Of a stretch of 57,992 bases of DNA, positions 1 through 57,992 are shown in pieces. The DNA is from a virus. Taxonomy: Duplodnaviria; Caudoviricetes. Numbering within the stretch: the first letter of the stretch is position 1; every line of letters starts with the position of its first letter. The stretch lies in IMG/VR virus record IMGVR_UViG_3300031754_000006, positions 1 through 57,992 of that record. One strand, given 5' to 3'. The translations under genes and the position numbers were made by a program. Under the pieces are notes generated by a model. That model was not told where the DNA came from. It made no database searches and saw only the letters and a list, made by a program, of their open reading frames with translations.

Positions 1-993
1 TGCCGCCCCCGTAGCCACAGCAATTGCCCCATCCAGGTGAACGATCCCGCTACGATCTAGCCAGTACCGGAGATGGTTTCCGGTATTGGTATAGCCAGAG
101 TTGAGCGTAAGATCGGCTGGGGTTGTCGTGCCGTTATCGACGTAGGTCTTATTAGCAGCATCAGTCCCGACGGTAGGAGTGGATACGCCTGTGACCTTAT
201 GTGAGTTAATCGGCAGATCGGCCGTAATGAATATCTTGGGCGTCGTGACTGCCAGATTGGCGATCTGAGTCGTGTTAATGCCGCTAGCCGCCACACCGAT
301 AACATTCGACGTGATCGAGAGCGTTGTGCCGTCCACGTCGTAAGCGTCGCCGATAACGCCCGTGGAACTGACCGTCAGGATCTTGGTGCTCCCAGGCAGC
401 GCCCCCGGCAGCGTCAACGCATAGTTAGCCGCCAGCGCGACAGGTACCCCGATCGTGACTGCGTTACCCGCCGATGCGCTCGGGTCCGTGAGCACCAGCG
501 GACCCGCCACCAGGGCCGCTACGAAGCCCGTAGACGCGTCAAAAGTGAACGTCTTGGGTCCCGAGGCGTACGTCACCGACGCAGGCGCTACGAGCCCGCC
601 TATGCTCCCAGGCGTCCCCGCCAGCGCCCCACTCGCCGTAATCCGTATCTGCGCCCCGTTGCCATCGACTACGTATGCGTCAACACCAGAGAATACGATC
701 TCATTAACGTCCGAGACGCCCAAGGAGCCCAAGCTGATGGGCGTATACCGTGTGCTCCGTAGGCTGATGGCGTTATTGCTGTTGAACGGGAGGTCGGCAT
801 TTATGCCTATCCCCGCCGGATGGATCTGCAGTCCCTTGCCTGCACTGTGGTCGTGCTGGTCTACCGTGCTAAAACCTTGGTTATACAATTCCCCCCAACT
901 AAGCCCAGGCGCCGCAATCCCAAACGCCAGTGTCTGGCTCGGGACCGGCAGCGTGATCGACATCGAAGCCGTAATGGGGTTAGGCGAGGCCAC
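1..993 (-). CDS. tail fibre / receptor-binding protein, N-terminal part (runs off window start)
   Basis: Not in ORF track. GTG at 993 opens a stop-free frame to position 1 (MASPNPITASMSITLPVPSQ...DQHDHSAGKG...DAANKTYVD...LRYWLDRSGIVHLDGAIAVATGAA). DAANKxYVD is a typical fibre knot motif. Confidence 0.75.
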   Translation of the reverse strand, partial: MASPNPITASMSITLPVPSQTLAFGIAAPGLSWGELYNQGFSTVDQHDHSAGKGLQIHPAGIGINADLPFNSNNAISLRSTRYTPISLGSLGVSDVNEIVFSGVDAYVVDGNGAQIRITASGALAGTPGSIGGLVAPASVTYASGPKTFTFDASTGFVAALVAGPLVLTDPSASAGNAVTIGVPVALAANYALTLPGALPGSTKILTVSSTGVIGDAYDVDGTTLSITSNVIGVAASGINTTQIANLAVTTPKIFITADLPINSHKVTGVSTPTVGTDAANKTYVDNGTTTPADLTLNSGYTNTGNHLRYWLDRSGIVHLDGAIAVATGAA

Positions 994-995
994 GG

Positions 996-1199
996 TTATC
1001 CCTTCGGGGCTTCCGCCACTGCGTCGGGCACTACCGCCAGCGCAGGCGAAGACGCAACCGCAGGTGAATTAGTCAGCATGATCTCCGTCAGTCCCTCTAG
1101 CAGCCGCACACCTAGCGCCACCTCGGAATATGGACGCTGCATAAGATAGTTTAGGACAGCAGTCCGGACCTCTTCCGGCAGTGCATATGTCTTAGCCAA
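996..1199 (-). CDS. small hypothetical protein
   Basis: TTG start at 1199 with AGGAG upstream, overlapping previous stop; LxxRPYxEV motif. Confidence 0.6.
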   Translation of the reverse strand: MAKTYALPEEVRTAVLNYLMQRPYSEVALGVRLLEGLTEIMLTNSPAVASSPALAVVPDAVAEAPKG

Positions 1200-2808
1200 T
1201 GTGTACTCCTGAGACGATATTAGAGCTAACGATCCCGCCCACGCCCACCAAACGCGCGCCATCAGTCGCAATAGAGAAAAAATCCTCTGTGGTGGTGCTG
1301 ACCGTAGCCCATGCCCCTACCCCATTCGCATTCGTGAACGTCCCCGCCGTGCCGTTCATGACGAATAGACTAGCGACCGAATCCCATACCGCCGAATCCG
1401 GCACCACACCGATCGCTGACTGCGTATTGTAGGTGAGCCCATCCGTCGATAGGATGGCATTACCCGATACGTCCGAGACGATGACCCGTGAGCCGTTCGT
1501 CACAAGCGAAGACCCGTCCAGGTTGGCCGGTGGCGTGTGCGCAGTCCAGGTCACTCCGGTAGGCGAGCTATAGATATTCCCCACCCCACTCGGGGCAATG
1601 ACGAACAGAGACAGCCCGGAGGCCCACACCGCGCCTGAGAATGCTCCGCTCCCGCTCGTAAGCCGTGCTGTCCAGGTTGCCCCGTCCGTAGACGTCCAGG
1701 TTTTCCCATTGCCATAGCCGGCTGCGACAAAAGTCGAGTTGCCCCATGCAATGGCTGCTGAGCCACTGCCGCCCGCACCCGGGCCCGCATGCGATGTCCA
1801 CGTAACGCCATCCGTGCTTGTCGCGCTGAGCCCGTTAGAGCTGGCCACAACCTCTCCACCGGCCACCAGAAGCGCCCCACTCCAGGCTAGGGACGTCCAG
1901 TTACCCGCAGGCATCGTGCGTGCCGTCCAGGTCACCCCATCCGGCGATGTCGCCGCTAGCCCATTCCCCGACCCATCTGTACCTATCGATACGAACAGGC
2001 TGAGGCTCGACGCCCAAACCACCGCGTTATACGTGTCAGCGCTCGTTCCAGGCATATTGTGATCTGCCCAGTAAGCGCTCGTATATGTAAATCCGTTGTG
2101 TAACGTTCCAGGCAGCGCCCCTGGATTCGTTACCACCACGTCCACCGCGCCCACCGTATGCGCTGGACTCGTTACCGCAATCGTGGTGCTAGTGATCGTC
2201 CCAGCCGTGGCTGCTGTACCTCCAAATGTAACCGTAGCTCCCGCTAGAAAATTAGTGCCCGTGATAGTGGTGGACGTACCACCTGCGATCGGCCCGTTAT
2301 TCGGCGACAGGCTGATCGGATTCGCAGTAGGCGCAGACGCATCGAACAGAATGGACGTCGTGGCTGGCGAGTTAGGCACCGGAAACTGATAAGGGAAGTA
2401 ATACAGTCCCGATCCGATCTCGGTAAACCCTGGCTGTGTCAGGCTCGCCAGCGTATTGAGGTCATCGTATAGCAAGAACTGCGGCGCAATCCCGATAGCC
2501 GCGTCCCCGAAATCCACCACTTCGCGGATCGCACCTGTATTCGTATTGATCGGCTGCGGAGTGACCACCAAAGGAATGCTTACACCGCCTGCAGTGACCT
2601 TTAGGACAACTCTGGTTGTCTGGGGCGAGCTGGACAGCGGAAAGTTGATATCGAAGTAATAGATCCCGTCCGCAACTTCATACACCACCGGCTGCGTCAG
2701 GCTTATAAGCGTGTCAAGGTCTTTGTATTGCAGGAACGTAGGCAGCAGACCCGTATTCATGGGCCCGAAATCCACCACCTGCCTACCCTGTGTGCGGAAT
2801 TGGACCAT
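1192..2808 (-). CDS. virion adhesin / tail appendage: duplicated N-terminal module, IPT/TIG Ig-like domain, beta-propeller
   Basis: SLSPNNGPIAGGTSTTITGTNF...VDVVVTNP (IPT/TIG); repeated S-x-D-G-x-T-W Asp-box motifs. Confidence 0.75.
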   Translation of the reverse strand: MVQFRTQGRQVVDFGPMNTGLLPTFLQYKDLDTLISLTQPVVYEVADGIYYFDINFPLSSSPQTTRVVLKVTAGGVSIPLVVTPQPINTNTGAIREVVDFGDAAIGIAPQFLLYDDLNTLASLTQPGFTEIGSGLYYFPYQFPVPNSPATTSILFDASAPTANPISLSPNNGPIAGGTSTTITGTNFLAGATVTFGGTAATAGTITSTTIAVTSPAHTVGAVDVVVTNPGALPGTLHNGFTYTSAYWADHNMPGTSADTYNAVVWASSLSLFVSIGTDGSGNGLAATSPDGVTWTARTMPAGNWTSLAWSGALLVAGGEVVASSNGLSATSTDGVTWTSHAGPGAGGSGSAAIAWGNSTFVAAGYGNGKTWTSTDGATWTARLTSGSGAFSGAVWASGLSLFVIAPSGVGNIYSSPTGVTWTAHTPPANLDGSSLVTNGSRVIVSDVSGNAILSTDGLTYNTQSAIGVVPDSAVWDSVASLFVMNGTAGTFTNANGVGAWATVSTTTEDFFSIATDGARLVGVGGIVSSNIVSGVHIG

Positions 2809-3047
2809 TAGAACGTCGGCGCTGCGAACCCAGTGAGATAAAAAACCCCAAAGTCAGTCGTTACCTTCAAATATCCCGCCACAGTCCCCGAGGGCAGCGC
2901 CGTAACGAACGTGTCCGCATTCACAACCTGCTTAAACGCTGCTTCAATGACCGGAAACGCCCCTGACTGCACCTGCGTGATGTCCTTAGCCAGTCCAGGC
3001 ACGTCCTTAGCCACGCTTAATACACGCGGTAGCTTCTTCACGGCCAA
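2808..3047 (-). CDS. small virion-module protein
   Basis: ORF overlapping both neighbours in structural operon. Confidence 0.55.
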   Translation of the reverse strand: MAVKKLPRVLSVAKDVPGLAKDITQVQSGAFPVIEAAFKQVVNADTFVTALPSGTVAGYLKVTTDFGVFYLTGFAAPTF

Positions 3048-3835
3048 CTCCCACCGCCAAGACCGCCACCCCAGGGGCCGCCCTGCCCAAAAGCGCCATT
3101 ACCGGATGTCTCAGAGACCGTATTCGGCTCCCCCATATCCCGGTTCTGCGCTTCCTTCTCCAGCCGCTCCTTGATCTCCAGCTTCCGAGCTGCAAACAGC
3201 ATCGGATCCCGCTCTTGCTTGCCTAGGCACTTAATGCAGGCATCGATAATCACGTACTCAAGCCACCCGTTCCAGTCACTGGCCACATCTTGGTCGTTTA
3301 CCAGCGGCAGGAGTTTGGGTGCATACCGCATCTGAATCACCAAGCCAGCGCTTGGCGTGGGCGTAAACATGATGTTCGTACCCACATATGCATATCGCGG
3401 GTAGAAAAACGGGCTGCCGAAAGTCAAATAACCGGGATAGTTATACCGATTCTTCTCAGGCAGGTTGAACTTGCGCAGCGTGACCGGGCTAAACGGCGTC
3501 GCAAACGGCCCCTGTATGATCTCCACCAGCTGCCCCTTAAAGAACGCAGGGGCATTCACGTAGAGAAAGCCATCGGGCAACGGATACAGGTTGTCTGTAC
3601 CGTTGAGCGGTATCGTTGCCTGCGCTGTGTAGTAATCCTCGAAGCGCAGCGTGAGGAGCCCATACAGCTCAAAACGGCTCTGATTGATATACCGGGTCAG
3701 CTCAGAGTCAGAGATGTGCGGATCGTTCTCAATATCGCATTCTTGCCGCACGGTGGTTCGCAGGCTGATGAGCGTTTGAGGCCCACCAGCCTGCGAATAC
3801 ACCGGATCAGACGGGATGACAGCCGAGACTGTCAC
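3038..3835 (-). CDS. head-tail adaptor / tail tubular protein A-like
   Basis: 265 aa downstream of capsid genes; helical N-terminus (ISDSELTRYINQS), Y-x-LP-x-GF and F-x-P-x-P motifs. Confidence 0.6.
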   Translation of the reverse strand: MTVSAVIPSDPVYSQAGGPQTLISLRTTVRQECDIENDPHISDSELTRYINQSRFELYGLLTLRFEDYYTAQATIPLNGTDNLYPLPDGFLYVNAPAFFKGQLVEIIQGPFATPFSPVTLRKFNLPEKNRYNYPGYLTFGSPFFYPRYAYVGTNIMFTPTPSAGLVIQMRYAPKLLPLVNDQDVASDWNGWLEYVIIDACIKCLGKQERDPMLFAARKLEIKERLEKEAQNRDMGEPNTVSETSGNGAFGQGGPWGGGLGGGSWP

Positions 3836-4327
3836 TTAGCCCCCTTGGCCGCCCTCGTCGCCGTCAGGCTCCCCGCCCGAATCAGCAATCATGAAAAACG
3901 CCTTGAGCGCCTGAGCCACCTTCTCTGCATTCCCGCCCTTCATGCCCATAGCTTCCATCACGCCCTGGGCGGCTACCTTCTCCTGCGGGCTGCACTCGTA
4001 GTCCTCTCCAGCCTCTCCGCCCTCTGCCATGGCCTGAGGCCCCTTGCTTGGCTTGGGAAGGGGGAACGGCACGTGTCCCCCCTGTGCGAGCGGCTGGTAG
4101 TCGAACGGGAAGCCCACAGTATCGTCCTCACCCGGTCCCACCGGGCTCGGAGCCCACTTCGGCCATGCATATCCGCCCCGGAATAGGGCCTGATAGTTAC
4201 TCGCCACCTTGCCGCCCCCAAACAGAGGCTGTGCATCGGTTGGCTTTGCACCCTCGTCGGTCAGGCCAGGGCGCTTCTGCACATAGCGGGGAGAGAGACC
4301 AAAGCCATTTGGATAAGATCGTGGCAT
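3836..4327 (-). CDS. hypothetical virion-associated protein with repeated x-x-G-G motifs
   Basis: FGGG, FRGG, LAQGG, MAEGG; ends GGQGG; GGAG RBS. Confidence 0.65.
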   Translation of the reverse strand: MPRSYPNGFGLSPRYVQKRPGLTDEGAKPTDAQPLFGGGKVASNYQALFRGGYAWPKWAPSPVGPGEDDTVGFPFDYQPLAQGGHVPFPLPKPSKGPQAMAEGGEAGEDYECSPQEKVAAQGVMEAMGMKGGNAEKVAQALKAFFMIADSGGEPDGDEGGQGG

Positions 4328-4336
4328 GGCATCTCC

Positions 4337-4777
4337 TTATACTGCGCCGGAATTGGCGAGCTGGAATCCGATGTGTGCGATTTCACCGTTAGCCGGATCT
4401 GCTGCCACTTGGGCCGTGTTCGCTGTCGCTGTAGGCCCGGTCAAGAGCAGTACGATCTGGCCGTTGGTATTGACCGTGTTGGATGCCACCGCGATCTGCG
4501 CCACCGTCGAGGGCGTATTAGCGCCCACCGCGAGCGTATTGAATACCCAGTTGATGTTGAGGAGTCGGGTATACGTCTCAGTGATGTTGATATTCCCTGC
4601 ATAGCCAAACTGCACGGTCCAGTTGCCAGCGCTGTTGCGTGTCACAGACAGGATACCGATCGAGTTGACCGCATCCAGCGTGATCGCACCAGCGGCGCCA
4701 ATCGTCGCTCTCATGTCAATGAAGCAGCGTTCCTTGACGAAGGAGCGCAACGCCCCATCCATCTGTCGGTTAGCCAT
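4337..4777 (-). CDS. putative capsid decoration / minor head protein
   Basis: 146 aa beta-rich protein directly after major capsid gene; AGGAG RBS. Confidence 0.5.
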   Translation of the reverse strand: MANRQMDGALRSFVKERCFIDMRATIGAAGAITLDAVNSIGILSVTRNSAGNWTVQFGYAGNINITETYTRLLNINWVFNTLAVGANTPSTVAQIAVASNTVNTNGQIVLLLTGPTATANTAQVAADPANGEIAHIGFQLANSGAV

Positions 4778-4803
4778 GGGATTATCTCCTTTCTGGCTGC
4801 CCG

Positions 4804-6075
4804 TTAGTTGGAGAGCTGCACGACTGCGTTATGGCCCGGAGAGTCCGAGACCATCATCCCGTATCCACCGATACGGATCTGCGTCGCGTCGTTCGACGGG
4901 TCACGTAGCTCCGTCATCCCGTCCAGCTCAGTCAGAATATGCGGCAGCGGCTTCATGGAGCCCAACGTCCAGCTGTCCGGGTCGAGCAGATAGATCAGCT
5001 TTCCGGGGCAGGAACGGTCCGCGAAGATGTTGATCTCTTCGTCCGCACCGTGAATGCGAATACCAGCGAACCCGATACCCGGCACATCGTCGTGCTCGTA
5101 GTTCACATATTCACGCTTCGAGCCAAGGGCCTTCTCCAGGGCGGCAAAGCTGGTGTGGTTGGTGATCGCCAGCTCCGGGTTACCGTCTTCACGGGCAACC
5201 AGGGCAGCCGCATCGATAATCGCCTCCTCAATGCTCTGCGCCGTCCCGTTCCACCGGATACCCGCCAGACGCGTCGGATCTGGAGACCTGTCCACGCCGT
5301 TGAACGCATCACCCGACGTCGGAGCAGTGAGCGGCAGCCAATCCTGGAGTCCGTTGATCGCCAGGTTGTTATCACCAGCCACACGGAAGAACAGCGTACC
5401 CGTCCAGCTGGTAGGCGTACCGGCCGATCCGGTGTACCCAGTAGCGCTCACCGTGACCGTGCTGGCCGCGCGGTCAACCGAGATCACGTAACCGTAGTTA
5501 GGCGAACCGATCGCCGAACCACCGTCCGTCGCTGCCGCCTCCAGCTTCTGCCCCTTCTCAAACTGCGTCACGGACAGCGGGTCCGAAAGGACGATCACGC
5601 CTGAGGTAATGGTCGCAGTCGTCTTCCCGATCGTGCCCGTGGAGCTGCGGAACAGTGCTCCAGCCCAACGGTTCTCAGCGGTCTTCATCCCGCCGTTCAT
5701 TTCCCGTTGGATCGCCTTCAGGAACGCGCCCGAATCGTTGCGGCTGGCCAGCTGCACCAGGTTAGTGATCGTGACCACCGCGTAGTCCTGCACCCACGGC
5801 ATGAAGAACTTGATGCCGGAGCTGGCAGTGATCTGCGCCAGCGCATTGGTGAAGTTGTGCGACGCCCCCTGCGGGTTGCCGTACACCACCGGGATCGGCA
5901 CGATCTCACCGGCCCAATCCTCCTCCTTGTGGATCATCGCCAGCCACTTATTGCGGCGATAAACCATGACCTTCACTTGCTGCGGGCCGTAATATTCCTT
6001 GAGAATGAACTGCAGCGCTGTGGCATTGCTTAGCCCCGACGCGTCCGGAAATGTATAAGACGGGAAAGTAGACAC
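4804..6075 (-). CDS. major capsid protein
   Basis: 423 aa after scaffold; ILKEYY N-terminus, INGLQDW, YLLDPDSW, C-terminal PGHNAVV; GAGGTG RBS. Confidence 0.8.
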   Translation of the reverse strand: MSTFPSYTFPDASGLSNATALQFILKEYYGPQQVKVMVYRRNKWLAMIHKEEDWAGEIVPIPVVYGNPQGASHNFTNALAQITASSGIKFFMPWVQDYAVVTITNLVQLASRNDSGAFLKAIQREMNGGMKTAENRWAGALFRSSTGTIGKTTATITSGVIVLSDPLSVTQFEKGQKLEAAATDGGSAIGSPNYGYVISVDRAASTVTVSATGYTGSAGTPTSWTGTLFFRVAGDNNLAINGLQDWLPLTAPTSGDAFNGVDRSPDPTRLAGIRWNGTAQSIEEAIIDAAALVAREDGNPELAITNHTSFAALEKALGSKREYVNYEHDDVPGIGFAGIRIHGADEEINIFADRSCPGKLIYLLDPDSWTLGSMKPLPHILTELDGMTELRDPSNDATQIRIGGYGMMVSDSPGHNAVVQLSN

Positions 6076-6225
6076 TTGAATGCACCTCTAGCGTTGCGTG
6101 CGGTATCCGCACGGTGAGCGACTGTGGAATGGCCGGATTACTCAGGCGCGGTCGCTTCTAAACGCTACAGACTGCCTTAGTGCCTACTGCTTATGTGGCG
6201 TTACGGTGCCTTCTCTTAACGTTAA

Positions 6226-6471
6226 TCAGGTCCCCGAACGGATATGCGGCGCTGCATTGCGGGCGCTGTTCTGTTGCTCCTGCGCCTCACGCACGGCCTT
6301 CTTGATCAGCTCCCGCTCCATGGCCCTCAGCGGCGCCAGCTCAGGCCACCAAGGCGACCCAAACGCTCTAATCCCTGCCTCAAAGGCTGCACGCCGTAGC
6401 TTGGACCTTGGGTCGTCTACGATCACTTCCTCTGGCTTCTCTATCCCCTGACTGAAGTCCAACTCGCTCAT
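6226..6471 (-). CDS. hypothetical protein
   Basis: ORF in operon between scaffold and capsid. Confidence 0.5.
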   Translation of the reverse strand: MSELDFSQGIEKPEEVIVDDPRSKLRRAAFEAGIRAFGSPWWPELAPLRAMERELIKKAVREAQEQQNSARNAAPHIRSGT

Positions 6472-6548
6472 AGACTAATGAATCCCTTTCGGCACTCGTC
6501 GGCTGGACAGTAAAGGCTGCGGCACGTGCTCGGGCTGTGAGCCTTCAT
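6468..6548 (-). CDS. 26-aa micro-ORF (MKAHSPSTCRSLYCPADECRKGFISL)
   Basis: ATGA overlaps with both flanking genes. Confidence 0.4.
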   Translation of the reverse strand: MKAHSPSTCRSLYCPADECRKGFISL

Positions 6549-7606
6549 CCCTGCCGCCTCTGCCTGAAGAGCCCTTCGATCTGCGCAGACACCCTGGCCC
6601 TCTTCTCTGCCTCTGTCTCGGGCCGCTGATTCAGCGTCTGCCCCGTCGAGGCTCCCATATTATTCTGCAGCGTCCTCACCGGAGGCGGTCGAACCATCGC
6701 CCTCTGCGACGGCGTCAGGCTCACCCCGAGCTGTGCCGCTACCTCTTGATCGCTCACCAGCTCCTGCGCATTCTTGATCAGCTGCGCCCTCACCGTGTCA
6801 GACGCTTCCTTTAGACTGATCCGTTTGCCCGTTGTCCGAAACTTATTGTCAATCTCTTCGAAGATCGCATCCACGCCACGATCCCCAGCCAGCCGAGTAA
6901 CTACCTTATACGTCGGGTCTGCCTGCAGAAACTCTGCGATCTCGCCCTTGAATTCCCGCACGGCAAATTCTGCCTCTTGCTGCTGATATGCCTGTGCCTC
7001 GCGCTGTTGAGCTTGCTGTCTCGCCTGCTCCCGCCGCGCCTCTTCGTCCCGCACCCGGTTAATCGCTTCCTGGTTGCGCCGGTTCGCCTCGTCCAGCTTG
7101 GCATCCACCGTAGCAGCCAGCTTCTGCTCCGGGGTCATTTGCTGGCCATTTAACATAAATTGCAGCGCGGACTCGGGGTTATACCCGTGCGCCCTAAGCA
7201 GCTCGTTTGGGTTCTGACGCCAGATCGCCCGCTGCTCCTCCTCCCGCCGGATGGCCTCCTCCCGGGCCGCTAGCGCCTCCTCCCGTCCCCTCGCCCTCGC
7301 CTCAGCTGCCCGAGCCTCCTGCAGCCTCATACGCGCTTGCTTGTCTTTCTGAGCCACCACCGCAAGCCGCCATGCCTCCTGCACCACCGGAGCGCCTTCC
7401 TGGCCCTCCTGCGGGGCTTCCTGCTGCTCGGGTGGAACCTGGGGCGCCTGCTGCTGCGGCATCCCCGGAATCGGTGCCGTGGGTGCATTCGGCCCCAGCG
7501 CCGGATCCCGAGTCGGTGTGTATGCGATCGGCGCACCCGCGCTGCCAGGCGTAGCCGCCGACCCATTCCTATTCGTTACTGCGATATTTCCTGACAGGGG
7601 GCTCAT
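6545..7606 (-). CDS. capsid scaffolding protein
   Basis: Pro/Gln-rich N-terminus plus long coiled coil between portal and capsid; ATG at 7606 overlaps upstream stop. Confidence 0.7.
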   Translation of the reverse strand: MSPLSGNIAVTNRNGSAATPGSAGAPIAYTPTRDPALGPNAPTAPIPGMPQQQAPQVPPEQQEAPQEGQEGAPVVQEAWRLAVVAQKDKQARMRLQEARAAEARARGREEALAAREEAIRREEEQRAIWRQNPNELLRAHGYNPESALQFMLNGQQMTPEQKLAATVDAKLDEANRRNQEAINRVRDEEARREQARQQAQQREAQAYQQQEAEFAVREFKGEIAEFLQADPTYKVVTRLAGDRGVDAIFEEIDNKFRTTGKRISLKEASDTVRAQLIKNAQELVSDQEVAAQLGVSLTPSQRAMVRPPPVRTLQNNMGASTGQTLNQRPETEAEKRARVSAQIEGLFRQRRQG

Positions 7607-7875
7607 CCGATCTCCTTCGCGAGCCTGCACAGCTCATGATGCGTTAAGTATGAATGGCACTCCGGACACGTCCCGATCCGCCGCATCACATGCACCACCG
7701 TCGGCCCGTTCCACTGGATATCCCGCAGCAGCTCCCGTAGCGCTTTAATCTTCATCGCTCCCGAGATATCCACAGGCGGGGCAGGGAATGACGGGAATTC
7801 TATGGTCGGTGCTGGACTCAGCTCCGGGTTCATGACCTTCTCAACCGGGGGACGTGCATCAGCTTTCTTTGCCAT
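7603..7875 (-). CDS. hypothetical protein with CPEC..H..C motif
   Basis: ORF with GGAGA RBS; possible Zn site. Confidence 0.55.
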   Translation of the reverse strand: MAKKADARPPVEKVMNPELSPAPTIEFPSFPAPPVDISGAMKIKALRELLRDIQWNGPTVVHVMRRIGTCPECHSYLTHHELCRLAKEIG

Positions 7876-7884
7876 TGGTCTCTC

Positions 7885-9876
7885 CTAGGCTGCGGCTTGC
7901 GGCATCTGTGTTCCTGCCGGGGGCATAAGCTGACTCTGTGGCGGCGGTGCCGGCACGCCCTGCCCAGGCTGCAACGCGCCCTGCTGCGGAGGCGGAGCAG
8001 CGGCCGCTTGTGCCATCGCACTCATCCGCTGCACCTGCCCAAGCCAGCCCCTAAGCAGTTCCAGCGTCTTCTCTGGCATGTTATTGGCCGCCCCGACGCT
8101 GTACTCCTGGATACCCAGCTTCGAGGCCATCGCCAGGTTCATATATGGGTCAGGTATCTGCGCCTTGCCCGTATCGATCATGGCGTCTATCTGCTGCATG
8201 ATCCAGTCCTCAGCCGCCCCCATGAGCGTCTGCACTTGCTGCAGGTCCGGGAAATCAAGCAGCCGCTGCCCTGTTTGCGCATCCACAAACCCGGCCTTAA
8301 TCAGATCCTGGATCGTAGCAAGCTTGCCCTGCGGCGTACTCGGCAGAGACGAAACAGGCGAGCACTTGAGGATATACTCGTCCTCATCCAGCTTGACCGC
8401 TCCCCAGTCGATCGTACGCAGGAACTTAGCACCTGGCATCGAAGCAGCAGCCACAGGCGCGCGCAGCTGATACTTGCCTTCCCGTTCAAAGATGTCCCGC
8501 ACCACATCTATCTGCAGCGCAGTGACATCCATATGCCAGGCTTCGTACTGCTGCCCGGCATACTGAAACCCTTCGTTCTCTATGTCGTGATAGACCCGCT
8601 GCGCTTCGCCAGAGTCGAGCCCGGCCGGCTTCTGCCCCACGGCGGAGAGCTGACTCAACCGCGCAATTTCAAACGCCCTCGCCTTGATTTTCTCGAAGTG
8701 CTCGAAATACTGATCATTCATGGCCGGCGGAGTCAGGAATTGCGGCGTCATGCTCCCCTTAGGGACGTGTAGAATGGTGCCGATCTTGTCCTGAAAGTGC
8801 TGATCCGGCACCGTCCCATTCTCTACGGCGATCCTGAACGCAGCCATGAGCCGGAAAGCACGCTGAAACATTATCAGGAGATGGTTCATCTCCACTTGCG
8901 ACCCGATCAGCTCCTGCGCCAGGCTGATCCCATGCCACCCATATATGCTGGGCTTCCACCGGTAGACTGCAAACGGAAAGCGCTTCTTGCGGTACGGCTC
9001 CCTGAGTAGGACCGCGTTATCAATTACGATCGTGTGCCAGCCATCCTTGGTCGGCTCCCCGTTCGCATCTAGCCCGCTGGGCAAATGCCAGCTCTCTGCC
9101 ACTGCCACCGTATCCGCTACGTACTGGTAACTGCCTCCTAGCTCATCGCGGCTGGAGATATGGCACTGCCTGATCGCGTCTGCCTTCTCCGGGAATGCCT
9201 CTAGCAGCCGCTGCCGATCTATGTTCTTGATCCGATGCATCTGCGTCGGGCAGCCGTAGAACCCATCCACTTCATCCACATACAATTCACTGGGCATCAC
9301 CCGTTCTGTTACGACGCGTCCAGTAACTGGATCCTCGAATACGTGGACGATGCCTTCGTTCAGGATCAGCGCATCACGGAAGTTATCCGGGCCCCGCTCA
9401 TCCATCTTGCATTCGTAGGCCATCCCGTCTGCAAACTGCGTGAGCTTCTTGGCACGCCGCTGCTGCCGATAGTCCCCACCCTGCGTCAGGAACATCGGCC
9501 GGATCTTGTTCTTAGTGATCTTGCTGATCAGCGTATCCGCTACGATCGCAATAACGTTGTACGTCAGCCGTCCGGTCAGGCTCGGGTGGATCGTATGCAG
9601 CCGGTCATAGCTCGCACCGAATGCAGACCCTGGTATCATCCCGCCGTAGAGCCGTGCGCATACTTGCCGCTGCTGCTCGAAAGCCAACTGCATGCGCCGT
9701 ATGTGCTCAACCGTCGCCTTGACTGAGCCTGGTATCTCTTCCTCTTTGAGATCCCACCAGCGCGCAGACGGGAGCGGGCCGTCATAGTCGTTGCGCTTCT
9801 TGCCCTTCTCCACCATCTCGCCCAACGTGCCATTGCCCTTGACGCCCGTCCCCTTGTCCACCCGCTTAATCGCCAT
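7885..9876 (-). CDS. portal protein (podoviral type)
   Basis: 663 aa after terminase; helical, DSGEA motif, Pro/Gln-rich tail. Confidence 0.8.
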   Translation of the reverse strand: MAIKRVDKGTGVKGNGTLGEMVEKGKKRNDYDGPLPSARWWDLKEEEIPGSVKATVEHIRRMQLAFEQQRQVCARLYGGMIPGSAFGASYDRLHTIHPSLTGRLTYNVIAIVADTLISKITKNKIRPMFLTQGGDYRQQRRAKKLTQFADGMAYECKMDERGPDNFRDALILNEGIVHVFEDPVTGRVVTERVMPSELYVDEVDGFYGCPTQMHRIKNIDRQRLLEAFPEKADAIRQCHISSRDELGGSYQYVADTVAVAESWHLPSGLDANGEPTKDGWHTIVIDNAVLLREPYRKKRFPFAVYRWKPSIYGWHGISLAQELIGSQVEMNHLLIMFQRAFRLMAAFRIAVENGTVPDQHFQDKIGTILHVPKGSMTPQFLTPPAMNDQYFEHFEKIKARAFEIARLSQLSAVGQKPAGLDSGEAQRVYHDIENEGFQYAGQQYEAWHMDVTALQIDVVRDIFEREGKYQLRAPVAAASMPGAKFLRTIDWGAVKLDEDEYILKCSPVSSLPSTPQGKLATIQDLIKAGFVDAQTGQRLLDFPDLQQVQTLMGAAEDWIMQQIDAMIDTGKAQIPDPYMNLAMASKLGIQEYSVGAANNMPEKTLELLRGWLGQVQRMSAMAQAAAAPPPQQGALQPGQGVPAPPPQSQLMPPAGTQMPQAAA

Positions 9877-9879
9877 GAC

Positions 9880-10104
9880 TTAGACTTCCTCTTCCTTCGG
9901 CACACCGCCCACTGAGTGGAACAGGATCTCTTCGTCGGAGGGGACGCCCTCCTCCATGGCCTTGGCTATATCAGCCATGACTTTGATATCCGGAGTTGTG
10001 GCCTGGGGCTCAAACTCCATTTCTAGCCCCGAACACACAATCCGCCTGATGCCATGCTTCCGGCAGATCGGCGCGAGCGCCTCGATAAGGTCCACGTCTG
10101 TCAC
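9880..10104 (-). CDS. hypothetical protein
   Basis: coupled ORF before portal. Confidence 0.55.
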   Translation of the reverse strand: MTDVDLIEALAPICRKHGIRRIVCSGLEMEFEPQATTPDIKVMADIAKAMEEGVPSDEEILFHSVGGVPKEEEV

Positions 10105-10406
10105 CTCTTGATCTCCACTGAGACGCGTCCATCTGCATGGCGCTGGATGCTGGGATTCTTACGCCGCCCGCCGATGCTGCCCTTGCCGATCGTCTTGAGC
10201 TTGCGGGGCGTGTTATGCGTGCCGTTGGGCAGCGTCCACTTGTACGAGACGCCTCCCGCAGTCCGAAAGTTCATGGCCGCTGCGCTAGGCTGCCGCTCCA
10301 TGTCTGCGCCGCACCGACAGAGCACCAAGGCGTTGCGCTCGTCCACGCTGCGCACCATCTCCCAAGCGGAGTCACATGCAGGGCATTTGTATTCGTATAG
10401 AGGCAT
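10101..10406 (-). CDS. FmdB-family zinc-ribbon protein
   Basis: MPLYEYKCPACD...CRCG..MER signature. Confidence 0.75.
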   Translation of the reverse strand: MPLYEYKCPACDSAWEMVRSVDERNALVLCRCGADMERQPSAAAMNFRTAGGVSYKWTLPNGTHNTPRKLKTIGKGSIGGRRKNPSIQRHADGRVSVEIKR

Positions 10407-10768
10407 CAGCTCTCATCGCAGAGGCAGTCTTCCTCGCTGACCCAGCCGCTGTAATCGGGCTCAGGAGCCTTAAGCGACATGGCCGCGATGCCTGGACCGT
10501 CCTCAGCCCGCAGGGCCTTCACGAGGGCATTTCCGGGCGCTACAAGGTCCTTATACGTATGGCTCGTCTGGCCCTGGTCCTTGACCCACTGGGCAATGAT
10601 GAGCGCAGCTTCCCGCTCGCGGTCCTTGATCCACTGCTCCTGTGCCTTGGCCAGCGCCTGGCCGCTCACGTCACGGCTATAGTCCTGCGGCGCCTGATGG
10701 GCCACGACGATATGACCAGCCATGAATTGCTCTGCCGCTGTCAGGCTTGGATCGATCTTGAACTTCAT
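10406..10768 (-). CDS. hypothetical protein
   Basis: ATG at 10768 with GGAGG RBS. Confidence 0.55.
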   Translation of the reverse strand: MKFKIDPSLTAAEQFMAGHIVVAHQAPQDYSRDVSGQALAKAQEQWIKDREREAALIIAQWVKDQGQTSHTYKDLVAPGNALVKALRAEDGPGIAAMSLKAPEPDYSGWVSEEDCLCDES

Positions 10769-10803
10769 AGGGTGCCTCCCTCTGCGCGTGTGATAGCCGG
10801 CCA

Positions 10804-12312
10804 TTACAGTTCAATGCCTCCGCCAAAGTCCCAGGCTCCGATACCCCAGGCGTCTGCATCCTTGTCGTGCTTCTTGGTCTGCACCTCTAGCTGCGTGCGT
10901 TCAAACATCTTCCGTGTCTCAGCTCGCGCCCACTCAGGCGTGCCTGCCCTGGGAGGCTGCACAGGGACAATGGACGTCCAGGCCAAGCACTCACGGTAGG
11001 CGTAGAGCACAGCATCCGCGATATCCGAGTGATACTTGTCCGAGACGACACGGCGCTCAGGGGTGCTCTTATCCCGGTCCCATTCAACAAGCATCGCGTC
11101 CCGAGCAAAGCGGCCCGAGCCCTTGGCCATGAGGTGGCTTGTTCTTAGGGCATCGTTCAGCAGCTCTATATGCGTCTGCTTCTCTGCCTTCTGTGCCGCC
11201 TGGACCGGAAGCTTATGACGGGCTGCTAACTCCTCGGCCACCTTCTTGCCCACGCCGCCCGTGTCCATCACCATGGCCCGAATCTTCTTGGGCCCCAGCC
11301 GCTCGTATATCTCACGCACCTTGGAGGCTAGAGACGTGATGTCTTGCTTGGTGGTGACGTATTCCTCAGTCAGCCAAGTGCGCGGGTCTGCATCGTTCCA
11401 AGCGAGCACCGCGATCGCGTCTGCATCGTCAAAGCCCACGTCGATACCGATGCAGTACCACCAGTTTCCGGTTAGCGTGACAGGCAGCGAGGCAAAGTCG
11501 TTTAGGGCCTCGCTGTAACGGAATACCAGGCTGTTGACGTCGTGGATCCAGCGGCCAAAGAATTCCCGCTGAATGCTGGGCTCGTCTACCGCAACGCCCC
11601 TGCGCCTAAGCACGTCACCCAGAACGGCTGTATGTGTCTTGCCGCCGTTCTTGATCGGGATCCAGGGGTTATCAAAGAACGTCCAGCCGTGATGTGACCA
11701 CTCGGGCGATTGGGTGCATTCGTAGAAGTAGCCGATAGGCACAGCGCCCGGGGTGCCGACTAGCCAGACAGCGCCGTCCAGGTCGATAAGGCTGGGCTCT
11801 ATGACTTGGTCTACCAGCTCTTGAAGCAGCTCGGAGAAGTTCTGAGCTTCGTCCACGATAACGATGCCGCACTTATGGCCGCGCCTCTTCTTGGTCTTCC
11901 GCTCGTCACCTGCGCCGTGGAGTATAACTACCGAGCCATTGGGCAAGCGCAGTGTCAGATCGGAATCGTTGGGCTTGCCACCTAGGTTATGAGTCCGATT
12001 CAAGTTCAGGATAGCGGGCCATACGATCTGCTTTGCGTCGGTGCGGTCCAGGGTCAGATACATGGATACGGACTCTGGCTTACGTAGGGCACTATCGACT
12101 AGGGCGAAGGCACAACCCATGGTTTTGCCTGCACGGCGGCTGCAGACGGCAGTTTTGTAGCGGGCGGAGTCTAAGACAAAGGACCGCTGCGGGCCGAACA
12201 GGAGCACGTCAGGATCGAGCGGAGAAGTGCCATCGCATTCGAGTATAGCGCGCTCTTGGGCTAGCTCTTGCTGGAGCTTATCCAGCCTGGCGGCTGTTGC
12301 TGAATAGCTCAC
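10804..12312 (-). CDS. terL: terminase large subunit
   Basis: Walker A CSRRAGKT, Walker B IVDEAQ, GTP motif, RNase H-like IGIDVG..D and HSDIADA. Confidence 0.92.
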   Translation of the reverse strand: MSYSATAARLDKLQQELAQERAILECDGTSPLDPDVLLFGPQRSFVLDSARYKTAVCSRRAGKTMGCAFALVDSALRKPESVSMYLTLDRTDAKQIVWPAILNLNRTHNLGGKPNDSDLTLRLPNGSVVILHGAGDERKTKKRRGHKCGIVIVDEAQNFSELLQELVDQVIEPSLIDLDGAVWLVGTPGAVPIGYFYECTQSPEWSHHGWTFFDNPWIPIKNGGKTHTAVLGDVLRRRGVAVDEPSIQREFFGRWIHDVNSLVFRYSEALNDFASLPVTLTGNWWYCIGIDVGFDDADAIAVLAWNDADPRTWLTEEYVTTKQDITSLASKVREIYERLGPKKIRAMVMDTGGVGKKVAEELAARHKLPVQAAQKAEKQTHIELLNDALRTSHLMAKGSGRFARDAMLVEWDRDKSTPERRVVSDKYHSDIADAVLYAYRECLAWTSIVPVQPPRAGTPEWARAETRKMFERTQLEVQTKKHDKDADAWGIGAWDFGGGIEL

Positions 12313-12614
12313 GCTGGGACGAGGGCCTTATTTGTGCTGGGCGCGGCTACAGGCTGCATCTTCTGCATGCGGAGCTTGGCTAGCTCCTCCTCCATGAATG
12401 CGAGGCGGCGCTCTGTATCCATTTCCTGCATGAGCTGGGAGAGGCAGCGCAGGCCGTATATCCAAACACGGCCACGGTCAGGCTCGATCTTGCCGTGCTC
12501 GACCTTACGGCAAGCGCGGGCTAGGTTACGCTTAACGTCTTCCAGGGTCTGAAGGTTGCCATAGCGCCGTCTGGGCATGACAATCGATGTCTGGGCTGGA
12601 TCGTTAGATGGCAT
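12309..12614 (-). CDS. hypothetical protein, possible terminase small subunit
   Basis: helical 101 aa ORF coupled directly upstream of terL; function from position only. Confidence 0.45.
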   Translation of the reverse strand: MPSNDPAQTSIVMPRRRYGNLQTLEDVKRNLARACRKVEHGKIEPDRGRVWIYGLRCLSQLMQEMDTERRLAFMEEELAKLRMQKMQPVAAPSTNKALVPA

Positions 12615-12646
12615 CTCGGTTTATTGTGATTCGCGCTACAGATTAT

Positions 12647-12877
12647 CTAAAGGCCGCTCCTATATTCCTTGGCTGGCGGGCTACACTGTTGGTTAAGCTC
12701 GATGACCTTATCGCGGGTGCGGGTTTCGTTGCTCTCTGCCTCTGAGAGTTGAGAGCGACATTTGTTTAGCTCGACCTCAGCAAGGGCAAGATTATGGCGG
12801 AGCATGGCAGCGTTGCTCTTGGCTTCCTTCCATAGGGTCACGGCTGCGGCTAGCTCTTCGAATTGCTCGGGGGTCAT
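12647..12877 (-). CDS. small coiled-coil protein
   Basis: ATG at 12877 overlaps upstream stop. Confidence 0.55.
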   Translation of the reverse strand: MTPEQFEELAAAVTLWKEAKSNAAMLRHNLALAEVELNKCRSQLSEAESNETRTRDKVIELNQQCSPPAKEYRSGL

Positions 12878-13146
12878 GCTTTGGCCGTGGGCTTGGAGGG
12901 CGGGGGCTGCGCTTGAGGCTTGGGTGCCTCTTCGATCTCTACATCGCAGCAAGAGATCTTGTGCCAGGGGACTAGAACGATCTTGGGCTTGCTGTATTCT
13001 GAGAAAGTCACCAAGAGGCCGTGGGTGCTGGCTTCGAGGGCGAGGGCATAGGGGAGGGTAGGGTTGGGGACGAGGGTCATGCCCATACGGCCTCCGAGCT
13101 TGTTAATGCCCTCGCTGAATGTAACGGCTGTGATCTTGAGGCTCAT
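12874..13146 (-). CDS. hypothetical protein
   Basis: ATG at 13146, GGAG RBS, ATGA overlap. Confidence 0.55.
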   Translation of the reverse strand: MSLKITAVTFSEGINKLGGRMGMTLVPNPTLPYALALEASTHGLLVTFSEYSKPKIVLVPWHKISCCDVEIEEAPKPQAQPPPSKPTAKA

Positions 13147-13682
13147 TGTGTCTCCATGATCATCCACCCATATGGATCGTGTTGGCTCAGGGGAAATTTC
13201 TCTTCCAACCCGAGCTTAGCGGGGCGCAGAATCACGCCGCCTTGACCGCGCTGAGCTTGGACCGTGAACCACGCCCGGGTTGGGTGCGTGATGGTCACCC
13301 CTGTTAGGTCTAGAGGTAGGCCAGAATGGGCAAGGAGCGCGCGAGCTACTCCCTCCTTGCGAAAGTGAGGCTTGACGTAGCACCAGTGGGCGGCTGGGAT
13401 CTGAGGCTCGAAAACGAAGTAGCCTAGGATCTCGTTTTCGTCGCCGGGCTCATGAGCTACGAGCACGTGGGAGCGGGCGAGCAGGGAGCGGATGATGCGC
13501 TCGTGGCCGCGTTTGTAGATGGGCCAACGGAGGCGGTTAGCCCAGGGGCTCTCTTGCCAGTGAGAGTTGGTCCAGGTTCCTAGAACGAAGTTCAGGTCGC
13601 CTGGGACGGCGGGGCGGATGTGGTGTGGCGCTGAAGGGATATGATGCGGCTCTGAATGGGTACGTGCGGCCTGCGCGGTCAT
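13143..13682 (-). CDS. GNAT-family N-acetyltransferase
   Basis: IRPAVPGDL start and YVKPHFRKEGVARALL acetyl-CoA-binding motif A. Confidence 0.7.
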   Translation of the reverse strand: MTAQAARTHSEPHHIPSAPHHIRPAVPGDLNFVLGTWTNSHWQESPWANRLRWPIYKRGHERIIRSLLARSHVLVAHEPGDENEILGYFVFEPQIPAAHWCYVKPHFRKEGVARALLAHSGLPLDLTGVTITHPTRAWFTVQAQRGQGGVILRPAKLGLEEKFPLSQHDPYGWMIMETQ

Positions 13683-13718
13683 CGTCTCGGTAGCTCCTAC
13701 CTACCGAGGGTTAGGCCC

Positions 13719-14231
13719 TTATCCGCCTCTAGGCATCACGCTGGAGGTCTTGGGCAGGGACGCCATGACACGGGCTGCGTTGATGGCTAGACGTATGCGC
13801 TTGATCGTTGTCGTGAGACGCATGGCTATCTGTTGGTTGGAGAGCCCCTGTGCGTGCAGGTTCAGGATATTGCGGTTCAGGATGGGGAGGCGGTCGAATT
13901 GGGGGGAGCATTGGAAGTGCTCCATGCGGCGGTAATACTCTGCGCGGTAGTCACTCACGCGCATCTGTCCTGGGGCCGGTTCGGGAACCTCGGGGGATAG
14001 CGAGGCGGCAGCCATCTCTAGGGACTTCGCATCCCCGTCGATACATACGGACTCGCCTTGACGGATATGCTTTGTAATGCGACCCCCCTGTATCAGTATC
14101 CGGGCGGGGCTGAAACTGAATCCGGCTATCACCCCGGCTTGACGTAGACTCTCAAGTGTATCAGCTAAGGTGTCTGGGGCAATGGCGCGTTCTAGGGGCT
14201 CTGCTTGGAGGACCATCACGCCGTTGCCCAT
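13719..14231 (-). CDS. protein with C-terminal LuxR/sigma-4-like HTH (possible late regulator)
   Basis: LPILNRNILNLHAQGLSNQQIAMRL; GAGGTG RBS before ATG 14231. Confidence 0.55.
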   Translation of the reverse strand: MGNGVMVLQAEPLERAIAPDTLADTLESLRQAGVIAGFSFSPARILIQGGRITKHIRQGESVCIDGDAKSLEMAAASLSPEVPEPAPGQMRVSDYRAEYYRRMEHFQCSPQFDRLPILNRNILNLHAQGLSNQQIAMRLTTTIKRIRLAINAARVMASLPKTSSVMPRGG

Positions 14232-14252
14232 ATGCACCTCACTCGACACCCT

Positions 14253-14316
14253 GTGACAAAAAGCCCCTGGCCAAGGGCTAGGCTGGTAGCCTAGCACCGT
14301 GGAAGGGGCTTGTCAC
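14253..14316 (-). terminator. nested stem-loop with U-tract, overlapping a sigma70-like promoter
   Basis: Minus strand: AAGCCCCT/AGGGGCTT outer stem, GCTAGGCT/AGCCTAGC inner stem, TTTTT; contains GTGACA-N17-TAGGCT with TGn. Confidence 0.55.
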
Positions 14317-14340
14317 GTGTAACGGGGGTGTGTGAGTGTC

Positions 14341-14793
14341 TTACGCCTGCGCCTGAACGGGCTGCTCGTCGGGCAGGGGCTGGCCGTCCGTGAAGACGGC
14401 ATTGAGCCCGAACCGAGCGACCACCTCAGCCTTATTCGCGCACTTCGTTGCCTCCAGGACAAAATCAGGCACGCGCTTTGCCTCCTGGCTGGCAGTCCAA
14501 ACGCTAACCTTTGCACTCGGACGGCTGCGCTTGCGCGGCGCCTTTGCGGTCGGCTTGGGCTGAGGCGAAAACGGCTTTGCCGTAGCCACGTGACCGTTAC
14601 TCGTGCCGTTGGTACCGTTGCTGGCCGCCTGAGGCGCGGAAGGCACGCCCTTAGTAATCAACTCGTGCAGCTCGGCCCCCAGCTCCTGCCGGAAGCGCTC
14701 CACGATTTCTGCCTGCACTGCCTGCGCCTTGACCACGATCGCCTTGAAATCGGCCACCAGCTCTGCGCGCGTCTTAATCAGCTTGTTCGCCAT
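14341..14793 (-). CDS. basic putative DNA-binding protein
   Basis: ATG 14793 with GGAG RBS; helical N-terminus, Lys/Pro linker, compact C-terminal domain (AKRVPDFVLEAT...KAEVVARFG). Confidence 0.6.
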   Translation of the reverse strand: MANKLIKTRAELVADFKAIVVKAQAVQAEIVERFRQELGAELHELITKGVPSAPQAASNGTNGTSNGHVATAKPFSPQPKPTAKAPRKRSRPSAKVSVWTASQEAKRVPDFVLEATKCANKAEVVARFGLNAVFTDGQPLPDEQPVQAQA

Positions 14794-14859
14794 TCGGGAT
14801 CTCCTTTGTTGGTTGTTAGACCCGAAGGCTATGTATATACCGTCCATTGTATTTGTAAA

Positions 14860-14895
14860 GCCCCTTACACATGTGCAGTACCATATGTAAGGGGC
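14860..14895 (-). terminator. hairpin closing array 2
   Basis: GCCCCTTACA (14860-14869) / TGTAAGGGGC (14886-14895), followed by TTT on minus strand. Confidence 0.65.
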
Positions 14896-15298
14896 GCCTT
14901 GCTTTACTCGCCCTTGCACGTCCGCTCCGGGCCTTGCCTGCCTTGCCCATCCCCGCTTTACCACCCCTGACCTTGCCTGACCTCACCTGACCTTGCCTGC
15001 TGCGTTTAGCCTGTCCCTACCAAGCCAACCCAAGCCGGGCCAAGCCTGCTCTGCTACGCCTGTCCTTGCCCCTCCAGACCTTTCCTTACGCTGCCTGCCT
15101 TGCCTGCACTACCACGCCGATCCATGCCTAGCCGATCCGCGCCTTGCCTGCTCTGCCGTCCCGAGTTTGGCCGTTCCATTCTCGGCTCTGCCTGCATTGC
15201 CAGCCCTGTCCAAGCCTCTCCACTCACAGCCTCGCCTGCTTAGCCCAGCCTATCCGTACCTAACCGATCTCGACTTTGCCTGCCTTGCCCCACTGCTA
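14893..15298 (-). ncRNA. orphan GGN-NN pentamer array (candidate guide-RNA array 2)
   Basis: Delimiters (CCTGC on +) start at 15279, 15235, 15191, 15147, 15103, 15094, 15045, 14996, 14937; spacings 44,44,44,44,9,49,49,59, all 5n+4. Confidence 0.8.
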
Positions 15299-15502
15299 GG
15301 GCTCACGGATCATCTGCATGGTTGTCCACGCTGCCAGTGAGCCTTCTATGTCTTCACGCGTCAGAGCCGGGTAATCCTCTAGGAGGGTTTCTATCGACTC
15401 TCCCTTGCGAAGCCTCCTGGCCACAAACTCCAAATGGATACGGGTCCCCTCAAAGACTGGCTCACCTCCCTGCACCTTCGGATTACATACTATCGCCTTC
15501 AT
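15296..15502 (-). CDS. DUF433-family protein
   Basis: NPKVQGGEPVFEGTRI...GESIETLLEDYPALTREDI. Confidence 0.85.
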   Translation of the reverse strand: MKAIVCNPKVQGGEPVFEGTRIHLEFVARRLRKGESIETLLEDYPALTREDIEGSLAAWTTMQMIREP

Positions 15503-15873
15503 TCGGTGTCTCCCAATTCCTCGATTGTTATCTCAGTGCGAGATGTTCCAGTAAATTTACCTCCTGGCCCATACTGTACGATCCAACGATCGTCTGTCCA
15601 AATAATACCGTTTAAGGCATCTTCCACGATCTTAATTAAGTTACTGAGATCCCCGAAATGTGGATGCCATGTGTCTAAGTCCATCCGATAGAATCTGGCA
15701 GTGAGGCGGAACGGTACGGCTTTGGCTGGCCCTCGGACTCCTGCATTTCTAGCCGCTGCCCTTACCCTGTCCATGAATATAGCAGCGAGGGGGTCTGTAT
15801 AGCTGTGCCTTGGTGCCCGTCGGGCGCGCTTCCATGGAATCGGTACTCCAGGCACAGTAAATGCGATTACCAT
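15499..15873 (-). CDS. rusA: RusA-family Holliday junction resolvase
   Basis: FTVPGVPIP start; DLSNLIKIVEDALNGIIWTDD catalytic motif. Confidence 0.85.
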   Translation of the reverse strand: MVIAFTVPGVPIPWKRARRAPRHSYTDPLAAIFMDRVRAAARNAGVRGPAKAVPFRLTARFYRMDLDTWHPHFGDLSNLIKIVEDALNGIIWTDDRWIVQYGPGGKFTGTSRTEITIEELGDTE

Positions 15874-16034
15874 GCAGAGGACGCCAGAAACAGAGCGGTC
15901 AAGAAGGCGGACAGCACCGACGCCGAGGCATGGACATCATGGTGCGTAAATGGTCCGGTCATGCAACCGATCGCAACCATGGCCAAGAGGAAGAAAAAGG
16001 CAGCGGCTAGAAATGCCCTAGGGTCGAGCATCAT
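15867..16034 (-). CDS. small two-TM membrane protein
   Basis: MMLDPRAFLAAAFFFLLAMVAIG...; below ORF-track cutoff; ATGA overlap. Confidence 0.5.
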   Translation of the reverse strand: MMLDPRAFLAAAFFFLLAMVAIGCMTGPFTHHDVHASASVLSAFLTALFLASSAW

Positions 16035-16276
16035 GGAATAGGCTCCAATGTCTCTGGATCCAGGGCCGGCTTACTGGATGCTTCCTTGATGGCCTCGGCT
16101 GCCCGAGCTTGGCTATCAAAGTCATCCCTGTGTGCCGGGACGGCTGAATGGGATATCGGCTTGCCGTCGGCATTATATGCCGTCTCGTAAAGCGCGTAGG
16201 TCCTAGTAACGAATCCCTCAGCTTTGTCGGCTATCAGATACCACCGGAAATCCCACCGCGTCGCTATCCGCTCCAT
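16031..16276 (-). CDS. hypothetical protein
   Basis: coupled ORF. Confidence 0.55.
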   Translation of the reverse strand: MERIATRWDFRWYLIADKAEGFVTRTYALYETAYNADGKPISHSAVPAHRDDFDSQARAAEAIKEASSKPALDPETLEPIP

Positions 16277-16470
16277 TCGGTTCCTCCTTTACCTCTTCCG
16301 CTTGGTATTATCCGACTACAGTTGGCCTTACATATCCACCATTCCTTACTAAGCCTCCGTGATTCTACCGGACGACCTCCACACTCAGGACAGCGCCCCC
16401 GTAGTACCCTCCAGAGCCTACCAACCCAATTGGTTCCGGGCCCCTTCGGCGAGCTGTTTTTAGCCATCAC
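16264..16470 (-). CDS. small Zn-ribbon protein
   Basis: CPECG...CKANC. Confidence 0.45.
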   Translation of the reverse strand: MMAKNSSPKGPGTNWVGRLWRVLRGRCPECGGRPVESRRLSKEWWICKANCSRIIPSGRGKGGTEWSG

Positions 16471-17408
16471 GCGGTTCCTCCGTTGTAATTCAGCAGCGGC
16501 GCATCACCCAAGATCCTATCACGTGCCATGGTCGCATATTCTGGGTTTAGCTCGATACCTATAAATGAACGGCCATGACGAGCAGCCACCATCCCTACAG
16601 TACCCGTGCCTGCGAAGGGGTCCAATACCATGGAGCCGGGCGCAGATCCTGCTAGGACACAGCGCTCTGCTAAGTCCCAAGGCATGGTAGCGAAGTGGGC
16701 GCCTGCGAATGGCTTAGCCGTTATCGTCCAGACGCTGCGCGCGTTGCGGCTCTCCTTAACCTCTGTGTCGTGCTGAGTGAACCCAAATGCGGTAGCACCA
16801 TAATCCCCCTTAGCTCCATTCTTGGCCGTATCCGGATCCGTTGCATAAACGATCCGGCCTGCATGTAACGATGGCTCCATGATCGCATCCGCGTCATAGA
16901 AGTAGGTTGCTGACTTAGTCAGTAGGAACACATATTCATGGGCCTTAGTTGGGCGGTCGGTGACTGATTCAGGCATCGGATTAGGCTTGTGCCAAATCAC
17001 ATCCGAGCGCAGCCACCATCCATCAGCCTGTAGCGCAAGAGCCACGCGCCAAGGGATACCGATCAAATCCTTTGGTTTGATGCCTTCGCCTTGTTTGGTC
17101 GGCAACCCCACCGCTCTATATGCCGTATCTTGTTTTCCGGCCCCACCACTATTAGCCGCCCCCGCATATGAATCCCCAAGGTTAAGCCAGACCACGCCGT
17201 CGGGGCGCAAGATACGCCGCACCTCACGGAATACTTCTACCATCCTGGCTACGTATTCCCCGGGCGTGGATTCCATTCCGAGCTGATCCGCGTGCCCGTA
17301 ATCCCGTAGCCCCCAGTAGGGCGGGCTCGTCACGCAGCACTGCACGACCTCATCGGGTAGAGTGCGCATCACAGCGAGGCAGTCACCTTCCAGGATTTTC
17401 CAGGTCAC
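16467..17408 (-). CDS. DNA amino-methyltransferase (beta class, SPPY, probably m4C)
   Basis: GDCL, TSPPYW, HFATMP, LDPFAGTGT, IGIELN; GTG start 17408. Confidence 0.92.
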   Translation of the reverse strand: MTWKILEGDCLAVMRTLPDEVVQCCVTSPPYWGLRDYGHADQLGMESTPGEYVARMVEVFREVRRILRPDGVVWLNLGDSYAGAANSGGAGKQDTAYRAVGLPTKQGEGIKPKDLIGIPWRVALALQADGWWLRSDVIWHKPNPMPESVTDRPTKAHEYVFLLTKSATYFYDADAIMEPSLHAGRIVYATDPDTAKNGAKGDYGATAFGFTQHDTEVKESRNARSVWTITAKPFAGAHFATMPWDLAERCVLAGSAPGSMVLDPFAGTGTVGMVAARHGRSFIGIELNPEYATMARDRILGDAPLLNYNGGTA

Positions 17409-17490
17409 GACACCCCTTCTGGAATCGCTCCTAGCGAACGGAAAGGGGTCGCCCTTGCGTTTTCTCCCCTCGGCTGTCCCGGAGTGGCGG

Positions 17491-17658
17491 CTACCACAGC
17501 CACCCCCCTTTTTCACGGGTCTGCACGACCCGACCGAGCACGCCGTAATCGGGGGGCCTTTTCGGGGGCAGCAGTTCCCGGATACGGGCCCGCAGCTTCC
17601 ACGCGGCCAAGCCGGCAGGGAATAGGAATAGCCCGGCAAAGAGCAGGGCCAGGGTCAC
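17491..17658 (-). CDS. small membrane-anchored protein
   Basis: hydrophobic N-terminus; GTGA overlap. Confidence 0.4.
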   Translation of the reverse strand: MTLALLFAGLFLFPAGLAAWKLRARIRELLPPKRPPDYGVLGRVVQTREKGGWLW

Positions 17659-17840
17659 AGCGCTGCGTAAGCCAGTACCGCGCATATCTCATCCGCCTCC
17701 GCTTGGCGTCGCTGCATATACATGGCTTCCGATTCGTATGCACGCCTTGTGCACAACTCCAAGGCGTTTTCCATGGCCTCCGCGCGCCCCCCTCCCCCAA
17801 GCCGGCGGATCTTCCAGGCCAGCGCTTCTTTAGCCTGCAT
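17655..17840 (-). CDS. hypothetical protein
   Basis: AGGAG RBS. Confidence 0.5.
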   Translation of the reverse strand: MQAKEALAWKIRRLGGGGRAEAMENALELCTRRAYESEAMYMQRRQAEADEICAVLAYAAL

Positions 17841-17850
17841 ACGTTTCTCC

Positions 17851-18126
17851 TTAAGGCTTTAGCTTAGACGTAAGAATCTCCTTCCACTTCTTATAGAATA
17901 CCCTCTCTGCTGCATCTTCTTCTCCTCTTCTCCACATGCTGTCTTCACTGTTTACGAAGGCATCTCGAATAGTCCTTCTTTCCCGGTGGTAGGTTATCCG
18001 TTCTTCTGGGCTCATGACGTTAATCAGTGGGCCCCACTTGAACCTTTCTTCTTCGTTAAGGCCGTTCCACCAGCTCTTTTGCTCTTCAGGGGTAATCGGG
18101 GGAGCCTCTTTTTTTTCTCTTGACAT
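17851..18126 (-). CDS. hypothetical protein
   Basis: AAGGA RBS; charged helical protein. Confidence 0.55.
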   Translation of the reverse strand: MSREKKEAPPITPEEQKSWWNGLNEEERFKWGPLINVMSPEERITYHRERRTIRDAFVNSEDSMWRRGEEDAAERVFYKKWKEILTSKLKP

Positions 18127-18381
18127 ATGGTTCCTTCAGTTGTCTTCTTCTGGTGCGCTCTCACGCGGCTGCACGGGATCCAAGACCGGTCTCCGACAAT
18201 TTTCTTAGAAACCTTTTCCGGCCTCCGTAGGCGATCGGTGCTCAGGGCCTAGACGGAAAACAAGAACGGGTAATCGGAAATCGGATCTGTTCCGAAGTCC
18301 CAGTCTTTGGGGCGGGGGTCGGTGTTATACAGGGGTTCGCCGATCACTGTTTCGTCTCTCGGATCTTTTTGGAGAAGTGTA

Positions 18382-18564
18382 TCAACCGTCCTCATACTCT
18401 GAGTCCGTGTGGTGATACTCAGGGTCCGTGTAGGGTGCGGGTGGTGCATTTGGGGGAGGGCCCGGTAGGGGCATAGGTCGGGCCAGCTCCTTTGCGCGCG
18501 TTACGATCTTTTTCAGTTTGAGCCTGTAAACTGTGATCTTGGCTTGGATCTGTTCTTCTGTCAT
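18382..18564 (-). CDS. hypothetical protein
   Basis: ATG 18564 immediately after tandem palindromes. Confidence 0.45.
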   Translation of the reverse strand: MTEEQIQAKITVYRLKLKKIVTRAKELARPMPLPGPPPNAPPAPYTDPEYHHTDSEYEDG

Positions 18565-18568
18565 GGGG

Positions 18569-18605
18569 TATGCAAACTTTGCATAGTTGTGCAAACTTTG
18601 CACAA
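18569..18605. promoter_or_regulatory. tandem palindromic operator-like sites
   Basis: TATGCAAA-C-TTTGCATA (18569-18585) and TTGTGCAAA-C-TTTGCACAA (18587-18605). Confidence 0.6.
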
Positions 18606-18618
18606 TCGCTAGGTGCGG

Positions 18619-20007
18619 CTAGAACAGTGCCAGCTGATTAACATCCCTTTCGGGCTGCTCTAGACTTCCAATGTCTCGGCTGCGGGGCGCGTTCAGGGCC
18701 AAGTCAATGCGCCGCTCAGCGATGGCCGCGTAACCCGCGTCTCTGTCGATCCCGATGAAGTTGAAGCCGCACCGCACCGCTGCGCATCCGGTAGTGCCCG
18801 ATCCGAGGAACGGATCCAGCACCGTGCCTCCGGATGGCGTGACGAGCTTACAGAGCCATTCCATGAGCGCGATGGGCTTGACGGTCGGATGGACGTTGCG
18901 CGCTCCGCCGTTGCGTCCTGCGCCAGCGCGAGGGGAGTTGGATCCAAGCGTGCCCGGGGGCGTGTCGGTATTGATAACCCCAGGCTCGACATCCCAGAGC
19001 CCCGCGTCCCTCTCTCCACGGCTGGGCTTGGCCACGTAACGGAAGACGGGAAAGAATCGGGAGGCACCGCCGGAGTCGCCACCACCTACGCCAGATCTGG
19101 TGCCATATTTGCCGTAGATGCCAGCAGTGGTATCGCTAGGCGCGTTAGCGCTTGGGATGCCGCTCGTCAGCTCCCCGCTCTGCTCGTTCAGTTCCCGCAC
19201 CGGGCAGCCGCGCATGCACTCGCGACCGCACTCCGGATCATGGGTGAAGATGAGGTTAGGGGGCCAGCGGCCGGCGGAAGGATCCCACCCGGGCGGCAGA
19301 CCGCCACCCACGGAACCGCCGACATATGCATCCTTGGAGAATCCTCGTTCCCCGCCCGATCGCCTGGCGAGCGCCGCTAGGTCTTCACCGGGCGCCGTCC
19401 CTACCCTGCACGCCTCAATGTTCAGCCCCCCCGTCCCGTAGGCGAGCACGTTCGCGGCCACCGTCCCGATGAGCGGGCGCCTGGCGAGCACGATCGGCTC
19501 CCGGGCGGGCTTGAGAGCGGTGCCCCATCCGTCGTAGGCGGTAGCCGGGGCGGTAGCCGGGGCGTGCACGGTGGCGCCCAGGATGGAGTTTCCGCCATGC
19601 GTGCACGCCGAGCCACCGGGACAGGTACCTCCACGCTGTGGCCCGATGACCTGCCGCTCGGCTCCGAGCGCATCATCGATCGCCTTCGAGACGTTCAGGC
19701 TCTTGGGGAAGCCCGAGCCGAACACCCAGTCGATCGAGTCCCGGATCTCGAAGCCCGCATCCTCGATGGCGCACGCCATGCGGTGATATGTCCGCGGGCC
19801 GCCGAAAGCCAAGAGATGGCCTCCAGGCTTGAGCACGCGCAAAACCTCCCGCCACATCTCAACCGAATAAGCGATCCCGCTTGCATCCCAACTCTTGCCC
19901 ATGAATCCAAGTTCATAGGGGGGATCAGTTACTACCGAATCAACTGAGGCATCAGGCATCGCCCTCATAGCCGCGATGCAGTCGGATACGATAATCCGAT
20001 GGCTCAC
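18619..20007 (-). CDS. DNA amino-methyltransferase (beta class, DPPY, probably m6A)
   Basis: VTDPPY, GFPKS, GRWPPN, HPTVKP, LDPFLGSGTT. Confidence 0.92.
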   Translation of the reverse strand: MSHRIIVSDCIAAMRAMPDASVDSVVTDPPYELGFMGKSWDASGIAYSVEMWREVLRVLKPGGHLLAFGGPRTYHRMACAIEDAGFEIRDSIDWVFGSGFPKSLNVSKAIDDALGAERQVIGPQRGGTCPGGSACTHGGNSILGATVHAPATAPATAYDGWGTALKPAREPIVLARRPLIGTVAANVLAYGTGGLNIEACRVGTAPGEDLAALARRSGGERGFSKDAYVGGSVGGGLPPGWDPSAGRWPPNLIFTHDPECGRECMRGCPVRELNEQSGELTSGIPSANAPSDTTAGIYGKYGTRSGVGGGDSGGASRFFPVFRYVAKPSRGERDAGLWDVEPGVINTDTPPGTLGSNSPRAGAGRNGGARNVHPTVKPIALMEWLCKLVTPSGGTVLDPFLGSGTTGCAAVRCGFNFIGIDRDAGYAAIAERRIDLALNAPRSRDIGSLEQPERDVNQLALF

Positions 20008-20222
20008 TCCTGCACCTTAGTCAGGCGGATAGGGGTAACTGGAGCTAGGTGCATGGCTGAGTCCAGGAGCGCATGAGCAGCGTCTAAGCGCTCTTGGGCT
20101 GCGGCTTGTGCCTCCCGTGCCTCTTGGCGGACATCTAGGGCAGCCAGGTATATGCGTAGGGCGACGTTGATAGTTAAGAGCGCTACGGCTACCCCCATCC
20201 ATGCCACGGCTGCCCATATCAT
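20004..20222 (-). CDS. small membrane protein
   Basis: N-terminal TM helix plus short coiled coil. Confidence 0.5.
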   Translation of the reverse strand: MIWAAVAWMGVAVALLTINVALRIYLAALDVRQEAREAQAAAQERLDAAHALLDSAMHLAPVTPIRLTKVQE

Positions 20223-20410
20223 TCGTCTCCCCCGCTCGCTGCCCTGGTAGCCCAAAACGTTTCTAGAGCGGCGTTAAGATGGCGGACGATATCCGGGCCG
20301 CAGCCTTCTTGCTCTAGATGCTTGGCCATGCCCTGGGGGGAATAGAGCCTATCGCAAATGCCGCACCTCAGGGCACGTATGGGCTCGGGAGTTGTGGGTT
20401 GCTCTGGCAT
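20219..20410 (-). CDS. small Zn-finger-like protein
   Basis: CGIC-x12-H-x5-C. Confidence 0.45.
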   Translation of the reverse strand: MPEQPTTPEPIRALRCGICDRLYSPQGMAKHLEQEGCGPDIVRHLNAALETFWATRAASGGDE

Positions 20411-20461
20411 AGAAGTGCCGGGCTTCTTGCGCGCCTAGCCCGGCTTAGGTGTGGTTCGCGA

Positions 20462-21109
20462 TTACTTGGTATTGGCGATCACCTGCTGCTCCTCAGGTGT
20501 GAAATCGCAGTTAACACTCTGGCCGCCCATGCGTGAGCGCATCACACTGGCATTGAGGGTGGCATATGTAGCCGAGACGCCACGCGGCGTGCCGTTGTAG
20601 CTCGCTGCACTCTGCCCCGAGATGCCCATGGATGTGGCCGTGGCGATGGCATCCTGATTGGCCCCCAGGAACACGAATTCCCAGTTGTAGGCTTCCTGTT
20701 GGTGCTTGATCATCTCGAAGATGCGGGCCCGCGTAAATTCCCGAGACGCATTCTCCATGCCATCCGTCTGGATCAAGAATATCACTTTACTCGGCCGCTG
20801 GGATTCGTCCATGAAGCCCAGATTGGTTCCCAGCGCATTGATCGTGCGTCCGATGGCATCGAGCAGCGCAGTGTTATTCCTGGGCACGTAATTGGCCCTG
20901 GTGCGCTTGGCGATATTGGCGATCGGCACGCGCTCGTAAATCACTTCGTATTCATCGTCAAACTGCGCCAGGCCCACGGTACAGGTTCCTGGCCCCTTGC
21001 TCTGCTCCTCCATGAACGTGTTTAGCCCTCCGATCACGTCATCGCGGATGCCCTCCATGGAACCTGAGCGGTCTAGTACGATCTGGATATGCGTATAGTC
21101 TGCCTTCAT
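20462..21109 (-). CDS. von Willebrand factor A domain protein
   Basis: MIDAS DRSGS, TALLDAIG, IQTDGMENAS, WEFVFLGAN; ATG 21109 with GGAG RBS. Confidence 0.88.
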   Translation of the reverse strand: MKADYTHIQIVLDRSGSMEGIRDDVIGGLNTFMEEQSKGPGTCTVGLAQFDDEYEVIYERVPIANIAKRTRANYVPRNNTALLDAIGRTINALGTNLGFMDESQRPSKVIFLIQTDGMENASREFTRARIFEMIKHQQEAYNWEFVFLGANQDAIATATSMGISGQSAASYNGTPRGVSATYATLNASVMRSRMGGQSVNCDFTPEEQQVIANTK

Positions 21110-21137
21110 GTAGGTTACTCCTTTCGGGTGCTGCGGG

Positions 21138-21404
21138 TTAAGACGCGTGGGCGGCGGGGCAGAGCTGGTGTGCCTGGATCCTCTCAAGCGGCGCCGCATA
21201 GGCCCAACTCCAGCTAGGCACCTTGCCGCCCGTTTGAGCCTCTATGCGTACCGCTAGGGCCAGGCCGGGGTTACGTGTCCCCGTGCAAGCTCGCATTATC
21301 TGGGTTCGATGTGCGCCTACGTGGGCGGCGAAATGCGTATAATCTTGCTGGGTTGACTTGAGGTAGGCAGCGAGGAGCCTAGGGCCTGGGTGGGGGTTGG
21401 TCAT
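21138..21404 (-). CDS. Cro-like HTH transcriptional regulator
   Basis: FAAHVGAHRTQIMRACTGTRNPGLALAVRIEAQTGGKVP; first gene of leftward arm. Confidence 0.75.
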   Translation of the reverse strand: MTNPHPGPRLLAAYLKSTQQDYTHFAAHVGAHRTQIMRACTGTRNPGLALAVRIEAQTGGKVPSWSWAYAAPLERIQAHQLCPAAHAS

Positions 21405-21415
21405 AGCCTCCCATT

Positions 21416-21488
21416 CTTGACATTAGGGTCAGAGGGTGTCAAGCCACACGCGAGCCGCTTGACGCGCGCCCGTGCTCCGTGACACAGT
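21416..21488. promoter_or_regulatory. divergent promoter / switch region
   Basis: CTTGACA-N14-TGTCAAG inverted repeat (21416-21443); rightward TTGACG (21459)-N18-CACAGT with TGn. Confidence 0.55.
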
Positions 21489-21525
21489 GCTCTTAGTTAC
21501 TCGCTGTACCTGGGAGACACCGAGT

Positions 21526-21915
21526 ATGAAGACACCGAATGCAGTAACTACCGCGACGGAAGCGAAGCACACGTCGGGGCCGCGCAGGGTCGTGGAGACC
21601 TCCGCTGGTGACGTTCTCCTTTGGGTGGAAGTCCGACCGGGCACGTACCAGCTCGATGCCGAGCATGGCTTGTGGGACGCGAAGGGCCGCGGAGTCGGGG
21701 GACACGCCCGCATCCTTCATACCCCCGGGTGCTTTGCGGTCAGCATCTTTGCCACTCGCAATGGCCAGACGTATGGCGCGATCCCGCGCTCTACGGAGTA
21801 CACCACTCTGGATGAGGCGATGAGCGCGGGCGAGCGGGGCCTCGAGGCCCAGCGCAAGCGGTACACCAAGAAGTACGGCGCCGCCCTCGCCCTCGCCCGC
21901 GCCCGGGGTGAGTAG
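21526..21915 (+). CDS. early hypothetical protein
   Basis: ATG 21526 with GGGAG upstream; first gene of rightward arm. Confidence 0.6.
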   Translation: MKTPNAVTTATEAKHTSGPRRVVETSAGDVLLWVEVRPGTYQLDAEHGLWDAKGRGVGGHARILHTPGCFAVSIFATRNGQTYGAIPRSTEYTTLDEAMSAGERGLEAQRKRYTKKYGAALALARARGE

Positions 21916-21917
21916 CC

Positions 21918-22163
21918 ATGAATTACCGCCCATACATATCACAGCCTCGTAAGCCGTCCCGCAAAGCCCTCCGTAAACGGGGGGCTAGCGTGGCACGGAA
22001 GGCCCGGGCCACGACACAGTCACGAGATAGCCGCGCCCGCGCTGCCGCTGCCGATGGGGACATGTCCGCTGCTCCTCCTCCCCGCTGTCACTGCGGGGCC
22101 ATGAAGCTCACCGATGCGACCTGGACCAAGCACGGCCGTCTATCCTGTCCGGAGCAGCCATGA
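21918..22163 (+). CDS. basic hypothetical protein with C-terminal Cys/His cluster
   Basis: coupled ORF. Confidence 0.45.
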   Translation: MNYRPYISQPRKPSRKALRKRGASVARKARATTQSRDSRARAAAADGDMSAAPPPRCHCGAMKLTDATWTKHGRLSCPEQP

Positions 22164-22351
22164 GCCCCGGCACCGCCGAAGAGCAGCGCGCGGCATTCCT
22201 GCTGCAGCTCGCCCGCCTCCCCGAACACCTCCGGGTTATCGCAGCCCGTAATTACGTTCGAGTCACCTGTAATGACCATGACCAGCGGCCCAAGCTAGTA
22301 ACCGCCATTCTCGAAAAGGTCCGCAATCTGGACCTGAAAGGATTACCATGA
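22160..22351 (+). CDS. hypothetical protein
   Basis: ATGA overlaps at both ends. Confidence 0.55.
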   Translation: MSPGTAEEQRAAFLLQLARLPEHLRVIAARNYVRVTCNDHDQRPKLVTAILEKVRNLDLKGLP

Positions 22352-22731
22352 GCACCAAGAAAATCGATAAGAGCCTCAAGGCGTGCGCCCAGAAAATGCT
22401 GGATACCGTGGCGCTGCACCTGATCATGCAGGGCGAGCGGTCCATGTCCAATAGAATGGACTGTCAGTATTACGGGCCGTATGGCCTGAAGTGTGCCATT
22501 GGCGCGCTCATTCCCAAGCGGCTGTATAAGCACTCGATGGAGGGCTTAAATGCTCAAACGCTAATCAAGGAATACCCTGCCGTTAGTGATTATCTGGGAG
22601 GTGATACCTTCCTGCCGCTGTTGAGTGACCTCCAGGATCTACACGACCGCACAAAGCCTGAAACATGGGCAGATGGCCTGCAAGATGTGGCGCGGCGCCA
22701 TGATCTGCGCGCTCCCAAGTGTAAGCCATGA
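22348..22731 (+). CDS. phage hypothetical protein (CxY..GLKCAIGALI, LQDLHD)
   Basis: motifs I recall from a common phage early-protein family. Confidence 0.65.
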   Translation: MSTKKIDKSLKACAQKMLDTVALHLIMQGERSMSNRMDCQYYGPYGLKCAIGALIPKRLYKHSMEGLNAQTLIKEYPAVSDYLGGDTFLPLLSDLQDLHDRTKPETWADGLQDVARRHDLRAPKCKP

Positions 22732-22994
22732 AGCTGGAGACCATCCAGGCCATCTGCGAGGTGGCCAACGAAGCCGAGGCCCATGCTGTCCTGGACAGCT
22801 ACTGGAACGACCTCCAGTGCCTCGGGGGCCGTGTGCTGCCCCCTGCCTTTGGCCGCCCTGAGTGGCGAGTGCAAGTCTTCTTCCCGGCCGAGGGCGTGCC
22901 CAAGGAGCTGCCCCTCCCTGCCGGTGTAACCCGCCTCACCATCCCTGCCGCCCTGCGGCGCATCTACGGAATCTTGGAGGTCGTGTGTCCGTGA
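22728..22994 (+). CDS. hypothetical protein
   Basis: ATGA overlap. Confidence 0.55.
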   Translation: MKLETIQAICEVANEAEAHAVLDSYWNDLQCLGGRVLPPAFGRPEWRVQVFFPAEGVPKELPLPAGVTRLTIPAALRRIYGILEVVCP

Positions 22995-23206
22995 GCGAGC
23001 CCAGCAAATTCGATATGTGCGTCTGCGGCTGGACTCGGGTGCAGCACTGCGCCAAGGAGCCCCATCCCTGCTCGCACACGGTCTGTCGCTGTAAGGGATT
23101 CACACTCGCAAAGGGCAGTAATTACGATCTTACCGTCACTGGCGCGGTACGCAATAACCGCGACCTAGAAAATGCATCCTATCACACGCACGGCGGCTAT
23201 CACTAA
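22991..23206 (+). CDS. Cys/His-rich mini-protein, paralogue 1
   Basis: FDMCVCGWTRVQHCAKEPHPCSHTVCRCKGF; GTG 22991. Confidence 0.65.
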   Translation: MSEPSKFDMCVCGWTRVQHCAKEPHPCSHTVCRCKGFTLAKGSNYDLTVTGAVRNNRDLENASYHTHGGYH

Positions 23207-23623
23207 ATGGATCGCCCTCTTCACTTCGACCGCCAGGGGAATCCCCTAGAAACCCTGGAGTGGGCCCGGCTCTTCGAGGACCGCGATGGCCGCATTGTAT
23301 CCCAGGTGGAGCTGCCCAATGGCAAATGGGTATCCACCGTATGGATTGGCACGGGTATGGGCTACGGCGACAGTCGTCCGCTCATCTTCGAGACCATGGT
23401 TTTTCCCACTGCGATCGGAGGCAGAGACCTAGACTGTGAGCGATATGCAACCGAGGCTGAAGCTTTAGCTGGCCACGCCGAGATGGTCAAGAAATGGAGA
23501 GTGCGCCCTAACAAACGCCTCAAGAAGCGCGTACGGGCTAAGAAGATCGGACGCCAGAGAGAAGACGCCCATAAGACGCACAGGCAGATGTATGCCTGGT
23601 ATCGAAAGCGCGGCGGCACTTAA
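23207..23623 (+). CDS. phage hypothetical protein (VSTVW / PLIFETMVF)
   Basis: VSTVWIG, FETMVF, RYATEAEALAGH motifs. Confidence 0.7.
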   Translation: MDRPLHFDRQGNPLETLEWARLFEDRDGRIVSQVELPNGKWVSTVWIGTGMGYGDSRPLIFETMVFPTAIGGRDLDCERYATEAEALAGHAEMVKKWRVRPNKRLKKRVRAKKIGRQREDAHKTHRQMYAWYRKRGGT

Positions 23624-23661
23624 CACCGCAGCACACACCAATTGCAAAAGGAAGAAACCCA

Positions 23662-24369
23662 ATGGCATTCGCAGCTAAGCAAAAGGTCGAGATTACTCCC
23701 CCCAATCTCCAGCTAGTCAAGTTCCGGATCATCGGCACTAGTCCACTCGTCCAAAACAAGTTCAGCAGCCGCGCCCTGGAGGCCATGGCCGCCGATCAGC
23801 GCCTCGGCTCCGCCGCCGTGAAGCGCAAGAAGCGCGAGCCCAAGGACTTCGACCTGGCCGTCAAGGAGGCCACCCACTACGCCGATGCCGGCTGGTGCGG
23901 CCTCCCGGCCTCGGCCTTCCGCACGGGCCTCATCTCCACTTGCCGCCTCCTGGGTTTTCCGATGACTTTGGCCAAATTATCGGTATTTGTCGTCGCCGAT
24001 GGCTACGAGCGCGACAGATTCGGAGTGACGCCACTCGTCCGGATCACCAAGGGCAAGCCCGAGCGCACTGACTTTGCCGTGCGCAACGCCACGGGCGTAG
24101 CCGATATCCGCCCCCGCCCCATGTGGCCCGAAGGCTGGGAGGCGGTCATCTCCATTCGCTTCGACGCTGATCAGTTCACCGTGCAGGACGTGACCAACCT
24201 GCTATCCCGCATGGGCGAGCAGGTGGGGATCGGCGCGGGGCGGCACGACTCCAAGGACTCGGCCGGCATGGGCTGGGGCTGCTTCCGGATCGCCGATACC
24301 GTGGGCGGGGAGGCGCCTACCAAGAAGACCAGGGCGCCCAAGGAAGCAGTACAGGAGGAGGTTGGCTAA
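23662..24369 (+). CDS. stand-alone Cas7/RAMP-like RNA-binding protein (Vipr-like)
   Basis: N-terminal strand FRIIGTSPL, PASAFRTGL (RAMP P-x-S-x-x-K/R-G-like), C-terminal Gly-rich loop GIGAGR...GMGWGCF; no other cas genes. Confidence 0.75.
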   Translation: MAFAAKQKVEITPPNLQLVKFRIIGTSPLVQNKFSSRALEAMAADQRLGSAAVKRKKREPKDFDLAVKEATHYADAGWCGLPASAFRTGLISTCRLLGFPMTLAKLSVFVVADGYERDRFGVTPLVRITKGKPERTDFAVRNATGVADIRPRPMWPEGWEAVISIRFDADQFTVQDVTNLLSRMGEQVGIGAGRHDSKDSAGMGWGCFRIADTVGGEAPTKKTRAPKEAVQEEVG

Positions 24370-24843
24370 ATGCCAAGCGCAGCAGCCAAGCGGCTCAAGC
24401 GGGCCCGTACCCAGTCCATCCATGATGAGCTGGCCAACCTTTACCGATTGCATGGAGGTCTCAAGCCCGACGTGATCGTTGCCTGGGCTAAGAATAACCC
24501 TGCCAGCATCCTGCATTCTAAGTTTACGTGGGATGACAGTGAGGCTGCCAAGTCTTACCGCCTTTGGCAGGCGCGGCAGATTATCACAGAAGTAGAGGTG
24601 CAATACCCGGACGGCCATATACGGCGTGTGTATGTTTCGCCGATGGAGTCTCGCGGCACCCGAGGATATGCGACCTTGGTTGACGTTTTGTCCGATGAGG
24701 AGCGGCGAATTCAATATCTGCAACAGGCATATTCTGAGCTGGAGCGCACCGCCGCAAAATATCAGGACCTTGTGGAATTTGCTGGAGTCCGCAGGGCGAT
24801 TCGGGCTGCCGGCAGGAAACTGCCGAAGGCCAACAAGGAGTAG
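24370..24843 (+). CDS. accessory protein of the RAMP-array locus
   Basis: LHSKFTWDDSEAAKSYRLWQARQII motif; abuts the RAMP stop, and its own stop begins the array. Confidence 0.7.
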   Translation: MPSAAAKRLKRARTQSIHDELANLYRLHGGLKPDVIVAWAKNNPASILHSKFTWDDSEAAKSYRLWQARQIITEVEVQYPDGHIRRVYVSPMESRGTRGYATLVDVLSDEERRIQYLQQAYSELERTAAKYQDLVEFAGVRRAIRAAGRKLPKANKE

Positions 24844-25680
24844 CAGTAGGGGCAAGGTTGAGCTGCGCAGGCTAGGCGCGGAGAAGTCTGGTGAGGACGA
24901 GTGTGGAGCAGCGCGGTCGGGTTAGGCCAAGCAGGCGAGGAATGGACCGGTAACGAGAGGCAGAGATAAGCATGGCAGGTGGAGCAAGGACGTGTAAAGC
25001 CCGGGGCGGGCTGGCACGGCAGGCTGAACCTGGATAGGGTGGGCGAGGTGTGGTCGAGCCTGGACAAGCAGGCGTAGCATCGTACGGGTCGGCAAGGATA
25101 GGCGAGGCCAAGCAGGCCGGGAGTGGTAAGGCTCGCAAGGGCAGGGCTGCGCTGCGCGCGGAAGAGCAGGCAGAGCTAGGATTTGTACGGCATGGAGAGG
25201 CCCGGAGAAGCAAAGCAGGCAAGGAGCGGTAAGGGTCGGAGCCGTTAGGCAGAGCAGGCTTGGCTCGGGTCGGCTTGGGCAGGGTCGGAGCGGCTGGGCA
25301 ATTCAATGCAGGTTAAGCGTGGTGAAGCAGAGGGAGGCAAGGACTGGAACGGGATGGCTGAGCAATGCAGGCACGGACAGGTGAGGTATGGCACGGCACG
25401 GCACGCTAGGGCAAAGCAGGCACGGACAGGACCGGTAAGGTATGGAGCGGCACGTCGAGGCAAAGCAGGTCGAGCTTGGACCGGGATGGCGCGGTCAGGT
25501 GAAGCGTGGCGGGGCCAGGTCTGGCAGGCGTAGCAAGCAGTAAAGGGCAAGGCCAGGAGTGGACGCGATAGGCCAGGTGCAGCAGGCGCGGATCGGCAAA
25601 GCAGAGTGCGGGTCGGACGAGCACGGCAGGCGCGGATAGGTAAGGAAGAGGTCGGCGAGGGGAAGCACAGCAGGCTAAGG
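24841..25680 (+). ncRNA. GGN-NN pentamer array (candidate guide-RNA array 1)
   Basis: 17 GCAGG(C/T) delimiters from 24867 to 25670; spacings 64,44,44,49,44,54,49,39,54,59,49,49,59,58,44,44 (15/16 are 5n+4). Confidence 0.85.
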
Positions 25681-25683
25681 AAT

Positions 25684-25760
25684 CCGTCAGCGCAATTGTG
25701 CATTGACGGCCAGGGGAGTCCGTAAACGACGATATCGCCCCGTAGCGGACTCCCCGCTTT
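25684..25760 (+). terminator. double hairpin closing array 1
   Basis: CCGTCA/TGACGG (25684-25709) and GGGGAGTCCG/CGGACTCCCC (25713-25755), then GCTTT. Confidence 0.6.
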
Positions 25761-25775
25761 ACCAGGAAGAAACCG

Positions 25776-26048
25776 ATGGCAGATAAAAAGCTTACCCCCT
25801 TCGATATGTGCGAGTGCGGTTGGACGCGCGTCCAGCACTGCGCCAGGGCTCCGCATCGGTGTACGCACCCGGGATGCTATTGCGTGGCGTTCAAGCTCTC
25901 TTCTGAGCCTGAACTTGACCGGCTGGATGAAGCCATCCGCACCACAAAGGCCCTGGCGCGGGCGCGGTTCTTTCCTGGGCTCGGACTGCGCGCAGATAGT
26001 ATCGATTACTTCATCAAGTGCGGTATTGAGCCCCTGGAGGAAAGCTAG
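25776..26048 (+). CDS. Cys/His-rich mini-protein, paralogue 2
   Basis: FDMCECGWTRVQHCARAPHRCTHPGCYCVAF. Confidence 0.7.
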   Translation: MADKKLTPFDMCECGWTRVQHCARAPHRCTHPGCYCVAFKLSSEPELDRLDEAIRTTKALARARFFPGLGLRADSIDYFIKCGIEPLEES

Positions 26049-26050
26049 CC

Positions 26051-26305
26051 ATGGCCGAAAGCCCATTTGATATGTGTCTCTGTGGCTGGAGCAGGATCCA
26101 GCACTGCGCTACCCCTCCGCATCCCTGCACACATGAGCGCTGTTGGTGTAAGGCATTTTGCTTCGCCCCCAATCACCCCCCCAAAGTTTCGGCTATCAAG
26201 GATGAGATGGATATGGCAGGCGCCAGGTTTTTTGACAGGTTTGGGTTGTACAGCGCTCCAGACGCAAAAACGCTGATCGCGCAAGGATTTACGCCTAAAG
26301 ACTAA
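26051..26305 (+). CDS. Cys/His-rich mini-protein, paralogue 3
   Basis: FDMCLCGWSRIQHCATPPHPCTHERCWCKAF. Confidence 0.7.
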   Translation: MAESPFDMCLCGWSRIQHCATPPHPCTHERCWCKAFCFAPNHPPKVSAIKDEMDMAGARFFDRFGLYSAPDAKTLIAQGFTPKD

Positions 26306-26404
26306 TCAACTTGCCGCCCCTTTCCCAGGGGGGTGGCCCGGGTGGCAGGTTAATTCCTCCGGATGACGCCTGCTGCCCGGTTTTACCTACGGAGTAACCG
26401 AACG

Positions 26405-26674
26405 ATGAGCAAAGATCGCAAAGACACCGATGACCCGAGGGCATCCGATCTGTGCGCCGTGTGTCTGGGATCAGCCGACAATAACGGCGCCCCCAGGTGG
26501 CGTCACTGCGCCAAGCCTCCCCATAAGTGCAGCGTTTGTGACGTATGCCCAGGATTCCAGTACGGCGGCCGAGCACAGGCTATCCATCGCGCGCGGTGGG
26601 CCGAACACGTAGAGCATTACGTGGAGAAGGGCCATCCCCGCGAACAGGTCGAGTTGGCCATCAAAGGTGAATAA
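26405..26674 (+). CDS. Cys/His-rich mini-protein, divergent paralogue 4
   Basis: DLCAVC...RHCAKPPHKCSVCDVCPGF; ATG 26405 with GGAG. Confidence 0.6.
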   Translation: MSKDRKDTDDPRASDLCAVCLGSADNNGAPRWRHCAKPPHKCSVCDVCPGFQYGGRAQAIHRARWAEHVEHYVEKGHPREQVELAIKGE

Positions 26675-26870
26675 CATGCGCCTATCTGAGACCAAGCCGG
26701 AAGACGATCCCGGGCTGGCCATGCCAAAGGGGCAGGAGCCCCACAAAACGGACGTTTGTGAGTGTACCGGCTTTAGGGATGAGCACTGCCTAGAAAAACC
26801 ACATCCGTGTCCTTGTGGCTGTAAGGCATTTAGATTTAGATCGAGATGGATAACCTTTGAAGGTGAGTGA
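26667..26870 (+). CDS. Cys/His-rich mini-protein, paralogue 5
   Basis: DVCECTGFRDEHCLEKPHPCPCGCKAF. Confidence 0.6.
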   Translation: MNNMRLSETKPEDDPGLAMPKGQEPHKTDVCECTGFRDEHCLEKPHPCPCGCKAFRFRSRWITFEGE

Positions 26871-26873
26871 ATT

Positions 26874-27200
26874 ATGACTAAAAAGTATATGACCGAAGCC
26901 GAGGCCCGAGAGAAGGGCAAGAGCCTTGCCGAGCGGTTCAAGAAGGCCGCTGCTGAGGCTGCTGCCGAGGGCGACGAAGACGTGGGCGATGTCCTGGCTG
27001 ACCTGGGAGAGCTGACTACAGCTGTGGTCGAGAAACGCATGCCGGGCAAGCTCAAGAGCACTCGCGTAGGCGTTATGTCCGTGAAAATGGAGGAAGGGGA
27101 GGCGGATACCGCGCACGACCCGAGCACCTGCCTCAAGTGCCAGAAGATGGCGGCTGAGCTGCTGAGCCCGGGTGGCATCCCGGCCATGGGTAAGGCATGA
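26874..27200 (+). CDS. hypothetical protein
   Basis: H-x4-C-x2-C near C-terminus. Confidence 0.6.
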   Translation: MTKKYMTEAEAREKGKSLAERFKKAAAEAAAEGDEDVGDVLADLGELTTAVVEKRMPGKLKSTRVGVMSVKMEEGEADTAHDPSTCLKCQKMAAELLSPGGIPAMGKA

Positions 27201-27745
27201 GTGACGAACAGGCAGCGGCATATGAGGACGACGAGCGGCCCGAGGTTAAGGGCCCGTGGCGCATCCAAAGCCTAGCCGATCTAGATTGGGCCCTGGAGCG
27301 GCTAGGCGCCTTGGAGGCTGAACGGGTAAGCGTCATCGCTCAAGGCGAGGCCGCCTGCAAACGCATCTGGGACCGGGCCGACGTTCTCACCGAACGACTC
27401 GGACGCGGGGCTGCATTCTTCGAGGCCAAGATCGAGGAGTACGCGCAAGGCAATAAAGATGCGCTCCTGGGCGGAGGCAAGCGCAAGAGTCGAGACGTTC
27501 TGTTTGGCCGCGTAGGTTGGCGGGAGCATCCGGGGCATATCCATGTGACCGACGAAGCAGCTTTAAAGAAATGGCTAGCCGCCCAAGAGAATGAATCTCT
27601 TTACCGGACAAAGATCGTCCCGAAGATGTTTGAGCTAAATCAGCTGTATGATGCAGACGGCACTATCCCTCCCGGCTGTGAATACAAGGCCGCCGAGGAC
27701 GTGTTTTACATAGATCCCAAGCCGCTTGAGGAGGAGCCGAAATGA
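27197..27745 (+). CDS. gam: Mu Gam-like host-nuclease inhibitor
   Basis: WRIQSLADLDWALERL, coiled coil, KSRDVLFGRVGWR; next to recombinase. Confidence 0.7.
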   Translation: MSDEQAAAYEDDERPEVKGPWRIQSLADLDWALERLGALEAERVSVIAQGEAACKRIWDRADVLTERLGRGAAFFEAKIEEYAQGNKDALLGGGKRKSRDVLFGRVGWREHPGHIHVTDEAALKKWLAAQENESLYRTKIVPKMFELNQLYDADGTIPPGCEYKAAEDVFYIDPKPLEEEPK

Positions 27746-28212
27746 CCCTTGAGCAGTTCATGGAGCGCGTCTCACCCGAGCCCAATACCGGCTGTTGGTT
27801 ATGGACTGCAGCCATGGCGGGGAACGGCTATCCAATGGCTTGGCATGATGGCAAAGTACGGCTTGCTACTAGGATTAGCCTGATGTTGCATGGGCGCGCC
27901 CCAAGGGATGCCAAGGAATGCGCAATGCACCGTTGCGATACACCCCTCTGTGTAAATCCGAGTCATCTGTTTCTTGGTACGCAGCTAGATAACATCCGCG
28001 ACATGGACGCAAAGGGGCGGCGGGGTTACGCGCATGTTTATGGCGAGCGCCAAGGACTGTCGAAACTCACCGAGGCTCAGGTGCGTGAGATCCGCGCTCT
28101 TAGTGCTGCGGGCTGGACGCAAATCGCTCTTGGGCTCAGATATGGCATAGATAATTCAACCGTTGCTCAGATCGTTCATCGCAGGACATGGCGTCACCTT
28201 CCATCGGAGTAA
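27742..28212 (+). CDS. HNH endonuclease with C-terminal HTH
   Basis: GCWLWT, HRCDTPLCVNPSHLFLGT..DN, KLTEAQVREIR. Confidence 0.9.
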   Translation: MTLEQFMERVSPEPNTGCWLWTAAMAGNGYPMAWHDGKVRLATRISLMLHGRAPRDAKECAMHRCDTPLCVNPSHLFLGTQLDNIRDMDAKGRRGYAHVYGERQGLSKLTEAQVREIRALSAAGWTQIALGLRYGIDNSTVAQIVHRRTWRHLPSE

Positions 28213-28216
28213 CCCA

Positions 28217-28966
28217 ATGAAGACTTCTGACTCTATGGGTAACATTTCCGCCGCACTCGCGAAGGCTCAGAACGGTTTCGCGGCTATCCCTAAGACTAAA
28301 ACGGCTACTATCCGCAGCGACAAGGGTAATTATGCATATGCATATGCCGACCTTGCCGATCTCATCGCTGCCATTACTCCGGAGTTGACCAAAAATGAGA
28401 TCGCTGCCGTTCAGTCCGTTAGCTCGGACGGTCCACGCGTGACCGTGATTACCCGGCTGGTGCACTCATCCGGGGAATGGCTGGAATCCGCGCCGTTCAG
28501 CGTCCAAGCCGATTCCGCCCGCCCCCAAGCCCTGGGCAGCGCCACGACCTACGCACGGCGGTATTCACTCGGGGCCCTCTTGAACGTGGCACCCGAAAGT
28601 GACGACGACGGACGGGCGGCCCAGATGAAGCAGGCTGCACGACCTCCAAAGGCCCCCGTAAGCCCTCCAGCTGCCCCTAGGAGCGCTCCGGACCCGCTCG
28701 AAGGCGTCCAGCCCTCACCTGCCCAGAAAAACGGCGCTAAGGCCCTCGTAGACGCTGCCGGTAATGCCGGCCCCATGGTCACAGGTGTAGCCCCTGCTGT
28801 CTTGGCCAAAAGGCTGGCACAGGGCCGCACTTCCGAGCAGCAGCTGGAATACTTGCAGGCCAAGATCGGCCGCACGGTCTCTAATCTTTTTAAGCTGACC
28901 GCCGAAGAGCGGGAGATCATCGCCCTGGCCCTGGATGAGGACGAAAATCCATTGCCTTTAGACTAA
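28217..28966 (+). CDS. erf: ERF-family single-strand annealing protein
   Basis: YAYADL, LVHSSGEW, PQALGSATTYARRYSL, DDDG. Confidence 0.9.
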   Translation: MKTSDSMGNISAALAKAQNGFAAIPKTKTATIRSDKGNYAYAYADLADLIAAITPELTKNEIAAVQSVSSDGPRVTVITRLVHSSGEWLESAPFSVQADSARPQALGSATTYARRYSLGALLNVAPESDDDGRAAQMKQAARPPKAPVSPPAAPRSAPDPLEGVQPSPAQKNGAKALVDAAGNAGPMVTGVAPAVLAKRLAQGRTSEQQLEYLQAKIGRTVSNLFKLTAEEREIIALALDEDENPLPLD

Positions 28967-28977
28967 CCGCGTGACGC

Positions 28978-29007
28978 TTGACGCGGGTACTGGCCGTGGA
29001 GTACAAC
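28978..29007 (+). promoter_or_regulatory. sigma70-like promoter
   Basis: TTGACG-N18-TACAAC; shares CGCTTGACGCG with the promoter at 21459. Confidence 0.45.
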
Positions 29008-29041
29008 GCTCGCGGTTTTAGGTTTTCCTGGGAGAAACCGA

Positions 29042-30229
29042 ATGAAGGTCCTACTGATCGCAAAGCCCCCCATGGGGGATAAGGTAGCCGATGCGCTGCG
29101 CGCCCTCGGAGTAGACCTCGACTACAAACGAGGCATCTCCGAGCATGCCATGGCGAGCGCGGTACGGCCTGGCGTTCAGTGGGTCTTGGCCATGAATACC
29201 GAAGGCCAGGGCGTGGCCATCAAGGAGCGCGCCCGAAAATGCCAGGCCCGCTTTGTCTCCATTCCTCCCAGCTGGACCTTCACCGAAAGAAAGCTGCAGG
29301 AAGAGCACTTCTTTGCTGCCTTGACCGTCGAGCACACGCGGCAAGAGCGGGACGCCAAGCTCATCGGCGGCCAGGGCAACGGGCTGACTTATCGCCCCTT
29401 CGAGAATCTGGCTGCGCCCGAGCCTGAGCCTTCTGAGGAATTCATCGAAGCTGCGGCGGACGAGTTGGAGAATGTCCCGGCAAAGGTTGAAACCATCGAA
29501 GTCACGGTCACTGACGTTTCGCCCCCGCAGCCAGTCCCACCCATTCCTCGGCCGGTCACTCCGCCGAGACTGCAGCACCCACCAATTGCAGTCCCCAAGG
29601 AGTCACCGAAGATGCCTGCACCCTCCACTGAAGGGCTTAGCCATGCTGAGTTACTGAAATCCCCTAACAAGCGCATCCGCGAAGGAGCCGAAAAGCGCCA
29701 ATTCCTGATCGCTCTCTTCGACGCCGTCCCGGGCTATCCCCCCAACGATGCCCAGAAGATGGTTGAGAAGCGATGGCATAGCGGGATCTCTGCCTCCGAG
29801 CTGTACTACATCCGCCGCCTTCGAGCCGAAATGGCTGGGGTTGAAGTCACTACCTACCCCACCAAGCAAGTAGCCAACCGGGGAACACCCTCCCTGAACG
29901 AACAGCATGAGCGCTCCATGAATCACGCCAAGCGCGCATCCGATGCCATTCCCCGGGGCTCTCTAGCTCACTTGGCCAATGGCTCGGTCAAGCCAACGAA
30001 GCCCTTCAAGATGCCCCCGCCGCCCTCGGCCGCTCCCGAGGAATCCGCCGAGCCCGAGACCGTCTTAGCCGACGGCGGTAGCCTGCCACCGGACGTCGAG
30101 GCGGCAGCCGAGTTGCTGGCCAAGGCCATGCGTGACGCCAACCTCCTGGGCTGGATCACCGTCAAGCCCGGAGAATACGAGGCGGAGATCCAGGTCATGC
30201 GTAAGCTGGCCATCAAGTCCAAGGTATGA
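29042..30229 (+). CDS. multidomain hypothetical protein with Pro-rich linkers
   Basis: 395 aa, GGGAG RBS. Confidence 0.65.
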   Translation: MKVLLIAKPPMGDKVADALRALGVDLDYKRGISEHAMASAVRPGVQWVLAMNTEGQGVAIKERARKCQARFVSIPPSWTFTERKLQEEHFFAALTVEHTRQERDAKLIGGQGNGLTYRPFENLAAPEPEPSEEFIEAAADELENVPAKVETIEVTVTDVSPPQPVPPIPRPVTPPRLQHPPIAVPKESPKMPAPSTEGLSHAELLKSPNKRIREGAEKRQFLIALFDAVPGYPPNDAQKMVEKRWHSGISASELYYIRRLRAEMAGVEVTTYPTKQVANRGTPSLNEQHERSMNHAKRASDAIPRGSLAHLANGSVKPTKPFKMPPPPSAAPEESAEPETVLADGGSLPPDVEAAAELLAKAMRDANLLGWITVKPGEYEAEIQVMRKLAIKSKV

Positions 30230-31818
30230 TCATGGCCCCTCAGTGCGCCATCAAGAAATGCCGCAAGCCCGCGCGGCGCAATAAAAAGGGTAACTATTGC
30301 TGGGACCACTACCACTCAGACGGATGGCTGCCGTGTGATGGTGCCGGCGATGATTGTCCAGTCCACAGAGATCCGATCGTTGTCCGACCTCGAAGCAACC
30401 AAAGGGAGCCCGTAATGACAGAAGAGCAGAAGTTGATCACTGAAATGCGACAGAAGTTGGAGCAGCAGAAGGCCATTATCGACCGCCTCACCGAGGTCCC
30501 GCAGCGCGTGGGCGTCGTCCTGCGCTCTCGTGAAGACTCCACGATGTTGGCCCTCGGCTCCGAGATCGTCCACTCCAAAGCCAAGCTTCCTAAGGACCTC
30601 GCCCCCGGCACCTTCTTCTCCGTTCCGCCCGAGACCGGCGGTATCGGCGACGAGATCGAGCCCATGGCCCTCGGCTCCGTTCAGGCCGTGACCAAAGTCC
30701 TGCCTGATGGCTTCCTGGAGATCGGCGAGGATTTCTCTTCGTCTGTCATCCTGGCCTCGCCGCGCATGGGCAAGGTGAAGGTGGGGGACCGCGTCGTCTG
30801 CGATCGAGGCAACTTTATCGCCGTCAAGAACCTTGGCCCGGCCACCAAGGGCTATTCTGTGCCCGAGGATGAAATCAGCATCACCTGGGCTGACGTCGGC
30901 GGCCTGGAGGAGGCCAAGCAACAGCTCCGCGAAGCAATCGAGCTGCCCGTGAAAAACCCCGAGCTGTTCAAGAAGTACAAGCAAGCTCCGATGAAGGGCG
31001 TGCTTCTGTACGGCCCCCCGGGCGTGGGTAAGACCCTGCTTGCCAAGGCGTCCGTCAATGCCCTGGCCAAGCTCCACGGCAAAGAAGCCATGGGCTCGGG
31101 CTTCATCTACGTCAAGGGTCCCGAGATCCTGTCCAAGTTTGTGGGCGAATCTGAGGCCACTATCCGGGGTCTCTTCCACCGCGCCCGCGAGCACTTCGAG
31201 CGGCATGCTTTCCCCGCTATCATCTTCATCGATGAGGCAGACGCTATCCTCGGCCGCCGTGGCATGGGCATTTCCTCGGATATCGATCGCACGATCGTGC
31301 CTCAATTCCTCTCCGAGATGGATGGCCTGGAGTCCAAGGGAGCGCCTATCATGCTCCTCTCCACCAACCGTCCCGATTCCCTCGATCCCGCTGTGGTCCG
31401 CGATGGCCGTATCGACCGCAAGATCGAGATCACCCGGCCCAAGCCGAAGGATGCCCTGGCCATCTTCAAGATCCATCTCAAGGGCCGCCCGGTGGCGGAA
31501 AGCGGTCTGCCCGAGCACGCCACGACCGAGTTTTTCTGCGATACCAAGGTCGTGGCCAAGGTCTCCTGTACCGACGGGAGCACGCACAACCTGAACCTGG
31601 CCCACATTATCAACGGCGCCATGATTGCAGGAACGGTCAACCGGGCCACCTCTCTTGCCATGCAGCGCGAACTAGACGGCGGAAAGGCAGCCGGGCTCTG
31701 CAAGGATGACCTTTCGCAGGCCATCAAGGAGGCCACACACCAGGCCAAGCGGCTGGACCTCGACGATGACGTGAAAGCCCTCGTCCAGGGCAGGGAAGTG
31801 GTGCAGATCGCAGCCTAA
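30226..31818 (+). CDS. ARC/Mpa/PAN-like proteasomal AAA+ ATPase (alternative start 30415)
   Basis: coiled coil, OB-like region, WADVGGL, ELP..PELF, GPPGVGKT, pore loop KFVGE, FIDEAD, TNRPD.LDPAVVRDGRIDRKI. Confidence 0.8.
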   Translation: MIMAPQCAIKKCRKPARRNKKGNYCWDHYHSDGWLPCDGAGDDCPVHRDPIVVRPRSNQREPVMTEEQKLITEMRQKLEQQKAIIDRLTEVPQRVGVVLRSREDSTMLALGSEIVHSKAKLPKDLAPGTFFSVPPETGGIGDEIEPMALGSVQAVTKVLPDGFLEIGEDFSSSVILASPRMGKVKVGDRVVCDRGNFIAVKNLGPATKGYSVPEDEISITWADVGGLEEAKQQLREAIELPVKNPELFKKYKQAPMKGVLLYGPPGVGKTLLAKASVNALAKLHGKEAMGSGFIYVKGPEILSKFVGESEATIRGLFHRAREHFERHAFPAIIFIDEADAILGRRGMGISSDIDRTIVPQFLSEMDGLESKGAPIMLLSTNRPDSLDPAVVRDGRIDRKIEITRPKPKDALAIFKIHLKGRPVAESGLPEHATTEFFCDTKVVAKVSCTDGSTHNLNLAHIINGAMIAGTVNRATSLAMQRELDGGKAAGLCKDDLSQAIKEATHQAKRLDLDDDVKALVQGREVVQIAA

Positions 31819-31826
31819 CGATTCAC

Positions 31827-31901
31827 GACCCATGTAGCTCAACGGTAAAGCCCAGCCCGCCTTCAAGCTGGAGACTGCGGGTTCAAGTCCCGCCGTGGGC
31901 C
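31827..31901 (+). tRNA. aberrant tRNA-like element (10-nt anticodon loop, possibly Glu-TTC derived)
   Basis: acceptor ACCCATG/CGTGGGC, TAGCTCAA.GGTA D-arm, CCAGC/GCTGG stem, GCGGG-TTCAAGT-CCCGC T-arm; no encoded CCA. Confidence 0.6.
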
Positions 31902-31940
31902 CTTCACACGCAACACGCGGCGCATTTAAGGAGGCACCAA

Positions 31941-32129
31941 ATGCAGGAGCAAAAGCCCAAGAAGAAGAAGATCGGCCCCATGGGAGAGAAGATCCCCGAG
32001 TTTAAGGAGGTCGAAGCTCCCCAGGTGGATGACGTGATCGAAAAGGCCAAGAAGGCAGAGGCGGAGGCCAAAGCTGAAAAGGAGAAGCAGAAGAGCAAGA
32101 CCGACGGCCTGTGGTGCGGCTTCTGTTAG
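31941..32129 (+). CDS. small charged protein, loosely Pup/UBact-like, ending CGFC
   Basis: AAGGAGG RBS; MQEQK start, VDDVIEKA helix; follows ARC-like ATPase. Confidence 0.55.
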   Translation: MQEQKPKKKKIGPMGEKIPEFKEVEAPQVDDVIEKAKKAEAEAKAEKEKQKSKTDGLWCGFC

Positions 32130-32133
32130 CCCA

Positions 32134-32433
32134 ATGGCCCACGACCTGTACACGCTGCTGATTCTGTCTATGGCTGGAGGGGTGATCACGGTCACGGTCA
32201 CCCGCTCCAGCCTATTCGAGCCCATTCGCTCTTGGGGAGCTGGGCGCAGTGAATTGCTAGGGGCCCTGCTCAGCTGCCCGTACTGTTTTGGGCATTGGGT
32301 GGGGCTGCTACTGGCTCCCCTCGATTCCATGGTCAATCTGTTGGGCTATTTTGTCTCGGCCCTGGCCATCACCTGGGGCTCCGTTATCTGCGGAGCCATT
32401 GTGTTTAATGCAGCCAAGCTGATGAAGGAGTGA
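32134..32433 (+). CDS. DUF1360-like membrane protein
   Basis: LLSCPYCFGHWV between TM helices. Confidence 0.65.
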   Translation: MAHDLYTLLILSMAGGVITVTVTRSSLFEPIRSWGAGRSELLGALLSCPYCFGHWVGLLLAPLDSMVNLLGYFVSALAITWGSVICGAIVFNAAKLMKE

Positions 32434-32436
32434 CCC

Positions 32437-32745
32437 GTGAAGACCAGCCAAGTCCCGGCCGTGCCGTGCCACGGATGCGGCAATGATAACGACATGGCCA
32501 GCCATGAGACCGCTACGCCTAAGCCCGGGGACCTGGCCCTCTGCTATTACTGCGGCAGTATTAGTAAGTATACCGATACCCTGGGCAAGGCGCCGTTGTC
32601 AGATAGAGAGCTGTTGCTGTTGCAGCCGGAAGAGCAAGCAGACTTGATGCTGCGCAAGGCCAGAATACGGAGCATGTGGAAGGCGCGCGGCTTCAAGGAC
32701 GGAGTAGGTAAACCCTCGAAGGAACCTAAGGATCCAAAAGCATGA
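32437..32745 (+). CDS. Zn-ribbon protein
   Basis: CHGCG...PKPGDLALCYYCG. Confidence 0.6.
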   Translation: MKTSQVPAVPCHGCGNDNDMASHETATPKPGDLALCYYCGSISKYTDTLGKAPLSDRELLLLQPEEQADLMLRKARIRSMWKARGFKDGVGKPSKEPKDPKA

Positions 32746-33104
32746 GAGCTGCAGCCGTGAAGGGCACCAAGTCGTGTCGGCCGTATGGTGATGGTAGCGG
32801 CCCGTATCAAATCGCGTGGGACGGAGAGCGATGGCTCTGCAGCACTAAAGGCTGCGGCGCGTCCGCTATCGCGCACTCAAGTTTAACCAACCCAGATAAT
32901 TGGGGGGGCTACGCATGTACTACACACCGGCACAACAGTAAGGCCCCAATCACCATCCCACTCCAGCCACCTGACCCGCTCAAGGACCACACAAAGGCCA
33001 CCGAAACGGCCGCCGTAGGCGTGCGCACGGATACGAGTTGTTACGTCTGTGGGCGCGGGCATGGCGGGGGCCGCTGCCCTTATGCCAAGGGACGCTTTAA
33101 GTGA
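32742..33104 (+). CDS. Cys-rich hypothetical protein
   Basis: C-terminal CYVCGRGH..C knuckle. Confidence 0.5.
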   Translation: MRAAAVKGTKSCRPYGDGSGPYQIAWDGERWLCSTKGCGASAIAHSSLTNPDNWGGYACTTHRHNSKAPITIPLQPPDPLKDHTKATETAAVGVRTDTSCYVCGRGHGGGRCPYAKGRFK

Positions 33105-33562
33105 AACTCTCGGCAGCCATGGCCCGCCGGCTTGAAAAAGACCTCATCCGGCGGGGCTGTGCTGACCTAGCCGACAAGTATTTGACGCAGCGGCGCAGCG
33201 CTAAGCCCAAGAGCAAGCGACCGAGCCAGATCGCCAAGGCTGTCAAGGAGGCCACGAAGAGAGCTAAATGGCGCGACATCCGCAGCCTGGTGATTGCGCG
33301 TGTCCACAGAGAGCGGCAAGGGCTTTGCGAATTCCTGTGCGGTCAACCAGCGGATGACCCGCACCATATAATTAGTGGATCTGGCAAGAAGCGCCTTTTT
33401 GAAGCACCGGAAACAGTGGCTGGAATTTGTCGGCTTTGCCATCGTGCCTATGAAAAGGCCGACATTGAAACACTAGAGCGCGCCGCATTATGGGCCTCAT
33501 CACATGGGTTTGGGGCCGCGTTAAAGGAAATTCGCTATAGACTATCAAGGGGCGCGCGATGA
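33101..33562 (+). CDS. HNH-like nuclease
   Basis: CEFLCG, DPHHI, CRLCH. Confidence 0.65.
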
Positions 33563-34140
33563 TTACTGCTGCCGATCTTTATCCGGTCAAGCGCTCAAGG
33601 ATGGGCCCGGCACCACAAAGCCTGGCAGACCGCTTTTGGCGTCATGTCTCACCAGAGCCTAATACGGGTTGCTGGCTATGGACAGGAGTGGTTGACAGAA
33701 AAGGATATGGCTGGACGACATGCATTAGTGCTGCTGCCCCCAACAGAAGAAAACGAAAGCGGGCGACCGCTACGCATGTATCGTTATTGCTGCATGGCAT
33801 AGAAATTCCGTCTAGAATGATGGCCTGTCATCATTGCGATAATCCATCCTGCGTAAATCCAGCCCACCTATTCGTGGGGACTCAGGCCGACAACCTGAGG
33901 GATGCTGCTCGCAAAGGCCGCATGTCCCCACAGACCCATCCGGAGCGATATCGTGTACCACATCCTACCGCACGTGGTCCACGAGTAAGTCCAAGGCCAT
34001 GCAAAACATGTCAACAGCCTACACGGTTAATGCACGGTGGCGAATGCCATGCATGTCATCAGTATCGATGGAATAATGGTATAGCTAGGCCAGCGGCTCT
34101 TATAGCAAGATATCTGGCCATGCAAAGGGAGAAACCATGA
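33559..34140 (+). CDS. HNH endonuclease
   Basis: [34 protein letters not shown]. Confidence 0.9.
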
Positions 34141-34388
34141 GCAGCCAGAAGAAGTATCAACCCACCCCCGTACAGGCGGGCTCGGTTATCAGCGAGGCGA
34201 CCGACCGTCAAAAGGCTAGGTCTATCGTCCTGGACATTTTCCTAGACTCCACAAACAGCCTCATGCTGAAAATGGCGGCGGATATCGAGGCAGAAAAGGA
34301 TCCAGAGATGGTCCACTGCCTTGTGCTCGTCATGAATGAGGTGGAGAAGCTGCGCACCCAAATCGCAGCCCTGGGGGATGCATCATGA
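34137..34388 (+). CDS. hypothetical protein
   Basis: ATGA-coupled ORF. Confidence 0.55.
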
Positions 34389-35134
34389 GCCACACGCCCG
34401 AACAGTTAGCTGACCTCCTGGTCATGATCGAAGCTGCGGCCCCAGTGGAGGGCAGCTATGAACGGCTGGCCCTGGACCGCAAGGAATGCCTAATGCTCGG
34501 AGAGGCCATCCAAAGCCTTCGGCAAGACGCCATCGCAGCTGGGGGCCAGGTACAGGAGGCCCACGAAGCGTTATCCCGCATGGAGGCGCAGCTCGCGGCC
34601 GAGCGGCAGAGGGCGAAGGAGCTGGAGGCGTCCTGCGACATCTGGGAACGCGGGTGTCACGAGCGCCGGGTGGAGCGCGACCAGGCCCTGGAGCGCGCCA
34701 ATGCCGCCGAGGCCCAGGTGCGCGAGCTGCAGGAGGATCTGGAGGGCCGCCAGCTGGAGCGCAACGCTATCGAAGCTGCACTCGACGGAGAGGTCGACAC
34801 TTCGCTTGAGCCACATAACCCCCTCGTGCGCCGAATCAGGGACCTGGCGATCTGCTACCGGGAAACGGCCGCCGCCCTCCATGGAGATCCCTCGGCCGCC
34901 CCGCCGCCAACCCCTCCGATGACCGACGCTCAGCGCGTGGTCCTGCTCGGCGAGCTGGACAAGTACCGTGCCGGCGTCCTGGAGGAAGCAGCGCGGCTGG
35001 CTGACGTGGCGTTGGTCGGATGCTGCGCGGACCGGCCCGAGGGACTCTGTTACTGCTGCGCGAACGCCAAGAGGCTTGCCGATGGCATCCGCGCTCTGGC
35101 CAACCGTTCCACGGAGGCACGCTGCGATGGCTGA
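34385..35134 (+). CDS. coiled-coil protein
   Basis: heptad-rich 249 aa ORF. Confidence 0.6.
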   Translation: MSHTPEQLADLLVMIEAAAPVEGSYERLALDRKECLMLGEAIQSLRQDAIAAGGQVQEAHEALSRMEAQLAAERQRAKELEASCDIWERGCHERRVERDQALERANAAEAQVRELQEDLEGRQLERNAIEAALDGEVDTSLEPHNPLVRRIRDLAICYRETAAALHGDPSAAPPPTPPMTDAQRVVLLGELDKYRAGVLEEAARLADVALVGCCADRPEGLCYCCANAKRLADGIRALANRSTEARCDG

Positions 35135-35732
35135 TCCCGAATTCGAGCAGGCTCGCGCTGCACTGCGAGACCTTGACCGGCTCATGACCGTGGGCAGGGA
35201 AGAGGAAGCGGTCCTCCAGTTCATGGCGATAGTTTCGGCCGGGAAGCCGGACCCGCGAGAGGACATCGCGCGCATCCTGGATGACGTAGGGCACAGGGCC
35301 GCAGCGGCCATCGTTCGGGCCCTGGTGTCCTCTGCCGACCTGGAGGCCGCCCCGCCCCCGGGTGCGCCAGCCCCCCAGGAGACGCGGCCGGCCCAAGCCC
35401 ACTGCCATGGCTGCTTGGACACTCGGGACGTTCCCGGCGGCTGCCAAGGCGTGCCGACGACGATCCTCCTCAGCGAACTGCGCCCGGCCGCCTCCCCGGA
35501 TGCGCCAGCGACGCGTGAGCTGAGCCCGGATGAGTGCGACCCTGAAATCTATCGCGATGGAACGGCCGCCGCGATCCTGCCGATCGACAAGGAGACGGCT
35601 CAATACCTCTGCCGAGAACTGAACGCCTCTACTGGCTGGCGGTGGGATTGGAATTTTGCGGCCGGACGTGTTGTGTTGCGATTCCTACGCCCGGCCCCCT
35701 CCGCCTCTACGGCCCAGGAGCGCGAGTCATGA
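35127..35732 (+). CDS. hypothetical protein
   Basis: ATG 35127 with GGAGG. Confidence 0.5.
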   Translation: MADPEFEQARAALRDLDRLMTVGREEEAVLQFMAIVSAGKPDPREDIARILDDVGHRAAAAIVRALVSSADLEAAPPPGAPAPQETRPAQAHCHGCLDTRDVPGGCQGVPTTILLSELRPAASPDAPATRELSPDECDPEIYRDGTAAAILPIDKETAQYLCRELNASTGWRWDWNFAAGRVVLRFLRPAPSASTAQERES

Positions 35733-36193
35733 GCGCTAAGCCAATGTACATCGCCCTGAGGGATCTGATGACCGCCTACGAGCGGATCGTCCGATCGAAC
35801 TGCACCACCCCGGAACAGCTCGAAGCGAAGCCCTGGCGATGCGCCGAGTATGTGCAGGCGGAGGACTCGATCCGCGAGTGGTGGCTGCGCCGCGCCGACT
35901 CCGAGCCCGATTTCGATTCCTGCCTGAACTGCGGGCGGATCGTCCTCGCCGGCAAGTGCTGCGATGCGCCGCGCTTCCCCGCCCCCCGCCCCTCGGGAGA
36001 GACGGCCGAGCCCACGCGCGAGCTGGACCGAGAAAACGGAACCGGCTGCTTCCGATGCGGCTGCCCGATCGTTTGGCCGTGGGCTGTGCCTGGCCACCCC
36101 GACGCGAGGTTCTGCGGCGTGGGGTGCCATGACGCATTCACCCGCGCCGCCGCGCCCGCCGGGCCTTCGGGAGGGGAGGCGAGAAAGCAATGA
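35729..36193 (+). CDS. Cys-rich hypothetical protein
   Basis: CLNCG, CFRCG..FCGVGC; ATGA overlap. Confidence 0.5.
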   Translation: MSAKPMYIALRDLMTAYERIVRSNCTTPEQLEAKPWRCAEYVQAEDSIREWWLRRADSEPDFDSCLNCGRIVLAGKCCDAPRFPAPRPSGETAEPTRELDRENGTGCFRCGCPIVWPWAVPGHPDARFCGVGCHDAFTRAAAPAGPSGGEARKQ

Positions 36194-36459
36194 AGGGTCG
36201 CGATATGCGCTGTCCAGAATGCGGCAAAGGCTTTCCGGACGTCATCCCGGATTATGACCTGGATGAGGATACCGCCCACCTAGCTTGGTCGGGGCTAGCC
36301 TCGTCCCACATGATCGAGGAATGCGAGGGCGGACATATCGTCTGGATTAACAGCACGCTCCGGGACGGTAAAGTTCAGCACGAATTCAAGGTGAGCGCGA
36401 AGAATCGCCATGAGCGCAGACGACCCAACCAAGGTGGAGATAGCCCAGGCCCTCTGTGA
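36190..36459 (+). CDS. hypothetical Zn-finger-like protein
   Basis: CPECGKGF..H...C. Confidence 0.45.
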   Translation: MKGRDMRCPECGKGFPDVIPDYDLDEDTAHLAWSGLASSHMIEECEGGHIVWINSTLRDGKVQHEFKVSAKNRHERRRPNQGGDSPGPL

Positions 36460-36667
36460 GGCCATCGGGTCCTTCGCAGCCAAGGAAATGATCGTCGGCT
36501 ACGATTTCGCCATCCTGATCTATTCTCCCCCCGATCCTGGATCCCCCGCCTCCGGAGTCATCGCCATGGCTACCGATTCCGGCCGGGAGGCTATTATCAA
36601 TGTCCTCACCGTACTAAAGTCCCGTCTAGAAACTAAACCGAACGGGACGGGAGAATACAAACAATGA
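36410..36667 (+). CDS. hypothetical protein
   Basis: 85 aa ORF. Confidence 0.5.
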   Translation: MSADDPTKVEIAQALCEAIGSFAAKEMIVGYDFAILIYSPPDPGSPASGVIAMATDSGREAIINVLTVLKSRLETKPNGTGEYKQ

Positions 36668-36699
36668 CCTAGGCGCGGCTTACCGCCGCAGGAGGTCAC

Positions 36700-36936
36700 A
36701 TGTCCCGGTCACTGAGAAGGCACCATAACGCCCGAGTATTGGCAAAGTATCGCGAGGCAGCAAAAGGTATGTCGAGCCATGGGATGGATCCGCAGCGGCG
36801 CCAGAAATTCATTGAACGCACGGCGCGACAGCTTAGGAGCTATCACCATAGCTGCAGCTGGTGCCGGCATCCAGATGGCGCCTACAACCGCCGCCACACT
36901 GTCCAAGAAACACGCCGCGAGCTGTCTGAGTCTTAA
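36700..36936 (+). CDS. basic hypothetical protein with CSWC motif
   Basis: AGGAGG RBS. Confidence 0.55.
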   Translation: MSRSLRRHHNARVLAKYREAAKGMSSHGMDPQRRQKFIERTARQLRSYHHSCSWCRHPDGAYNRRHTVQETRRELSES

Positions 36937-36955
36937 CCACCAACGGAGCCACCAT

Positions 36956-38008
36956 ATGCGTATACTGCTATTCTTCGCGGCCCTCTTCCCTGCCCTCGCT
37001 TTCGCCAATCCGCAACCATTCGGACCGATCTACGGTCCATGCCCGATGGGCAGTAAGCCCTATCAAAGCATGGGGTCGAATCTCCAGACTTGTCAGTGGG
37101 TCTATCCAGGCGCGCCACGCGGAAAGGTTCTCTCGACTTGCATCAAAGAGGTGCCCTCAGGGCAGTGGACCCCTATGGTAGCCTCGTCATGCACTCCTGG
37201 CGTGGCAGCCACGAGCGCTGGCTATCCATGGGACGGGTATCAGGTCGTAGCCACCGCGCAGCTCCCGATCCGTGGGCAGGGCTTGCCCGGCTATTCCTTC
37301 GGATGCTTCACCGTGCCCGGCTACCTACCCAGCGACTATGGAGGCCAGGTCTTTTTTATATTCGGGGAGTCGCTTGAGTCTGCCACCTGGATCTTTCAGC
37401 CCGTGGTCGGGTGCTATCTGCAAACCGATGACCGCCACCCGACACTAGGCTGCTACATCGAATCCTGGAAAGCTAACTTTGGGGCTATCCGTGAAATCTC
37501 GACACCGATCCTAATTCACGGATTCGATCAGGTCTGCGGATGGGTGGCGGCCTCTAACTGTCACGCCGCTACGGGTATCTGCGACATGTGGCAGGTGACG
37601 ACCCGCGACATGACCACTGGACAACAGACCGTGCTCAACACGAATTCTGTAAACCTCTCCGGTGCTCCGGAGGTCGTCAACCTCGCCGTGGGCGCAGCGC
37701 TGGAGTCCTACAACGTCCCCGGGGACTCAACGAACGGAGTGAATTGCAGCGTTAACTACCCAGACAGTGGGAATATGCACATCAACTTTACTGAGGTGAG
37801 CATCTACGCCTGGATCGGTGACGCTTACAACACAAACGGCCAGCAAGTGTATACCTCCGCCGCGATGAATATCATCCCCTCCGATTGGAACATCACATAT
37901 CCTCTCCTTAGTACGACGGGTGATGTGTATTGCCATCCTGGGATCACAGTCTCTGGGCTGGACTCCTCGGGTGCTGAGGGCTTCACGCTTACCACCCATT
38001 ACCCGTAG
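36956..38008 (+). CDS. secreted beta-rich protein, possibly peptidase G1/A4-like fold
   Basis: signal peptide MRILLFFAALFPALAFA; FTVP, IFQPVV, WQVT..DMTTG, ALESY. Confidence 0.55.
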   Translation: MRILLFFAALFPALAFANPQPFGPIYGPCPMGSKPYQSMGSNLQTCQWVYPGAPRGKVLSTCIKEVPSGQWTPMVASSCTPGVAATSAGYPWDGYQVVATAQLPIRGQGLPGYSFGCFTVPGYLPSDYGGQVFFIFGESLESATWIFQPVVGCYLQTDDRHPTLGCYIESWKANFGAIREISTPILIHGFDQVCGWVAASNCHAATGICDMWQVTTRDMTTGQQTVLNTNSVNLSGAPEVVNLAVGAALESYNVPGDSTNGVNCSVNYPDSGNMHINFTEVSIYAWIGDAYNTNGQQVYTSAAMNIIPSDWNITYPLLSTTGDVYCHPGITVSGLDSSGAEGFTLTTHYP

Positions 38009-38019
38009 AGAGAACAATC

Positions 38020-38526
38020 ATGCGCGCAACTCTCATGGCGTTGATTCTGCTCTTCGCAGCGTGCAGCGCCGCGCAGCCTGAAACCGGAATCGACTGCGAA
38101 CCGATGAGCGTAGCCCTATCGGGCGGCCAGGGTGCGACTTGCCGCAATGTAGCCCCGTTGTGCCCGCCCGTCATATGCGTGGACGAAACAGGCACGCCCG
38201 TCTGCAACGGCGCAATGGCACAGTGCCCGCCGATCGGCACGACGCCCGTCTATATCATTTCCGCTGGCGGAACTCCTGATTGGGTGCCCGAGCGGCTGAC
38301 AGACGGCGGATATAACTATGAGTGCATGGCTCCAGTGTGCGGCCACCCCGGGTGTCCGACGGAGCCACGGCTACCGTTGGATCATGGGGGCCATCCCTGC
38401 GGCGAATGCCTCTACAAGCTCACTCCCCATTCATATCCATTGCCAGATCCTGTTGATTGCCTCTGCCCATGCGGTAACCCGAATGCATGCAACCCCACCG
38501 ATGGCGGCACTGGGACCTGTCCCTAA
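38020..38526 (+). CDS. Cys-rich lipoprotein
   Basis: lipobox FAAC; many Cys; DGG motifs. Confidence 0.65.
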   Translation: MRATLMALILLFAACSAAQPETGIDCEPMSVALSGGQGATCRNVAPLCPPVICVDETGTPVCNGAMAQCPPIGTTPVYIISAGGTPDWVPERLTDGGYNYECMAPVCGHPGCPTEPRLPLDHGGHPCGECLYKLTPHSYPLPDPVDCLCPCGNPNACNPTDGGTGTCP

Positions 38527-38533
38527 CTCAGGC

Positions 38534-38562
38534 TTGCACAAACGCAGGCTCCCTGCTAGACT
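38534..38562 (+). promoter_or_regulatory. extended -10 sigma70-like promoter
   Basis: TTGCAC-N17-TAGACT with TGn. Confidence 0.45.
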
Positions 38563-38593
38563 CTTCCCGTTGCCTCCGCCTCCCATGCTAGGT

Positions 38594-38623
38594 GCCCCCC
38601 AGTCCGCGCTGGGGGGCTTTTTT
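38594..38623 (+). terminator. intrinsic terminator at convergence of the two arms
   Basis: GCCCCCCAG/CTGGGGGGC stem plus T6. Confidence 0.85.
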
Positions 38624-39023
38624 AATGCCGCATGTAGGTTAAAAACGCCAGTATTGCCATCACAATCACCTGCACGACCCCGAAGCCAGCGCCTAGCATC
38701 CAGATGCGCCCGTCTAAATTGGCTTGCTTGGCGATGACGCTGTTGATTGCTGCAGTAAGGGCCGTATGGGTGGTCGCAACGGCTTGGGCATCGGCAAACT
38801 TCATGGCCTGCTCCCGGAGCTGATCTCGGAACTGGTTCATGCCCTCCAGTCTTGCCTCCACCGCCCGTTCAGCCTTATTGATGGCGATCTCATTCGCGTT
38901 GAAACGCTGCTCGATAATCTCACGCACATTCCGATCTTGACTCTCCATGGTGTGACGCAGATCGGAGAGTAGGGCCGTGAGGTAGTCCCGAAGTGGGATA
39001 GCGAAATGCGTGATATCGTCCAC
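38622..39023 (-). CDS. coiled-coil protein with C-terminal TM (lysis-module-like)
   Basis: GGGAGG RBS; C-terminal hydrophobic helix. Confidence 0.6.
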   Translation of the reverse strand: MDDITHFAIPLRDYLTALLSDLRHTMESQDRNVREIIEQRFNANEIAINKAERAVEARLEGMNQFRDQLREQAMKFADAQAVATTHTALTAAINSVIAKQANLDGRIWMLGAGFGVVQVIVMAILAFLTYMRH

Positions 39024-39110
39024 CGCGCGCCTCCCCGGCCATCGCCAATTTCAGTTTACGCCCCGCTTTGTTCCTGACACAACCAGTGCGATAAGCGCAC
39101 CCTAGAATGC

Positions 39111-39212
39111 ATGATCTGGTGGCTTATTGCTGGGGCCATCCTGGTTGTGGGCATGTGGTTCCTTATAGGGCCACCCACTAACCATAAGGGTCCTACTGCT
39201 CGCACTCCCTGA
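39111..39212 (+). CDS. 33-aa single-TM peptide (MIWWLIAGAILVVGMWFLIGPP...)
   Basis: fills an intergenic gap; no clear RBS. Confidence 0.3.
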   Translation: MIWWLIAGAILVVGMWFLIGPPTNHKGPTARTP

Positions 39213-39462
39213 TCTGATCTTTCAGGCAGATCCGGTAAATGTTCCTCCCGGCTGCCTCTAAGCGCTCTTTGTCCTCCTCGCGCTGAGTTTTGATAATATC
39301 CAATTGTGTCCGTAATGGCGCTACCTTCTCTTCCGCCGCCATGGCCGCAATCGATACGATCTCACCCTTCACTGCCAACAGGACCGCTCCTACCCCAGCA
39401 ATGATGAGCAGGAAGCCCCAGACGATACGCCCTGTCTTGTTCAGCGGCCCGGTGTCCGGCAT
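39193..39462 (-). CDS. TM plus coiled-coil protein (lysis-module-like)
   Basis: N-terminal TM, two C-terminal Cys. Confidence 0.55.
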   Translation of the reverse strand: MPDTGPLNKTGRIVWGFLLIIAGVGAVLLAVKGEIVSIAAMAAEEKVAPLRTQLDIIKTQREEDKERLEAAGRNIYRICLKDQIRECEQ

Positions 39463-39466
39463 GCCC

Positions 39467-40144
39467 CTACTGTGTCACGCCTGCGATTTTTAGGAGATTC
39501 AGGGACGTGAAAATGTAAGCGTTCTTGCCCGAGTCAAAAACTGTTGTGTCCCCGATGAGCCGGCCCCCGATTCCGAGGTCCAGGTAGCCAGCCAGGATGC
39601 TCACGATGACGCTGAGAGCGCCCCCCTGATCGCCTGGCGTCGTCGCTAGCGAGCCGTAGAGCCCTACCCCGAGCTGAGATAGCCCCGTCCCGTAGACGAG
39701 CACCACGCCCACGCCAGGGTCCACCGCAGCGCTCACCGTGCCTGAGAAGCTAAGCCTCGCCAGGGACATGGTGAGCCCCGGGCAGAGCAAGCCGCCCCCA
39801 ACGGGCACGCAGGTGCTAGTATCGATCGGGACAGGCGGAGTGTCTGCATACTTGCCAGTGGCCGTCTTGGGAGGGGCCTGCAGGTAGTGGTGCTCGATCA
39901 TGACCGGAGCAGCCCGCGCAAGACCTGGCAGCGCACAGAGCAACAGCAGCGGCGCTACCTTGGCGATCGGGGCTGGAACATGGCCATCCTTCGCTGCCGC
40001 TCCCAAGGCCAACACCACCGCAGCCACCACATGCCATGCTGCGCCAGTCTGCCCATTCAGGTACGCTGCAACCTCTACTGCCACAGCGCCAAACAGCCCG
40101 ATAAGCGTAGTGACGATGTTTCCCAGCACTGCCTGCTTAATCAT
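39467..40144 (-). CDS. membrane protein with holin-like N-terminus
   Basis: two TM helices ending AAKD, then a signal-like segment and beta-rich domain. Confidence 0.5.
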   Translation of the reverse strand: MIKQAVLGNIVTTLIGLFGAVAVEVAAYLNGQTGAAWHVVAAVVLALGAAAKDGHVPAPIAKVAPLLLLCALPGLARAAPVMIEHHYLQAPPKTATGKYADTPPVPIDTSTCVPVGGGLLCPGLTMSLARLSFSGTVSAAVDPGVGVVLVYGTGLSQLGVGLYGSLATTPGDQGGALSVIVSILAGYLDLGIGGRLIGDTTVFDSGKNAYIFTSLNLLKIAGVTQ

Positions 40145-40152
40145 GGTGCCTC

Positions 40153-42894
40153 CTAGCCTACGGGTTGACTGTCAGCCTTCAGATTAAACAGTGCCACACG
40201 GACGGCCTGCCCGTAAGGAGTGGGAAGTGTCAGGGCATTATCAGTGAAGAGATCCGGACTCCAGCTCGGGCTAAGTGACCATGCGGTCCAGCCACAGACC
40301 GGATGCAGGCTGCCTAGACTGGGCTCGATAAGCGCCTTGAGTGGCGTAGCCGAAGAGGCATCCCACCATGTCTTAGTCGAATCCGTGGGATTGGTATCGT
40401 CCCCCCACTCGGTCATAAAGATGGCCTGCCCCGAGGCTAGCCCTTGAGTGATCTGCTGCTGATTCGAGGTGAAGGCTTCGTATTGGCTCCGGTACTGATG
40501 CAGCGTATATGCGATATTAGTCCCCGTGAGCGGACTAGCCGTGGCCTCCCCCACCCAAGCACTGAAAAACGGCGGAGGCACCAAGATCACGTTATTAGCA
40601 GTGGCGCGGATGGTATTCACAACGCCTTGAATCACCGGCTTCTGTGCTGCCCAAGAGCCCGGACCTCCTGAAATCCCGTCTACGTCACAGCTCTCATTCC
40701 ACAGCTCGAAAAGGACCTGAGGATCGTTCGCCCACTGGCTTTGCGCCATGAGCGTCCAGAAGGCGGTTAGCCGCGCGCTCATGAGCGGATGGTGCGCCGG
40801 GCCGAAGTCGAAGTTGCAAATGATGACGTAAAGCCCAGCGGCTTTTGCGGCTGTAATAGCCGGATCCATGACCTTCGATTTCCAGTCTTGGAAGTTGGCA
40901 AGGGCCTGGGCTGGCGTGTAATCCGGCGAGTCATACTGCCAGGACACAAGACCATCCACTAGATACTGCTGCCCGTCATCCGTAATAGGCGTAAGCGCCT
41001 GGAGCGGCGTTGTACCGCTCGTCCCAAACTCTCCGATATACAGCCACACGTTGCCGAAGATATCGGTTGAGCTGCCTGCTGCCTGCGTCGGCCCGCCGCT
41101 CCAGCTCGGATTAGTAGGTACAGGGCCCGGGGTAGCAGGAACAGCCGTACACTGGTAAACGTGGCTCCCAGCATTCGGATCCCAGGCTGAGACCACATCC
41201 CCAACGATATAGGCTCCCGGATTCCATGCTTGACCGCGATCGGCTCTCCACTTCCGCTGGATTACCCGGTAGCGATTCCCTCCCGCCGTGGCAATCTCCT
41301 GGGTCGCATAATTCGTGCTCGGTTGCCATGCCGGGAACGCGATCGTATCCGGCATCGCATAAGGCACATTTTCAACGGTATAGAGCCTCGTCGGATCCGT
41401 GCAGGGGAAGCGTTCAAAGCAGAGACGAATAGCCGTTGAATTCCACGGCTGCCCCTGCCCGTCCACTTGAACCGCGCGCTTTACATAGTCCGTAATCGAC
41501 ACCGGCAGATATGTGCCCGGATTGGCCTTATCTCCATACACCATACCCATGCCCTGGCTGGAGACGCCGCGCAGAATTACCCGATTGCCTAACGTATCGT
41601 TCAAGGCACTGCCATTCACGTGCAGCGCGGGGCGCACGCCTGGAGTAGGCGTAGGCGGCGAAGGCACCGGAGGAACAGGAACCGGAGGCGTGGAGCTGGG
41701 TTCCGCGTACCGCCAGACACCAGCCAAATAGCAACCCGCCACGACAACGGCCAGCCCATCCGGCCCGGTAGTAACCGCCGCCTGCTTCCACCCGTTTGTC
41801 ATTCCGGCTGGAGCGGTAACCTTGGTCCAGGCCGTGTCATTGGTGCGGCTAGCAACTTGGAGGCATGGATCTCCAGCCGTGGTGACTGCCGAGCCCATGG
41901 AGGAATACAGGAAAGCAGGGGTTGCAACGACACCGTTGGAGTTGATCGTGGAAACGCGGGTCCAAGTCAGGCCACCATCAGCCGTCTTGAAGATACCTGC
42001 TGCCCCGTTCTTATCGACACCGCCGATCTGAGCCACAAGCGGGCTCTCCCAGGCTAGCTGTGAGCTGCCATGGAAATGCTCAATCGTGGCGACCTGTACC
42101 CACATATTCCCTGAATCAGTGGTGTGCCAGATGCCCTCGGTATTGCCATTCCACTGAGCTACAGTAAGCCAAGTTGACCGACTGCCCGGCACAAAGTAGG
42201 GATAAAGGCTCGTCCCAATCCCGGCCGGCACAGGCACCGTGCGCCACGTCTTGGCACCGTCTAGGCTCTCCGAGATGCCGGGGAATCCGTGCATGCCGCA
42301 CAGGATGTGAGTCGCATCGGCCGGGTCAATGGCGTAGCTATAAACATCGTTTTGGAAATAGCTGTTTCCGCTGGCCGCCAGCGCCGTTGCATTGTTTACC
42401 TTGTAGGCGGCCCATGAAACACCGCCGTCCAGGCTCACGATCGCGCCTACTGCGGCATTCCCAGCCGCAGTAAACAGCATCGGTGGTCCGCTCGGGTTCG
42501 CCGGATTCGTGGCGATGGCAAGTGCCCATGGCTTCCCGGCTGTGACGAGACTACCGCCTGTGCCCGTGTTGATCGGCCCCTGGAAGCTCTGCGCTGTATC
42601 AGTCGATTTCCAGATACCCTGATGCGCTACGCCCATATAGACGTCAGTGGGCCGCGCTGGATCAACCACTAGCGGCAATTCACCGTAATTATCATTTCCG
42701 AATGCTCCCGCCGTGAGGTTAATGCCTGGCGGCGTGACATTAACCCACACTCCCGCCGCAGGCACCGGAATTGGCACCGGGGGAATCGGCGGGGGTGTGG
42801 GAGGCACCGCAGCGGTCACCACCACGCTTGCGGAATAAGTTCCGGGTGTGGCGCCAGGAATTTGGAGATTGACTACTACGGTTGGGTCGGCCAT
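40153..42894 (-). CDS. beta-propeller plus GH5-like glycoside hydrolase with inserted CBM-like repeats
   Basis: Asp boxes (SLDGGVSW, TADGGLTW); LRGVS, AIRL, FELWNES, LHQY, FMTEWG, GWTAWS. Confidence 0.75.
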   Translation of the reverse strand: MADPTVVVNLQIPGATPGTYSASVVVTAAVPPTPPPIPPVPIPVPAAGVWVNVTPPGINLTAGAFGNDNYGELPLVVDPARPTDVYMGVAHQGIWKSTDTAQSFQGPINTGTGGSLVTAGKPWALAIATNPANPSGPPMLFTAAGNAAVGAIVSLDGGVSWAAYKVNNATALAASGNSYFQNDVYSYAIDPADATHILCGMHGFPGISESLDGAKTWRTVPVPAGIGTSLYPYFVPGSRSTWLTVAQWNGNTEGIWHTTDSGNMWVQVATIEHFHGSSQLAWESPLVAQIGGVDKNGAAGIFKTADGGLTWTRVSTINSNGVVATPAFLYSSMGSAVTTAGDPCLQVASRTNDTAWTKVTAPAGMTNGWKQAAVTTGPDGLAVVVAGCYLAGVWRYAEPSSTPPVPVPPVPSPPTPTPGVRPALHVNGSALNDTLGNRVILRGVSSQGMGMVYGDKANPGTYLPVSITDYVKRAVQVDGQGQPWNSTAIRLCFERFPCTDPTRLYTVENVPYAMPDTIAFPAWQPSTNYATQEIATAGGNRYRVIQRKWRADRGQAWNPGAYIVGDVVSAWDPNAGSHVYQCTAVPATPGPVPTNPSWSGGPTQAAGSSTDIFGNVWLYIGEFGTSGTTPLQALTPITDDGQQYLVDGLVSWQYDSPDYTPAQALANFQDWKSKVMDPAITAAKAAGLYVIICNFDFGPAHHPLMSARLTAFWTLMAQSQWANDPQVLFELWNESCDVDGISGGPGSWAAQKPVIQGVVNTIRATANNVILVPPPFFSAWVGEATASPLTGTNIAYTLHQYRSQYEAFTSNQQQITQGLASGQAIFMTEWGDDTNPTDSTKTWWDASSATPLKALIEPSLGSLHPVCGWTAWSLSPSWSPDLFTDNALTLPTPYGQAVRVALFNLKADSQPVG

Positions 42895-42900
42895 AGGGGG

Positions 42901-43719
42901 TTAGGCCCCCTTGGTCTCATATGGCGAGTAGGGCTGTGACAGACGCTGCATATCAGCCACCAGCGCAGCCTGATCGAAGTTAGACGGCGACAGCCCGTTC
43001 GCTCCGATCCAGTTATCGCTCGTCACAACGTAATTAACATTGGTATAGGTCTTCCAAAAGCCCCAGGTCATCCACTGGAGGCCCTGCCAAGTCGTACAGG
43101 CGATCCCCTTCGCCACGTTGTAGCCCACGATAAAGACGCAGTGACCGCCCCAGGAACCGGGGGCACCTTCGCCAACGGGGCCACCAGAAGGCACCGCCCA
43201 CGGCCCATTAAAAGTCTGAAGTTGGGCAGAGACAGGCAGATTGAGGCAACAGATAAAGCCGCCATACATCGTGGTGGCCACCTCCGCCTGCATGCGATCG
43301 GGATCGATATACGCAAACCCGTCGCACTTATTGCCGCCGATTCCGGTATTGAGCCAGTACGAGAGAAGCTGTAGCGGATCGGTACCGAGATCGGTAAGAG
43401 GATTAGTAGGATCATAGCCACCCACCACCTCATAGGCATCCAGGATCGCCGAGTAAGGCAACTCAACCGGATTCTTTGTGAGCGTCGACCACGTGAGCAC
43501 GCCGTTGCCTACAGCAGCCTCGACGCAATCGCCGATCGAGCCCTGTCCCGAGTTGTGATAGTCGGGATAAGTGATCCCGTAGGTATTATCGATCTCGAAT
43601 GGAGGCAGCGGCAGTCCTCCGGGAAGGTTGGTTTTCAGGTACTTAGTAAAATGCGGCACCCTCGGATCGTGGGTGATCGGACGCTTCAGCATCTTCACGG
43701 TGCGGAAATCAAAGGGCAT
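42901..43719 (-). CDS. papain-fold cysteine peptidase-like protein
   Basis: IGDCVEAA (Cys), WGGHCVFIVGY (His), TW..Q.MTWGFW. Confidence 0.7.
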   Translation of the reverse strand: MPFDFRTVKMLKRPITHDPRVPHFTKYLKTNLPGGLPLPPFEIDNTYGITYPDYHNSGQGSIGDCVEAAVGNGVLTWSTLTKNPVELPYSAILDAYEVVGGYDPTNPLTDLGTDPLQLLSYWLNTGIGGNKCDGFAYIDPDRMQAEVATTMYGGFICCLNLPVSAQLQTFNGPWAVPSGGPVGEGAPGSWGGHCVFIVGYNVAKGIACTTWQGLQWMTWGFWKTYTNVNYVVTSDNWIGANGLSPSNFDQAALVADMQRLSQPYSPYETKGA

Positions 43720-43728
43720 GGATTTATC

Positions 43729-44055
43729 CTAAAGAGACACAACCGGGTTGAATGAAGCTACCGCCGCAGGGAGCGCTACAAAGAACTGAATATGATTCGT
43801 AACCGTGCCGTTGACCCCAGGCCCGGCGATATCGACCCTGCATGGCCCTGCAACTCCCAGCACTGTCACTGTCGCAGAAAGGCCATCGCCCGCCGCCACC
43901 ACAGACATCACGGTAGGCTGAGTCACGGACCAGACCGGCGCTTGCGTGGGCGTAGCTGCTCCACCGCCAGGGCCAACCGGATTTAAGTTAATGACAAACG
44001 GCGCCTGAGTTGTAGTGATAATGACCGGTGCATTAGTAGTCTGCGTTAATGCCAT
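43729..44055 (-). CDS. small Ig-like beta protein
   Basis: PVWSV...DGLSATVT. Confidence 0.55.
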   Translation of the reverse strand: MALTQTTNAPVIITTTQAPFVINLNPVGPGGGAATPTQAPVWSVTQPTVMSVVAAGDGLSATVTVLGVAGPCRVDIAGPGVNGTVTNHIQFFVALPAAVASFNPVVSL

Positions 44056-44064
44056 AAGGGCCCT

Positions 44065-45078
44065 CTAGGCCACATAGGTAAGCACTACGATCCCGTCTGA
44101 ACCGGCTTTCCCTGCTCCGCCGGCTGCTCCATTGCCACCGCCGGCACCACCGCCACCGCCGCCACCGCCACCGCCACCGCCGACGCCGCCTGTTCCAACA
44201 CCGACGCTTGAAGCGCCTGCAATGCCATTGCCTCCCGAATTACCCCCGTTGCCTCCCTTATTGCCGCGCCCGGCATTAGCAGCAGGGACGCTGCTTGTCA
44301 GGTCAACTTGATAAATCTGCGGAATCGATGCAGTACCTCCAGGGGAACCCGCCCCACCGCCGCCCTGCGTGCTTGAATTTCCGTTCCCGCCGTTACCAGA
44401 GGCCCCTACAAGACGAGTGCCCGTACCAAACGCCCACCCCGCTAACGCTTCGTCCGCATTAGCTGTTGTGCCGCTCCCGTTACCACCAGCCGTTGTGCCC
44501 CCACCACCACCAGCGACAGAAGCTGTAACTGTTGCGGTATCCTGCATATCGTAGGCTGGCGGCAATGCGACCGTCGCTGCGGCTGCTGCTCCACCAACAC
44601 CAGCCGAGCCTACTGCCCCAGCCGTCCCCAAGAGGCCCCCTGCTCCGCCAATGCCACCGGTCTGGCTCGCATTCGTACCGGCAGCAGCAATCACGTTGAC
44701 GCTATCGCTCGCGCCAACGATAGACGAAACACCACCAGCACTTCCTGCGGTACCATTAGCCCCCGCCGCACCATTGGCCCCGCCCGCACCACCCGCTCCC
44801 ACCGTAATGGTATAGCTATTGCCAGGCGTAACATTCAAAATACACATGCGTGCGGCGACCGATTGGCCAGCAGAACCACCTGACCCCCCCCCGCCACCTC
44901 CGCCGGCCGCTGCAGCCCCAGCACCGCCTCCCGCGCCACCACCGCCCCCGCCAGCACCAGGACGGATCGTAGCGTGTACCGTAGTAATTCCTCCAGGTGC
45001 CACCCACGTATAAGGTGAACCTGAGGGAATAAATACCTGCCGTGTCAACGTCGGAGTAGGAGCGAAAAGCGGAGCCAT
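44065..45078 (-). CDS. glycine-rich virion protein
   Basis: WVAPGGIT...GAGGGGG, VTPGNSYTITVGAGGAGG, GSDGIVVLTY. Confidence 0.75.
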   Translation of the reverse strand: MAPLFAPTPTLTRQVFIPSGSPYTWVAPGGITTVHATIRPGAGGGGGGAGGGAGAAAAGGGGGGGSGGSAGQSVAARMCILNVTPGNSYTITVGAGGAGGANGAAGANGTAGSAGGVSSIVGASDSVNVIAAAGTNASQTGGIGGAGGLLGTAGAVGSAGVGGAAAAATVALPPAYDMQDTATVTASVAGGGGGTTAGGNGSGTTANADEALAGWAFGTGTRLVGASGNGGNGNSSTQGGGGAGSPGGTASIPQIYQVDLTSSVPAANAGRGNKGGNGGNSGGNGIAGASSVGVGTGGVGGGGGGGGGGGGAGGGNGAAGGAGKAGSDGIVVLTYVA

Positions 45079-47225
45079 TATGTAAACTCCGTTACGATCG
45101 CATTGCCATTGGCGGCCACCCAGATCGCGTTTATGGCCCCCGTATAGCCGAAGGGCACCTCATAATAGGAGGGCACCGCTCCAGCTGCATTCATGGCCAC
45201 CGTATAGGCCGAGCTAGACGCTGTAGCTCCCATGTTAATATAGGCAATCGACGTGGAACTATTAATGATTGTAGCCCCCTTGCGCGCCGTATTGGAGGCC
45301 AGGATCGCTGTACTAGAAGTGGCGGCAGCCGTGCTCGTAACCGTGCCCGTCGGAGCCCGAATATTGCGAACCCGCAGATAACCGGCCAAATCGACCGAGA
45401 CCAAAACCTGATCGCCTTCGGTATCGGTAGGGTCGGCGGCATTCGCAAGCGCCGGGATCACTCCCACCTGCGTTGCAGCTGGCGCCGCGTTATTATTTGT
45501 CAGGTTGCCAGCCACTGTACGAGTACCAGTCCCGCTATTGGCTGTCACCGTTCCGGTGACTGTAATCGTGGCAGCCGATGCATCGACCCGAAGCGCTCCA
45601 CCTGTAGTCAGTGAGAGCGGCGAAGTCTGGGCAGTCGTATATGTCGGGGCTGCCGTGGTCACAGCGCCGAGCGTAAGGCCACCGCTCTGCCCAGACGTTG
45701 TAGACCCCTGCGCTACCTGTAGCCCAGTGACCGAGGCATTGAGCGCCAAGCTACCCGATGTGCCGATATTGGCTGTGACCGTGCCCGATACTGGCTGCGT
45801 CGTACCGGATGCATCAGTACGCAGAGCCCCCGCCGTTGTCAGTGATAGGGGACTGCTCTGCGCAGTCGTATAGGTGGGCGCAGCCGTTGTGACTGCACCC
45901 AGGACGAGATCACCCTTCTGCCCTGAAGTAGTTGAGCCTTGCGCGATCTGGAGGCCCGTCACGCTGGCATCAAGCGCCAGAGAACCCGATGTCCCTATAT
46001 TAGCAGTGACAGTCCCGCTAACGGGCTGCGTACTGCCTGAGGCATCCGTACGTAATGCCCCCGCAGTCGTAAGGCTTAGAGGCGATGTCTGCGCGGTGGT
46101 GTAAGTTGGTGCAGCGGTAGTCACCGCCCCCTGAATAAGGGGCCCCGTCTCGCCTGAAGTTGTCGATCCCTGGGCGCTGTTGAGTTTGGCGACAGTCGCA
46201 TCTAAGGCAAGCGTGCCTGCCGTACCGATATTCGCCGTCACTGTCCCAGACACAGGCTGCGTCGATGCCGAAGCATCCGTACGCAACGCGCCTGCCGTGG
46301 TGAGAGACAAGGGCGATGTCTGAGCCGTGGTATACGTCGGCGCAGCCGTAGTAACCGCACCCTGCACCAACGGGCCAGTTTCACCTGACGTCGTGGATCC
46401 TTGTGCGCTATTCAGCTTTGCAACCGTCGCGTCCAGCGCCAAGGAACCCGACGTCCCGATATTCGCCGTGACCGTGCCAGATGTGACAGTCACTGCCGGG
46501 CTGTTGGTGACAATGGTGCGCGTATTCCCTGAAAGATCCAGGGAGCTAAGCACCATATCCCCTTCTGTGTAGGTCGGGGCAGCCGCATTAGCGATACCGA
46601 CCAAGGCACCGATGTTATTCGTGCCCGGAGCTGCGGCGTTGTTAGTCTTATTGCCAGTAACGACTCCGCCGCCGCCACCTCCGCCCGACGTGCGCAGGTT
46701 GCCAGCGAGATCCGTAGACAACAGGACCTGATCGCCCTCCGTATACGTAGGAGCTGCCGCATTCGCAATCGCAGGCAGGACACCTAGGTTATTATTACTC
46801 GGAGCGGCGTTGTTATTGGTTAGCGTGCCAGTGACCGCCCCACCACCCCCACCGCCTCCGCTGCCAGGCAGCATGGATGCTGCTGCGGTGGCCACAATGA
46901 ACCCTTGCGCCGTGCCGCTCGTATAAGCAGAAACACGGACCCTGACTTGCTGCACCCCACCCATCACGCTGATACCAATCTCAGTCGCGGAGTTGGGGTT
47001 CGTCAGGATCAGCGATGACGATTGAGTGCCTGTGACATCGATAAACTTAGTTGCTACCCAGGTAGTACCATTGTCGATCGAGGTCTCGGGCGTCAGTGTC
47101 GCAGCGAGCGTGCCGGCAGCAAGATGGAATCCGCAGCCATATCGGCCAGCCAGGATGATATTGACAGTGGCATTAGCAGCCCCGAGGATTCCAGTTGCAC
47201 CGATGAGATTATTGTCGGAGTACAT
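45078..47225 (-). CDS. repeat-rich tail fibre/spike-like protein
   Basis: four 77-aa tandem repeats plus three NNAAP...TEGD repeats; C-terminal ILASNTARKG domain. Confidence 0.75.
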   Translation of the reverse strand: MYSDNNLIGATGILGAANATVNIILAGRYGCGFHLAAGTLAATLTPETSIDNGTTWVATKFIDVTGTQSSSLILTNPNSATEIGISVMGGVQQVRVRVSAYTSGTAQGFIVATAAASMLPGSGGGGGGGAVTGTLTNNNAAPSNNNLGVLPAIANAAAPTYTEGDQVLLSTDLAGNLRTSGGGGGGGVVTGNKTNNAAAPGTNNIGALVGIANAAAPTYTEGDMVLSSLDLSGNTRTIVTNSPAVTVTSGTVTANIGTSGSLALDATVAKLNSAQGSTTSGETGPLVQGAVTTAAPTYTTAQTSPLSLTTAGALRTDASASTQPVSGTVTANIGTAGTLALDATVAKLNSAQGSTTSGETGPLIQGAVTTAAPTYTTAQTSPLSLTTAGALRTDASGSTQPVSGTVTANIGTSGSLALDASVTGLQIAQGSTTSGQKGDLVLGAVTTAAPTYTTAQSSPLSLTTAGALRTDASGTTQPVSGTVTANIGTSGSLALNASVTGLQVAQGSTTSGQSGGLTLGAVTTAAPTYTTAQTSPLSLTTGGALRVDASAATITVTGTVTANSGTGTRTVAGNLTNNNAAPAATQVGVIPALANAADPTDTEGDQVLVSVDLAGYLRVRNIRAPTGTVTSTAAATSSTAILASNTARKGATIINSSTSIAYINMGATASSSAYTVAMNAAGAVPSYYEVPFGYTGAINAIWVAANGNAIVTEFT
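45553..46476 (-). repeat. 4 x 231-bp intragenic tandem repeat (boundaries approximate)
   Basis: equivalent ANIG codons at 46458, 46227, 45996, 45765. Confidence 0.8.
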
Positions 47226-47228
47226 GTA

Positions 47229-47924
47229 TTAGCCCCGACGCCCGAAAGCGCCCTTTCGCATCATGCGCTTGCGGCCCAAGTAATCCGCTAGGCCGCCTTC
47301 TGCGAAGCGCGAGCCCTCTGGGACGCCCTCCTCATAGTTGTAGTTGTCGCTTTCGGTAGACGGATGCACCTCACGTCCCCTAGGCGCCTCGCTCTGCCAA
47401 CCACGATGTACCATGCGCTCTGTCCTGCGCATGCCATCGTTTGCATACCGGCGCTCTTCCTCGAATTCCGGGCGGTCGTCGGCGTCGTCATAACCCCGCT
47501 CACCACGAATCGGGATCGGCGGATCGTCTACCGTGCCGCCGTAAGCGTAATTACTCGCCTGCTGCTCGGGCGGAGGCGGGCGAGGCTGCTTATCTTCATC
47601 GTCAGTGGTCACCCGAGGGCGGTCACGTCGCAGACTAGCAGTCGCGTTTTCGTAATAGTCCTGGTTACGCTCTTGGCGTTCTGACTCGTGCCGCTCTTCG
47701 GGTGATGTTCCGGAGCTGTCTACCTCACCACCATCCGCATAATGGTGCATCCCGCAGCCTGGGCAACGCACCACGCCTCCCATGGCCTTATGATCCACCT
47801 TTTCAGGAAGATCCATTCCCTTAGAAGCGCGGTCGAATTCATGAACCGTATCCGCCGAGATACCCGCACGTCGGGCAGCAGGCGAATGGAAGAAGCGCCG
47901 TTGGGCATCTGAGTGGAATGGCAC
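47229..47924 (-). CDS. hydrophilic protein with MPFxSxAQRR start and A-x-G-G repeats
   Basis: KAMGG, YADGG, YAYGG, FAEGG. Confidence 0.65.
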   Translation of the reverse strand: MPFHSDAQRRFFHSPAARRAGISADTVHEFDRASKGMDLPEKVDHKAMGGVVRCPGCGMHHYADGGEVDSSGTSPEERHESERQERNQDYYENATASLRRDRPRVTTDDEDKQPRPPPPEQQASNYAYGGTVDDPPIPIRGERGYDDADDRPEFEEERRYANDGMRRTERMVHRGWQSEAPRGREVHPSTESDNYNYEEGVPEGSRFAEGGLADYLGRKRMMRKGAFGRRG

Positions 47925-47948
47925 GATATTGCTCCTACTTATAGGGGT

Positions 47949-50309
47949 TCAAGCCCCATGCTCTAAACGGGTATTCACACCCTGTGTGGATGTAGACAAA
48001 CGCTGCCCAAATTCCGTATCCACTTCCCTCGGCATCCCAGGCGTACCTTGCGCTTGTGGCCCCTCGGCCGGCGCATTTGCATAGGTCACCTGCGCTGCTA
48101 GAATCGCCTGCGGCGTCATCGCATGCTCCAGTGGCATTCCCAAGAAGCTCGCTATCCGAAGGCGCAGGGAATAAGGTACAGGTTCCCCTGCCGATACCTT
48201 GGCCGTGAGCTTGTCTAAGACCTGGGCTTGGGCCTGCACATGCAACTTCGGATAGAGCGCCTGGCTTGTCTCCATATGTTCCTGCGTAAGCGTGCCAGCC
48301 GCCAAATGCTGCAGCACCGCCACCGGACCATGCTCCGCAATCTCATGGTGCCTATTATATACCGCTAGCTCCGTTGCACTGGGCTTGAACGGCGGATCGA
48401 ACATGAGCTTTTGTGGCGCCTGCGGCAGCTTAGAGGCTAAATGCTGCACCACCTGCCCAGCGAATTGCGTTGCGGCCTGTGCCGTGGCCGGCGCATGCGT
48501 CTTGAGCGGCGCGAGGTGATTCGATAAGTCCTCTGCAAACTTGTCCAGATTGGAATTGTACGTGTTGATATTGGCCGAGACTTTCGGATAATCGTCCTGC
48601 GTCACAGCCGCTGCTGCATGGCCTGCGATGGCGCCCCCAGCATGGCCGAAGAGGTTGGTTACCCCGTCGGTCAGGGCGTTGCTGTTCCTGGCTGTGAGTG
48701 CAAGCAGCTTCCGCTGTGCAGCCGTGGCCGCCCACCCGATCGCGCCAGCCGAATGCTCCCGAGCTACATGCATTCCGATCGCTGACAGGCCACCGCCGAC
48801 AGCTCCATGCGCCACCGCTCCCGCCAGGCCAGACATGATCTCAGTAAGGGAAGCAAAGTTATTGCCGACATGCCCTAACATCCCTTCTTCAGAGAGCTGC
48901 TGAGCAACCGATCCCACTTGATACCGCCGGTTGGCAGCTTTCCACGCATCGGACGAGAGTCCCGAGTCCTCTAGGCCCTGATTAATGTGGTCGGATAGCA
49001 GCGAGCGGAAATCGTGCAGCGCGTCTTTCATCTTGTTAGCCATCGGGTCTGCCGTCCCCCGTAGGCCGTATATCTCTGCGCTCACCTGCTTCCGAATCTC
49101 GTGCAGATCCTTAAAGCCTAGCGTGTCTTTACCAAACGATCCGGGCTTGCCGTATTTCTCTGCGTAGCCATCCAAGACATCGCCGAAAGATTTAGCCGCA
49201 GCCTGGTCAAGCGGGTTATCCGCCAAGGGCTGCAGGATTTCCTCCCTGGCCCTACCTAGAACGTCCCCAATAGATGGGGGCTTTGACGAGGGCGACGCAT
49301 CGGCAGCGTCTAGAATCCTGCCCATCTCGTCGCCTGCCTCTTCCCGATAGGCTTGGGCGAGGTCATACGTCTTTTCAGGCGTGGACAGCGGGCCCACTAA
49401 TCCCGCATCTCCCATTTCTTGGCCGATCTTGGTCAAATCCTCCTGGCCGATCTGCTTACTCAGCCGGCGGATAATGCCTTTCCTGCCTCCAGGCCCCGCC
49501 GCTGCCTTTAGATTGCGCTCTCCCGCCGTGCGTCCAAGCCAGTCCGCTGCCTTCTCACCCAAACTGTCCGGAATCAGTTCCGCCAACCCTTTGGTAGCTC
49601 CTCCGAGCGCACCCCCAAACAGGGCACCAGTCCCAAGCTCAGAGGCAGCGTGCTCCCAGGTCATCTGCGGGTCACCTAGGAGCGCCTTCTCCGTCACATC
49701 CGGGGCGGCATACGCAGCGCCCTCCACCGCTCCAGCGGCCAGCGTGGGCGCGATACGGCCGATCGCACCAGGCAGCCCCATGCCCTCTACGAGCGCCTTG
49801 GTGCCCTGCCCTGCCTTCGCAATGAGCGCAGGCGCCGTGTACTGCGCCGCACGGCTTAGAAGCCCTGGCGCTGCTTCTGCGGCCTCTGCGGCCCCTGCCT
49901 CCCCGGCTGCCAGCGGCGCATCCGCGCCTCCGGTAGCGATGAGCGGCGCCGCGATGCCTAGGATCGTCCCCGCCCCGTGCGGTACGGGTTGGTACTTTTG
50001 GCGTGCCTCGACTCTCTCTCGGGTCGTGATCCCTGTTGCGACCTCGGCAGGCGTGAAGAGCCCACCCGTGATCGCATTCGCCGCACCCTCTCCAAAGGCA
50101 GCCAGCCCCTGGCCTACGCCCTGCGCGCCCTGCTGCAGGGCCATTTCATGCATCTGCGCAGGGCTGGGCGGCTTAAACCCTTGCTGCATCGCTCGCGGAT
50201 AATCTCCCTCGGGGACGCGGACTAGCTCGCCCTGCGGATTAACCAGCGGCACCATTCCAGCATCAGGGCCAGGAGTTACCGGGGCTGGGGCTTGTGGAGC
50301 GTCAGCCAT
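47949..50309 (-). CDS. internal virion / DNA ejection protein candidate
   Basis: 786 aa Ala/Gly-rich helical protein downstream of nozzle. Confidence 0.6.
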   Translation of the reverse strand: MADAPQAPAPVTPGPDAGMVPLVNPQGELVRVPEGDYPRAMQQGFKPPSPAQMHEMALQQGAQGVGQGLAAFGEGAANAITGGLFTPAEVATGITTRERVEARQKYQPVPHGAGTILGIAAPLIATGGADAPLAAGEAGAAEAAEAAPGLLSRAAQYTAPALIAKAGQGTKALVEGMGLPGAIGRIAPTLAAGAVEGAAYAAPDVTEKALLGDPQMTWEHAASELGTGALFGGALGGATKGLAELIPDSLGEKAADWLGRTAGERNLKAAAGPGGRKGIIRRLSKQIGQEDLTKIGQEMGDAGLVGPLSTPEKTYDLAQAYREEAGDEMGRILDAADASPSSKPPSIGDVLGRAREEILQPLADNPLDQAAAKSFGDVLDGYAEKYGKPGSFGKDTLGFKDLHEIRKQVSAEIYGLRGTADPMANKMKDALHDFRSLLSDHINQGLEDSGLSSDAWKAANRRYQVGSVAQQLSEEGMLGHVGNNFASLTEIMSGLAGAVAHGAVGGGLSAIGMHVAREHSAGAIGWAATAAQRKLLALTARNSNALTDGVTNLFGHAGGAIAGHAAAAVTQDDYPKVSANINTYNSNLDKFAEDLSNHLAPLKTHAPATAQAATQFAGQVVQHLASKLPQAPQKLMFDPPFKPSATELAVYNRHHEIAEHGPVAVLQHLAAGTLTQEHMETSQALYPKLHVQAQAQVLDKLTAKVSAGEPVPYSLRLRIASFLGMPLEHAMTPQAILAAQVTYANAPAEGPQAQGTPGMPREVDTEFGQRLSTSTQGVNTRLEHGA

Positions 50310-51991
50310 TAATTTACCGGGAGCTGCAAAACAGGCATGGCCGAGGGGTGCAGACCCGTGGCTTCGTAAATGCCATTTGTCCGCTCATGCATCAGCCGAC
50401 GGATAGGCTCGAATGACGCCCCACCACGCACAAAGGCATCAAACTTGGACGGCATAACCTTCTCCAAGTTATCGCTCATCTCCTTATCCGGCTGCTTGAG
50501 CCCATGCATCAGGGCCCACTGCTGCACCAAGTCAGAACGGTATTTCGTGTACTGATTCGCCGCATTACTTCCCGGCATCCCTACAGAGCTTTTACGCAGC
50601 GAGTCCAGTTGCCCCAGAATGGCGTTAGCACTCCGGGCAGCAGTCAGCATGGGCGCATATGTGTTCTTATCGTCATTCGTAAACACGAGATAAGGCGTTC
50701 CCCCCGGGCCGATAACCGTGCGATTGGCCTTATCCTGCTGTGCCTCGATCGCAAACTTCAGGGGGTTAGTCGGATCTGAGCCATGCGGCGGGGCAGCGCG
50801 CGAGGGCAAATATCCCTCTTGCATCTGATTGCCCATCACCTGGCCCATCATCCGCTGCGTCCAGCCCATCTGATACCGCTGCCAGTCATTTTGATACTTA
50901 GCGTTAATCAGATTCGAAAAGATATTGTATGCACCCAACTTAAGCTGAGAGCTGTACTGTTCCGCTGCTGCCTTGGCTGCTGGGCCCATCGACCGCTGAG
51001 CCTCTAGGTTTATCTGCCCCGCCAGGGTAGACATCACCACGCCGCGCGCATACTGCGCAGCATCGTTGATATTGTGATACCTCTGGTATCCGTAAGAGAC
51101 TAGGTTCTCCTCCTTGCCCAGCTGTGCCTTCTGCGCGTCGATATCCCGATCGATGTTCCGCTGTAGGAACTGCGCAGCCAGGTTAGGGCCGCCCGTAAGC
51201 CCGGATCCGATACCGCTCAGAATCAGCCCCAACCCCGTAGCGACTTGGGAAGCCGTACTCTTATCGTGCCAAAACTGATTAGGATCTATTTTGGCGTCCT
51301 GCACATTCTGCACATGCTGATCAATAAATGCCTGCGCGCCCTTTAAGTCCTGCTGCCGCTGAGCTTCCATACTCCGCGCCGTATCCAGCGCTTCCTGGAT
51401 ATGCGGGACCGTGCGCTCAGACTGTTCCGCTGCCGTCGCTGCGGCTAGACTCGCTCCCGCTATTCCTTCCTGTAGGCCGCTCGTAACTTGCTTCTGCAGC
51501 GCTCCATAATTCGGAGCTGCAGGCATCGGAGGAAATAATCCCGGCCCTTGGCCTTGTCCCTGCCCAGCTGGCGGTGGAGGCGGCTGCCCGGCATCGGGGG
51601 GCGGCCCTGCCTCTGGTGGCGGAGGCTGCTCAAATGGTGAGGCCGATGCAGCAGGCGCCGCTAACCCGAGCTGGTGCGAAACCGTGTCCAGACTCGGCAT
51701 TGGAGTCTGTACGTCCGCCTGCGGCTGCTCGGTTGCGCTTGGGTCGATTCCAGGCACAGACGGATACTTGAGATCTGCATATTTCAGCGACCGCTCAGAC
51801 TCCGGATCGCCTTCGGCTAACGCCTGCCGCAACGGCTCAGATGGCGTCCCTCCGGCCAAATGCTGGACCTTGGGCAGACTCCTAATCTGCTGATGCGTTG
51901 ACAGTCCAATCGATCCCTTCGGCACGCGCAGGGTTACCCCGCTCGGATGCAGGAGGTGGAACGATTCCTGATCTTCTCCCGCGAGGTGCAT
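50309..51991 (-). CDS. internal virion / DNA ejection protein candidate
   Basis: KIDPNQFW, GLILSGIGSG, IDRDIDAQK; helical. Confidence 0.6.
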   Translation of the reverse strand: MHLAGEDQESFHLLHPSGVTLRVPKGSIGLSTHQQIRSLPKVQHLAGGTPSEPLRQALAEGDPESERSLKYADLKYPSVPGIDPSATEQPQADVQTPMPSLDTVSHQLGLAAPAASASPFEQPPPPEAGPPPDAGQPPPPPAGQGQGQGPGLFPPMPAAPNYGALQKQVTSGLQEGIAGASLAAATAAEQSERTVPHIQEALDTARSMEAQRQQDLKGAQAFIDQHVQNVQDAKIDPNQFWHDKSTASQVATGLGLILSGIGSGLTGGPNLAAQFLQRNIDRDIDAQKAQLGKEENLVSYGYQRYHNINDAAQYARGVVMSTLAGQINLEAQRSMGPAAKAAAEQYSSQLKLGAYNIFSNLINAKYQNDWQRYQMGWTQRMMGQVMGNQMQEGYLPSRAAPPHGSDPTNPLKFAIEAQQDKANRTVIGPGGTPYLVFTNDDKNTYAPMLTAARSANAILGQLDSLRKSSVGMPGSNAANQYTKYRSDLVQQWALMHGLKQPDKEMSDNLEKVMPSKFDAFVRGGASFEPIRRLMHERTNGIYEATGLHPSAMPVLQLPVN

Positions 51992-53655
51992 TAATCCGCC
52001 GCTGAATAGGTGGGTTTTTCAACCCGGGTGATCCGCTTGCGATGCCTATCTGAACCCACTCCGCGCGCCGTCCGGATCTTTGTCCGTTCCTCTTCATCGG
52101 TCTTGACGAGATCCGTCGCCTCTACGATTCCGCCCTCGCTGTAATCCTTGAGCTGGCTAAACTGCTTGCGCTCATTCTCATTCACAGCCGGGCCTTGATG
52201 CGCAGTAAACCAGCCCTTAACCTTATCCACCACGCTGCCCGTGGATGGCTGCGGAGGAGGGGGCGGCGGTGGTGGGGTTGGCGTCTCTCCACCCTCTGCA
52301 TAGCCCCGGGCTCTGATAACTCGGCTGTATCCGCCGCCACTGCGCTGCATCAAGTGTTGCACAAAATCGTGGGACTTCTTGGCTGCATCCGGACTCTGGG
52401 CAATGGACCGAGGAATAACGATTTCCCCGGGGCTAAGCATGGCTGGGACTTTATCGTTTTTCTTCGAGTCCCCCTTAACCGATGCTTCTCCTGGCACCCC
52501 ACCGTCAGCGGTAAAGATGCTGCCTCCATTGGCCATCATAGGAGAGGCTGCCCCTGAACCTGCCAGGTGCATCTGAGCAAACCGATTATATGCGCCGGCA
52601 GGGTTGCCCTGCATCATGGCGTTGCCCATCTGCTCCAGGCCCGCCCCAGCTCGCTGCTGCACCGTGCTCGGGCTCGTCCCATTGCGCATGATGGCCGCAG
52701 GATCCAGCGGCTGGTTAATTCCCAGCATCTTGCTGGAGAGCTGGCCAGCGGCGGGATCTGACCCTGAGCCATACATTGCATTTGGAGGCGGCCCCTGCAG
52801 CTTTCCAGGGCTGATATTCGCAGTGGGCGGCTTGAGATAAGACGAGTCCAGCCCAGCCATATACATATGCAGCGGGGATGTCCCGCCCTGCGGCTGCGGA
52901 TTTATGTCTGGCACAGGCGCATCAGGCGTACCGTCGGCATACCCTGGAATCACGCCACCTGCGGCCTTTCCGAGCCCAGCCGCTGCGCCCGCGCCCTGGA
53001 ATATACCCCCCAGGATACCCGCGCCCGCTGCTGAGTCCTGCGACGAAAGACCCGCCGCGATCTGCTGCGCTCCCAACTGATTCGCTGCATTCTGCGCCGC
53101 TGTCTGCTGATTCAGCTGGTTTTGCTGCCCCTGCAAGCCACCCGCTGTTCCGATAAGACCCGTGGCCGCTTGCTGCCCAGCGATATTCTGCCCTGCCTGC
53201 TGCCCTAGAATCCCACCTAACTGGGACTGCGCTGCCAGCATCTGCTGTGCTCTCAGCGTTGCAGCCTGCCCAGCCGCCTGTTGATTGTTCTCCGCTCCGA
53301 TATTGGCCCCCATCTTGGCAGCCAAAGCCGGATTTATCCCGCGTGTGCTCGCGATCTGCCCCTGCGCCTGGTTGTTATTCGCCGCAGTGGTCTGCTGCAA
53401 CTGCGCCAGGGCCGGATTAGGGCCGCCGCCATTGGCCTGCGCAGTCAGCATCTGTCCCAAGGCGCTTTCTTGATTCTGTATGCCCTGGTTAGCGCCTAAT
53501 CCCTGCGCCGCATAATTCTGCGCTGCGCCGATCGTATTCGCGTACTGCGTCGGGTCAACCTGAAACTTGCTCTGAGGCGCAGCGGCAGCGGCCTGGCCTG
53601 CGTTGTAATTGCCGCTCGCTGCGCCACCGCCTAGCAGACTCACCAGCGGGCCCAT
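51991..53655 (-). CDS. internal virion / pilot protein candidate with DKVPAMLSPGE module
   Basis: Gln/Ala/Gly-rich; several A-x-G-G motifs; GDS..NDKVPAMLSPGEIVIP. Confidence 0.65.
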   Translation of the reverse strand: MGPLVSLLGGGAASGNYNAGQAAAAAPQSKFQVDPTQYANTIGAAQNYAAQGLGANQGIQNQESALGQMLTAQANGGGPNPALAQLQQTTAANNNQAQGQIASTRGINPALAAKMGANIGAENNQQAAGQAATLRAQQMLAAQSQLGGILGQQAGQNIAGQQAATGLIGTAGGLQGQQNQLNQQTAAQNAANQLGAQQIAAGLSSQDSAAGAGILGGIFQGAGAAAGLGKAAGGVIPGYADGTPDAPVPDINPQPQGGTSPLHMYMAGLDSSYLKPPTANISPGKLQGPPPNAMYGSGSDPAAGQLSSKMLGINQPLDPAAIMRNGTSPSTVQQRAGAGLEQMGNAMMQGNPAGAYNRFAQMHLAGSGAASPMMANGGSIFTADGGVPGEASVKGDSKKNDKVPAMLSPGEIVIPRSIAQSPDAAKKSHDFVQHLMQRSGGGYSRVIRARGYAEGGETPTPPPPPPPPQPSTGSVVDKVKGWFTAHQGPAVNENERKQFSQLKDYSEGGIVEATDLVKTDEEERTKIRTARGVGSDRHRKRITRVEKPTYSAAD

Positions 53656-54029
53656 TATGTAACCTCTTTCAGCATCACCCGGAACATTCCATTATCCGTG
53701 AAGCCGAGCCGGCGGGTGATCTTTGTCAGGCTTCTTGACGTCATGGCCGCAATGATGTGCTTAACCCCGTCTTCCTTAGCCCGGTCCGTGAGCCACTGGA
53801 TCGCGTCCTCAATAGCGCGATACCGCGCAAAAAGCGGCGCCTCGGGATTCGTTACGAACAGATCCATATGCGCTACTCCATAGGCGTCCGTTCGATACAG
53901 AAACCCCGCCGCTATTCCAGGCTCGATCGCTCCATATGACGGCACCATTTCAGCAGTCATATCGGTTTGCCCGTGCGCTCTATGCCAAGCGTTGATGGTC
54001 GGTAGGTCGCTTGCGAGGAAATCCCGCAT
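53655..54029 (-). CDS. GNAT-fold tail-assembly protein candidate
   Basis: 124 aa between nozzle and ejection genes; AAGFLY, RLGF. Confidence 0.55.
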   Translation of the reverse strand: MRDFLASDLPTINAWHRAHGQTDMTAEMVPSYGAIEPGIAAGFLYRTDAYGVAHMDLFVTNPEAPLFARYRAIEDAIQWLTDRAKEDGVKHIIAAMTSRSLTKITRRLGFTDNGMFRVMLKEVT

Positions 54030-54050
54030 AACCTACGAGGGATAAGCCCC

Positions 54051-56996
54051 TTATATTGAGCGGTTGGCTGGTACCTTGTGCGTCCCACGGTCAACCCCTG
54101 CCAAAAACGTGATCGCAGAGAGGCTAAAGCCCTCTCCATATGTCGGGCCCACTTGCTGCTCCTGGATCGTGATCTGAACGCTGGCGCACCGCTGGCGAGC
54201 CAACTTGATCGTAAACTCGTAAGGCGGGTAGGCACCGCCGCCCGGGTTGTCCGTGTCAAACGTGGTTGTATCGAAAATCGGCTGCGGGCCCATGACTGTC
54301 AGCGCGTCCACCCGCTCGGTCTGTATTGTTCCCGGATTATCATCCACAGCCACTGACACAGTCAGGATGTGTGGGCTCCGGTAGTCACCCCGGAGGTTGA
54401 ACCGCCAGACCCGCTGTACCCCGCTGATGCCGGCGAAGCTCAGCCACGACGTTGTCAGCCCGATCAGGATGGGCTCCCCAACGTCCGTAAACAGCCCTGG
54501 CGTCTGCTGCCGGATCGACCCCGTGGGTTGTACGTAGGTCAAGAGCCCTTCGAACACCGTAGCGTCTGCTGCGTTGTGCGCGGTCCATACCGCCCACTTG
54601 CCTACGTAGTAATCAAAGGCCAGCGCTACACCCGTATCGAGTGTGAAGATGACTCGGCGGCTATTGGGCTCCAACCGGGCCGCTGTGACATTGGCCGCGT
54701 TGAATGCTTCGACGGGAGCGCCGATGTAGTTCACGCTAAGATCACGCCCGAGCAGGTAGATCCCCTTAGCGCTTTGGAACATCACTCCGTTGGGGATCAG
54801 CACCAGGCTGCGGGGATTCGCACAGCCCACGTCAGACGGAATGTGGTAGGCATTGGAGTAATCGCTATTCGTCCCGTTCGGTGCTGGCCCATCGCCCACC
54901 GCGTACCGCAGCCGGTCCTTAGCGAACAGGATCAGCTTATCGTCCATCTCGATACTGCACGTCAGCGCGCCCCCGTCCTGCTCCACTGCTTGGAATAGCT
55001 GCTGCGGGTTGAATTCAACGGGGTTCCCTGGCACCAGCGCCTTTGAAAAAATCCACTGAAACGGATTCTCCGCCGGGATAATCACTGCGCGGTTACGATA
55101 CCGGGAAATATGCAGCGGGGCAGGAGCCGGAAGGTTCTCCACCTCGGAAAGGTTGTTATCCGGATTCGTGTACGGCTGCGCATTTCCGATCAGCGTTGCG
55201 TCCCCGATATTCTCTGTAAACGATACCGTGTCCACCGTCGGATCGTTCAGGAGCGGCGTACTGATCGGCGTGACCCTGAAAAAGTTAGTCTGATTCGCGA
55301 TCGTCCGATAGATGGCAATAACGATCGGTGTCTTCTTCTCTGTGAGTCGCAACGTCGGCACCGTATATGACCAGTGCGCCGTTGTGGTCGTTACGAACGT
55401 CGCCACCGGGGACGGCGCAGACTGATGCACCTGCCCATAATTATCCATCCATTCGTAGACCGCAAAAGCCTGGTATGTGCCATTGAATGGACCGCCGATG
55501 TCACCTGAGAAGGCCAGCGGCTCAGGGAACAGGTTAAATCCGTGCTCACAGACTTGGGCCCCATCATACATATACAGAATGCCTCCCGTGATCTGGAGGT
55601 CATCCGACAGTTCTAGCGCGTATTGCCGCCTGGTAAAATCCCAGGTCGCGCCTTGCACTCCAGCCTGTGTGAAGACATTCCCGCCCACCGACGTCAGCCG
55701 GTCAGTCTGCAGATACGCCATGCTGAATACGCCAGGGCTAACCGTATTCGCCTCAGGTAAGAGCGATGCACGCGCGGTCAGCCCTCCGCCGACCCCAGGC
55801 GCCACCTTGCCCACTACCGTGGTAGCAAGCGCGCCTGAACCGGAAAACAGGAAGTACGTGCGTTGTAGCGGGCTGTCATAGGCCACCAACACATGCACTC
55901 GGCCCAAATAATAAAACGGCTTGGACGCGAGCCCTACGCTCCGCACCAACACGCCCAGCCCCGAGACCATACCCCCCACAGTGACTGTCGCTGTCTTGAT
56001 TAGGTTATTGTATGTCTGGCTCCCCGTGGCTTCGTAATAGATCGTGGCCGTGGTTGTGGTCGGTGCGATTCCGGTAATGTTCCGTATCGCCCCAGGAGAG
56101 CCGTCCACAGTGGTAGGCGCCAGGAGTGGTCCCAAAGCAAACGTAAAGGCCGCAACCATCACGCTGCCGCCTGAGACCGCGTAAGCCACCCACACGTTGT
56201 GGGACGGATCTCCGAAAATGCTGATAGCTAGCGGCACCGCCGTAATAAGCTGCGCCTCTGCACCCGCTACCAGGCTGGATGACAGTGACGTAACCGCTAT
56301 CTTGCCGCCTGACGTTGCATAGGCCAGAAACAGCGTTCCACTGATTAGCTCTGCGTCAAATACAGCCGGCGACGTCGCCGGATCGATCGCCAGGTCCACA
56401 GGCGCCAGCGGCGCCATCGGCGATACCACTGGGATAGCAATGAAGCGCAGATGGCTTAGGCTCGTATCCTGATACAGGATTACGATGTAGTTACCTAGAG
56501 CGAATGGCTTGGGCCGTAGCGCATTCGCGGCCACCAGCGCGCCACTCACGATCGGCTGCTGCGTTACGTTATCGAAGATCGAGTAACGCGAAATAGTAGA
56601 GCCACTTTCGGCCGATTCGTATGTATATACCGTGAGTCCGGCAGGATGTACGGCCATATCCGGCGAAGTCTGGCTGTAAGCATTGCGGACCGCTGGCTGC
56701 ACACTCAGAGACAGTGACTCCCACACACCCTTATCTGTAAGCGTGCCCGAATTCTGGCTGTAGGCGAATGCTTCCTTAGGTGTACCCAGGAAGAGCTGAG
56801 ACTTGTACGCCGTCAACAGCGCCCCGGAATCAGCCGCCGTTAGCTCGGAATACCCATAGCGCTTACGAAACTTAGGATATTCGTCAAGTCTTACATTCTG
56901 CAGCAGAGTCGTATCGCCCTTGAGCAGCCAGCGCGGGTCTGTCTTGGTCTGGAGCCCCGAAAAGGCTACGGGTATCACTTGGCCCTGGAGTGCCAC
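54051..56996 (-). CDS. tail nozzle / tubular protein B-like
   Basis: 981 aa beta-rich; GLQTKTDP start, VGCANPRS...FQSAKGIYLL. Confidence 0.7.
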   Translation of the reverse strand: MALQGQVIPVAFSGLQTKTDPRWLLKGDTTLLQNVRLDEYPKFRKRYGYSELTAADSGALLTAYKSQLFLGTPKEAFAYSQNSGTLTDKGVWESLSLSVQPAVRNAYSQTSPDMAVHPAGLTVYTYESAESGSTISRYSIFDNVTQQPIVSGALVAANALRPKPFALGNYIVILYQDTSLSHLRFIAIPVVSPMAPLAPVDLAIDPATSPAVFDAELISGTLFLAYATSGGKIAVTSLSSSLVAGAEAQLITAVPLAISIFGDPSHNVWVAYAVSGGSVMVAAFTFALGPLLAPTTVDGSPGAIRNITGIAPTTTTATIYYEATGSQTYNNLIKTATVTVGGMVSGLGVLVRSVGLASKPFYYLGRVHVLVAYDSPLQRTYFLFSGSGALATTVVGKVAPGVGGGLTARASLLPEANTVSPGVFSMAYLQTDRLTSVGGNVFTQAGVQGATWDFTRRQYALELSDDLQITGGILYMYDGAQVCEHGFNLFPEPLAFSGDIGGPFNGTYQAFAVYEWMDNYGQVHQSAPSPVATFVTTTTAHWSYTVPTLRLTEKKTPIVIAIYRTIANQTNFFRVTPISTPLLNDPTVDTVSFTENIGDATLIGNAQPYTNPDNNLSEVENLPAPAPLHISRYRNRAVIIPAENPFQWIFSKALVPGNPVEFNPQQLFQAVEQDGGALTCSIEMDDKLILFAKDRLRYAVGDGPAPNGTNSDYSNAYHIPSDVGCANPRSLVLIPNGVMFQSAKGIYLLGRDLSVNYIGAPVEAFNAANVTAARLEPNSRRVIFTLDTGVALAFDYYVGKWAVWTAHNAADATVFEGLLTYVQPTGSIRQQTPGLFTDVGEPILIGLTTSWLSFAGISGVQRVWRFNLRGDYRSPHILTVSVAVDDNPGTIQTERVDALTVMGPQPIFDTTTFDTDNPGGGAYPPYEFTIKLARQRCASVQITIQEQQVGPTYGEGFSLSAITFLAGVDRGTHKVPANRSI

Positions 56997-57045
56997 TTAT
57001 CCCACCCCTTGCCAGGCCAACATATCCGGTGCTAGATATGTGGCC

Positions 57046-57252
57046 ATGAAGAGACCACGCGCAGTCGAATTCGAAGATGTAGATGGCTTAGAGCCTGACC
57101 GGCAAGACCTCCTAGACAGCACACGCAGCATGATATCGCCCGGGCAAAAGCTGTTGCTCATGGCGGTTCTAGGTGTTCTCTGTGTCGTCTGCCCTCCACT
57201 CGGGATAGGCGGGATTATCTTCTGCCTGTTCGTTAAGGAGCAGCGGCTATGA
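57046..57252 (+). CDS. small membrane protein (moron-like)
   Basis: hydrophobic hairpin; opposite strand to tail genes. Confidence 0.5.
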   Translation: MKRPRAVEFEDVDGLEPDRQDLLDSTRSMISPGQKLLLMAVLGVLCVVCPPLGIGGIIFCLFVKEQRL

Positions 57253-57779
57253 GGGCCATTACCGGATTTCTCGTTATGGCCTGCATCGCGTGTGGCCCGC
57301 CGAATTGGCAGTGCGATTCGGACAGCTTCTGCATCGACGGTGTGCCAACTCACGGGATCCCCGCTGAGATGCAAACCGAAGTAACCCGTGCGGCCTATAC
57401 ACGCCTGATCCAGGCGAGCCTTACGTATTGGGGTGGCACCCGAGCAGCGCTTGACGGATACCGGATCATCTTCCGCCAAGATGCCGCGAATAACTTCGCT
57501 TGTAATACCGCTCAGACGAAGGGCTGCATGGGCCTCACGGACGAAAACACCCGCACGATCACCATTGAGCTGTTTTCTGACATCACCTCTTGCCCCGAAT
57601 TCGCCATGCTCCCGCATGAGATTGGGCACGTCGTGCTTTACGATATCAACCATACCGACCCGCGCTGGGACACTTTCCAGACCATCACGGCCGCGCTGAT
57701 CGCCCCCGAGACTCCAGGCTGCGAAGCCTTGGCGCCGCAGATCGGCTATCTCAATAATGCAGTTCATCCAGCGCATTAG
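57249..57779 (+). CDS. lipoprotein with HExxH zinc-metallopeptidase motif
   Basis: signal ending CIAC-G; PHEIGHV...H. Confidence 0.65.
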   Translation: MRAITGFLVMACIACGPPNWQCDSDSFCIDGVPTHGIPAEMQTEVTRAAYTRLIQASLTYWGGTRAALDGYRIIFRQDAANNFACNTAQTKGCMGLTDENTRTITIELFSDITSCPEFAMLPHEIGHVVLYDINHTDPRWDTFQTITAALIAPETPGCEALAPQIGYLNNAVHPAH

Positions 57780-57992
57780 AAGGTCGCGAAGGTCACGCCG
57801 CTAAATATGACAGTCGCCCCATTGGCCAAGGCATTGCCGAGGATATCCAGCCCACCGCCGATATCCATGAGCCCGCTAGTCGCTATAGTCAGACTCGTAA
57901 ACTTCTTCTCTAAGCTGCTGCCATCGCTCGTAAGTAGGATATAGTTTTGCGCCAGGGCCGCGACCGGGCGGAAACCGACAGGAAGCGTGCCG
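57776..57992 (-). CDS. C-terminal part of tail fibre / receptor-binding protein (runs off window end)
   Basis: open frame GTLPVGFRP...IFSGVTFATF*, stop at 57776-57778; TLPxGFRP is typical of fibre head domains. Confidence 0.7.
   Translation of the reverse strand, partial: GTLPVGFRPVAALAQNYILLTSDGSSLEKKFTSLTIATSGLMDIGGGLDILGNALANGATVIFSGVTFATF

What the first reader, a model, noticed from the sequence alone, without database searches (positions are those of the whole stretch)
14860..15298. Second, orphan pentamer array ~8.4 kb from the RAMP gene on the opposite strand
Seen: same grammar as array 1, e.g. GCA GGCAA AGTCG AGATC GGTTA GGTAC GGATA GGCTG GGCTA A, with spacings 44,44,44,44,9,49,49,59 (all 5n+4). 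The NN content differs from array 1, so it is not a recent copy. It follows a DUF433 gene in the leftward operon and ends in a 14-bp hairpin with one G-U pair. Inference: about 8 extra guides supplied in trans, possibly at a different infection stage.
Basis: partly seen in the sequence, partly recalled or inferred. Interest (0 to 1): 0.85.

Follow-up and report, generated by a model that had tools for sequence, protein, structure and literature searches.

The report
Second distal VIPR guide-RNA array
This is a real second array of five-base-repeat guide RNAs belonging to a recently described phage RNA-guided DNA-silencing system (VIPR), unusual only in lying 8.4 kb from its protein gene on the opposite strand.

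Summary
On the minus strand, GCAGG recurs at 15283, 15239, 15195, 15151, 15107, 15098, 15049, 15000 and 14941 (spacings 44,44,44,44,9,49,49,59). Between these marks run YNNGG pentamers, and a 14-bp hairpin with one G-U pair closes the array. GG-to-GG pairs at +5 number 45, against 14.1 +/- 3.4 in shuffles.

The grammar is that of VIPR vrRNAs in a "staggered array", described in a 2026 preprint. The 235-aa protein at 23662-24369 is a RAMP:
- A profile hit to the solved SUSP1 Vipr, E 3.1e-4.

In 137 related loci, all 159 detected arrays lie on the vipr strand, at a median gap of 452 nt. Only two are more than 3 kb away and none is on the opposite strand.

Array 2 shares two phage-specific traits with array 1: the leader TAGCAGT(A)GGGGCAAGG, and A at pentamer position 4. 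It shares no guide content with array 1. The best reading is eight extra guides, co-transcribed with the leftward MTase-RusA-DUF433 operon and loaded in trans.

Expression, binding and targets are unproven, and no convincing target was found. It is a new member of a known kind, with a rare locus layout.

The parts
14897..15283 (-). Array 2: nine GCAGG-delimited units. Eight are guide-length (9,9,9,9,10,10,12,9 pentamers) and one is a 2-pentamer mini-unit at 15107-15099. Adjacent units overlap by one G (spacing 5n+4).
   Evidence: In the pentamers counted, position 5 is G in 60 of 62, position 4 is G in 46 of 62 and A in 12 of 62, and position 1 is C or T in 44 of 62.
15284..15298 (-). Leader: the DUF433 stop codon TAG followed by CAGTGGGGCAAG. 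Array 1 starts the same way (TAG CAGTAGGGGCAAGG at 24841-24858).
   Evidence: The motif is absent from 140 of 140 array leaders in other loci.
14860..14895 (-). Closing 14-bp hairpin with one G-U pair, followed by CUUUAC. Probably a transcript end or stabiliser.
   Evidence: MFE -37.7 kcal/mol for the 96-nt stretch, z -3.43, 0 of 200 shuffles as stable. Not flagged by the terminator scan, which needs 5 T.
15296..15502 (-). DUF433 gene immediately upstream. It overlaps the RusA stop by 4 nt, so it is the last gene of the leftward operon.
   Evidence: PF04255, E 1.4e-17. No homologue in 158 other loci.
15499..17639 (-). Tightly packed leftward operon upstream of array 2: DNA methyltransferase (16467-17639), three small ORFs, and RusA (15499-15873).
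23662..24369 (+). vipr: the only RAMP gene detected in the genome and the presumed partner of both arrays.
24370..24843 (+). vap-like accessory gene (phrog_15946, no Pfam family).
   Evidence: A homologue lies beside vipr in 33 of 38 related loci.
24844..25760 (+). Array 1: leader, 19 GCAGG-delimited units, then two hairpins ending in GCUUU.

Best explanation
Array 2 is a genuine 'staggered' vrRNA array of the phage's single VIPR system.

Inferred route:
1. It is transcribed as the 3' end of the leftward early operon (methyltransferases, RusA, DUF433), and the transcript ends at or is stabilised by the 14-bp hairpin.
2. Vipr protomers made from the divergent rightward operon bind in trans, one per YNNGG pentamer. 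They sequester GG+Y and expose the NN dinucleotides.
3. At each GCAGG junction the register slips by -1. This would end the filament and define eight separate guides of 9-12 pentamers.
4. Each ribonucleoprotein would then bind double-stranded DNA of a competing mobile element by the published NN / one-base-skip code and silence it.

Shown here: the grammar, its periodicity, the RAMP fold of the partner, the family-wide linkage of this grammar to vipr, and the phage-specific traits shared by the two arrays.

Inferred: transcription, trans loading, processing at the junctions, DNA targeting, and the identity of the targets.
For: 1. Grammar and statistics.
2. It matches published vrRNAs, which are YNNGG repeats of 9-16 units, and 'staggered arrays' with 1-nt overlap (fig. 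S18 legend).
3. The partner is a RAMP:
   - E 3.1e-4 to the solved SUSP1 Vipr.
   - The thumb Arg and G-loop Arg are conserved (R152 nearly invariant, R194 invariant).
4. The RNA grammar alone recovers vipr. Of 120 IMG/VR loci found with the pattern GCAGGC plus six phased GG, 88 carry a family vipr next to the array on the same strand.
5. GCAGG spacing is 5n+4 in 725 of 1032 intervals across 177 arrays. Among the loci found by protein rather than by pattern, it is 117 of 167.
6. Both window arrays share a leader seen in 0 of 140 other arrays.
7. Both share an unusual A at pentamer position 4: 12 of 62 in array 2 and 31 of 127 in array 1, against 3% in 613 family units (p 2.8e-7 and 1.4e-19). 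The two arrays do not differ from each other (p 0.47).
8. Array 2 is as well formed as array 1.
9. It runs in the same direction as its operon and starts 13 nt after a stop codon, as array 1 and the relatives' arrays do.
10. There are no self-targets: the best array-2 score is 14 of 18 NN bases. The preprint reports the same for its systems.
11. It is neither coding nor a known RNA. Five overlapping ORFs have no Pfam family, and Rfam finds nothing on the arrays.
Against: - No expression or binding data exist.
- No natural target was found for any array-2 guide. Hits in 159 loci (1.57 Mb) match the shuffled-guide null (7 hits at 1 mismatch, against a null mean of 4.65 and maximum of 10).
- The longest guide's exact gapped pattern has 0 hits in IMG/VR. 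In metagenome contigs it has 5 hits, which are 2 distinct sequences. These are out of wobble phase with mismatched flanks, as chance would give.
- The layout is atypical. All 159 arrays in 137 vipr loci are on the vipr strand at a median gap of 452 nt.
- No orthologous copy of array 2 was found, so conservation of GGY against variation of NN cannot be shown for this array itself.
- The pentamers are more degenerate than the family norm (G at position 4 in 74%, against 92%).
- Residues aligned to SUSP1 D177 and W178 are A192 and G193 here. RNA recognition may therefore differ in detail, and the 1-nt-skip rule is untested for this clade.
- Staggered arrays are the one architecture the preprint does not report as confirmed by sRNA-seq.
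Confidence: 0.75

Rival explanations
1. Array 2 is a relic: a translocated or duplicated piece of a VIPR array that is no longer used, drifting at the end of an operon.
For: It is far from vipr and on the other strand, a layout seen in 0 of 159 arrays elsewhere. No target was found. The close relative that shares RusA and methyltransferase (L002) has no array beside them. The pentamers are more degenerate than the family norm.
Against: Its quality equals that of array 1. G at position 5 is 60 of 62 against 122 of 127, and A at position 4 does not differ (p 0.47). All eight scored junctions keep the 5n register (8 of 8 units). Leader and closing hairpin are intact. The unit lengths of 9-12 pentamers lie in the published working range of 9-16.
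Confidence: 0.1
2. Array 2 is a decoy or dosage regulator. Its RNA soaks up Vipr, either the phage's own or that of a resident competitor, through the GGY motifs rather than guiding it to DNA.
For: Vipr binds the constant GGY part whatever the NN. The preprint reports satellites that carry their own vrRNAs and vrRNAs aimed at other VIPR systems. No target was found for array 2.
Against: The NN content is diverse and unit lengths are guide-like, which a sponge does not need. The array shares this phage's own leader and pentamer idiosyncrasy. Failure to find targets is expected for 14-20 informative bases from an uncultured soil phage.
Confidence: 0.07
3. The region is an unrelated G-rich structural element, for example two-tier G-quadruplexes from GGNNN runs, or a transcription insulator between early and late genes. 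Its likeness to array 1 would then be incidental.
For: The transcript strand is 44% G. GGNNN x4 could form two-quartet quadruplexes (my inference, not computed). The array sits at the early/late boundary with a strong hairpin.
Against: The GCAGG punctuation, the 5n+4 stagger and the leader are the specific VIPR-array grammar. That grammar co-occurs with vipr in 88 of 120 pattern-found loci.
Confidence: 0.05
4. The region encodes a protein, for example the 115-aa plus-strand ORF 14993-15340 or the 57-aa minus-strand ORF 15054-15227.
For: Open frames exist.
Against: Period-5 structure with a -1 slip per unit is incompatible with a codon frame. None of five overlapping ORFs has a Pfam family. Similar spurious frames cover array 1.
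Confidence: 0.01

Closest known systems
VIPR systems with 'staggered' vrRNA arrays (bioRxiv 10.64898/2026.04.26.720920; I read Results, Discussion, several Methods sections and the figure legends)
   Same: A single small RAMP (Vipr) plus an accessory gene. Arrays of YNNGG pentamers with conserved GG+Y and variable NN. Adjacent units overlap by 1 nt. The system is phage-encoded and has no CRISPR repeats.
   Different: This array is 8.4 kb from vipr, on the opposite strand, in another operon. The words 'orphan', 'distal' and 'in trans' do not occur in the preprint's main text. Its figures and data tables were not visible to me. I could not assign the type (I-VII). The pentamers here tolerate A at position 4 and purine at position 1 more than the family does.
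SUSP1 / P. fulva type II VIPR (same preprint, and the structural preprint 10.64898/2026.04.26.720927, Results sections read; PDB 36pp)
   Same: One Vipr protomer per pentamer, and a RAMP fold with thumb and G-loop. The equivalents of thumb Arg R138 and G-loop Arg R179 are conserved (R152, R194). vrRNAs lie both upstream and downstream of the genes.
   Different: SUSP1 vrRNAs are about 100 nt, each with a conserved 3' tail and pseudoknot. Here units are 44-59 nt with no tail between them, only the GCAGG junction. Sequence similarity to SUSP1 Vipr is confined to about 53 residues (E 3.1e-4). The D177/W178 positions are A192/G193, and there is an extra conserved SxxSxGMGWGxF segment.
Orphan CRISPR arrays that act in trans with cas genes elsewhere (from general knowledge, not a call)
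   Same: A guide array separated from its effector genes and presumed to use them in trans.
   Different: There are no direct repeats or spacers, no cas genes, and guides are read as gapped NN dinucleotides. This is not a CRISPR array.
Distal arrays in two other vipr loci found here (L027, about 5.2 kb; L170, about 5.0 kb)
   Same: A second GCAGG-punctuated array kilobases from vipr. It lies after early-type genes (methyltransferase and ParB-like in L170) and before a terminase-like or late region.
   Different: Both are on the same strand as vipr. The window's array is the only opposite-strand case among the arrays examined.

Membership tests
VIPR (Vipr + vrRNA) | Sequence relationship to an experimentally characterised Vipr | tested here: met
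   The profile of 25 family members hits PDB 36pp_D 'SUSP1 Vipr protein' at E 3.1e-4 over thumb-to-G-loop. The match is weak and partial. The R138 and R179 equivalents are conserved; D177 and W178 are not at the aligned positions.
VIPR (Vipr + vrRNA) | RNA locus of at least 4 tandem YNNGG (or related) pentamers | tested here: met
   Array 2 has 8 units of 9-12 pentamers. GG at +5 is 45 against 14.1 +/- 3.4 in shuffles.
VIPR (Vipr + vrRNA) | GGY conserved while NN is hypervariable among related arrays | tested here: inconclusive
   True at family level: in 613 units Y is 86%, G4 92%, G5 89% and NN is near uniform. No guide is shared beyond the null. No orthologous copy of array 2 exists to test this array itself.
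VIPR (Vipr + vrRNA) | Minimal vipr + vap operon, not associated with CRISPR repeats | tested here: met
   A vap-like gene (phrog_15946) is adjacent here and in 33 of 38 relatives. Tandem Repeats Finder shows no CRISPR-like repeat in the window. I ran no dedicated cas-gene search.
VIPR (Vipr + vrRNA) | vrRNAs lie in the intergenic DNA flanking vipr | tested here: not met
   This holds for array 1 but not array 2, which is 8.4 kb away on the other strand. Elsewhere 159 of 159 arrays are on the vipr strand at a median gap of 452 nt. This is a usual layout, not a mechanistic requirement.
VIPR (Vipr + vrRNA) | vrRNA is expressed and co-purifies with Vipr | not testable with these tools
   Needs sRNA-seq or RIP-seq.
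VIPR (Vipr + vrRNA) | Natural DNA targets that match NN with a 1-nt skip, mostly in wobble phase | tested here: inconclusive
   No hits above the shuffled null in the own genome or in 159 loci. Exact-pattern scans gave only chance-level, out-of-phase hits.
Staggered vrRNA array subtype | Adjacent units overlap by 1 nt, so the end of one unit is the start of the next | tested here: met
   All 8 spacings are 5n+4. The family-wide figure is 725 of 1032. Processing at these junctions has not been shown experimentally, here or in the text of the preprint that I read.
CRISPR array | Direct repeats of about 23-55 bp separated by unique spacers, with cas genes | tested here: not met
   The only constant element is the 5-6-nt GCAGG(C). 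Tandem Repeats Finder finds only short period-5/10/15 fragments in the region.
Known Rfam RNA families (for example CsrB/RsmZ-type protein sponges) | Match to a curated covariance model | tested here: not met
   The Rfam 15 scan of the whole window at gathering thresholds gave one tRNA and nothing on either array.

The most novel reading that the evidence does not exclude
VIPR phages split their guide repertoire between operons. A second array placed at the end of the early operon, just before the packaging and late genes, recurs in this phage, L027 and L170. This placement could give those guides a different timing or dose from the vipr-linked array. In addition, the -1 register slip at each GCAGG may itself be the punctuation that stops a Vipr filament and exposes the junction to host RNases. 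Staggered arrays would then need no processing nuclease or ribozyme. The phage-specific shared leader suggests that arrays can seed new loci by intragenomic duplication and then diversify, a route to 'orphan' guide banks analogous to orphan CRISPR arrays.
Probability: 0.25. Interest if true: 0.55.

Novelty: new member of a known kind. Interest (0 to 1): 0.35.

Why it matters
VIPR was described only in 2026 preprints, from loci in which guides sit beside the vipr gene. A well-formed array 8.4 kb away in a divergent operon has three consequences:
- Guides can probably be supplied in trans from elsewhere in a phage genome.
- Surveys limited to vipr-flanking DNA will undercount guides and therefore targets.
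- It offers a natural test case for whether staggered arrays are processed by register slip alone.

It adds no new principle beyond the published system. The practical value is an annotation rule: scan whole genomes for GCAGG-punctuated YNNGG arrays.

Tried and rejected
**Structure**
- The single-sequence AF2 fold of the RAMP was useless (pLDDT 33.9). I replaced it with an alignment-based model.

**Promoters and terminators**
- The scan around array 2 was at chance level and missed the hairpin.

**Close relatives**
- No near-identical phage was found in INPHARED.
- The nearest named relative of the RAMP is Cyanophage Cy-LDV1 at 55.9% identity. There are also 25 Mycobacterium phage and 2 Gordonia phage records at about 30%.

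**Looking for the array-2 neighbourhood elsewhere**
- DUF433, the 150-aa downstream ORF, the HTH ORF and the GNAT ORF have no homologues in the 38 related loci. RusA has one (L002), with no array beside it.
- The 150-aa ORF has no relative in IMG/VR.
- The exact leader has 0 hits in metagenome contigs.

**Host**
- Only MAG prophages at 48-57% identity were found (Phycisphaerae, Pirellulales, Gemmatimonadota, Cyanobacteria and others), so no host genus could be chosen for a target search.

**Targets**
- Own genome: best hit 16 of 20.
- 39 and then 159 loci: equal to the shuffled null.
- One 15-of-16 hit of array-1 unit 14 lies inside the vipr gene of L064, but with the skip base at codon position 1. 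I judge it chance.
- Array-1 unit 15 has one exact 20-of-20 hit in IMG/VR (L171:5165-5194). It lies in an 82-aa ORF with a sub-threshold HTH_17 match (E 0.0024). The skip base is again at codon position 1, and I estimate roughly 0.1 chance hits per pattern. Inconclusive.
- Array-1 unit 1: 0 hits.
- Array-2 unit 8: 0 hits in IMG/VR. Five hits in metagenome contigs collapse to 2 distinct sequences, out of phase with mismatched flanks.

**Guide sharing**
- Comparison with 613 external units found no sharing beyond the null.

**Arrays with no family vipr in the locus (32 of 120)**
- Two (L094, L089) have a divergent RAMP-like ORF beside the array, with a 'TGTSPLLMHN' N-terminus, that my family model missed.
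- Two others (L047, L056) remain candidate orphans.
- A missing model hit is therefore not proof of orphan status.
- One apparent distal array (L011) was a false positive inside a coding region.

**Expression**
- No RNA holder is listed. The only run holding the stretch is a DNA soil-metagenome run that may be the source.

**Tools and files not available**
- The preprints' supplementary data (tables S2-S3, data S3-S4) and all figures were not visible. They may already list this clade, its type, or distal arrays.

Full report
**The observation.** Read on the minus strand, the region begins 13 nt after the TAG stop of a DUF433 gene (15296-15502; Pfam E 1.4e-17). GCAGG(C) starts at 15283, 15239, 15195, 15151, 15107, 15098, 15049, 15000 and 14941, giving spacings of 44,44,44,44,9,49,49,59. 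Between these marks the sequence runs in pentamers. In the YNNGG register, position 5 is G in 60 of 62 pentamers. Position 4 is G in 46 and A in 12. Position 1 is C or T in 44.

Each unit is a multiple of five if the G of the next GCAGG is counted as its last base. GG..GG pairs five bases apart number 45, against 14.1 +/- 3.4 (maximum 27) in 1000 dinucleotide shuffles. Across both strands of the window, only this region and 24871-25659 (+) show the signal over more than a few bases. The array ends in a 14-bp stem (14860-14895) with one G-U pair.

**What it is.** A literature search on 'pentanucleotide repeat / phage / noncoding RNA' returned a 2026 preprint, bioRxiv 10.64898/2026.04.26.720920. 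I read its Results, Discussion, several Methods sections and the figure legends. It describes VIPR systems:
- A small phage-encoded RAMP (Vipr), usually with an accessory gene (vap).
- vrRNAs built of 9-16 YNNGG repeats, in which GGY is constant and NN is hypervariable.
- The NN dinucleotides pair with double-stranded DNA while skipping every third target base.
- Natural targets are competing phages and satellites.
- Among the array architectures are 'staggered arrays' in which adjacent vrRNAs overlap by 1 nt (fig. S18 legend).

A companion structural preprint, 10.64898/2026.04.26.720927 (two Results sections read), shows one Vipr protomer per pentamer. The thumb and G-loop hold the GGY. The window's arrays fit this description, including the 1-nt overlap.

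**The partner protein.** The 235-aa ORF at 23662-24369 has no Pfam family and only an unannotated PHROG, phrog_4652.
- With an alignment of 25 homologues, AlphaFold2 gives pLDDT 82.9.
- Foldseek's best PDB matches are Csm3/Cas7 chains (9ash_F, E 6.9e-7; 94 matches at E <= 0.001).
- The family profile also hits the solved 'SUSP1 Vipr protein' (36pp_D) at E 3.1e-4 across thumb and G-loop. This aligns R152 with the thumb Arg R138, and R194 with the G-loop Arg R179.
- The positions aligned to D177 and W178 are A192 and G193. This clade has an additional conserved SxxSxGMGWGxF segment.

The next gene (24370-24843, phrog_15946) has homologues beside vipr in 33 of 38 related IMG/VR loci. It is therefore the vap-like accessory gene. 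Array 1 starts directly after its stop codon.

**Linkage of the grammar to vipr.**
- Of 38 IMG/VR loci found through the protein, 32 have period-5 GG arrays, all on the vipr strand. Their units are punctuated by GCAGG exactly as here.
- Searching in the other direction, a pattern containing only RNA grammar (GCAGGC plus six phased GG) hit at least 120 IMG/VR stretches. Of these, 88 carry a family vipr next to the array on the same strand.
- At least two of the other 32 carry a divergent RAMP-like ORF that my model missed.
- GCAGG-to-GCAGG spacing is 5n+4 in 725 of 1032 intervals. Among the loci found by protein it is 117 of 167.
- The internal pentamer logo of 613 external units is Y 86%, NN near uniform, G 92%, G 89%.

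**Is array 2 part of this phage's system?** The genome is the window itself (57,992 bases, one contig) and has a single vipr. Two features tie array 2 to array 1 rather than to the family in general.
- Both begin TAG-CAGT(A)GGGGCAAGG, a leader found in 0 of 140 other array leaders.
- Both have an unusual A at pentamer position 4: 12 of 62 and 31 of 127, against 3% in the family (binomial p 2.8e-7 and 1.4e-19). The two arrays do not differ from each other (p 0.47).

The arrays still share no guide content. The longest identity is 16 nt, at a junction. Array 2 is therefore not a recent copy, and it is as well formed as array 1.

**Context.** Array 2 closes a tightly packed minus-strand operon: a methyltransferase (16467-17639), three small ORFs, RusA (15499-15873) and DUF433, with 4-nt overlaps between several genes. 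A second methyltransferase (18619-20007) lies further upstream. After the hairpin come a 150-aa ORF, a weakly HTH-like ORF, a GNAT, the large terminase, the portal and the major head protein. vipr, vap and array 1 lie in the divergent plus-strand operon with Gam, HNH, Erf and an ATPase. Array 2 is thus co-directional with its own operon and sits at the early/late boundary.

**How unusual the layout is.** In 137 loci with a family vipr, I detected 159 arrays.
- All 159 are on the vipr strand, at a median gap of 452 nt. Of the 137 loci, 31 offered at least 8.8 kb upstream, enough to see an array placed as in the window.
- Three arrays were more than 3 kb away. One (L011) is a false positive in coding sequence.
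- L027 (5.2 kb) and L170 (5.0 kb) are real GCAGG arrays. They lie after early-type genes and before a terminase-like or late region.
- Five whole contigs of closer relatives have arrays only beside vipr.

Distal arrays therefore exist but are rare. The opposite-strand case is the only one I saw.

**Targets.** Using the published NN / 1-nt-skip rule, I found no convincing target.
- No self-target: the best array-2 score is 14 of 18.
- No excess over shuffled guides in 159 loci (1.57 Mb).
- No guides shared with 613 external units.
- Exact-pattern scans gave 0 hits for array-2 unit 8 in IMG/VR. In metagenome contigs it gave 5 hits, which are 2 distinct sequences, out of wobble phase with mismatched flanks.
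- One exact 20-of-20 hit for array-1 unit 15 lies in a small HTH-like ORF of L171. It too is out of wobble phase, and by my rough estimate it is near the chance expectation.

With only 14-20 informative bases per guide and an uncultured soil phage of unknown host, this negative result carries little weight either way.

**Mechanism proposed.** Array 2 is transcribed with the leftward operon, and the transcript ends at or is stabilised by the hairpin. Vipr from the other operon coats each run of pentamers. The -1 slip at each GCAGG breaks the filament register, so eight separate ribonucleoproteins of 9-12 protomers form. The junctions are probably trimmed by host RNases. Each ribonucleoprotein then silences a competitor's DNA by gapped NN pairing. 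The grammar, the fold, the linkage and the shared idiosyncrasies are shown here. Transcription, trans loading, junction processing and targeting are inferred from the preprints and from anatomy.

**Rivals.** I considered four alternatives:
- a disused relic;
- a decoy that titrates Vipr;
- an unrelated G-rich structural element;
- a coding region.

The array's integrity, its guide-like unit lengths, the specificity of the grammar and the period-5 structure argue against each in turn. Only experiment can exclude the first two.

**Novelty and verdict.** The element belongs to a system already in print (2026 preprints), in the 'staggered array' architecture. The preprint's main text does not mention orphan, distal or trans-acting arrays within a vipr-bearing phage, though it does report satellites with their own vrRNAs. 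I could not see its figures or supplementary tables. I rate this a new member of a known kind with a rare locus layout, of moderate to low interest.

Noticed in passing
window 22993-23206, 25776-26048, 26051-26305, 26363-26674, 26667-26870 (+): Five small paralogous Cys-rich ORFs (motif like FDMCxCGWxRxQHCxxxPHxCxHxxCxC) bracket the vipr-vap-array 1 module, one upstream and four downstream. They could be zinc-ribbon proteins linked to the module or marks of a cassette boundary.
   Followed up: partly
L001:4589-5692 and L003:719-1837: In two of the closest relatives, vipr and the vap-like gene read as one ORF (367 and 372 aa). This is either a natural fusion or a sequencing frameshift.
   Followed up: no
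window 31828-31902 (+): A tRNA gene (Rfam 40.7 bits) for which ARAGORN reports an undetermined identity and a two-base anticodon '(tc)'. The anticodon loop is odd.
   Followed up: no
L094:2333-3016(-), L089:11145-11720(-): GCAGG-type arrays lie next to ORFs with a Vipr-like N-terminus (…TGTSPLLMHN…) that the clade profile does not detect. These are probably a different VIPR type using the same array punctuation.
   Followed up: partly
L047:1908-2823 (contig rated 100% complete, 95,777 bp) and L056:8338-8709: These are long GCAGG-punctuated arrays with no family vipr detected in the whole contig at E <= 0.01. In L056 the array follows a gene set that I judged to be RecT- and exonuclease-like from the first residues only, without a family search. 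They are candidates for vrRNA arrays without a Vipr gene, or with an unrecognised one.
   Followed up: partly
L171:5165-5194: The ten inner NN dinucleotides of array-1 unit 15 match exactly (20 of 20) inside an 82-aa HTH-like ORF of an unrelated IMG/VR contig. The skip base falls on codon position 1, not on the wobble position.
   Followed up: yes
window 14793-14859 (-): Directly after the array-2 hairpin lies TTTACA-16 nt-TATACA, followed by a strong AAAGGAGA ribosome site for the 150-aa ORF. By eye this is a possible promoter for the next operon. The scan tool did not flag it.
   Followed up: no

Follow-up and report, generated by a model that had tools for sequence, protein, structure and literature searches.

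VIPR (Viral Interference Programmable Repeat) is a CRISPR-related, RNA-guided DNA silencer that was first described in 2026 (10.64898/2026.04.26.720920). The parts named in that preprint (PMC13142463) are a RAMP protein, a vap gene and, flanking vipr, a tandem series of four or more YNNGG or NNNGG repeats, borne by phages and unaccompanied by cas genes; its text also notes frequent internal degeneracy and NNNGG variants of the repeat. Its sequence criterion for a Vipr is reachability by PSI-BLAST from X1U2U4, and the systems are sorted into types I-VII, with accessory genes vap1-6. VIPR has been known for only months and has been proposed both as the ancestor from which CRISPR effectors arose and as a DNA binder that is compact and programmable. 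Experiments so far have mainly dealt with the type II system of Escherichia phage SUSP1 (KT454805.2 27500-29510; PDB 36pp) and a Pseudomonas fulva prophage system. The SUSP1 Vipr protein reads a pyrimidine after GG in a dedicated pocket (VIPR preprints), and its residues R138 and R179 are described as functional in the cryo-EM preprint, where Vipr filaments are also reported to pair with single-stranded RNA. The VIPR preprints report no self-targets, and complete filaments need DNA. In another arrangement, the staggered array, vrRNAs come 'from 1 nt overlapping positions' according to the legend of fig. S18; the forms that the text gives as confirmed by small-RNA sequencing are the ribozyme and single-vrRNA forms, the staggered form not being among them (10.64898/2026.04.26.720920).

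The window, which is the whole 57,992-nt (58-kb) stretch of DNA that was analysed, is a contig from a GC-rich soil phage, identified as a phage by its genes for a major head protein, portal, large terminase, RusA, Gam and Erf. The sequencing runs listed with the locus are one DNA run (soil metagenome) and no RNA run. A preliminary description of the window had reported a 235-aa protein with RAMP-like motifs, an abutting 157-aa gene and about 840 nt of G-skewed, 5-nt-periodic sequence with closing hairpins, in the absence of cas genes and CRISPR repeats. All of these components were recovered. Both ORFs are present, the second starting directly after the stop codon of the first, and the 235-aa protein has the motifs FRIIGTSPL, PASAFRTG and GIGAGRHDSKDSAGMGWGCF. 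The periodic tract measures ~845 nt (z 12.8) and ends in hairpins more stable than expected (z -4.3). PADLOC found no match to cas models among the 64 ORFs of the contig, where the one hit was a weak CARF-like match (E 2.6e-4) in the ORF at 13722-14297. A search for CRISPR-like direct repeats (at least 22 nt within 120 nt) found none in the contig beyond the pentamer tract, and Rfam returned tRNA only. Class 1 CRISPR-Cas systems are marked by a repeat-spacer array and by an effector of several subunits that include Cas5 and a large subunit; the contig had no CRISPR array, and its 64 ORFs included no further cas genes. Table 1 shows the features of the locus.

Table 1. Positions in the window of the vipr and vap-like genes, the two vrRNA arrays and the elements that accompany them.
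Feature	Position	Strand	Description
vipr	23662..24369	+	235 aa; Cas7-like RAMP of one domain whose glycine-rich loop (GIGAGR...GMGWG) is extended
vap-like accessory gene	24370..24843	+	157 aa; N-terminal part possibly winged-helix-like, then helices
Array leader	24841..24862	+	TAGCAGT(A)GGGGCAAGG; begins at the stop codon of vap; also found at the start of array 2
vrRNA array 1	24846..25690	+	~17 staggered guide units; each unit NNNGG x 7-12, closed by (C)AAAG-CAGG
Two closing hairpins	25684-25711 and 25713-25755	+	Terminator-like, no clear U-tract
vrRNA array 2	14897..15293	-	8 units of 8-12 pentamers, same GCAGG joints, no adjoining vipr
14-bp hairpin closing array 2	14860..14895	-	-27 kcal/mol, z -4.4; 0/200 shuffles equally stable

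The predicted structure of the phage Vipr was placed among Cas7, Csm3 and Cmr4 by Foldseek and VIA-align, a comparison that the preliminary description had recommended as a check on its assignment. The Cas7 backbone subunits (Csm3, Cmr4, type VII Cas7 and the Cas7-11 domains) share only 9-17% sequence identity with the phage protein. They also differ in context: Class 1 effectors advance in steps of 6 nt with 5 read bases, whereas the phage array has steps of 5 nt with 2, and the phage locus comes without a CRISPR array, Cas5/6/8/10/11 or adaptation genes. Vipr had no accepted match in Pfam or NCBIfam, a single-sequence search of the PDB gave 0 matches, and tblastn with the phage Vipr did not reach SUSP1. 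When a profile of 42 family members was used, the best of 177,635 PDB sequences was 36pp_D, the 'SUSP1 Vipr protein' (E 0.065). An hhalign comparison with the SUSP1 gene (KT454805.2 28474-29061) gave a P value of 1.2e-5 and a probability of 81.4% over 52 columns only, a weak and partial alignment that spans the end of the thumb to the G-loop. It pairs R152 with SUSP1 R138 in the thumb and R194 with SUSP1 R179 in the G-loop. In the G-loop, D177 and W178 of SUSP1 correspond to A192 and G193 of the phage protein, and the phage's Vipr family has an 8-residue insertion in this loop with respect to SUSP1; base recognition may therefore differ in detail from that of SUSP1. Across the 42 sequences, 45 residues are invariant.

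The product of the second gene probably is a nucleic-acid-binding helper. Homologues of the 157-aa ORF accompany vipr homologues in 174 of 209 loci, mostly directly downstream of vipr. The phage Vap is unrelated to SUSP1 vap1 and had no accepted match in Pfam or NCBIfam; a Foldseek search of the PDB with its model returned nothing at E<=1e-3, and a search of the Atlas found unnamed viral clusters only.

Array 1 is a G-rich tract with a regular internal grammar. G accounts for 393 of the 917 bases (43%) at 24844-25760, and self-identity of the tract is 0.436 at lag 5 compared to 0.20-0.26 at lags 1-3 and 7. The periodicity statistic was 0.212, while 1000 shuffles averaged 0.00 and did not exceed 0.054. 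Contig-wide, 11 of 576 sliding windows of 400 nt exceeded 0.12, all of them in this tract or in one at 14.7-15.3 kb. The units, about 45-60 nt long in this format, are closed by a CAGG step that is one base short, so that the joint reads ...GGCAG|GCNN..., a 4-nt step, and the distance between successive GCAGG motifs is 4 mod 5 in 15 of 18 cases (23 of 26 when both arrays are taken together). The joint between units takes up ~9 nt and the units abut without structured tails; two units folded alone were unstructured (z +0.57 and -0.51). Our parse retained 16 units with at least 7 pentamers. The paired hairpins at the end of the tract reach -40.3 kcal/mol, and 0 of 200 shuffles were equally stable; a simple terminator scan did not call them, and simple promoter and terminator scans gave nothing useful at either array.

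The preliminary description had reported a single tract and missed array 2, on the minus strand, which begins just past the stop of a 68-aa ORF (15296-15502, minus strand). This array lies ~8 kb from the vipr-vap pair in a separate operon, its GCAGG spacings are 4 mod 5 in 8 of 8 cases, and its periodicity has a z of 11.9. The 68-aa ORF and the Cys-rich paralogues had no homologues in the related loci. Phased pentamers number 157 in array 1 and 74 in array 2. The repeat had been proposed to contain a constant GGN, and this held for GG only: G occupies pentamer position 4 at a frequency of 0.76-0.80 and position 5 at 0.94-0.97. An intact GG occurs in 113/157 and 59/74 pentamers, leaving 20-28% without it. 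The third base was weakly constrained, with a pyrimidine at pentamer position 1 in 95/157 and 44/74 (~60%), which makes the repeat an NNNGG variant. The NN positions of the two arrays use all 16 dinucleotides.

The Vipr family is widespread, with 3696 database clusters at E<=1e-3 from many bacterial phyla. A 5-nt-periodic tract was found at most 4 kb from the vipr relative in 78 of 80 viral loci, nearly always G-rich on the vipr strand; these loci come from very different phages, and the CAGG/GCAGG joint recurs across them. The array parser recovered the four published SUSP1 vrRNAs, which served as positive control. The targeting code was tested in the clade with 600 unique guides from 210 sources compared to 1.43 Mb of masked loci. 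With a 1-nt skip, 15 matches reached at least 90% of NN positions, versus 3 with no skip, 2 with a 2-nt skip and 3 with a 3-nt skip, and perfect matches (5, from 2 guides) occurred under the 1-nt skip only. Rival vipr genes hold 7 of the 15 matches, all phased with the skipped base on the wobble position, and clade guides match the vipr genes of other phages on either strand. One guide of a relative (L031:3828-3867) spans exactly the unit enclosed by two GCAGG joints and matches a target across all 8 pentamers of the unit; it agrees at 16/16 positions in four loci that differ at wobble bases, and at 14/16 in its own vipr. These matches support, in silico, a 1-nt-skip code in the phage's clade, and they suggest that guides of some relatives are directed, in codon phase, at the vipr genes of rivals.

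No target above chance was found for the 24 parsed guides of this phage in the own contig, in 129 and 80 related loci, or in five exact-pattern scans of viral contigs. In the own 58 kb the mean best fraction was 0.753 with the 1-nt skip versus 0.757-0.762 with skips of 0, 2 and 3; in the 129 and then the 80 related loci matches were at chance level under all four skip rules. A trial with a rule of three variable bases gave nothing with these guides, and at the protein level, comparison with 120 Vipr homologues yielded a single match, of 6/8, that was not significant. The individual candidates were set aside. The unit at 25465 had one scan match, the best obtained with any phage guide, which extends to 21/22 in an 82-aa HTH-like ORF of a 14-kb contig (L130) and is off the wobble phase; no second phage guide matches that contig. 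The unit at 25254 had two AT-rich matches, and that at 24867 had one whose extension agreed at 1/4. For the unit at 25416 there was one match when the AA of the joint was included and six when it was left out; of these six, two fall, in phase, in a repeat peptide of a tail fibre (L141, L142) and a third in a portal-like ORF. The repeat motif is so common that these matches may be due to chance.

Taken together, the locus very probably is a VIPR system borne by a phage and of the 'staggered array' kind. This analysis itself showed the pair of genes, the RAMP fold of the protein, its similarity to SUSP1 Vipr, the grammar of the arrays, the association of vipr, array and vap in relatives and, in silico, the 1-nt-skip matches in the clade. 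RNA binding, filament formation, DNA silencing and guide excision would follow by extension from the work on SUSP1. According to this model, transcription would run rightward through the vipr-vap operon into the array that follows it directly, and the long G-rich transcript would be divided into ~17 guide RNAs of 7-12 pentamers, to which array 2 would add ~8. The one-base-short CAGG repeat would mark each guide boundary, with one G shared by adjacent guides. Protomers of Vipr would polymerise on the guide, one per pentamer, with GG and the following base buried and the two variable bases presented, and the guide would read double-stranded DNA in an NN-x-NN-x pattern, with one base passed over at each step. 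The bound guide would then block transcription of rival mobile elements. The preliminary description had anticipated much of this: its proposal of a nuclease-free binder with Cas7-like stepping on pentamers and gapped reading by NN agrees with the SUSP1 preprints and with the fold, the SUSP1 link, the accessory gene, the relatives and the clade skip test presented here.

The joints could have a larger role. CAGG might be a self-contained punctuation mark that resets the filament register and directs cutting of the precursor into ~25 guides free of tails, ribozymes and Cas6, although as a whole this proposal is doubtful. The cutter would be Vipr itself, the winged-helix-like Vap or a host RNase, and the location of the arrays in oppositely oriented operons would permit different guide sets at different infection times. 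If this were the case, the relaxed base after GG would imply a recognition pocket, and perhaps a code, unlike that of SUSP1.

The weak pyrimidine (~60% at position 1), the loss of GG in some pentamers (intact in 72-80%), the G-loop unlike that of SUSP1 and the finding of no natural target for any of the 24 phage guides could all mean that the locus is decaying or shifted, with an intact protein and either drifting arrays or a different clade code (three variable bases or another skip), and that the SUSP1 rules would not apply to this phage. Nonetheless, register and joint rule are kept very faithfully (23/26 spacings are 4 mod 5), 45 Vipr residues are invariant across the 42 sequences, the 1-nt skip outperforms other skips in the clade and the three-variable-base trial failed. 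Furthermore, the degeneracy and NNNGG variants are features that the VIPR preprint itself reports in its text (10.64898/2026.04.26.720920). We consider decay or shift unlikely.

Other explanations place the function elsewhere. A system that regulates the phage's own genes, or that acts on RNA through translation or stability rather than on rival DNA, would fit the pairing of Vipr filaments with single-stranded RNA in the cryo-EM preprint, and the location of array 2 in a different operon could suit self-regulation. It is very improbable, because no guide matches the own 58 kb better than with the control skips (0.753 vs 0.757-0.762), no self-targets are described in the preprints, in which filaments became complete only with DNA, and the clade matches lie in vipr genes that belong to other phages, on one strand or the other. 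Least probable of all is that the tracts act as DNA, e.g., through a tendency to form G-quadruplexes, as a signal for packaging or replication or as a hot spot of recombination, next to an unrelated RAMP-like gene. They are strongly asymmetric between strands, GG recurring every 5 nt, and this is compatible with such a role, as is the presence of two tracts on opposite strands, each G-rich on the local coding strand. A DNA signal would hardly be expected to travel with vipr homologues in 78/80 viral loci from very different phages, to keep hypervariable NN between constant GG, to match rival genes under the published RNA code or to close, in both cases, in strong hairpins typical of transcript ends.

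The preliminary description had pointed to a match with VIPR and cautioned that the locus may be a new member rather than a new class. Both points proved right: VIPR is in print (10.64898/2026.04.26.720920 and two companion preprints) with the same parts as far as the preprint text lists them, and the phage locus is a further example of it, not a new class. It is a clean and complete case of the less studied staggered form and leaves the VIPR concept unchanged. Its format of tail-less guides could make multiplexing simpler. Like staggered VIPR, it has a lone RAMP, a small accessory gene and a long GG-anchored pentamer tract, with one-base guide overlap and no tails or ribozymes, and it is phage-borne without cas genes. 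Set beside the text and the fig. S18 legend of the preprint, the features of the phage locus to be compared are the conserved (C)AAAG-CAGG joint, the weak Y and the vipr-less array on the opposite strand. With SUSP1 it shares the vipr-vap order, guides downstream, pentamers ending in GG and aligned arginines in the thumb and G-loop, and the 1-nt-skip code and anti-vipr guides are seen in SUSP1 and, from in-silico matches, in the phage's clade. The hallmarks of type II (discrete vrRNAs, an invariant structured pseudoknot 3' tail and vap1) are absent from the phage locus: in SUSP1 the four vrRNAs, of 13-16 TNNGG repeats, are separate, and a ~75-nt spacer with the published conserved tail follows each of them, whereas the phage guides abut tail-less. 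The analysis adds the vipr-less minus-strand array and an accessory protein unrelated to SUSP1 vap1, and the in-silico evidence extends the NNx code and the vipr-against-vipr conflict to the phage's clade. Array 2 resembles the solo (orphan) vrRNAs of satellites and VIPR-null phages, as their preprint describes them (10.64898/2026.10.15.759431), in having no adjoining vipr; unlike in those cases, the phage keeps its own vipr-vap, 8 kb away on the opposite strand. In rival vipr genes, the relatives' guides match early codons as well as the 3' part, and that preprint reports the same for solo vrRNAs (10.64898/2026.10.15.759431).

The 57,992-base contig is a phage: it encodes a major head protein, a portal, a large terminase, RusA, Gam, Erf, HNH nucleases and two DNA methyltransferases. 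The only sequencing run containing the locus is labelled as a soil metagenome. The preliminary description had proposed an RNA-guided system consisting of a 235-aa RAMP-like protein, an abutting 157-aa gene and a G-skewed tract of 5-nt periodicity with closing hairpins. Both ORFs were present, the first with the motifs quoted there and the second starting directly after the vipr stop codon. The claimed absence of CRISPR components was borne out, as PADLOC returned no match to cas models in 64 ORFs except one weak CARF-like match (E 2.6e-4), no CRISPR-like repeats were found in the contig, and Rfam detected no families in it beyond one tRNA.

Coordinates of the VIPR-related and other features in the window
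Feature	Position	Strand	Remarks
vipr	23662-24369	+	235-aa ORF
vap-like accessory gene	24370-24843	+	157-aa ORF
Array 1	24846 to about 25690	+	
Strong closing hairpins of array 1 (two)	25684-25711, 25713-25755	+	
Array 2	15293-14897	-	8 units; same joints as array 1; GCAGG spacings 4 mod 5 in 8/8; z 11.9
Hairpin closing array 2	14860-14895	-	14 bp
Small Cys/His-rich ORFs (five)	22862-23206, 25776-26048, 26051-26305, 26363-26674, 26667-26870	+	paralogous
AAA+ ATPase	30226-31818	+	530 aa
tRNA gene	31828-31901		
DNA methyltransferases (two)	16467-17639, 18619-20007	-	phrog_67, E 1e-73 and 1e-76
Tail-region protein	45081-47225	-	715 aa

A match to the VIPR (GGY/NN) systems had been proposed, with the caveat that the locus might be a new member rather than a new class. 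The proposal was correct, and the kind of system is already in print. In the available parts of the preprints (10.64898/2026.04.26.720920 and companions), VIPR comprises a lone RAMP (Vipr), a small accessory gene (vap) and guide RNAs (vrRNAs) in which YNNGG, or a variant such as NNNGG, is repeated 9-16 times, each repeat being bound by one Vipr protomer. The guides address double-stranded DNA with the code NN-x-NN-x, two read bases and one skipped, and rival phages and satellites are silenced transcriptionally. Seven types are distinguished, and the array forms include 'staggered arrays with overlapping vrRNAs'. Portions of two further preprints treat solo vrRNAs (10.64898/2026.10.15.759431) and a language-model survey that also recovered VIPR arrays (10.64898/2026.10.21.760802). 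The observation is real and the earlier interpretation is right, for a kind of system previously published.

Vipr had no accepted matches in Pfam, NCBIfam or a single-sequence PDB search, its PHROGs matches were to families of unknown function only, and the source names listed for matches of its family (3696 clusters at E<=1e-3) were all 'hypothetical protein'. The suggested Foldseek comparison with Cas7 and Csm3 was carried out with a model built on 42 homologues (pLDDT 84.7). Among its 87 PDB matches at E<=1e-3, Csm3, type VII Cas7 and Cas7-11 ranked highest, and the predicted fold is placed squarely within the Cas7-type RAMPs. The top match of the family profile among all PDB sequences was 36pp_D, 'SUSP1 Vipr protein' (E 0.065). 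When the family was aligned by hhalign with the 195-aa gene of the Escherichia phage SUSP1 (28474-29061 of KT454805.2), the aligned part, 52 columns running from the thumb end to the G-loop, had a probability of 81.4% (P 1.2e-5), and R152 and R194 were paired with R138 and R179. The latter two residues contact GGY bases in cryo-EM, according to the accessible part of the report (10.64898/2026.04.26.720927). D177 and W178 of SUSP1 have no in-place counterpart in the family, whose G-loop carries an 8-residue insertion that includes the nearly invariant W205.

The G-skewed, periodic character of array 1 was confirmed. The tract is 43% G, and its self-identity is 0.436 at lag 5 versus 0.20-0.26 at lags 1-3 and 7 (periodicity z 12.8 against 1000 shuffles). 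Over the whole contig, 11/576 sliding windows exceeded 0.12, all of them in this tract or in that at 14.7-15.3 kb. A dynamic-programming parse divided array 1 into units of 7-12 pentamers, each ending in GG. Sixteen units reach 7 or more pentamers; including degenerate joints raises the number to roughly 17-19. At unit boundaries a 4-base step replaces the 5-base step at a conserved (C)AAAG-CAGG, which can equally be written as a 4-nt linker plus GCAGG. The GCAGG-to-GCAGG spacing is 39-64 nt and equals 4 mod 5 in 15/18 cases; GCAGG pentamers lying in frame inside a unit account for two of the exceptions. In both arrays, G occupies position 5 in 94-97% and position 4 in 76-80% of pentamers, only about 60% begin with a pyrimidine (position 1), and all 16 dinucleotides are represented at the NN positions. 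When the repeats are read as GGYNN, each unit closes with AGCAG or GGCAG, whose final G also belongs to the first GG of the next unit. The legend of fig. S18, in the part of the preprint available, describes staggered vrRNAs 'from 1 nt overlapping positions', the end of one being the start of the next (10.64898/2026.04.26.720920), and as parsed here the sharing of the final G is this published overlap. As a control, SUSP1 was run through the same parser, which recovered its four vrRNAs, one upstream and three downstream, as 13-16 TNNGG repeats followed by a ~75-nt spacer containing the published tail. Unlike these, the units of the window have no tail; no hammerhead was found at the arrays by Rfam search, and single units folded alone were unstructured (z +0.57, -0.51).

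Array 2 begins directly past the stop of a 68-aa ORF (phrog_11928), which itself follows the RusA gene in a leftward operon. Both arrays open with the shared leader TAGCAGT(A)GGGGCAAGG; the copy in array 1 lies at the stop codon of vap. The lack of an adjacent vipr resembles the solo vrRNAs as far as the third preprint could be consulted (10.64898/2026.10.15.759431), but here the phage retains its own vipr 8 kb away.

Among 80 viral contigs encoding a Vipr relative (50-79% identity; 4 kb fetched), 78 had a 5-nt-periodic tract, nearly always G-rich on the vipr strand, and the other two had short downstream flanks. The CAGG/GCAGG joint was the most frequent punctuation. A homologue of the 157-aa ORF adjoins vipr in 114/129 loci, or 174/209 once metagenome loci are included. 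Members of the Vipr family are carried by MAGs of Planctomycetota, Verrucomicrobiota, Cyanobacteria, Pseudomonadota and other groups, as well as by Cyanophage Cy-LDV1 (56% identity). More distant ones, with about 30% identity, are present in 25 records of Mycobacterium phages and 5 of Gordonia phages.

The code was assessed by searching 1.43 Mb of array-masked loci with 600 unique guides, parsed from 210 sources. At a threshold of at least 90% NN match, 15 matches were obtained with a 1-nt skip versus 3, 2 and 3 with skips of 0, 2 and 3, and all five perfect matches had the 1-nt skip. The published code is supported in silico at the clade level. Rival vipr genes hold 7/15 matches, from three guides, at about residue 11 and residues 161-170 (the latter from loci L076 and L046), always with the skipped base at the wobble position. 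In the clearest case, the guide at L031:3828-3867, exactly one unit from GCAGG joint to GCAGG joint, matches 16/16 the early, in-phase IKPANIQT codons of vipr at L027:4010, L033:2743, L059:4007 and L060:1870, where wobble bases differ, and its own vipr (IRPANIQT) at 14/16, with two mismatches. In a post hoc reading that rests on few events, this case shows a joint-to-joint unit acting as one guide. Early vipr codons are also targeted by anti-vipr guides of SUSP1-like phages, as the accessible text describes (10.64898/2026.10.15.759431), in a different Vipr clade.

For the guides of the window, self-targets with the 1-nt skip were not above control skip lengths; the VIPR preprint likewise reports an absence of self-targets (10.64898/2026.04.26.720920). 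No target exceeded controls in the 209 related loci, and in five exact-pattern scans of viral contigs the number of matches was close to that expected by chance. The unit at 25465 matches 21/22 NN positions at L130:1501-1532 (a contig of 14,099 bases), in an 82-aa HTH-like ORF (1489-1737, -). This match may be due to chance: its codon phase is wrong for wobble, and no other guide matches that contig. Another guide has in-phase matches in two contigs (L141, L142), in each case to a tail-fibre repeat peptide of a common kind. All these matches are leads only.

Other features of the phage were recorded. The Cys/His-rich paralogues lie on both sides of the VIPR cassette and share a motif like C-x-C-G-W-x-R-x-x-H-C ... 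P-H-x-C ... C-x-C. They had no PHROG match (window-wide search run without z1 and z2; z2 was matchless in a separate search) and no homologues in the 209 related loci. The 715-aa protein, without a PHROG match, has glycine runs and long internal repeats of ~70 aa (GTVTANIGTSGSLALDA...TTAAPTYTTAQ). The AAA+ ATPase gene, adjoined by the tRNA gene, matched TRIP13 (E 6e-18) and IetA (E 2.5e-16) in PADLOC. The two methyltransferases probably protect against host restriction.

What the first reader, a model, noticed from the sequence alone, without database searches (positions are those of the whole stretch)
24730..24930. First full array unit decodes, in codon phase, to a variant of the system's own accessory gene
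Seen: the unit at 24867 has NN = TA GC GA CT GA CG GT GC GC CG TA CA. Codon positions 1-2 of 24730-24765 (YSELERTAAKYQ) are TA TC GA CT GA CG AC GC GC AA TA CA, a 19/24 match. The guide would read YAELERVAARYQ, with conservative S>A, T>V, K>R changes. My rough estimate is ~0.02 such chance hits per 12-pentamer guide genome-wide, before correcting for ~24 units, but this hit lies ~100 nt from the array. Inference: the code is NN-x with the wobble base skipped, and this guide targets the homologous gene of a rival phage while self escapes through mismatches.
Basis: partly seen in the sequence, partly recalled or inferred. Interest (0 to 1): 0.85.

Follow-up and report, generated by a model that had tools for sequence, protein, structure and literature searches.

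The report
VIPR guide resembling its own accessory gene
This soil phage carries a recently described RNA-guided silencing system (VIPR), and the first guide in its array spells a near-copy of the system's own accessory gene, probably aimed at a sibling phage that has not been sampled.

Summary
The arithmetic is right. Unit 24867-24931 decodes to 12 dinucleotides that match codon positions 1-2 of 24730-24765 at 19 of 24. This is the only site in the 57,992-nt genome above 16/24.

The locus is a VIPR system, described in three 2026 bioRxiv preprints:
- a Cas7-like Vipr protein (23662-24369);
- a vap accessory gene (24370-24843);
- a "staggered" array of NNNGG pentamers (24843-25674);
- a second array on the minus strand (14907-15283).

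Whether the self-match exceeds chance depends on the search space:
- genome-wide, 1.4% of order-shuffled guides do as well, about 0.27 after correcting for 19 guides;
- if the unit-junction pentamer is dropped, this rises to 10%;
- restricted to vap, it falls to 4 of 40,000.

All five bases where the guide differs from self occur together in one vap homologue (L003/L027); the null for that is 8 of 243.

No homologue with the predicted peptide was found. The best of 102 unique DNA sites scores 18/24, and none of 128 family proteins fits. Exact-pattern scans of IMG/VR and GTDB genomes gave 0 hits. The best outside match (21/24) lies in an unrelated Ead/Ea22-like prophage gene.

Verdict: a known kind of system, with a plausible but unproven anti-VIPR guide.

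The parts
23662..24369 (+). vipr: 235-aa RAMP (Cas7/Csm3-like) protein, the vrRNA-binding subunit
   Evidence: phrog_4652, no Pfam hit. 3,696 homologues found. AlphaFold model pLDDT 82.4. Foldseek against PDB: 76 chains at E<=0.001, led by ~200-aa chains of type III-A Csm complexes and a named Csm3, best E 1.8e-6. Invariant G-rich C-terminal loop G189..G206.
24370..24843 (+). vap: 157-aa accessory protein, function unknown
   Evidence: phrog_15946. At least 564 relatives in IMG/VR and 1,396 in the protein collection. Sits next to vipr in close relatives. Model pLDDT 85, mostly helical. No significant PDB fold match, best E 1.8. Atlas neighbours are all viral 'hypothetical protein' clusters.
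24730..24765 (+). Near-cognate site in vap (YSELERTAAKYQ): 19/24 match to guide U1, with the skipped base at the wobble position
   Evidence: Lies at the end of predicted helix 110-130.
24843..24867 (+). Degenerate leading partial unit that overlaps the vap stop codon
24867..24931 (+). U1, the first full vrRNA unit: GCAGG plus 12 pentamers. Its last G is shared with the next unit.
24843..25674 (+). Array 1: about 16 staggered units of 44-64 nt, made of NNNGG/NNNAG pentamers and punctuated by GCAGG
   Evidence: 123 in-phase pentamers: position 5 is G in 100%, position 4 is G in 80% and A in 20%, and all 16 NN types occur. No run of >=6 pentamers elsewhere on the + strand outside the two arrays.
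25684..25755 (+). Two-hairpin structured element closing array 1 (possible 3' tail or terminator; the role is inferred)
   Evidence: Fold -41.5 kcal/mol, z = -4.05, 0 of 200 shuffles fold as well. The consensus terminator scan did not flag it.
14907..15283 (-). Array 2: 8 further staggered units (V1-V8), remote from vipr/vap

Best explanation
The locus is a VIPR (Viral Interference Programmable Repeat) system of a soil phage. Vipr protomers are expected to coat each pentamer-repeat vrRNA. They hide the GG(N) bases and present the NN dinucleotides, which pair with double-stranded DNA while skipping every third base. In the published systems this blocks transcription.

Unit U1 carries an NN string that reads as a vap-family sequence (YAELERVAARYQ) at the exact homologous site of the phage's own vap. 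The most likely reading is that U1 is an anti-VIPR guide aimed at the vap allele of a closely related competing phage. The phage's own vap would be spared by 5 mismatched bases in three codons (Ser/Thr/Lys instead of Ala/Val/Arg), which put it at 79% NN identity, just under the 80% level the preprints use to call targets.

Shown here: the VIPR identity of the locus (I put this near 0.95), the match, and its statistics.
Inferred: expression and processing of U1, that 5 mismatches prevent binding, and the existence of the rival allele. The confidence given applies to this anti-vap reading.
For: VIPR identity:
- Cas7/Csm3-like fold of the 235-aa protein.
- Pentamer array with invariant G at position 5, G/A at position 4 and hypervariable NN.
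- Units overlap by one nucleotide, as in the legend of fig. S18 of 10.64898/2026.04.26.720920.
- 111 of 127 loci with a vap homologue and >=1 kb of flank on both sides carry same-strand pentamer runs within 2 kb.
- Phage context: terminase, Mu Gam-like protein, HNH endonuclease, RusA.

U1 and vap:
- The 19/24 site is the unique best hit in the genome; the next best is 16/24.
- 4 of 40,000 shuffles reach 19/24 within vap, and 9 of 40,000 within vipr+vap.
- Among 242 unique guides from 86 loci, each tested against its own vap, U1 ranks first (0 of 400 shuffles).
- All 5 bases at which U1 differs from self occur together in the homologue L003/L027 (RAEVHRVTARYR, 18/24). Only 8 of 243 possible base combinations are rescued by any of 102 unique homologous sites; with the first 41 sites it was 3 of 243.
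- Val7 and Arg10 are rare in the family (3 and 6 of 129) but occur together in several members.
- The skipped base falls on the wobble position, as published.

Against: - Genome-wide, the match is not significant after correction: 1.4% per guide times 19 guides.
- It weakens to 17/22 with P = 0.10 if the junction pentamer is not part of the guide.
- No cognate target was found. There were 0 exact hits in IMG/VR and 0 in GTDB genome contigs. There were 0 IMG/VR hits even for the nine dinucleotides shared by guide and self.
- The best of 137 non-self vap sites scores 18/24.
- None of 128 family proteins exceeds 7 of 12 predicted residue classes; self has 9.
- There is no general tendency for guides to resemble their own vap: 8 guides at P<=0.05 against 12.1 expected.
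- Guides do not match other VIPR loci more than shuffled guides do: 25 versus 26 at >=0.80.
- The other 18 guides of this phage show nothing in the phage's own genome.
- U1 has a better match (21/24) in an unrelated gene.
- Restricting the search space to vap was chosen after the match had been seen.
Confidence: 0.45

Rival explanations
1. Coincidence. U1 targets something not yet sampled, or nothing. Its resemblance to vap is a chance match between two strings built from common Ala/Glu/Leu/Arg/Val codons of a helical segment.
For: - The per-guide chance is 1.4% with shuffles and 1.5-2.1% with real coding pseudo-guides.
- About 19-24 guides were available.
- The chance is 10% per guide without the junction pentamer.
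- No cognate vap was found.
- There is no class-wide signal.
- The same guide also hits an unrelated helical peptide at 21/24. That shows how easily such strings recur.
Against: - The hit lies in the 474-nt vap gene of the same system (4 of 40,000 shuffles).
- All five differences are rescued by one homologue (8 of 243).
- Taken together these are unlikely, although both tests were framed after the observation.
Confidence: 0.25
2. U1's real target is a gene of a different resident prophage. The example found is the Ead/Ea22-like gene of provirus G001 (L176 2266-2294, minus strand; IAELERVAARYR). The similarity to vap would then be incidental.
For: - This is the only exact IMG/VR hit of the 10-dinucleotide core. 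It scores 21/24 (87.5%) overall, in codon phase with the skip at wobble.
- It passes the >=80% criterion the preprints use to call natural targets.
- The ORF is Ead_Ea22, PF13935, E 2.9e-13.
- The provirus has a matching GC content, 60.3% versus 59.7%.
- Published VIPRs mainly hit resident prophages.
Against: - One exact hit is within chance. A codon-phase model gives about 1.1e-11 per base of GC-rich coding DNA, or 0.5 per 5e10 bases if everything were like that. The size of the collection in bases is not known to me.
- None of the other 18 guides converges on this provirus; the lowest P is 0.20.
- G001 has no Vipr and no nucleotide similarity to the window.
- A host in common is unknown.
Confidence: 0.15
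3. Autoregulation. U1 binds its own vap 3' end imperfectly and acts as a weak roadblock about 100 nt upstream of the array. This would damp read-through transcription from vipr-vap into the array.
For: - The site and the array lie on the same strand, 78-102 nt apart.
- No promoter-like site was found between them.
- Published VIPR complexes repress transcription when bound to either strand.
Against: - The preprint reports that perturbing NN pairing abolished silencing.
- It found no self hits >=80% in its sets.
- In 86 related loci, guides do not resemble their own vap more than shuffled guides do, so this is not a conserved design.
Confidence: 0.08
4. Relic. U1 once matched this lineage's vap (or was copied from it), and guide or gene has since drifted. 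It no longer has a working target.
For: - U1 shares with self five residue states that are uncommon in the family, out of 129 members: Tyr1 in 7, Arg6 in 18, Ala8 in 2, Ala9 in 14, Gln12 in 20. U1 is therefore closest to this phage's own lineage.
- Several units of the array are visibly degenerate.
Against: - U1 itself is the best-formed unit of the array, with 13 consecutive in-phase pentamers.
- The five differences coincide with states seen together in a homologue rather than looking random.
- No mechanism for copying own genes into vrRNA arrays is known from the texts I read.
Confidence: 0.07

Closest known systems
VIPR systems (Vipr + vap + vrRNA), as described for Escherichia phage SUSP1 and a Pseudomonas fulva prophage (type II): bioRxiv 10.64898/2026.04.26.720920 and 10.64898/2026.04.26.720927
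   Same: - A small RAMP protein next to an accessory gene.
- Flanking arrays of pentamers with conserved GG and variable NN.
- Phage-borne.
- Decoding by a one-base skip that falls on the wobble position.
   Different: - tblastn of this Vipr and vap against the phage collection finds Mycobacterium phages, Gordonia phages and one cyanophage, but not SUSP1. It is therefore another clade; which of the seven types cannot be told without the closed supplements.
- Units are staggered with a 1-nt overlap and have no pseudoknot tail per unit.
- The first pentamer base is C/T in only 57%, closer to the 'NNNGG' variant named in the methods.
- There is a second array 9 kb away.
vrRNAs that target relatives' VIPR modules (solo vrRNAs of SUSP1-family phages): bioRxiv 10.64898/2026.10.15.759431, section 8
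   Same: A guide whose decoded sequence lies in a gene of the VIPR module, with a lower match to self than to the supposed rival. It is read as competition between related phages.
   Different: - There the targets are vipr and other vrRNAs, found at identity >=0.8 in real genomes, mostly from VIPR-null phages.
- Here the carrier has a full VIPR, the gene is vap, and no cognate rival sequence has been found.
Class 1 CRISPR-Cas backbones (Cas7/Csm3 filaments on crRNA)
   Same: The RAMP fold, and a protein filament that periodically excludes guide bases from pairing.
   Different: - No CRISPR repeats, adaptation genes or large subunit.
- 5-nt period with 2 pairing bases instead of 6-nt with 5.
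- The guide is a repeat scaffold rather than a spacer.

Membership tests
VIPR system | Vipr protein: small RAMP with RRM core and glycine-rich loop | tested here: met
   Model pLDDT 82.4, pTM 0.75. Foldseek against PDB: 76 chains at E<=0.001, top hits in type III-A Csm and type VII complexes, including a named Csm3 (5yjd_B), TM 0.38-0.56. Invariant G189 G193 R194 S197 G202 G204 G206. The thumb element was not examined separately.
VIPR system | vrRNA gene(s): tandem pentamers with conserved GG(Y) and hypervariable NN, 9-16 repeats per vrRNA | tested here: met
   123 in-phase pentamers. Position 5 is G in 100% and position 4 is G in 80%. All 16 NN types occur. Units have 8-13 pentamers. Y at the first position is only 57%, so this is the looser NNNGG form.
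VIPR system | vap accessory gene adjacent to vipr | tested here: met
   The vipr-vap order is kept in L049, L050 and L052-L055; no separate vap ORF was listed for L051, though tblastn finds a homologous stretch there. vap-family genes sit beside pentamer arrays in 111 of 127 loci. Which numbered vap (1-6) this is cannot be told.
VIPR system | Staggered array: successive vrRNAs overlap by 1 nt (fig. S18 legend) | tested here: met
   In-phase runs end on the first G of the next GCAGG at 24931, 25112, 25215 and 25626. Legend text read. The figure itself is not held.
VIPR system | vrRNAs are expressed, processed and bound by Vipr | not testable with these tools
   Only one DNA run holds the stretch, and no RNA holder is listed.
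VIPR system | Guides match natural targets by the 1-nt skip rule at >=80% NN identity | tested here: inconclusive
   U1: 21/24 in L176. U13: 21/22 in L181. Each is a single exact-core hit, compatible with chance. There is no convergence of other guides.
Anti-VIPR guide (vrRNA aimed at a rival's VIPR module) | A cognate site at >=80% identity in a rival's vipr, vap or vrRNA | tested here: not met
   Best non-self vap site is 18/24, 75%. 0 exact hits. No family protein has the predicted peptide.
Anti-VIPR guide (vrRNA aimed at a rival's VIPR module) | Self-match lower than the targeting threshold | tested here: met
   Self is 19/24 = 79.2%, against the 80% criterion of the preprints.

The most novel reading that the evidence does not exclude
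Kin discrimination by recoding. The first vrRNA of this phage encodes the vap allele of its nearest competitors. The phage's own vap has been changed at exactly three codons, non-synonymously because the guide ignores wobble bases (Ala>Ser, Val>Thr, Arg>Lys). VIPR would then work as an allele-specific exclusion system among sibling phages, and would force protein-level divergence of its own accessory gene. A match sitting just under the published 80% cut-off would mark the self/non-self boundary of the system.
Probability: 0.3. Interest if true: 0.6.

Novelty: new member of a known kind. Interest (0 to 1): 0.35.

Why it matters
VIPR is a months-old discovery. Its natural targets are known for two clades only. 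This window adds an uncultivated soil-phage member of a different clade, one that also includes Mycobacterium phages, Gordonia phages and a cyanophage. It has two staggered arrays and about 24 guides.

If U1 really is an anti-vap guide, three things would follow:
- VIPR-against-VIPR conflict extends beyond the SUSP1 family.
- vap, and not only vipr or vrRNAs, is a target.
- A natural example exists of how many mismatches separate self from target, a tolerance that none of the sections I read quantifies.

If it is chance, it is a useful caution. Matches of 75-88% NN identity arise readily for guides built from common codons, so the 80% rule needs per-guide nulls.

Tried and rejected
Tools that gave nothing on the array or the proteins:
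- Rfam at gathering thresholds found only a tRNA; nothing on the array.
- Tandem Repeats Finder saw only fragments of the array.
- Pfam gave nothing for vipr, vap or the neighbouring small ORFs.
- The PDB sequence search gave nothing for Vipr and only E = 0.2 HigB-2 hits for vap, which I disregard.
- The vap fold has no significant PDB match; the weak winged-helix-like rows at E 3-9 are not used.
- The Atlas gives only viral 'hypothetical protein' clusters.

First readings I considered and dropped once the VIPR preprints were found and the Cas7-like fold confirmed: TRAP- or CsrA-type protein sponge, G-quadruplex tract, TIGR-Tas array, coding region.

Target searches that led nowhere:
- All-against-all of 158 guides versus 560 kb of related loci: no excess over shuffles (25 versus 26 at >=0.80).
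- 242 guides versus their own vap: no excess.
- The other 18 guides versus the window, versus provirus G001 and versus L181: nothing.
- tblastn of the terminase against the phage collection: no match, so the host is unknown.
- Sequencing runs: one DNA run (coded X1, soil metagenome, probably the source) holds the stretch, and no RNA holder is listed.
- Contigs of that run laid at 80% likeness gave the source contig plus six short pieces of 28-40 nt with 3-7 differences, which I take as chance. No variant vap allele was seen.

Limits:
- I did not run shuffled-pattern controls on the public collections, so the chance rate of exact hits there rests on a model and on a collection size I do not know.
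- Supplements of the three preprints (data S3, figs S15-S18, type tables) are closed. They may already list this clade, its type, or vap-directed guides.

Full report
**What is in the sequence**

Positions 24843-25674 on the + strand are a purine-rich, non-coding tract with a strict 5-nt period.
- Parsed in phase, it holds 123 pentamers of the form N-NN-(G/A)-G. The last base is always G and the fourth is G in 80%. All 16 dinucleotides occur at the middle positions.
- The word GCAGG punctuates the tract every 44-64 nt. Each unit ends on the first G of the next GCAGG, so successive units overlap by one base.
- Unit 24867-24931 is the first complete one and the best formed, with 13 consecutive in-phase pentamers.
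- A second tract of eight such units lies on the minus strand at 14907-15283.
- Outside these two tracts the + strand has no run of six or more such pentamers.

**What it is**

Directly upstream lie two genes, 23662-24369 (235 aa, phrog_4652) and 24370-24843 (157 aa, phrog_15946). Neither has a Pfam family.

The 235-aa protein:
- It has thousands of relatives.
- It models with confidence: pLDDT 82.4, pTM 0.75.
- Its fold matches the ~200-aa backbone subunits of type III-A Csm complexes, including an entry named Csm3, and of type VII complexes. 76 PDB chains match at E <= 0.001, the best at 1.8e-6.
- It keeps an invariant glycine-rich C-terminal loop.

Homologues of the 157-aa protein sit beside same-strand pentamer runs in 111 of 127 fetched loci that have enough flank. 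In L049, L050 and L052-L055 the gene order vipr, accessory gene, array is the same as here; no separate vap ORF was listed for L051.

A literature search led to three 2026 bioRxiv preprints on VIPR systems.
- I read sections 4, 10, 20, 26 and 27, plus passages, of 10.64898/2026.04.26.720920.
- I read the outline and passages of 10.64898/2026.04.26.720927.
- I read the outline, sections 8, 17 and 26, and passages of 10.64898/2026.10.15.759431.

They describe the following:
- a phage-borne RAMP protein (Vipr), an accessory gene (vap), and vrRNAs of 9-16 YNNGG repeats;
- NN dinucleotides that pair with double-stranded DNA while one base, usually the codon wobble base, is skipped;
- 'staggered' arrays whose vrRNAs overlap by 1 nt.

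The window meets every feature of that description that sequence analysis can test. The rest of the window is phage: terminase, Mu Gam-like protein, HNH endonuclease, RusA, methyltransferases. The whole held genome is this 57,992-nt record.

This Vipr/vap pair is not the SUSP1 type. tblastn against the phage collection finds it in Mycobacterium phages, Gordonia phages and one cyanophage, always annotated as hypothetical. Which of the seven published types it belongs to I cannot say, because the supplements are closed.

**The observation**

- The site is in frame, so the skipped base is the wobble base.
- It is the only site in the genome above 16/24 on either strand.

**Is it more than chance?**

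Genome-wide:
- 286 of 20,000 order-shuffled guides reach 19/24.
- Real coding segments from an unrelated provirus, used as pseudo-guides, do so in 61 of 4,000. Those of similar codon make-up do so in 15 of 700.
- With 19 usable guides this is not significant.
- If the last pentamer, which belongs to the semi-conserved unit junction, is left out, the match is 17/22 and 306 of 3,000 shuffles equal it.

Restricted to the system's own genes:
- 4 of 40,000 shuffles (12 NN) or 27 of 40,000 (11 NN) reach the observed score within vap.
- Of 242 guides from 86 loci tested against their own vap, this one ranks first.
- The class as a whole shows no excess of such matches.

An independent line comes from the homologous site in other vap genes.
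- It was read from 137 other loci, giving 102 unique sequences.
- The best match is L003/L027 at 18/24.
- That homologue carries all five bases at which the guide differs from self. Only 8 of the 243 possible combinations at those five positions are present in any homologue.
- The guide's Val7 and Arg10 are rare in the family but travel together.
- The guide also shares with self five states that are uncommon in the family: Tyr1, Arg6, Ala8, Ala9 and Gln12.

I read this as moderately good evidence that U1's NN string is a real vap-lineage sequence close to, but not the same as, this phage's own. Both supporting tests were framed after the match had been seen.

**The search for the rival**

- The exact 24-base gapped pattern has 0 hits in IMG/VR and 0 in the GTDB genome contigs.
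- The nine dinucleotides common to guide and self have 0 hits in IMG/VR.
- No vap homologue in hand exceeds 18/24.
- None of 128 family proteins from the 5.8-billion-protein collection has more than 7 of the 12 predicted residue classes; self has 9.
- The nearest sampled vap is only 57% identical (L051, tblastn), so a sibling allele could be unsampled.

Two further exact-core scans gave one hit each.
- The 10-dinucleotide core of U1 has one exact IMG/VR hit. It lies in an Ead/Ea22-like gene (PF13935) of an unrelated 65-kb provirus, scores 21/24 overall, and is in wobble phase.
- The U13 core likewise has one hit, 21/22. It lies at the 3' end of an HTH-like ORF (my reading of its sequence; no family search was run), out of wobble phase.
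- A codon-phase model puts such single hits within chance.
- No other guide converges on either element.

**How it most likely works**

By analogy with the published systems:
- The array would be transcribed with vipr-vap; no promoter-like site lies between them.
- The transcript would be cut into overlapping units, each coated by Vipr protomers.
- U1 would silence a DNA site that spells its NN string with one-base gaps.
- The phage's own vap differs at five informative bases in three codons, which puts it at 79%, just under the level the preprints use to call targets.

I favour the reading that U1 is aimed at the vap allele of a close competitor and that self is spared by these non-synonymous differences (0.45). 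The rivals are:
- coincidence (0.25);
- another prophage gene as the true target (0.15);
- weak autoregulation of read-through into the array (0.08);
- a decayed relic (0.07).

**Novelty**

The system, its code, and guides aimed at rival VIPR modules are all in print. This is a new member from another clade, with an unproven but testable vap-directed guide.

Noticed in passing
window 14907-15283 (-): A second staggered pentamer array of eight units (44-58 nt). It lies about 9 kb from vipr/vap, on the opposite strand, with no vipr beside it. An inverted repeat (CCCCTTACA...TGTAAGGGG) follows at about 14862-14893. It may be an 'orphan' array served in trans by the one Vipr.
   Followed up: partly
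window 25776-26870 (+): Four tandem paralogous small ORFs directly after array 1 (25776-26048, 26051-26305, 26363-26674, 26667-26870). They share an invariant Cys/His pattern: C12 C14 H21 C22 P26 H27 C29 C34 C36 F39. The two that were tested have no Pfam or PHROG family. They look like zinc-binding mini-proteins of unknown role.
   Followed up: partly
window 25684-25755 (+): A two-hairpin element closes array 1: -41.5 kcal/mol, z = -4.05, 0 of 200 shuffles fold as well. It could be a shared 3' tail or a terminator. The simple terminator scan does not flag it.
   Followed up: partly
L181 5166-5194 (+): Guide U13 (window 25465-25524) has one exact 10-dinucleotide hit in IMG/VR, 21/22 overall. 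It lies at the 3' end of an HTH/excisionase-like ORF on the opposite strand (my reading of its sequence; no family search was run). The skipped base is not at the wobble position. This is compatible with chance.
   Followed up: partly
window 31828-31902 (+): A tRNA gene (Rfam 40.7 bits) whose anticodon ARAGORN cannot assign: 'tRNA-???', anticodon given as (tc).
   Followed up: no
Public phage records, e.g. NC_031262.1 32909-33822, MW534375.1 10406-11578, BK059895.1 30975-32104: Adjacent homologues of this Vipr and vap occur in 25-27 Mycobacterium phage records, 5 Gordonia phage records and Cyanophage Cy-LDV1. All are annotated 'hypothetical protein'. I did not check them for pentamer arrays.
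   Followed up: no
L003 2490-2850 and 3600-3890: In some relatives the pentamer arrays flank vipr on both sides and lie upstream of vap (53 of 127 loci have an upstream run, 83 a downstream run). Array position relative to the genes is therefore fluid in this clade.
   Followed up: partly

What the first reader, a model, noticed from the sequence alone, without database searches (positions are those of the whole stretch)
24841..25680. Array grammar: GCA + n x (RGN-NN) + 1 nt, n = 7-12
Seen: delimiters at 24867, 24931, 24975, 25019, 25068, 25112, 25166, 25215, 25254, 25308, 25367, 25416, 25465, 25524, 25582, 25626, 25670. Example: GCA GGCGT AGCAT CGTAC GGGTC GGCAA GGATA GGCGA GGCCA A. Pentamer position 2 is almost always G, position 1 mostly G or A, position 3 any base (GGA is frequent, so looser than GGY), and positions 4-5 are free. 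Units at 25367 and 25416 are related, suggesting growth by duplication and pentamer slippage rather than spacer acquisition.
Basis: seen in the sequence. Interest (0 to 1): 0.85.

Follow-up and report, generated by a model that had tools for sequence, protein, structure and literature searches.

The report
Phage VIPR guide-RNA array, staggered type
The pentamer-patterned stretch is a real non-coding array, and it fits the recently described phage VIPR system, in which a small Cas7-like protein reads five-base repeats as guides to silence rival phages. It is therefore a new example of a known kind, not a new kind of element.

Summary
All 17 GCAGG delimiters sit at the listed positions. 15 of 16 intervals equal 4 mod 5. 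G autocorrelates at lags 5, 10 and 15 and not at lag 3.

A second array with the same grammar lies on the minus strand at 14897-15283 (8 of 8 intervals). The window is a whole 58-kb tailed-phage contig.

The gene just upstream (23662-24369) folds as a Cas7/Csm3-type RAMP. Its family profile has 'SUSP1 Vipr protein' as its best PDB match. Homologues of it carry period-5 G arrays in 100 of 111 fetched loci.

This matches VIPR systems (bioRxiv 10.64898/2026.04.26.720920): Vipr plus an accessory gene plus vrRNAs made of GGY/NN pentamers. Read as x-NN-R-G, each unit is a multiple of 5 nt and shares one G with the next unit. That is the preprint's 'staggered array with 1-nt overlap'.

Not shown here: transcription, processing or natural targets. 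Closely related phages keep the register but swap whole units.

Verdict: a new member of a known kind, of moderate interest.

The parts
23662..24369 (+). vipr: 235-aa RAMP (Cas7/Csm3-like) protein that would coat the pentamer repeats
   Evidence: AlphaFold model has pLDDT 83.1. Foldseek against PDB gives 111 matches at E<=0.001; the top ones are Csm3/Cas7 chains (E 2.4e-6, prob 1.00). The family profile's best PDB hit is 36pp_D 'SUSP1 Vipr protein', E 0.0017. Hits phrog_4652, unknown function. No Pfam family.
24370..24843 (+). Candidate vap (vipr-accessory protein), 157 aa, function unknown
   Evidence: Found beside a vipr homologue in 13 of 14 loci fetched with it; the 14th locus is cut on that side. 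The same pair occurs in Mycobacterium and Gordonia phages and in Cyanophage Cy-LDV1. Model pLDDT 92.7. No Foldseek match at E<=0.001. VIA-align best Z is 7.0; residues 6-108 weakly resemble winged-helix/LOTUS-type domains, which is inconclusive.
24844..24866 (+). Leader between the vap stop codon and the first GCAGG
   Evidence: Shares TAGCAGT(A)GGGGCAAGG with the start of array 2.
24867..25674 (+). Array 1: 16 putative vrRNA units (8-13 pentamers each) plus a closing GCAGG
25684..25763 (+). Two hairpins followed by GCUUUACC; possible transcript end
   Evidence: Fold energy -41.9 kcal/mol, z -3.9 against shuffles. Not called by the consensus terminator scan.
14897..15283 (-). Array 2: 8-9 units with the same grammar, 9.5 kb from vipr and on the opposite strand
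   Evidence: 8 of 8 GCAGG intervals equal 4 mod 5. G autocorrelation is 0.45, 0.40 and 0.36 at lags 5, 10 and 15. It follows a 68-aa ORF (phrog_11928) and a RusA-like gene.
14860..14895 (-). 14-bp hairpin followed by CUUUAC after array 2
   Evidence: Fold energy -37.7 kcal/mol, z -3.0. Not called by the terminator scan.

Best explanation
This is a VIPR (Viral Interference Programmable Repeat) locus of a soil tailed phage.

The components are vipr (23662-24369), a candidate accessory gene (24370-24843), and two arrays of guide RNAs (vrRNAs).

By analogy with the SUSP1 and P. fulva systems studied in the 2026 preprints, the arrays are transcribed. One Vipr protomer binds each pentamer, holding the conserved R-G (and x) bases and exposing the two variable bases. 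The exposed dinucleotides of 8-13 consecutive repeats pair with double-stranded DNA, skipping every third target base, and this silences genes of competing phages or prophages.

The arrays here are of the 'staggered' kind. Each unit starts with GCAGG-C, and its pentamer register is 1 nt out of step with the unit before, so neighbouring guides share one G. There is no long tail, ribozyme or repeat between guides.

Shown here: the grammar, the RAMP fold and its link to SUSP1 Vipr, the conserved gene-array association, the strand bias, and the codon-like composition of the variable dinucleotides.

Inferred only: transcription, cutting at or near GCAGG, filament assembly, the 1-nt-skip rule in this clade, and the identity of the targets.
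For: (1) Grammar. 15 of 16 and 8 of 8 intervals equal 4 mod 5. Position-specific conservation is shown.

(2) The adjacent protein is a RAMP. Foldseek top hits are Csm3/Cas7, E 2.4e-6. The family profile's best PDB hit is SUSP1 Vipr, E 0.0017, aligning the thumb Arg (R138 to R152) and the G-loop Arg (R179 to R194) with invariant residues of this family.

(3) Association. Period-5 G arrays of 160 nt or more lie beside homologues in 14 of 14, 33 of 38 and 53 of 59 loci. 129 arrays are on the vipr strand and 4 on the other.

(4) The -1 register step is family-wide. 336 of 522 phase changes in 52 loci plus the window are -1, against 25% expected if random.

(5) Units per guide. 187 unique GCAGG-delimited units hold 7-17 repeats, with a mode of 10-11. 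The preprint gives 9-16.

(6) Guide content is private, like spacers. None of the 20 window units reaches 0.8 identity to any of 167 relatives' units; the maximum is 0.76.

(7) The variable dinucleotides look like codon positions 1-2. Pearson r is 0.45, against -0.27 and -0.31 for the other two frames. Log-likelihoods are -4011.9 against -4132.7 and -4359.1 for 167 relatives' units, and -444.9 against -450.1 and -469.2 for the 20 window units. Units are strand-coherent (z 6.0, 0 of 500 permutations reach it). This fits targets in coding DNA with the wobble base skipped.

(8) The contig is a phage: portal, large terminase, RusA, Gam and Erf.

(9) Literature. VIPR, its variant repeat consensuses (NNNGG, YNNNG, NNNNG) and staggered arrays with 1-nt overlap are described in 10.64898/2026.04.26.720920.
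Against: No RNA data. The only run holding this DNA is a DNA run of a soil metagenome.

No natural target was found (detail under Tried and rejected).

The repeat is looser than the published GGY. x is a pyrimidine in 61-69% of repeats and the first G is A in 20-24%. Relatives show 84% pyrimidine and 86% G.

The Trp that stacks on G2 in SUSP1 Vipr (W178) aligns with a Gly here, so base recognition may differ.

Sequence similarity to SUSP1 Vipr is marginal (E 0.0017 over 54 residues), and tblastn of the protein against phage records did not reach SUSP1.

The preprint states that staggered arrays were not among the architectures confirmed by small-RNA sequencing.

The codon-frame test partly reflects base composition. 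The variable dinucleotides are less GC-rich than wobble positions of a 60% GC genome. Strand coherence was also high for a second frame (z 5.1).
Confidence: 0.9

Rival explanations
1. The arrays, or at least the remote array 2, are not guides for this phage's own offence. They would be decoy or 'solo' vrRNAs that load onto a rival phage's Vipr and redirect it, as described for satellite-encoded vrRNAs.
For: Array 2 lies 9.5 kb from vipr on the opposite strand, in a different gene neighbourhood. Solo vrRNAs that redirect another element's Vipr are reported in 10.64898/2026.10.15.759431 (abstract).
Against: Array 2 shares the leader, the GCAGG-C unit start, the composition and the closing hairpin-CUUUAC with array 1. 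That points to the same cognate protein. No targets are known for either array.
Confidence: 0.06
2. The array is a protein sponge or scaffold RNA for another multimeric RNA-binding protein, in the manner of CsrB/RsmZ or TRAP-type repeats. Repeated GG motifs would titrate a host regulator.
For: The array is G-rich (44% G) with many GGA and GGC motifs at a 5-nt spacing. The TRAP and Csr analogies are recalled, not tested.
Against: No Rfam family matches at gathering score, and only noise appears at E<=10. The strict 5n-1 unit rule and the hypervariable dinucleotides have no role in a sponge. The array travels with a RAMP gene in 100 of 111 loci.
Confidence: 0.02
3. The array is a type III toxin-antitoxin-like RNA cut by the 157-aa protein acting as an endoribonuclease.
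For: In many relatives the array lies directly upstream of the 157-aa gene. There is a weak phmmer hit to HigB-2 toxin, E 0.2.
Against: The units are not near-identical repeats; median pair identity is 0.60. The model is mostly helical, with no RelE or ToxN-like match in Foldseek or VIA-align. No Pfam family is found.
Confidence: 0.02
4. The element works at the DNA level: G-quadruplex or R-loop-forming DNA, a replication origin, or an array of Chi-like sites. The G-rich strand would act without any guide function.
For: There is strong local GC skew (+0.19 at 24-26 kb). The two arrays face outward in opposite directions.
Against: This does not explain the 5n-1 punctuation, the free dinucleotides with codon-like composition, or the same-strand linkage to a RAMP gene.
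Confidence: 0.02

Closest known systems
VIPR 'staggered vrRNA arrays' (bioRxiv 10.64898/2026.04.26.720920, legend of fig. S18)
   Same: A phage-borne Vipr gene sits beside arrays in which the end of one vrRNA is the start of the next, with a 1-nt overlap, and no tail or ribozyme lies between guides. Here every unit is a multiple of 5 nt when the shared G is counted.
   Different: I saw only the legend and one sentence of text, not the figure or its locus. I therefore cannot say whether the GCAGG-C start, the CA-N-R-G end, the leader or the closing hairpin are already described. The preprint did not confirm this architecture by small-RNA sequencing.
Type II VIPR of Escherichia phage SUSP1 and the Pseudomonas fulva prophage (same preprint; cryo-EM in 10.64898/2026.04.26.720927)
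   Same: A small RAMP protein, an accessory gene, and vrRNAs of 9-16 pentamer repeats with fixed GG(Y) and free NN. There is a profile-level hit to SUSP1 Vipr.
   Different: SUSP1 vrRNAs are about 100 nt, separate, and end in a conserved pseudoknot tail; here units of 40-65 nt abut. The Y position is relaxed and the first G is often A. W178 of SUSP1 Vipr is not conserved at the aligned position. The accessory protein is a different, unnamed family (phrog_15946).
Class 1 CRISPR-Cas backbone (Cas7/Csm3 on crRNA)
   Same: Same protein fold. One protomer binds per fixed number of RNA bases. Arrays carry variable guide content that differs between near-identical strains.
   Different: The period is 5, not 6. 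Guide information is spread over dinucleotides inside the repeats rather than held in a contiguous spacer. No 23-50-nt direct repeats are present. The system is encoded by the phage.
Cyanophage Cy-LDV1 (BK059895.1), genes g34-g33
   Same: Its vipr homologue is 56% identical. It is followed by an array, a vap homologue and a second array with GGCAGGC punctuation.
   Different: The arrays are shorter, about 190 and 165 nt. Both genes are annotated as hypothetical proteins in the record.

Membership tests
VIPR system | A Vipr protein: a small single-RRM RAMP with a glycine-rich loop and a thumb | tested here: met
   The model hits Csm3/Cas7 chains, E 2.4e-6, prob 1.00. The profile's best PDB hit is SUSP1 Vipr, E 0.0017. 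The family has an invariant G-rich C-terminal stretch: G189, G193, R194, G202, G204, G206.
VIPR system | vrRNA made of tandem pentamers with fixed GG(Y) and hypervariable NN, 9-16 per RNA | tested here: met
   Over 222 repeats, G is 97% and R is 94% at the fixed positions, and entropy at NN is 1.87-1.98 bits. There are 8-13 repeats per unit in the window and 7-17 in 187 units overall. One deviation: the Y position is only 61-69% pyrimidine here. The preprint lists NNNGG-type variants.
VIPR system | Array lies next to vipr, in a minimal locus with one accessory (vap) gene | tested here: met
   The order is vipr, 157-aa gene, array, with no gaps. Arrays lie beside homologues in 100 of 111 loci. 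The 157-aa family accompanies vipr in 13 of 14 loci. Whether it equals one of vap1-6 could not be checked.
VIPR system | Staggered architecture: neighbouring vrRNAs overlap by 1 nt | tested here: met
   23 of 24 intervals in the window equal 5n-1. 336 of 522 register changes in relatives are -1. All 12 intervals in L008 conform. The exceptions in L012 and L013 resolve as in-frame GCAGG.
VIPR system | vrRNAs are expressed and co-purify with Vipr | not testable with these tools
   No RNA run holds this DNA.
VIPR system | NN dinucleotides match natural DNA targets under the 1-nt-skip rule | tested here: inconclusive
   Exact scans of 4 of the 23 window units gave 0, 0, 0 and 1 hits in viral contigs and 0 and 1 in metagenomes. 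The single hit is one contig found twice, about what chance predicts (my estimate), and its skipped base falls on codon position 1. A local search with four skip rules showed no enrichment. Indirect support: NN composition fits codon positions 1-2.
CRISPR array | Direct repeats of about 23-50 nt alternating with unique spacers | tested here: not met
   TRF finds only a period-5 run and one period-49 pair. The only recurring word is GCAGG(C).
CsrB/Rsm-type sponge RNAs and other Rfam families | Match to a curated covariance model | tested here: not met
   There is no match at gathering score in the array. At E<=10 only five sub-threshold eukaryotic lncRNA/UTR models appear.
Type III toxin-antitoxin (ToxIN-like) | Near-identical tandem RNA repeats plus a ToxN-type endoribonuclease | tested here: inconclusive
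   The units are dissimilar; median identity is 0.60, so this feature is not met. No ToxN or RelE-like family or fold was seen for the 157-aa protein, but a missing fold match does not exclude one.

The most novel reading that the evidence does not exclude
The one-base register slip is itself the punctuation. A 5-7-nt word (GCAGG-C), placed 4 instead of 5 nt after the previous R-G, ends one Vipr filament and seeds the next. A single long transcript could then be read as 16 guides with no dedicated repeat, tail, ribozyme or processing nuclease.

The arrays also turn over unit by unit while keeping the register. Units are private to each phage while vipr stays 97-98% identical. That implies an unknown, register-aware way of making or acquiring new guides in a system without Cas1.
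Probability: 0.25. Interest if true: 0.7.

Novelty: new member of a known kind. Interest (0 to 1): 0.35.

Why it matters
VIPR was described only in 2026 preprints, and experiments cover mainly the SUSP1 and P. fulva systems.

This contig is a compact natural example of the least-tested architecture, the staggered array. It carries about 24 guides in two arrays on one phage, a looser repeat consensus, and an accessory gene of unknown fold.

The comparative data here add three points:
- The 5-nt register and the -1 step are kept across phyla.
- Guide content changes by whole units between near-identical phages.
- The variable dinucleotides carry a codon position 1-2 signature.

These make two open questions directly testable. 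How are abutting guides delimited without a tail? How do new guides arise?

It does not change what kind of system this is.

Tried and rejected
Coding reading: rejected. There is no period-3 signal (G autocorrelation at lag 3 is -0.16), and the ORFs across the array are on the wrong strand or artefactual.

Rfam: nothing in the array.

My first periodogram printed nothing because the threshold was too high. I repeated it.

Before finding the preprint I considered a TRAP-like or Csr-like sponge, a type III antitoxin, R-loop, G4 or Chi DNA, and a link to the nearby Erf and Gam genes. All were dropped once the RAMP neighbour and the literature were in hand.

Expression: no RNA holder was listed for the stretch. 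One DNA run (soil metagenome) holds it and may be its source.

Natural targets, exact scans. I scanned with 1-nt-skip patterns built from the internal dinucleotides of 4 of the 23 window units:
- Unit 24867 (22 fixed bases): 0 hits in viral contigs and 0 in metagenome contigs.
- Unit 25465 (20 fixed bases): 1 hit in each collection, the same 14,099-nt contig (L015 = L113). It lies in an 82-aa ORF on the minus strand, with the skipped base on codon position 1 rather than the wobble. No other window unit matches that contig above background. One hit is about what chance predicts for 20 fixed bases; this is my own estimate, since the collection sizes were not given.
- Unit 25308: 0 hits.
- Unit 15000: 0 hits.

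Exact matching is much stricter than the 80% or higher criterion of the preprint, so these blanks say little.

Natural targets, local searches. Window units against the window and L001-L014 gave nothing above background at skips of 0-2 nt. The perfect scores at a 3-nt skip were the units matching their own arrays. 167 of 187 unique units (those with at least 7 internal dinucleotides) were searched against the window plus the loci then held, arrays masked, at skips of 0, 1, 2 and 3 nt. Matches of 0.9 or better numbered 3, 2, 5 and 3, so there is no enrichment for the 1-nt rule. No self-target stands above background.

Array comparison between relatives by global alignment gave either identity or unalignable repeats. 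I replaced it with unit-by-unit comparison. In one search in-frame GCAGG were merged, so unit lengths there are multiples of 5 by construction.

Accessory protein:
- phmmer against PDB gave only HigB-2 at E 0.2.
- Foldseek gave nothing at E<=0.001.
- VIA-align wide gave a best Z of 7.0 (Egalitarian N-terminal domain), with several winged-helix/LOTUS-type domains at Z 5.4-5.7 over residues 6-108. This is below the level the tool calls meaningful.
- Pfam found nothing for it or its 23 aligned relatives.
- The protein Atlas found only unnamed viral clusters for Vipr.

Consensus terminator and promoter scans did not call the hairpins after the arrays or any promoter before them.

VIPR type (I-VII) was not assigned. 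Type definitions are in figures and data files I could not see. Searching the preprint text for Mycobacter, Gordonia, cyano, vap2 and vap3 found nothing.

Alignment inputs: A1 used 19 of the 120 listed homologues (of 3696 found) plus 9 locus translations. A2 used all 19 listed proteins plus 5 of 14 locus translations.

Papers and what I saw of each:
- 10.64898/2026.04.26.720920: outline, abstract, Results in full, Discussion, Methods part 1, sections 26 and 27, and passages including the legends of figs S9, S10 and S17-S22. I saw no figures and no supplementary data.
- 10.64898/2026.04.26.720927: outline, abstract and Results part 1.
- 10.64898/2026.10.15.759431: outline, abstract and two passages.
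- 10.64898/2026.10.21.760802: passages found by term search only.

They may already hold this clade, its type, its vap and its staggered-array anatomy.
Full report
**What is there**

The region 24844-25763 is intergenic. It begins right after the stop codon of a 157-aa ORF and ends before a small Cys-rich ORF.

The 16 intervals are 39-64 nt, and 15 of them equal 4 mod 5. The exception is the 58-nt unit at 25524, which contains a single 4-nt step.

G makes up 44% of the strand. Its autocorrelation is 0.38, 0.35 and 0.32 at lags 5, 10 and 15 and -0.16 at lag 3. A flanking CDS shows 0.04 at lag 5.

A grammar motif (GCAGGC followed by four GG at 5-nt spacing) occurs 7 times in the window against 0.01 expected. 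All 7 lie in two places.

The second place is a shorter array on the minus strand, 15283 down to 14897. All 8 of its GCAGG intervals equal 4 mod 5. Both arrays start after a stop codon with TAGCAGT(A)GGGGCAAGG and end in a strong hairpin followed by CUUUAC.

The genome laid for this window is the window itself, a single 57,992-nt contig. It encodes portal, large terminase, RusA, a DNA methyltransferase, Mu Gam and Erf. It is therefore a tailed-phage genome or a large part of one.

**A simpler way to write the grammar**

Read in the frame x-N-N-R-G, each unit is a whole number of pentamers (8-13) if the first G of the next GCAGG is counted as the last G of the unit.

Over 222 repeats the composition is:

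| Position | Composition |
|---|---|
| Last base | G 97% |
| Base before it | G 74%, A 20% |
| The two N positions | near maximal entropy (1.87-1.98 bits) |
| x | C 43%, T 18%, A 20%, G 18% |

In relatives the same frame gives C 70%, T 14% at x and G 86% at the first G (167 units pre-selected for at least 80% R-G repeats).

**The neighbours**

The 235-aa and 157-aa proteins upstream have no Pfam family. They fall in two PHROGs of unknown function.

Using the 157-aa protein to fetch viral loci gave 14 loci. Every one has a period-5 G-rich array directly beside the homologue, and 13 of 14 also carry a homologue of the 235-aa protein; the 14th is truncated.

Fetching with the 235-aa protein, and with its family profile, gave 38 viral loci and 59 loci in named genomes and MAGs of many phyla. 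33 of 38 and 53 of 59 have such an array. Overall 129 arrays lie on the gene's strand and 4 on the other.

The same detector finds nothing else in the 58-kb window or in an unrelated 14-kb contig.

**The protein**

The 235-aa model (pLDDT 83.1) matches Csm3/Cas7-type RAMP chains of type III and type VII CRISPR complexes, with top E 2.4e-6 and prob 1.00.

A profile of 28 family members has PDB chain 36pp_D, named 'SUSP1 Vipr protein', as its best hit (E 0.0017). It aligns the family's invariant R152 and R194 with R138 and R179 of that protein.

**Literature**

A full-text search led to bioRxiv 10.64898/2026.04.26.720920. It describes VIPR systems with these features:
- a small phage-encoded RAMP (Vipr) and an accessory gene (vap);
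- vrRNAs of 9-16 YNNGG repeats whose NN dinucleotides pair with double-stranded DNA while one target base per repeat is skipped, usually the codon wobble base;
- a function in silencing competing phages, satellites and prophages;
- seven types, with variant repeat consensuses (NNNGG, YNNNG, NNNNG) and several array architectures.

Among the architectures are 'staggered arrays with overlapping vrRNAs', in which neighbours overlap by 1 nt. That is exactly the 5n-1 spacing seen here.

The companion cryo-EM preprint shows one protomer per repeat, with the GGY bases held by thumb and G-loop residues. Two later preprints add solo and decoy vrRNAs, and a survey that recovers 99 period-5 clusters, some with non-canonical motifs.

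The staggered architecture was not among those the first preprint confirmed by small-RNA sequencing.

Period 3 does not dominate.

For indels in relatives, the best material is L008, L012 and L013, whose vipr genes are 97.3-97.9% identical in nucleotides. Their arrays keep the grammar. All 12 intervals in L008 are 5n-1, and the odd ones in L012 and L013 are in-frame GCAGG words.

Only 5 of 12, 2 of 12 and 1 of 11 units have a homologue at 80% identity or more in the other array. Of those 8 pairings, 7 show no indel and one shows a single 10-nt indel, that is, two whole pentamers.

A phase tracker run on 52 loci plus the window found that 336 of 522 register changes are -1.

None of the 20 parsed window units resembles any of 167 relatives' units; the maximum identity is 0.76.

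So the register is respected and guide content is private to each phage, as with spacers.

Shuffling pentamer order within units reaches 0.74 on average and 0.78 at most. I therefore cannot call it a duplication with confidence.

**Indirect evidence for guide function**

If the variable dinucleotides match coding DNA with the wobble base skipped, they should look like codon positions 1-2, or their reverse complement. Using 51 long window ORFs as the codon model:

| Test | Frame 1-2 | Frame 2-3 | Frame 3-1 |
|---|---|---|---|
| Pearson r with unit dinucleotides | 0.45 | -0.27 | -0.31 |
| Log-likelihood, 167 relatives' units | -4011.9 | -4132.7 | -4359.1 |
| Log-likelihood, 20 window units | -444.9 | -450.1 | -469.2 |

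The window margin is the same size as for control pseudo-guides drawn from frame 1-2. Units are more strand-coherent than permuted ones (z 6.0, 0 of 500 permutations reach it).

This is supportive but partly a base-composition effect. Strand coherence was also high for frame 2-3 (z 5.1).

**What was not found**

No RNA run holds the stretch.

Exact 1-nt-skip scans for 4 of the 23 units found only one contig, seen in both collections. That is about the chance expectation, and the skipped base falls on codon position 1.

A mismatch-tolerant search of 167 units against all held sequence showed no advantage for the 1-nt rule.

The accessory protein's fold is unresolved, with at best a weak winged-helix-like resemblance.

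**Verdict**

The element is a VIPR locus with two staggered vrRNA arrays, which makes it a new member of a kind described in 2026 preprints.

What it adds is comparative: conservation of the -1 punctuation, unit-wise turnover, a relaxed repeat consensus, and a second remote array.

The mechanism (transcription, delimitation at GCAGG, filament assembly, gapped pairing) is inferred from the studied systems and is not shown for this phage.

Noticed in passing
window 22862-23206, 25776-26048, 26051-26305, 26363-26674, 26667-26870 (+): Five small paralogous Cys/His-rich ORFs sharing a motif like FDMCxCGWxRxQHC...PHxC flank the VIPR module on both sides. The three that were scanned have no Pfam or PHROG family. 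They may be zinc-binding regulators or anti-defence proteins.
   Followed up: partly
window 31828-31902 (+): A tRNA gene (Rfam 40.7 bits) for which ARAGORN gives no amino acid and an odd two-letter anticodon call.
   Followed up: no
window 25524-25581 and 25112-25165 (+): Two imperfect units. The unit at 25524 is 58 nt, with one 4-nt step inside, as if one base had been lost. The unit at 25112 has several repeats without the closing G, and an extra GCAGG at 25141. They may be decaying guides.
   Followed up: partly
L114 (BK059895.1, Cyanophage Cy-LDV1) 2501-4100: A named, published phage carries the same module: vipr homologue g34, an array, vap homologue g33, then a second array before a putative excisionase. 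Both genes are annotated as hypothetical proteins.
   Followed up: yes
Mycobacterium and Gordonia phage records, for example NC_031262.1 32909-33822: 25 Mycobacterium and 5 Gordonia phage records encode adjacent homologues of both the 235-aa and the 157-aa proteins at about 30% identity. I did not check them for arrays.
   Followed up: no
L015 / L113 5166-5194: This is the only exact 1-nt-skip match, 20 of 20 bases, to the unit at 25465 across the viral and metagenome collections. It lies near the 3' end of an 82-aa ORF on the minus strand, but out of the wobble frame, so it is probably chance.
   Followed up: yes
L003 2500-3900; L002 1460-2100: In some relatives arrays flank vipr on both sides, or a small extra ORF sits between two arrays. 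The position of the array relative to vipr and vap is therefore fluid.
   Followed up: partly
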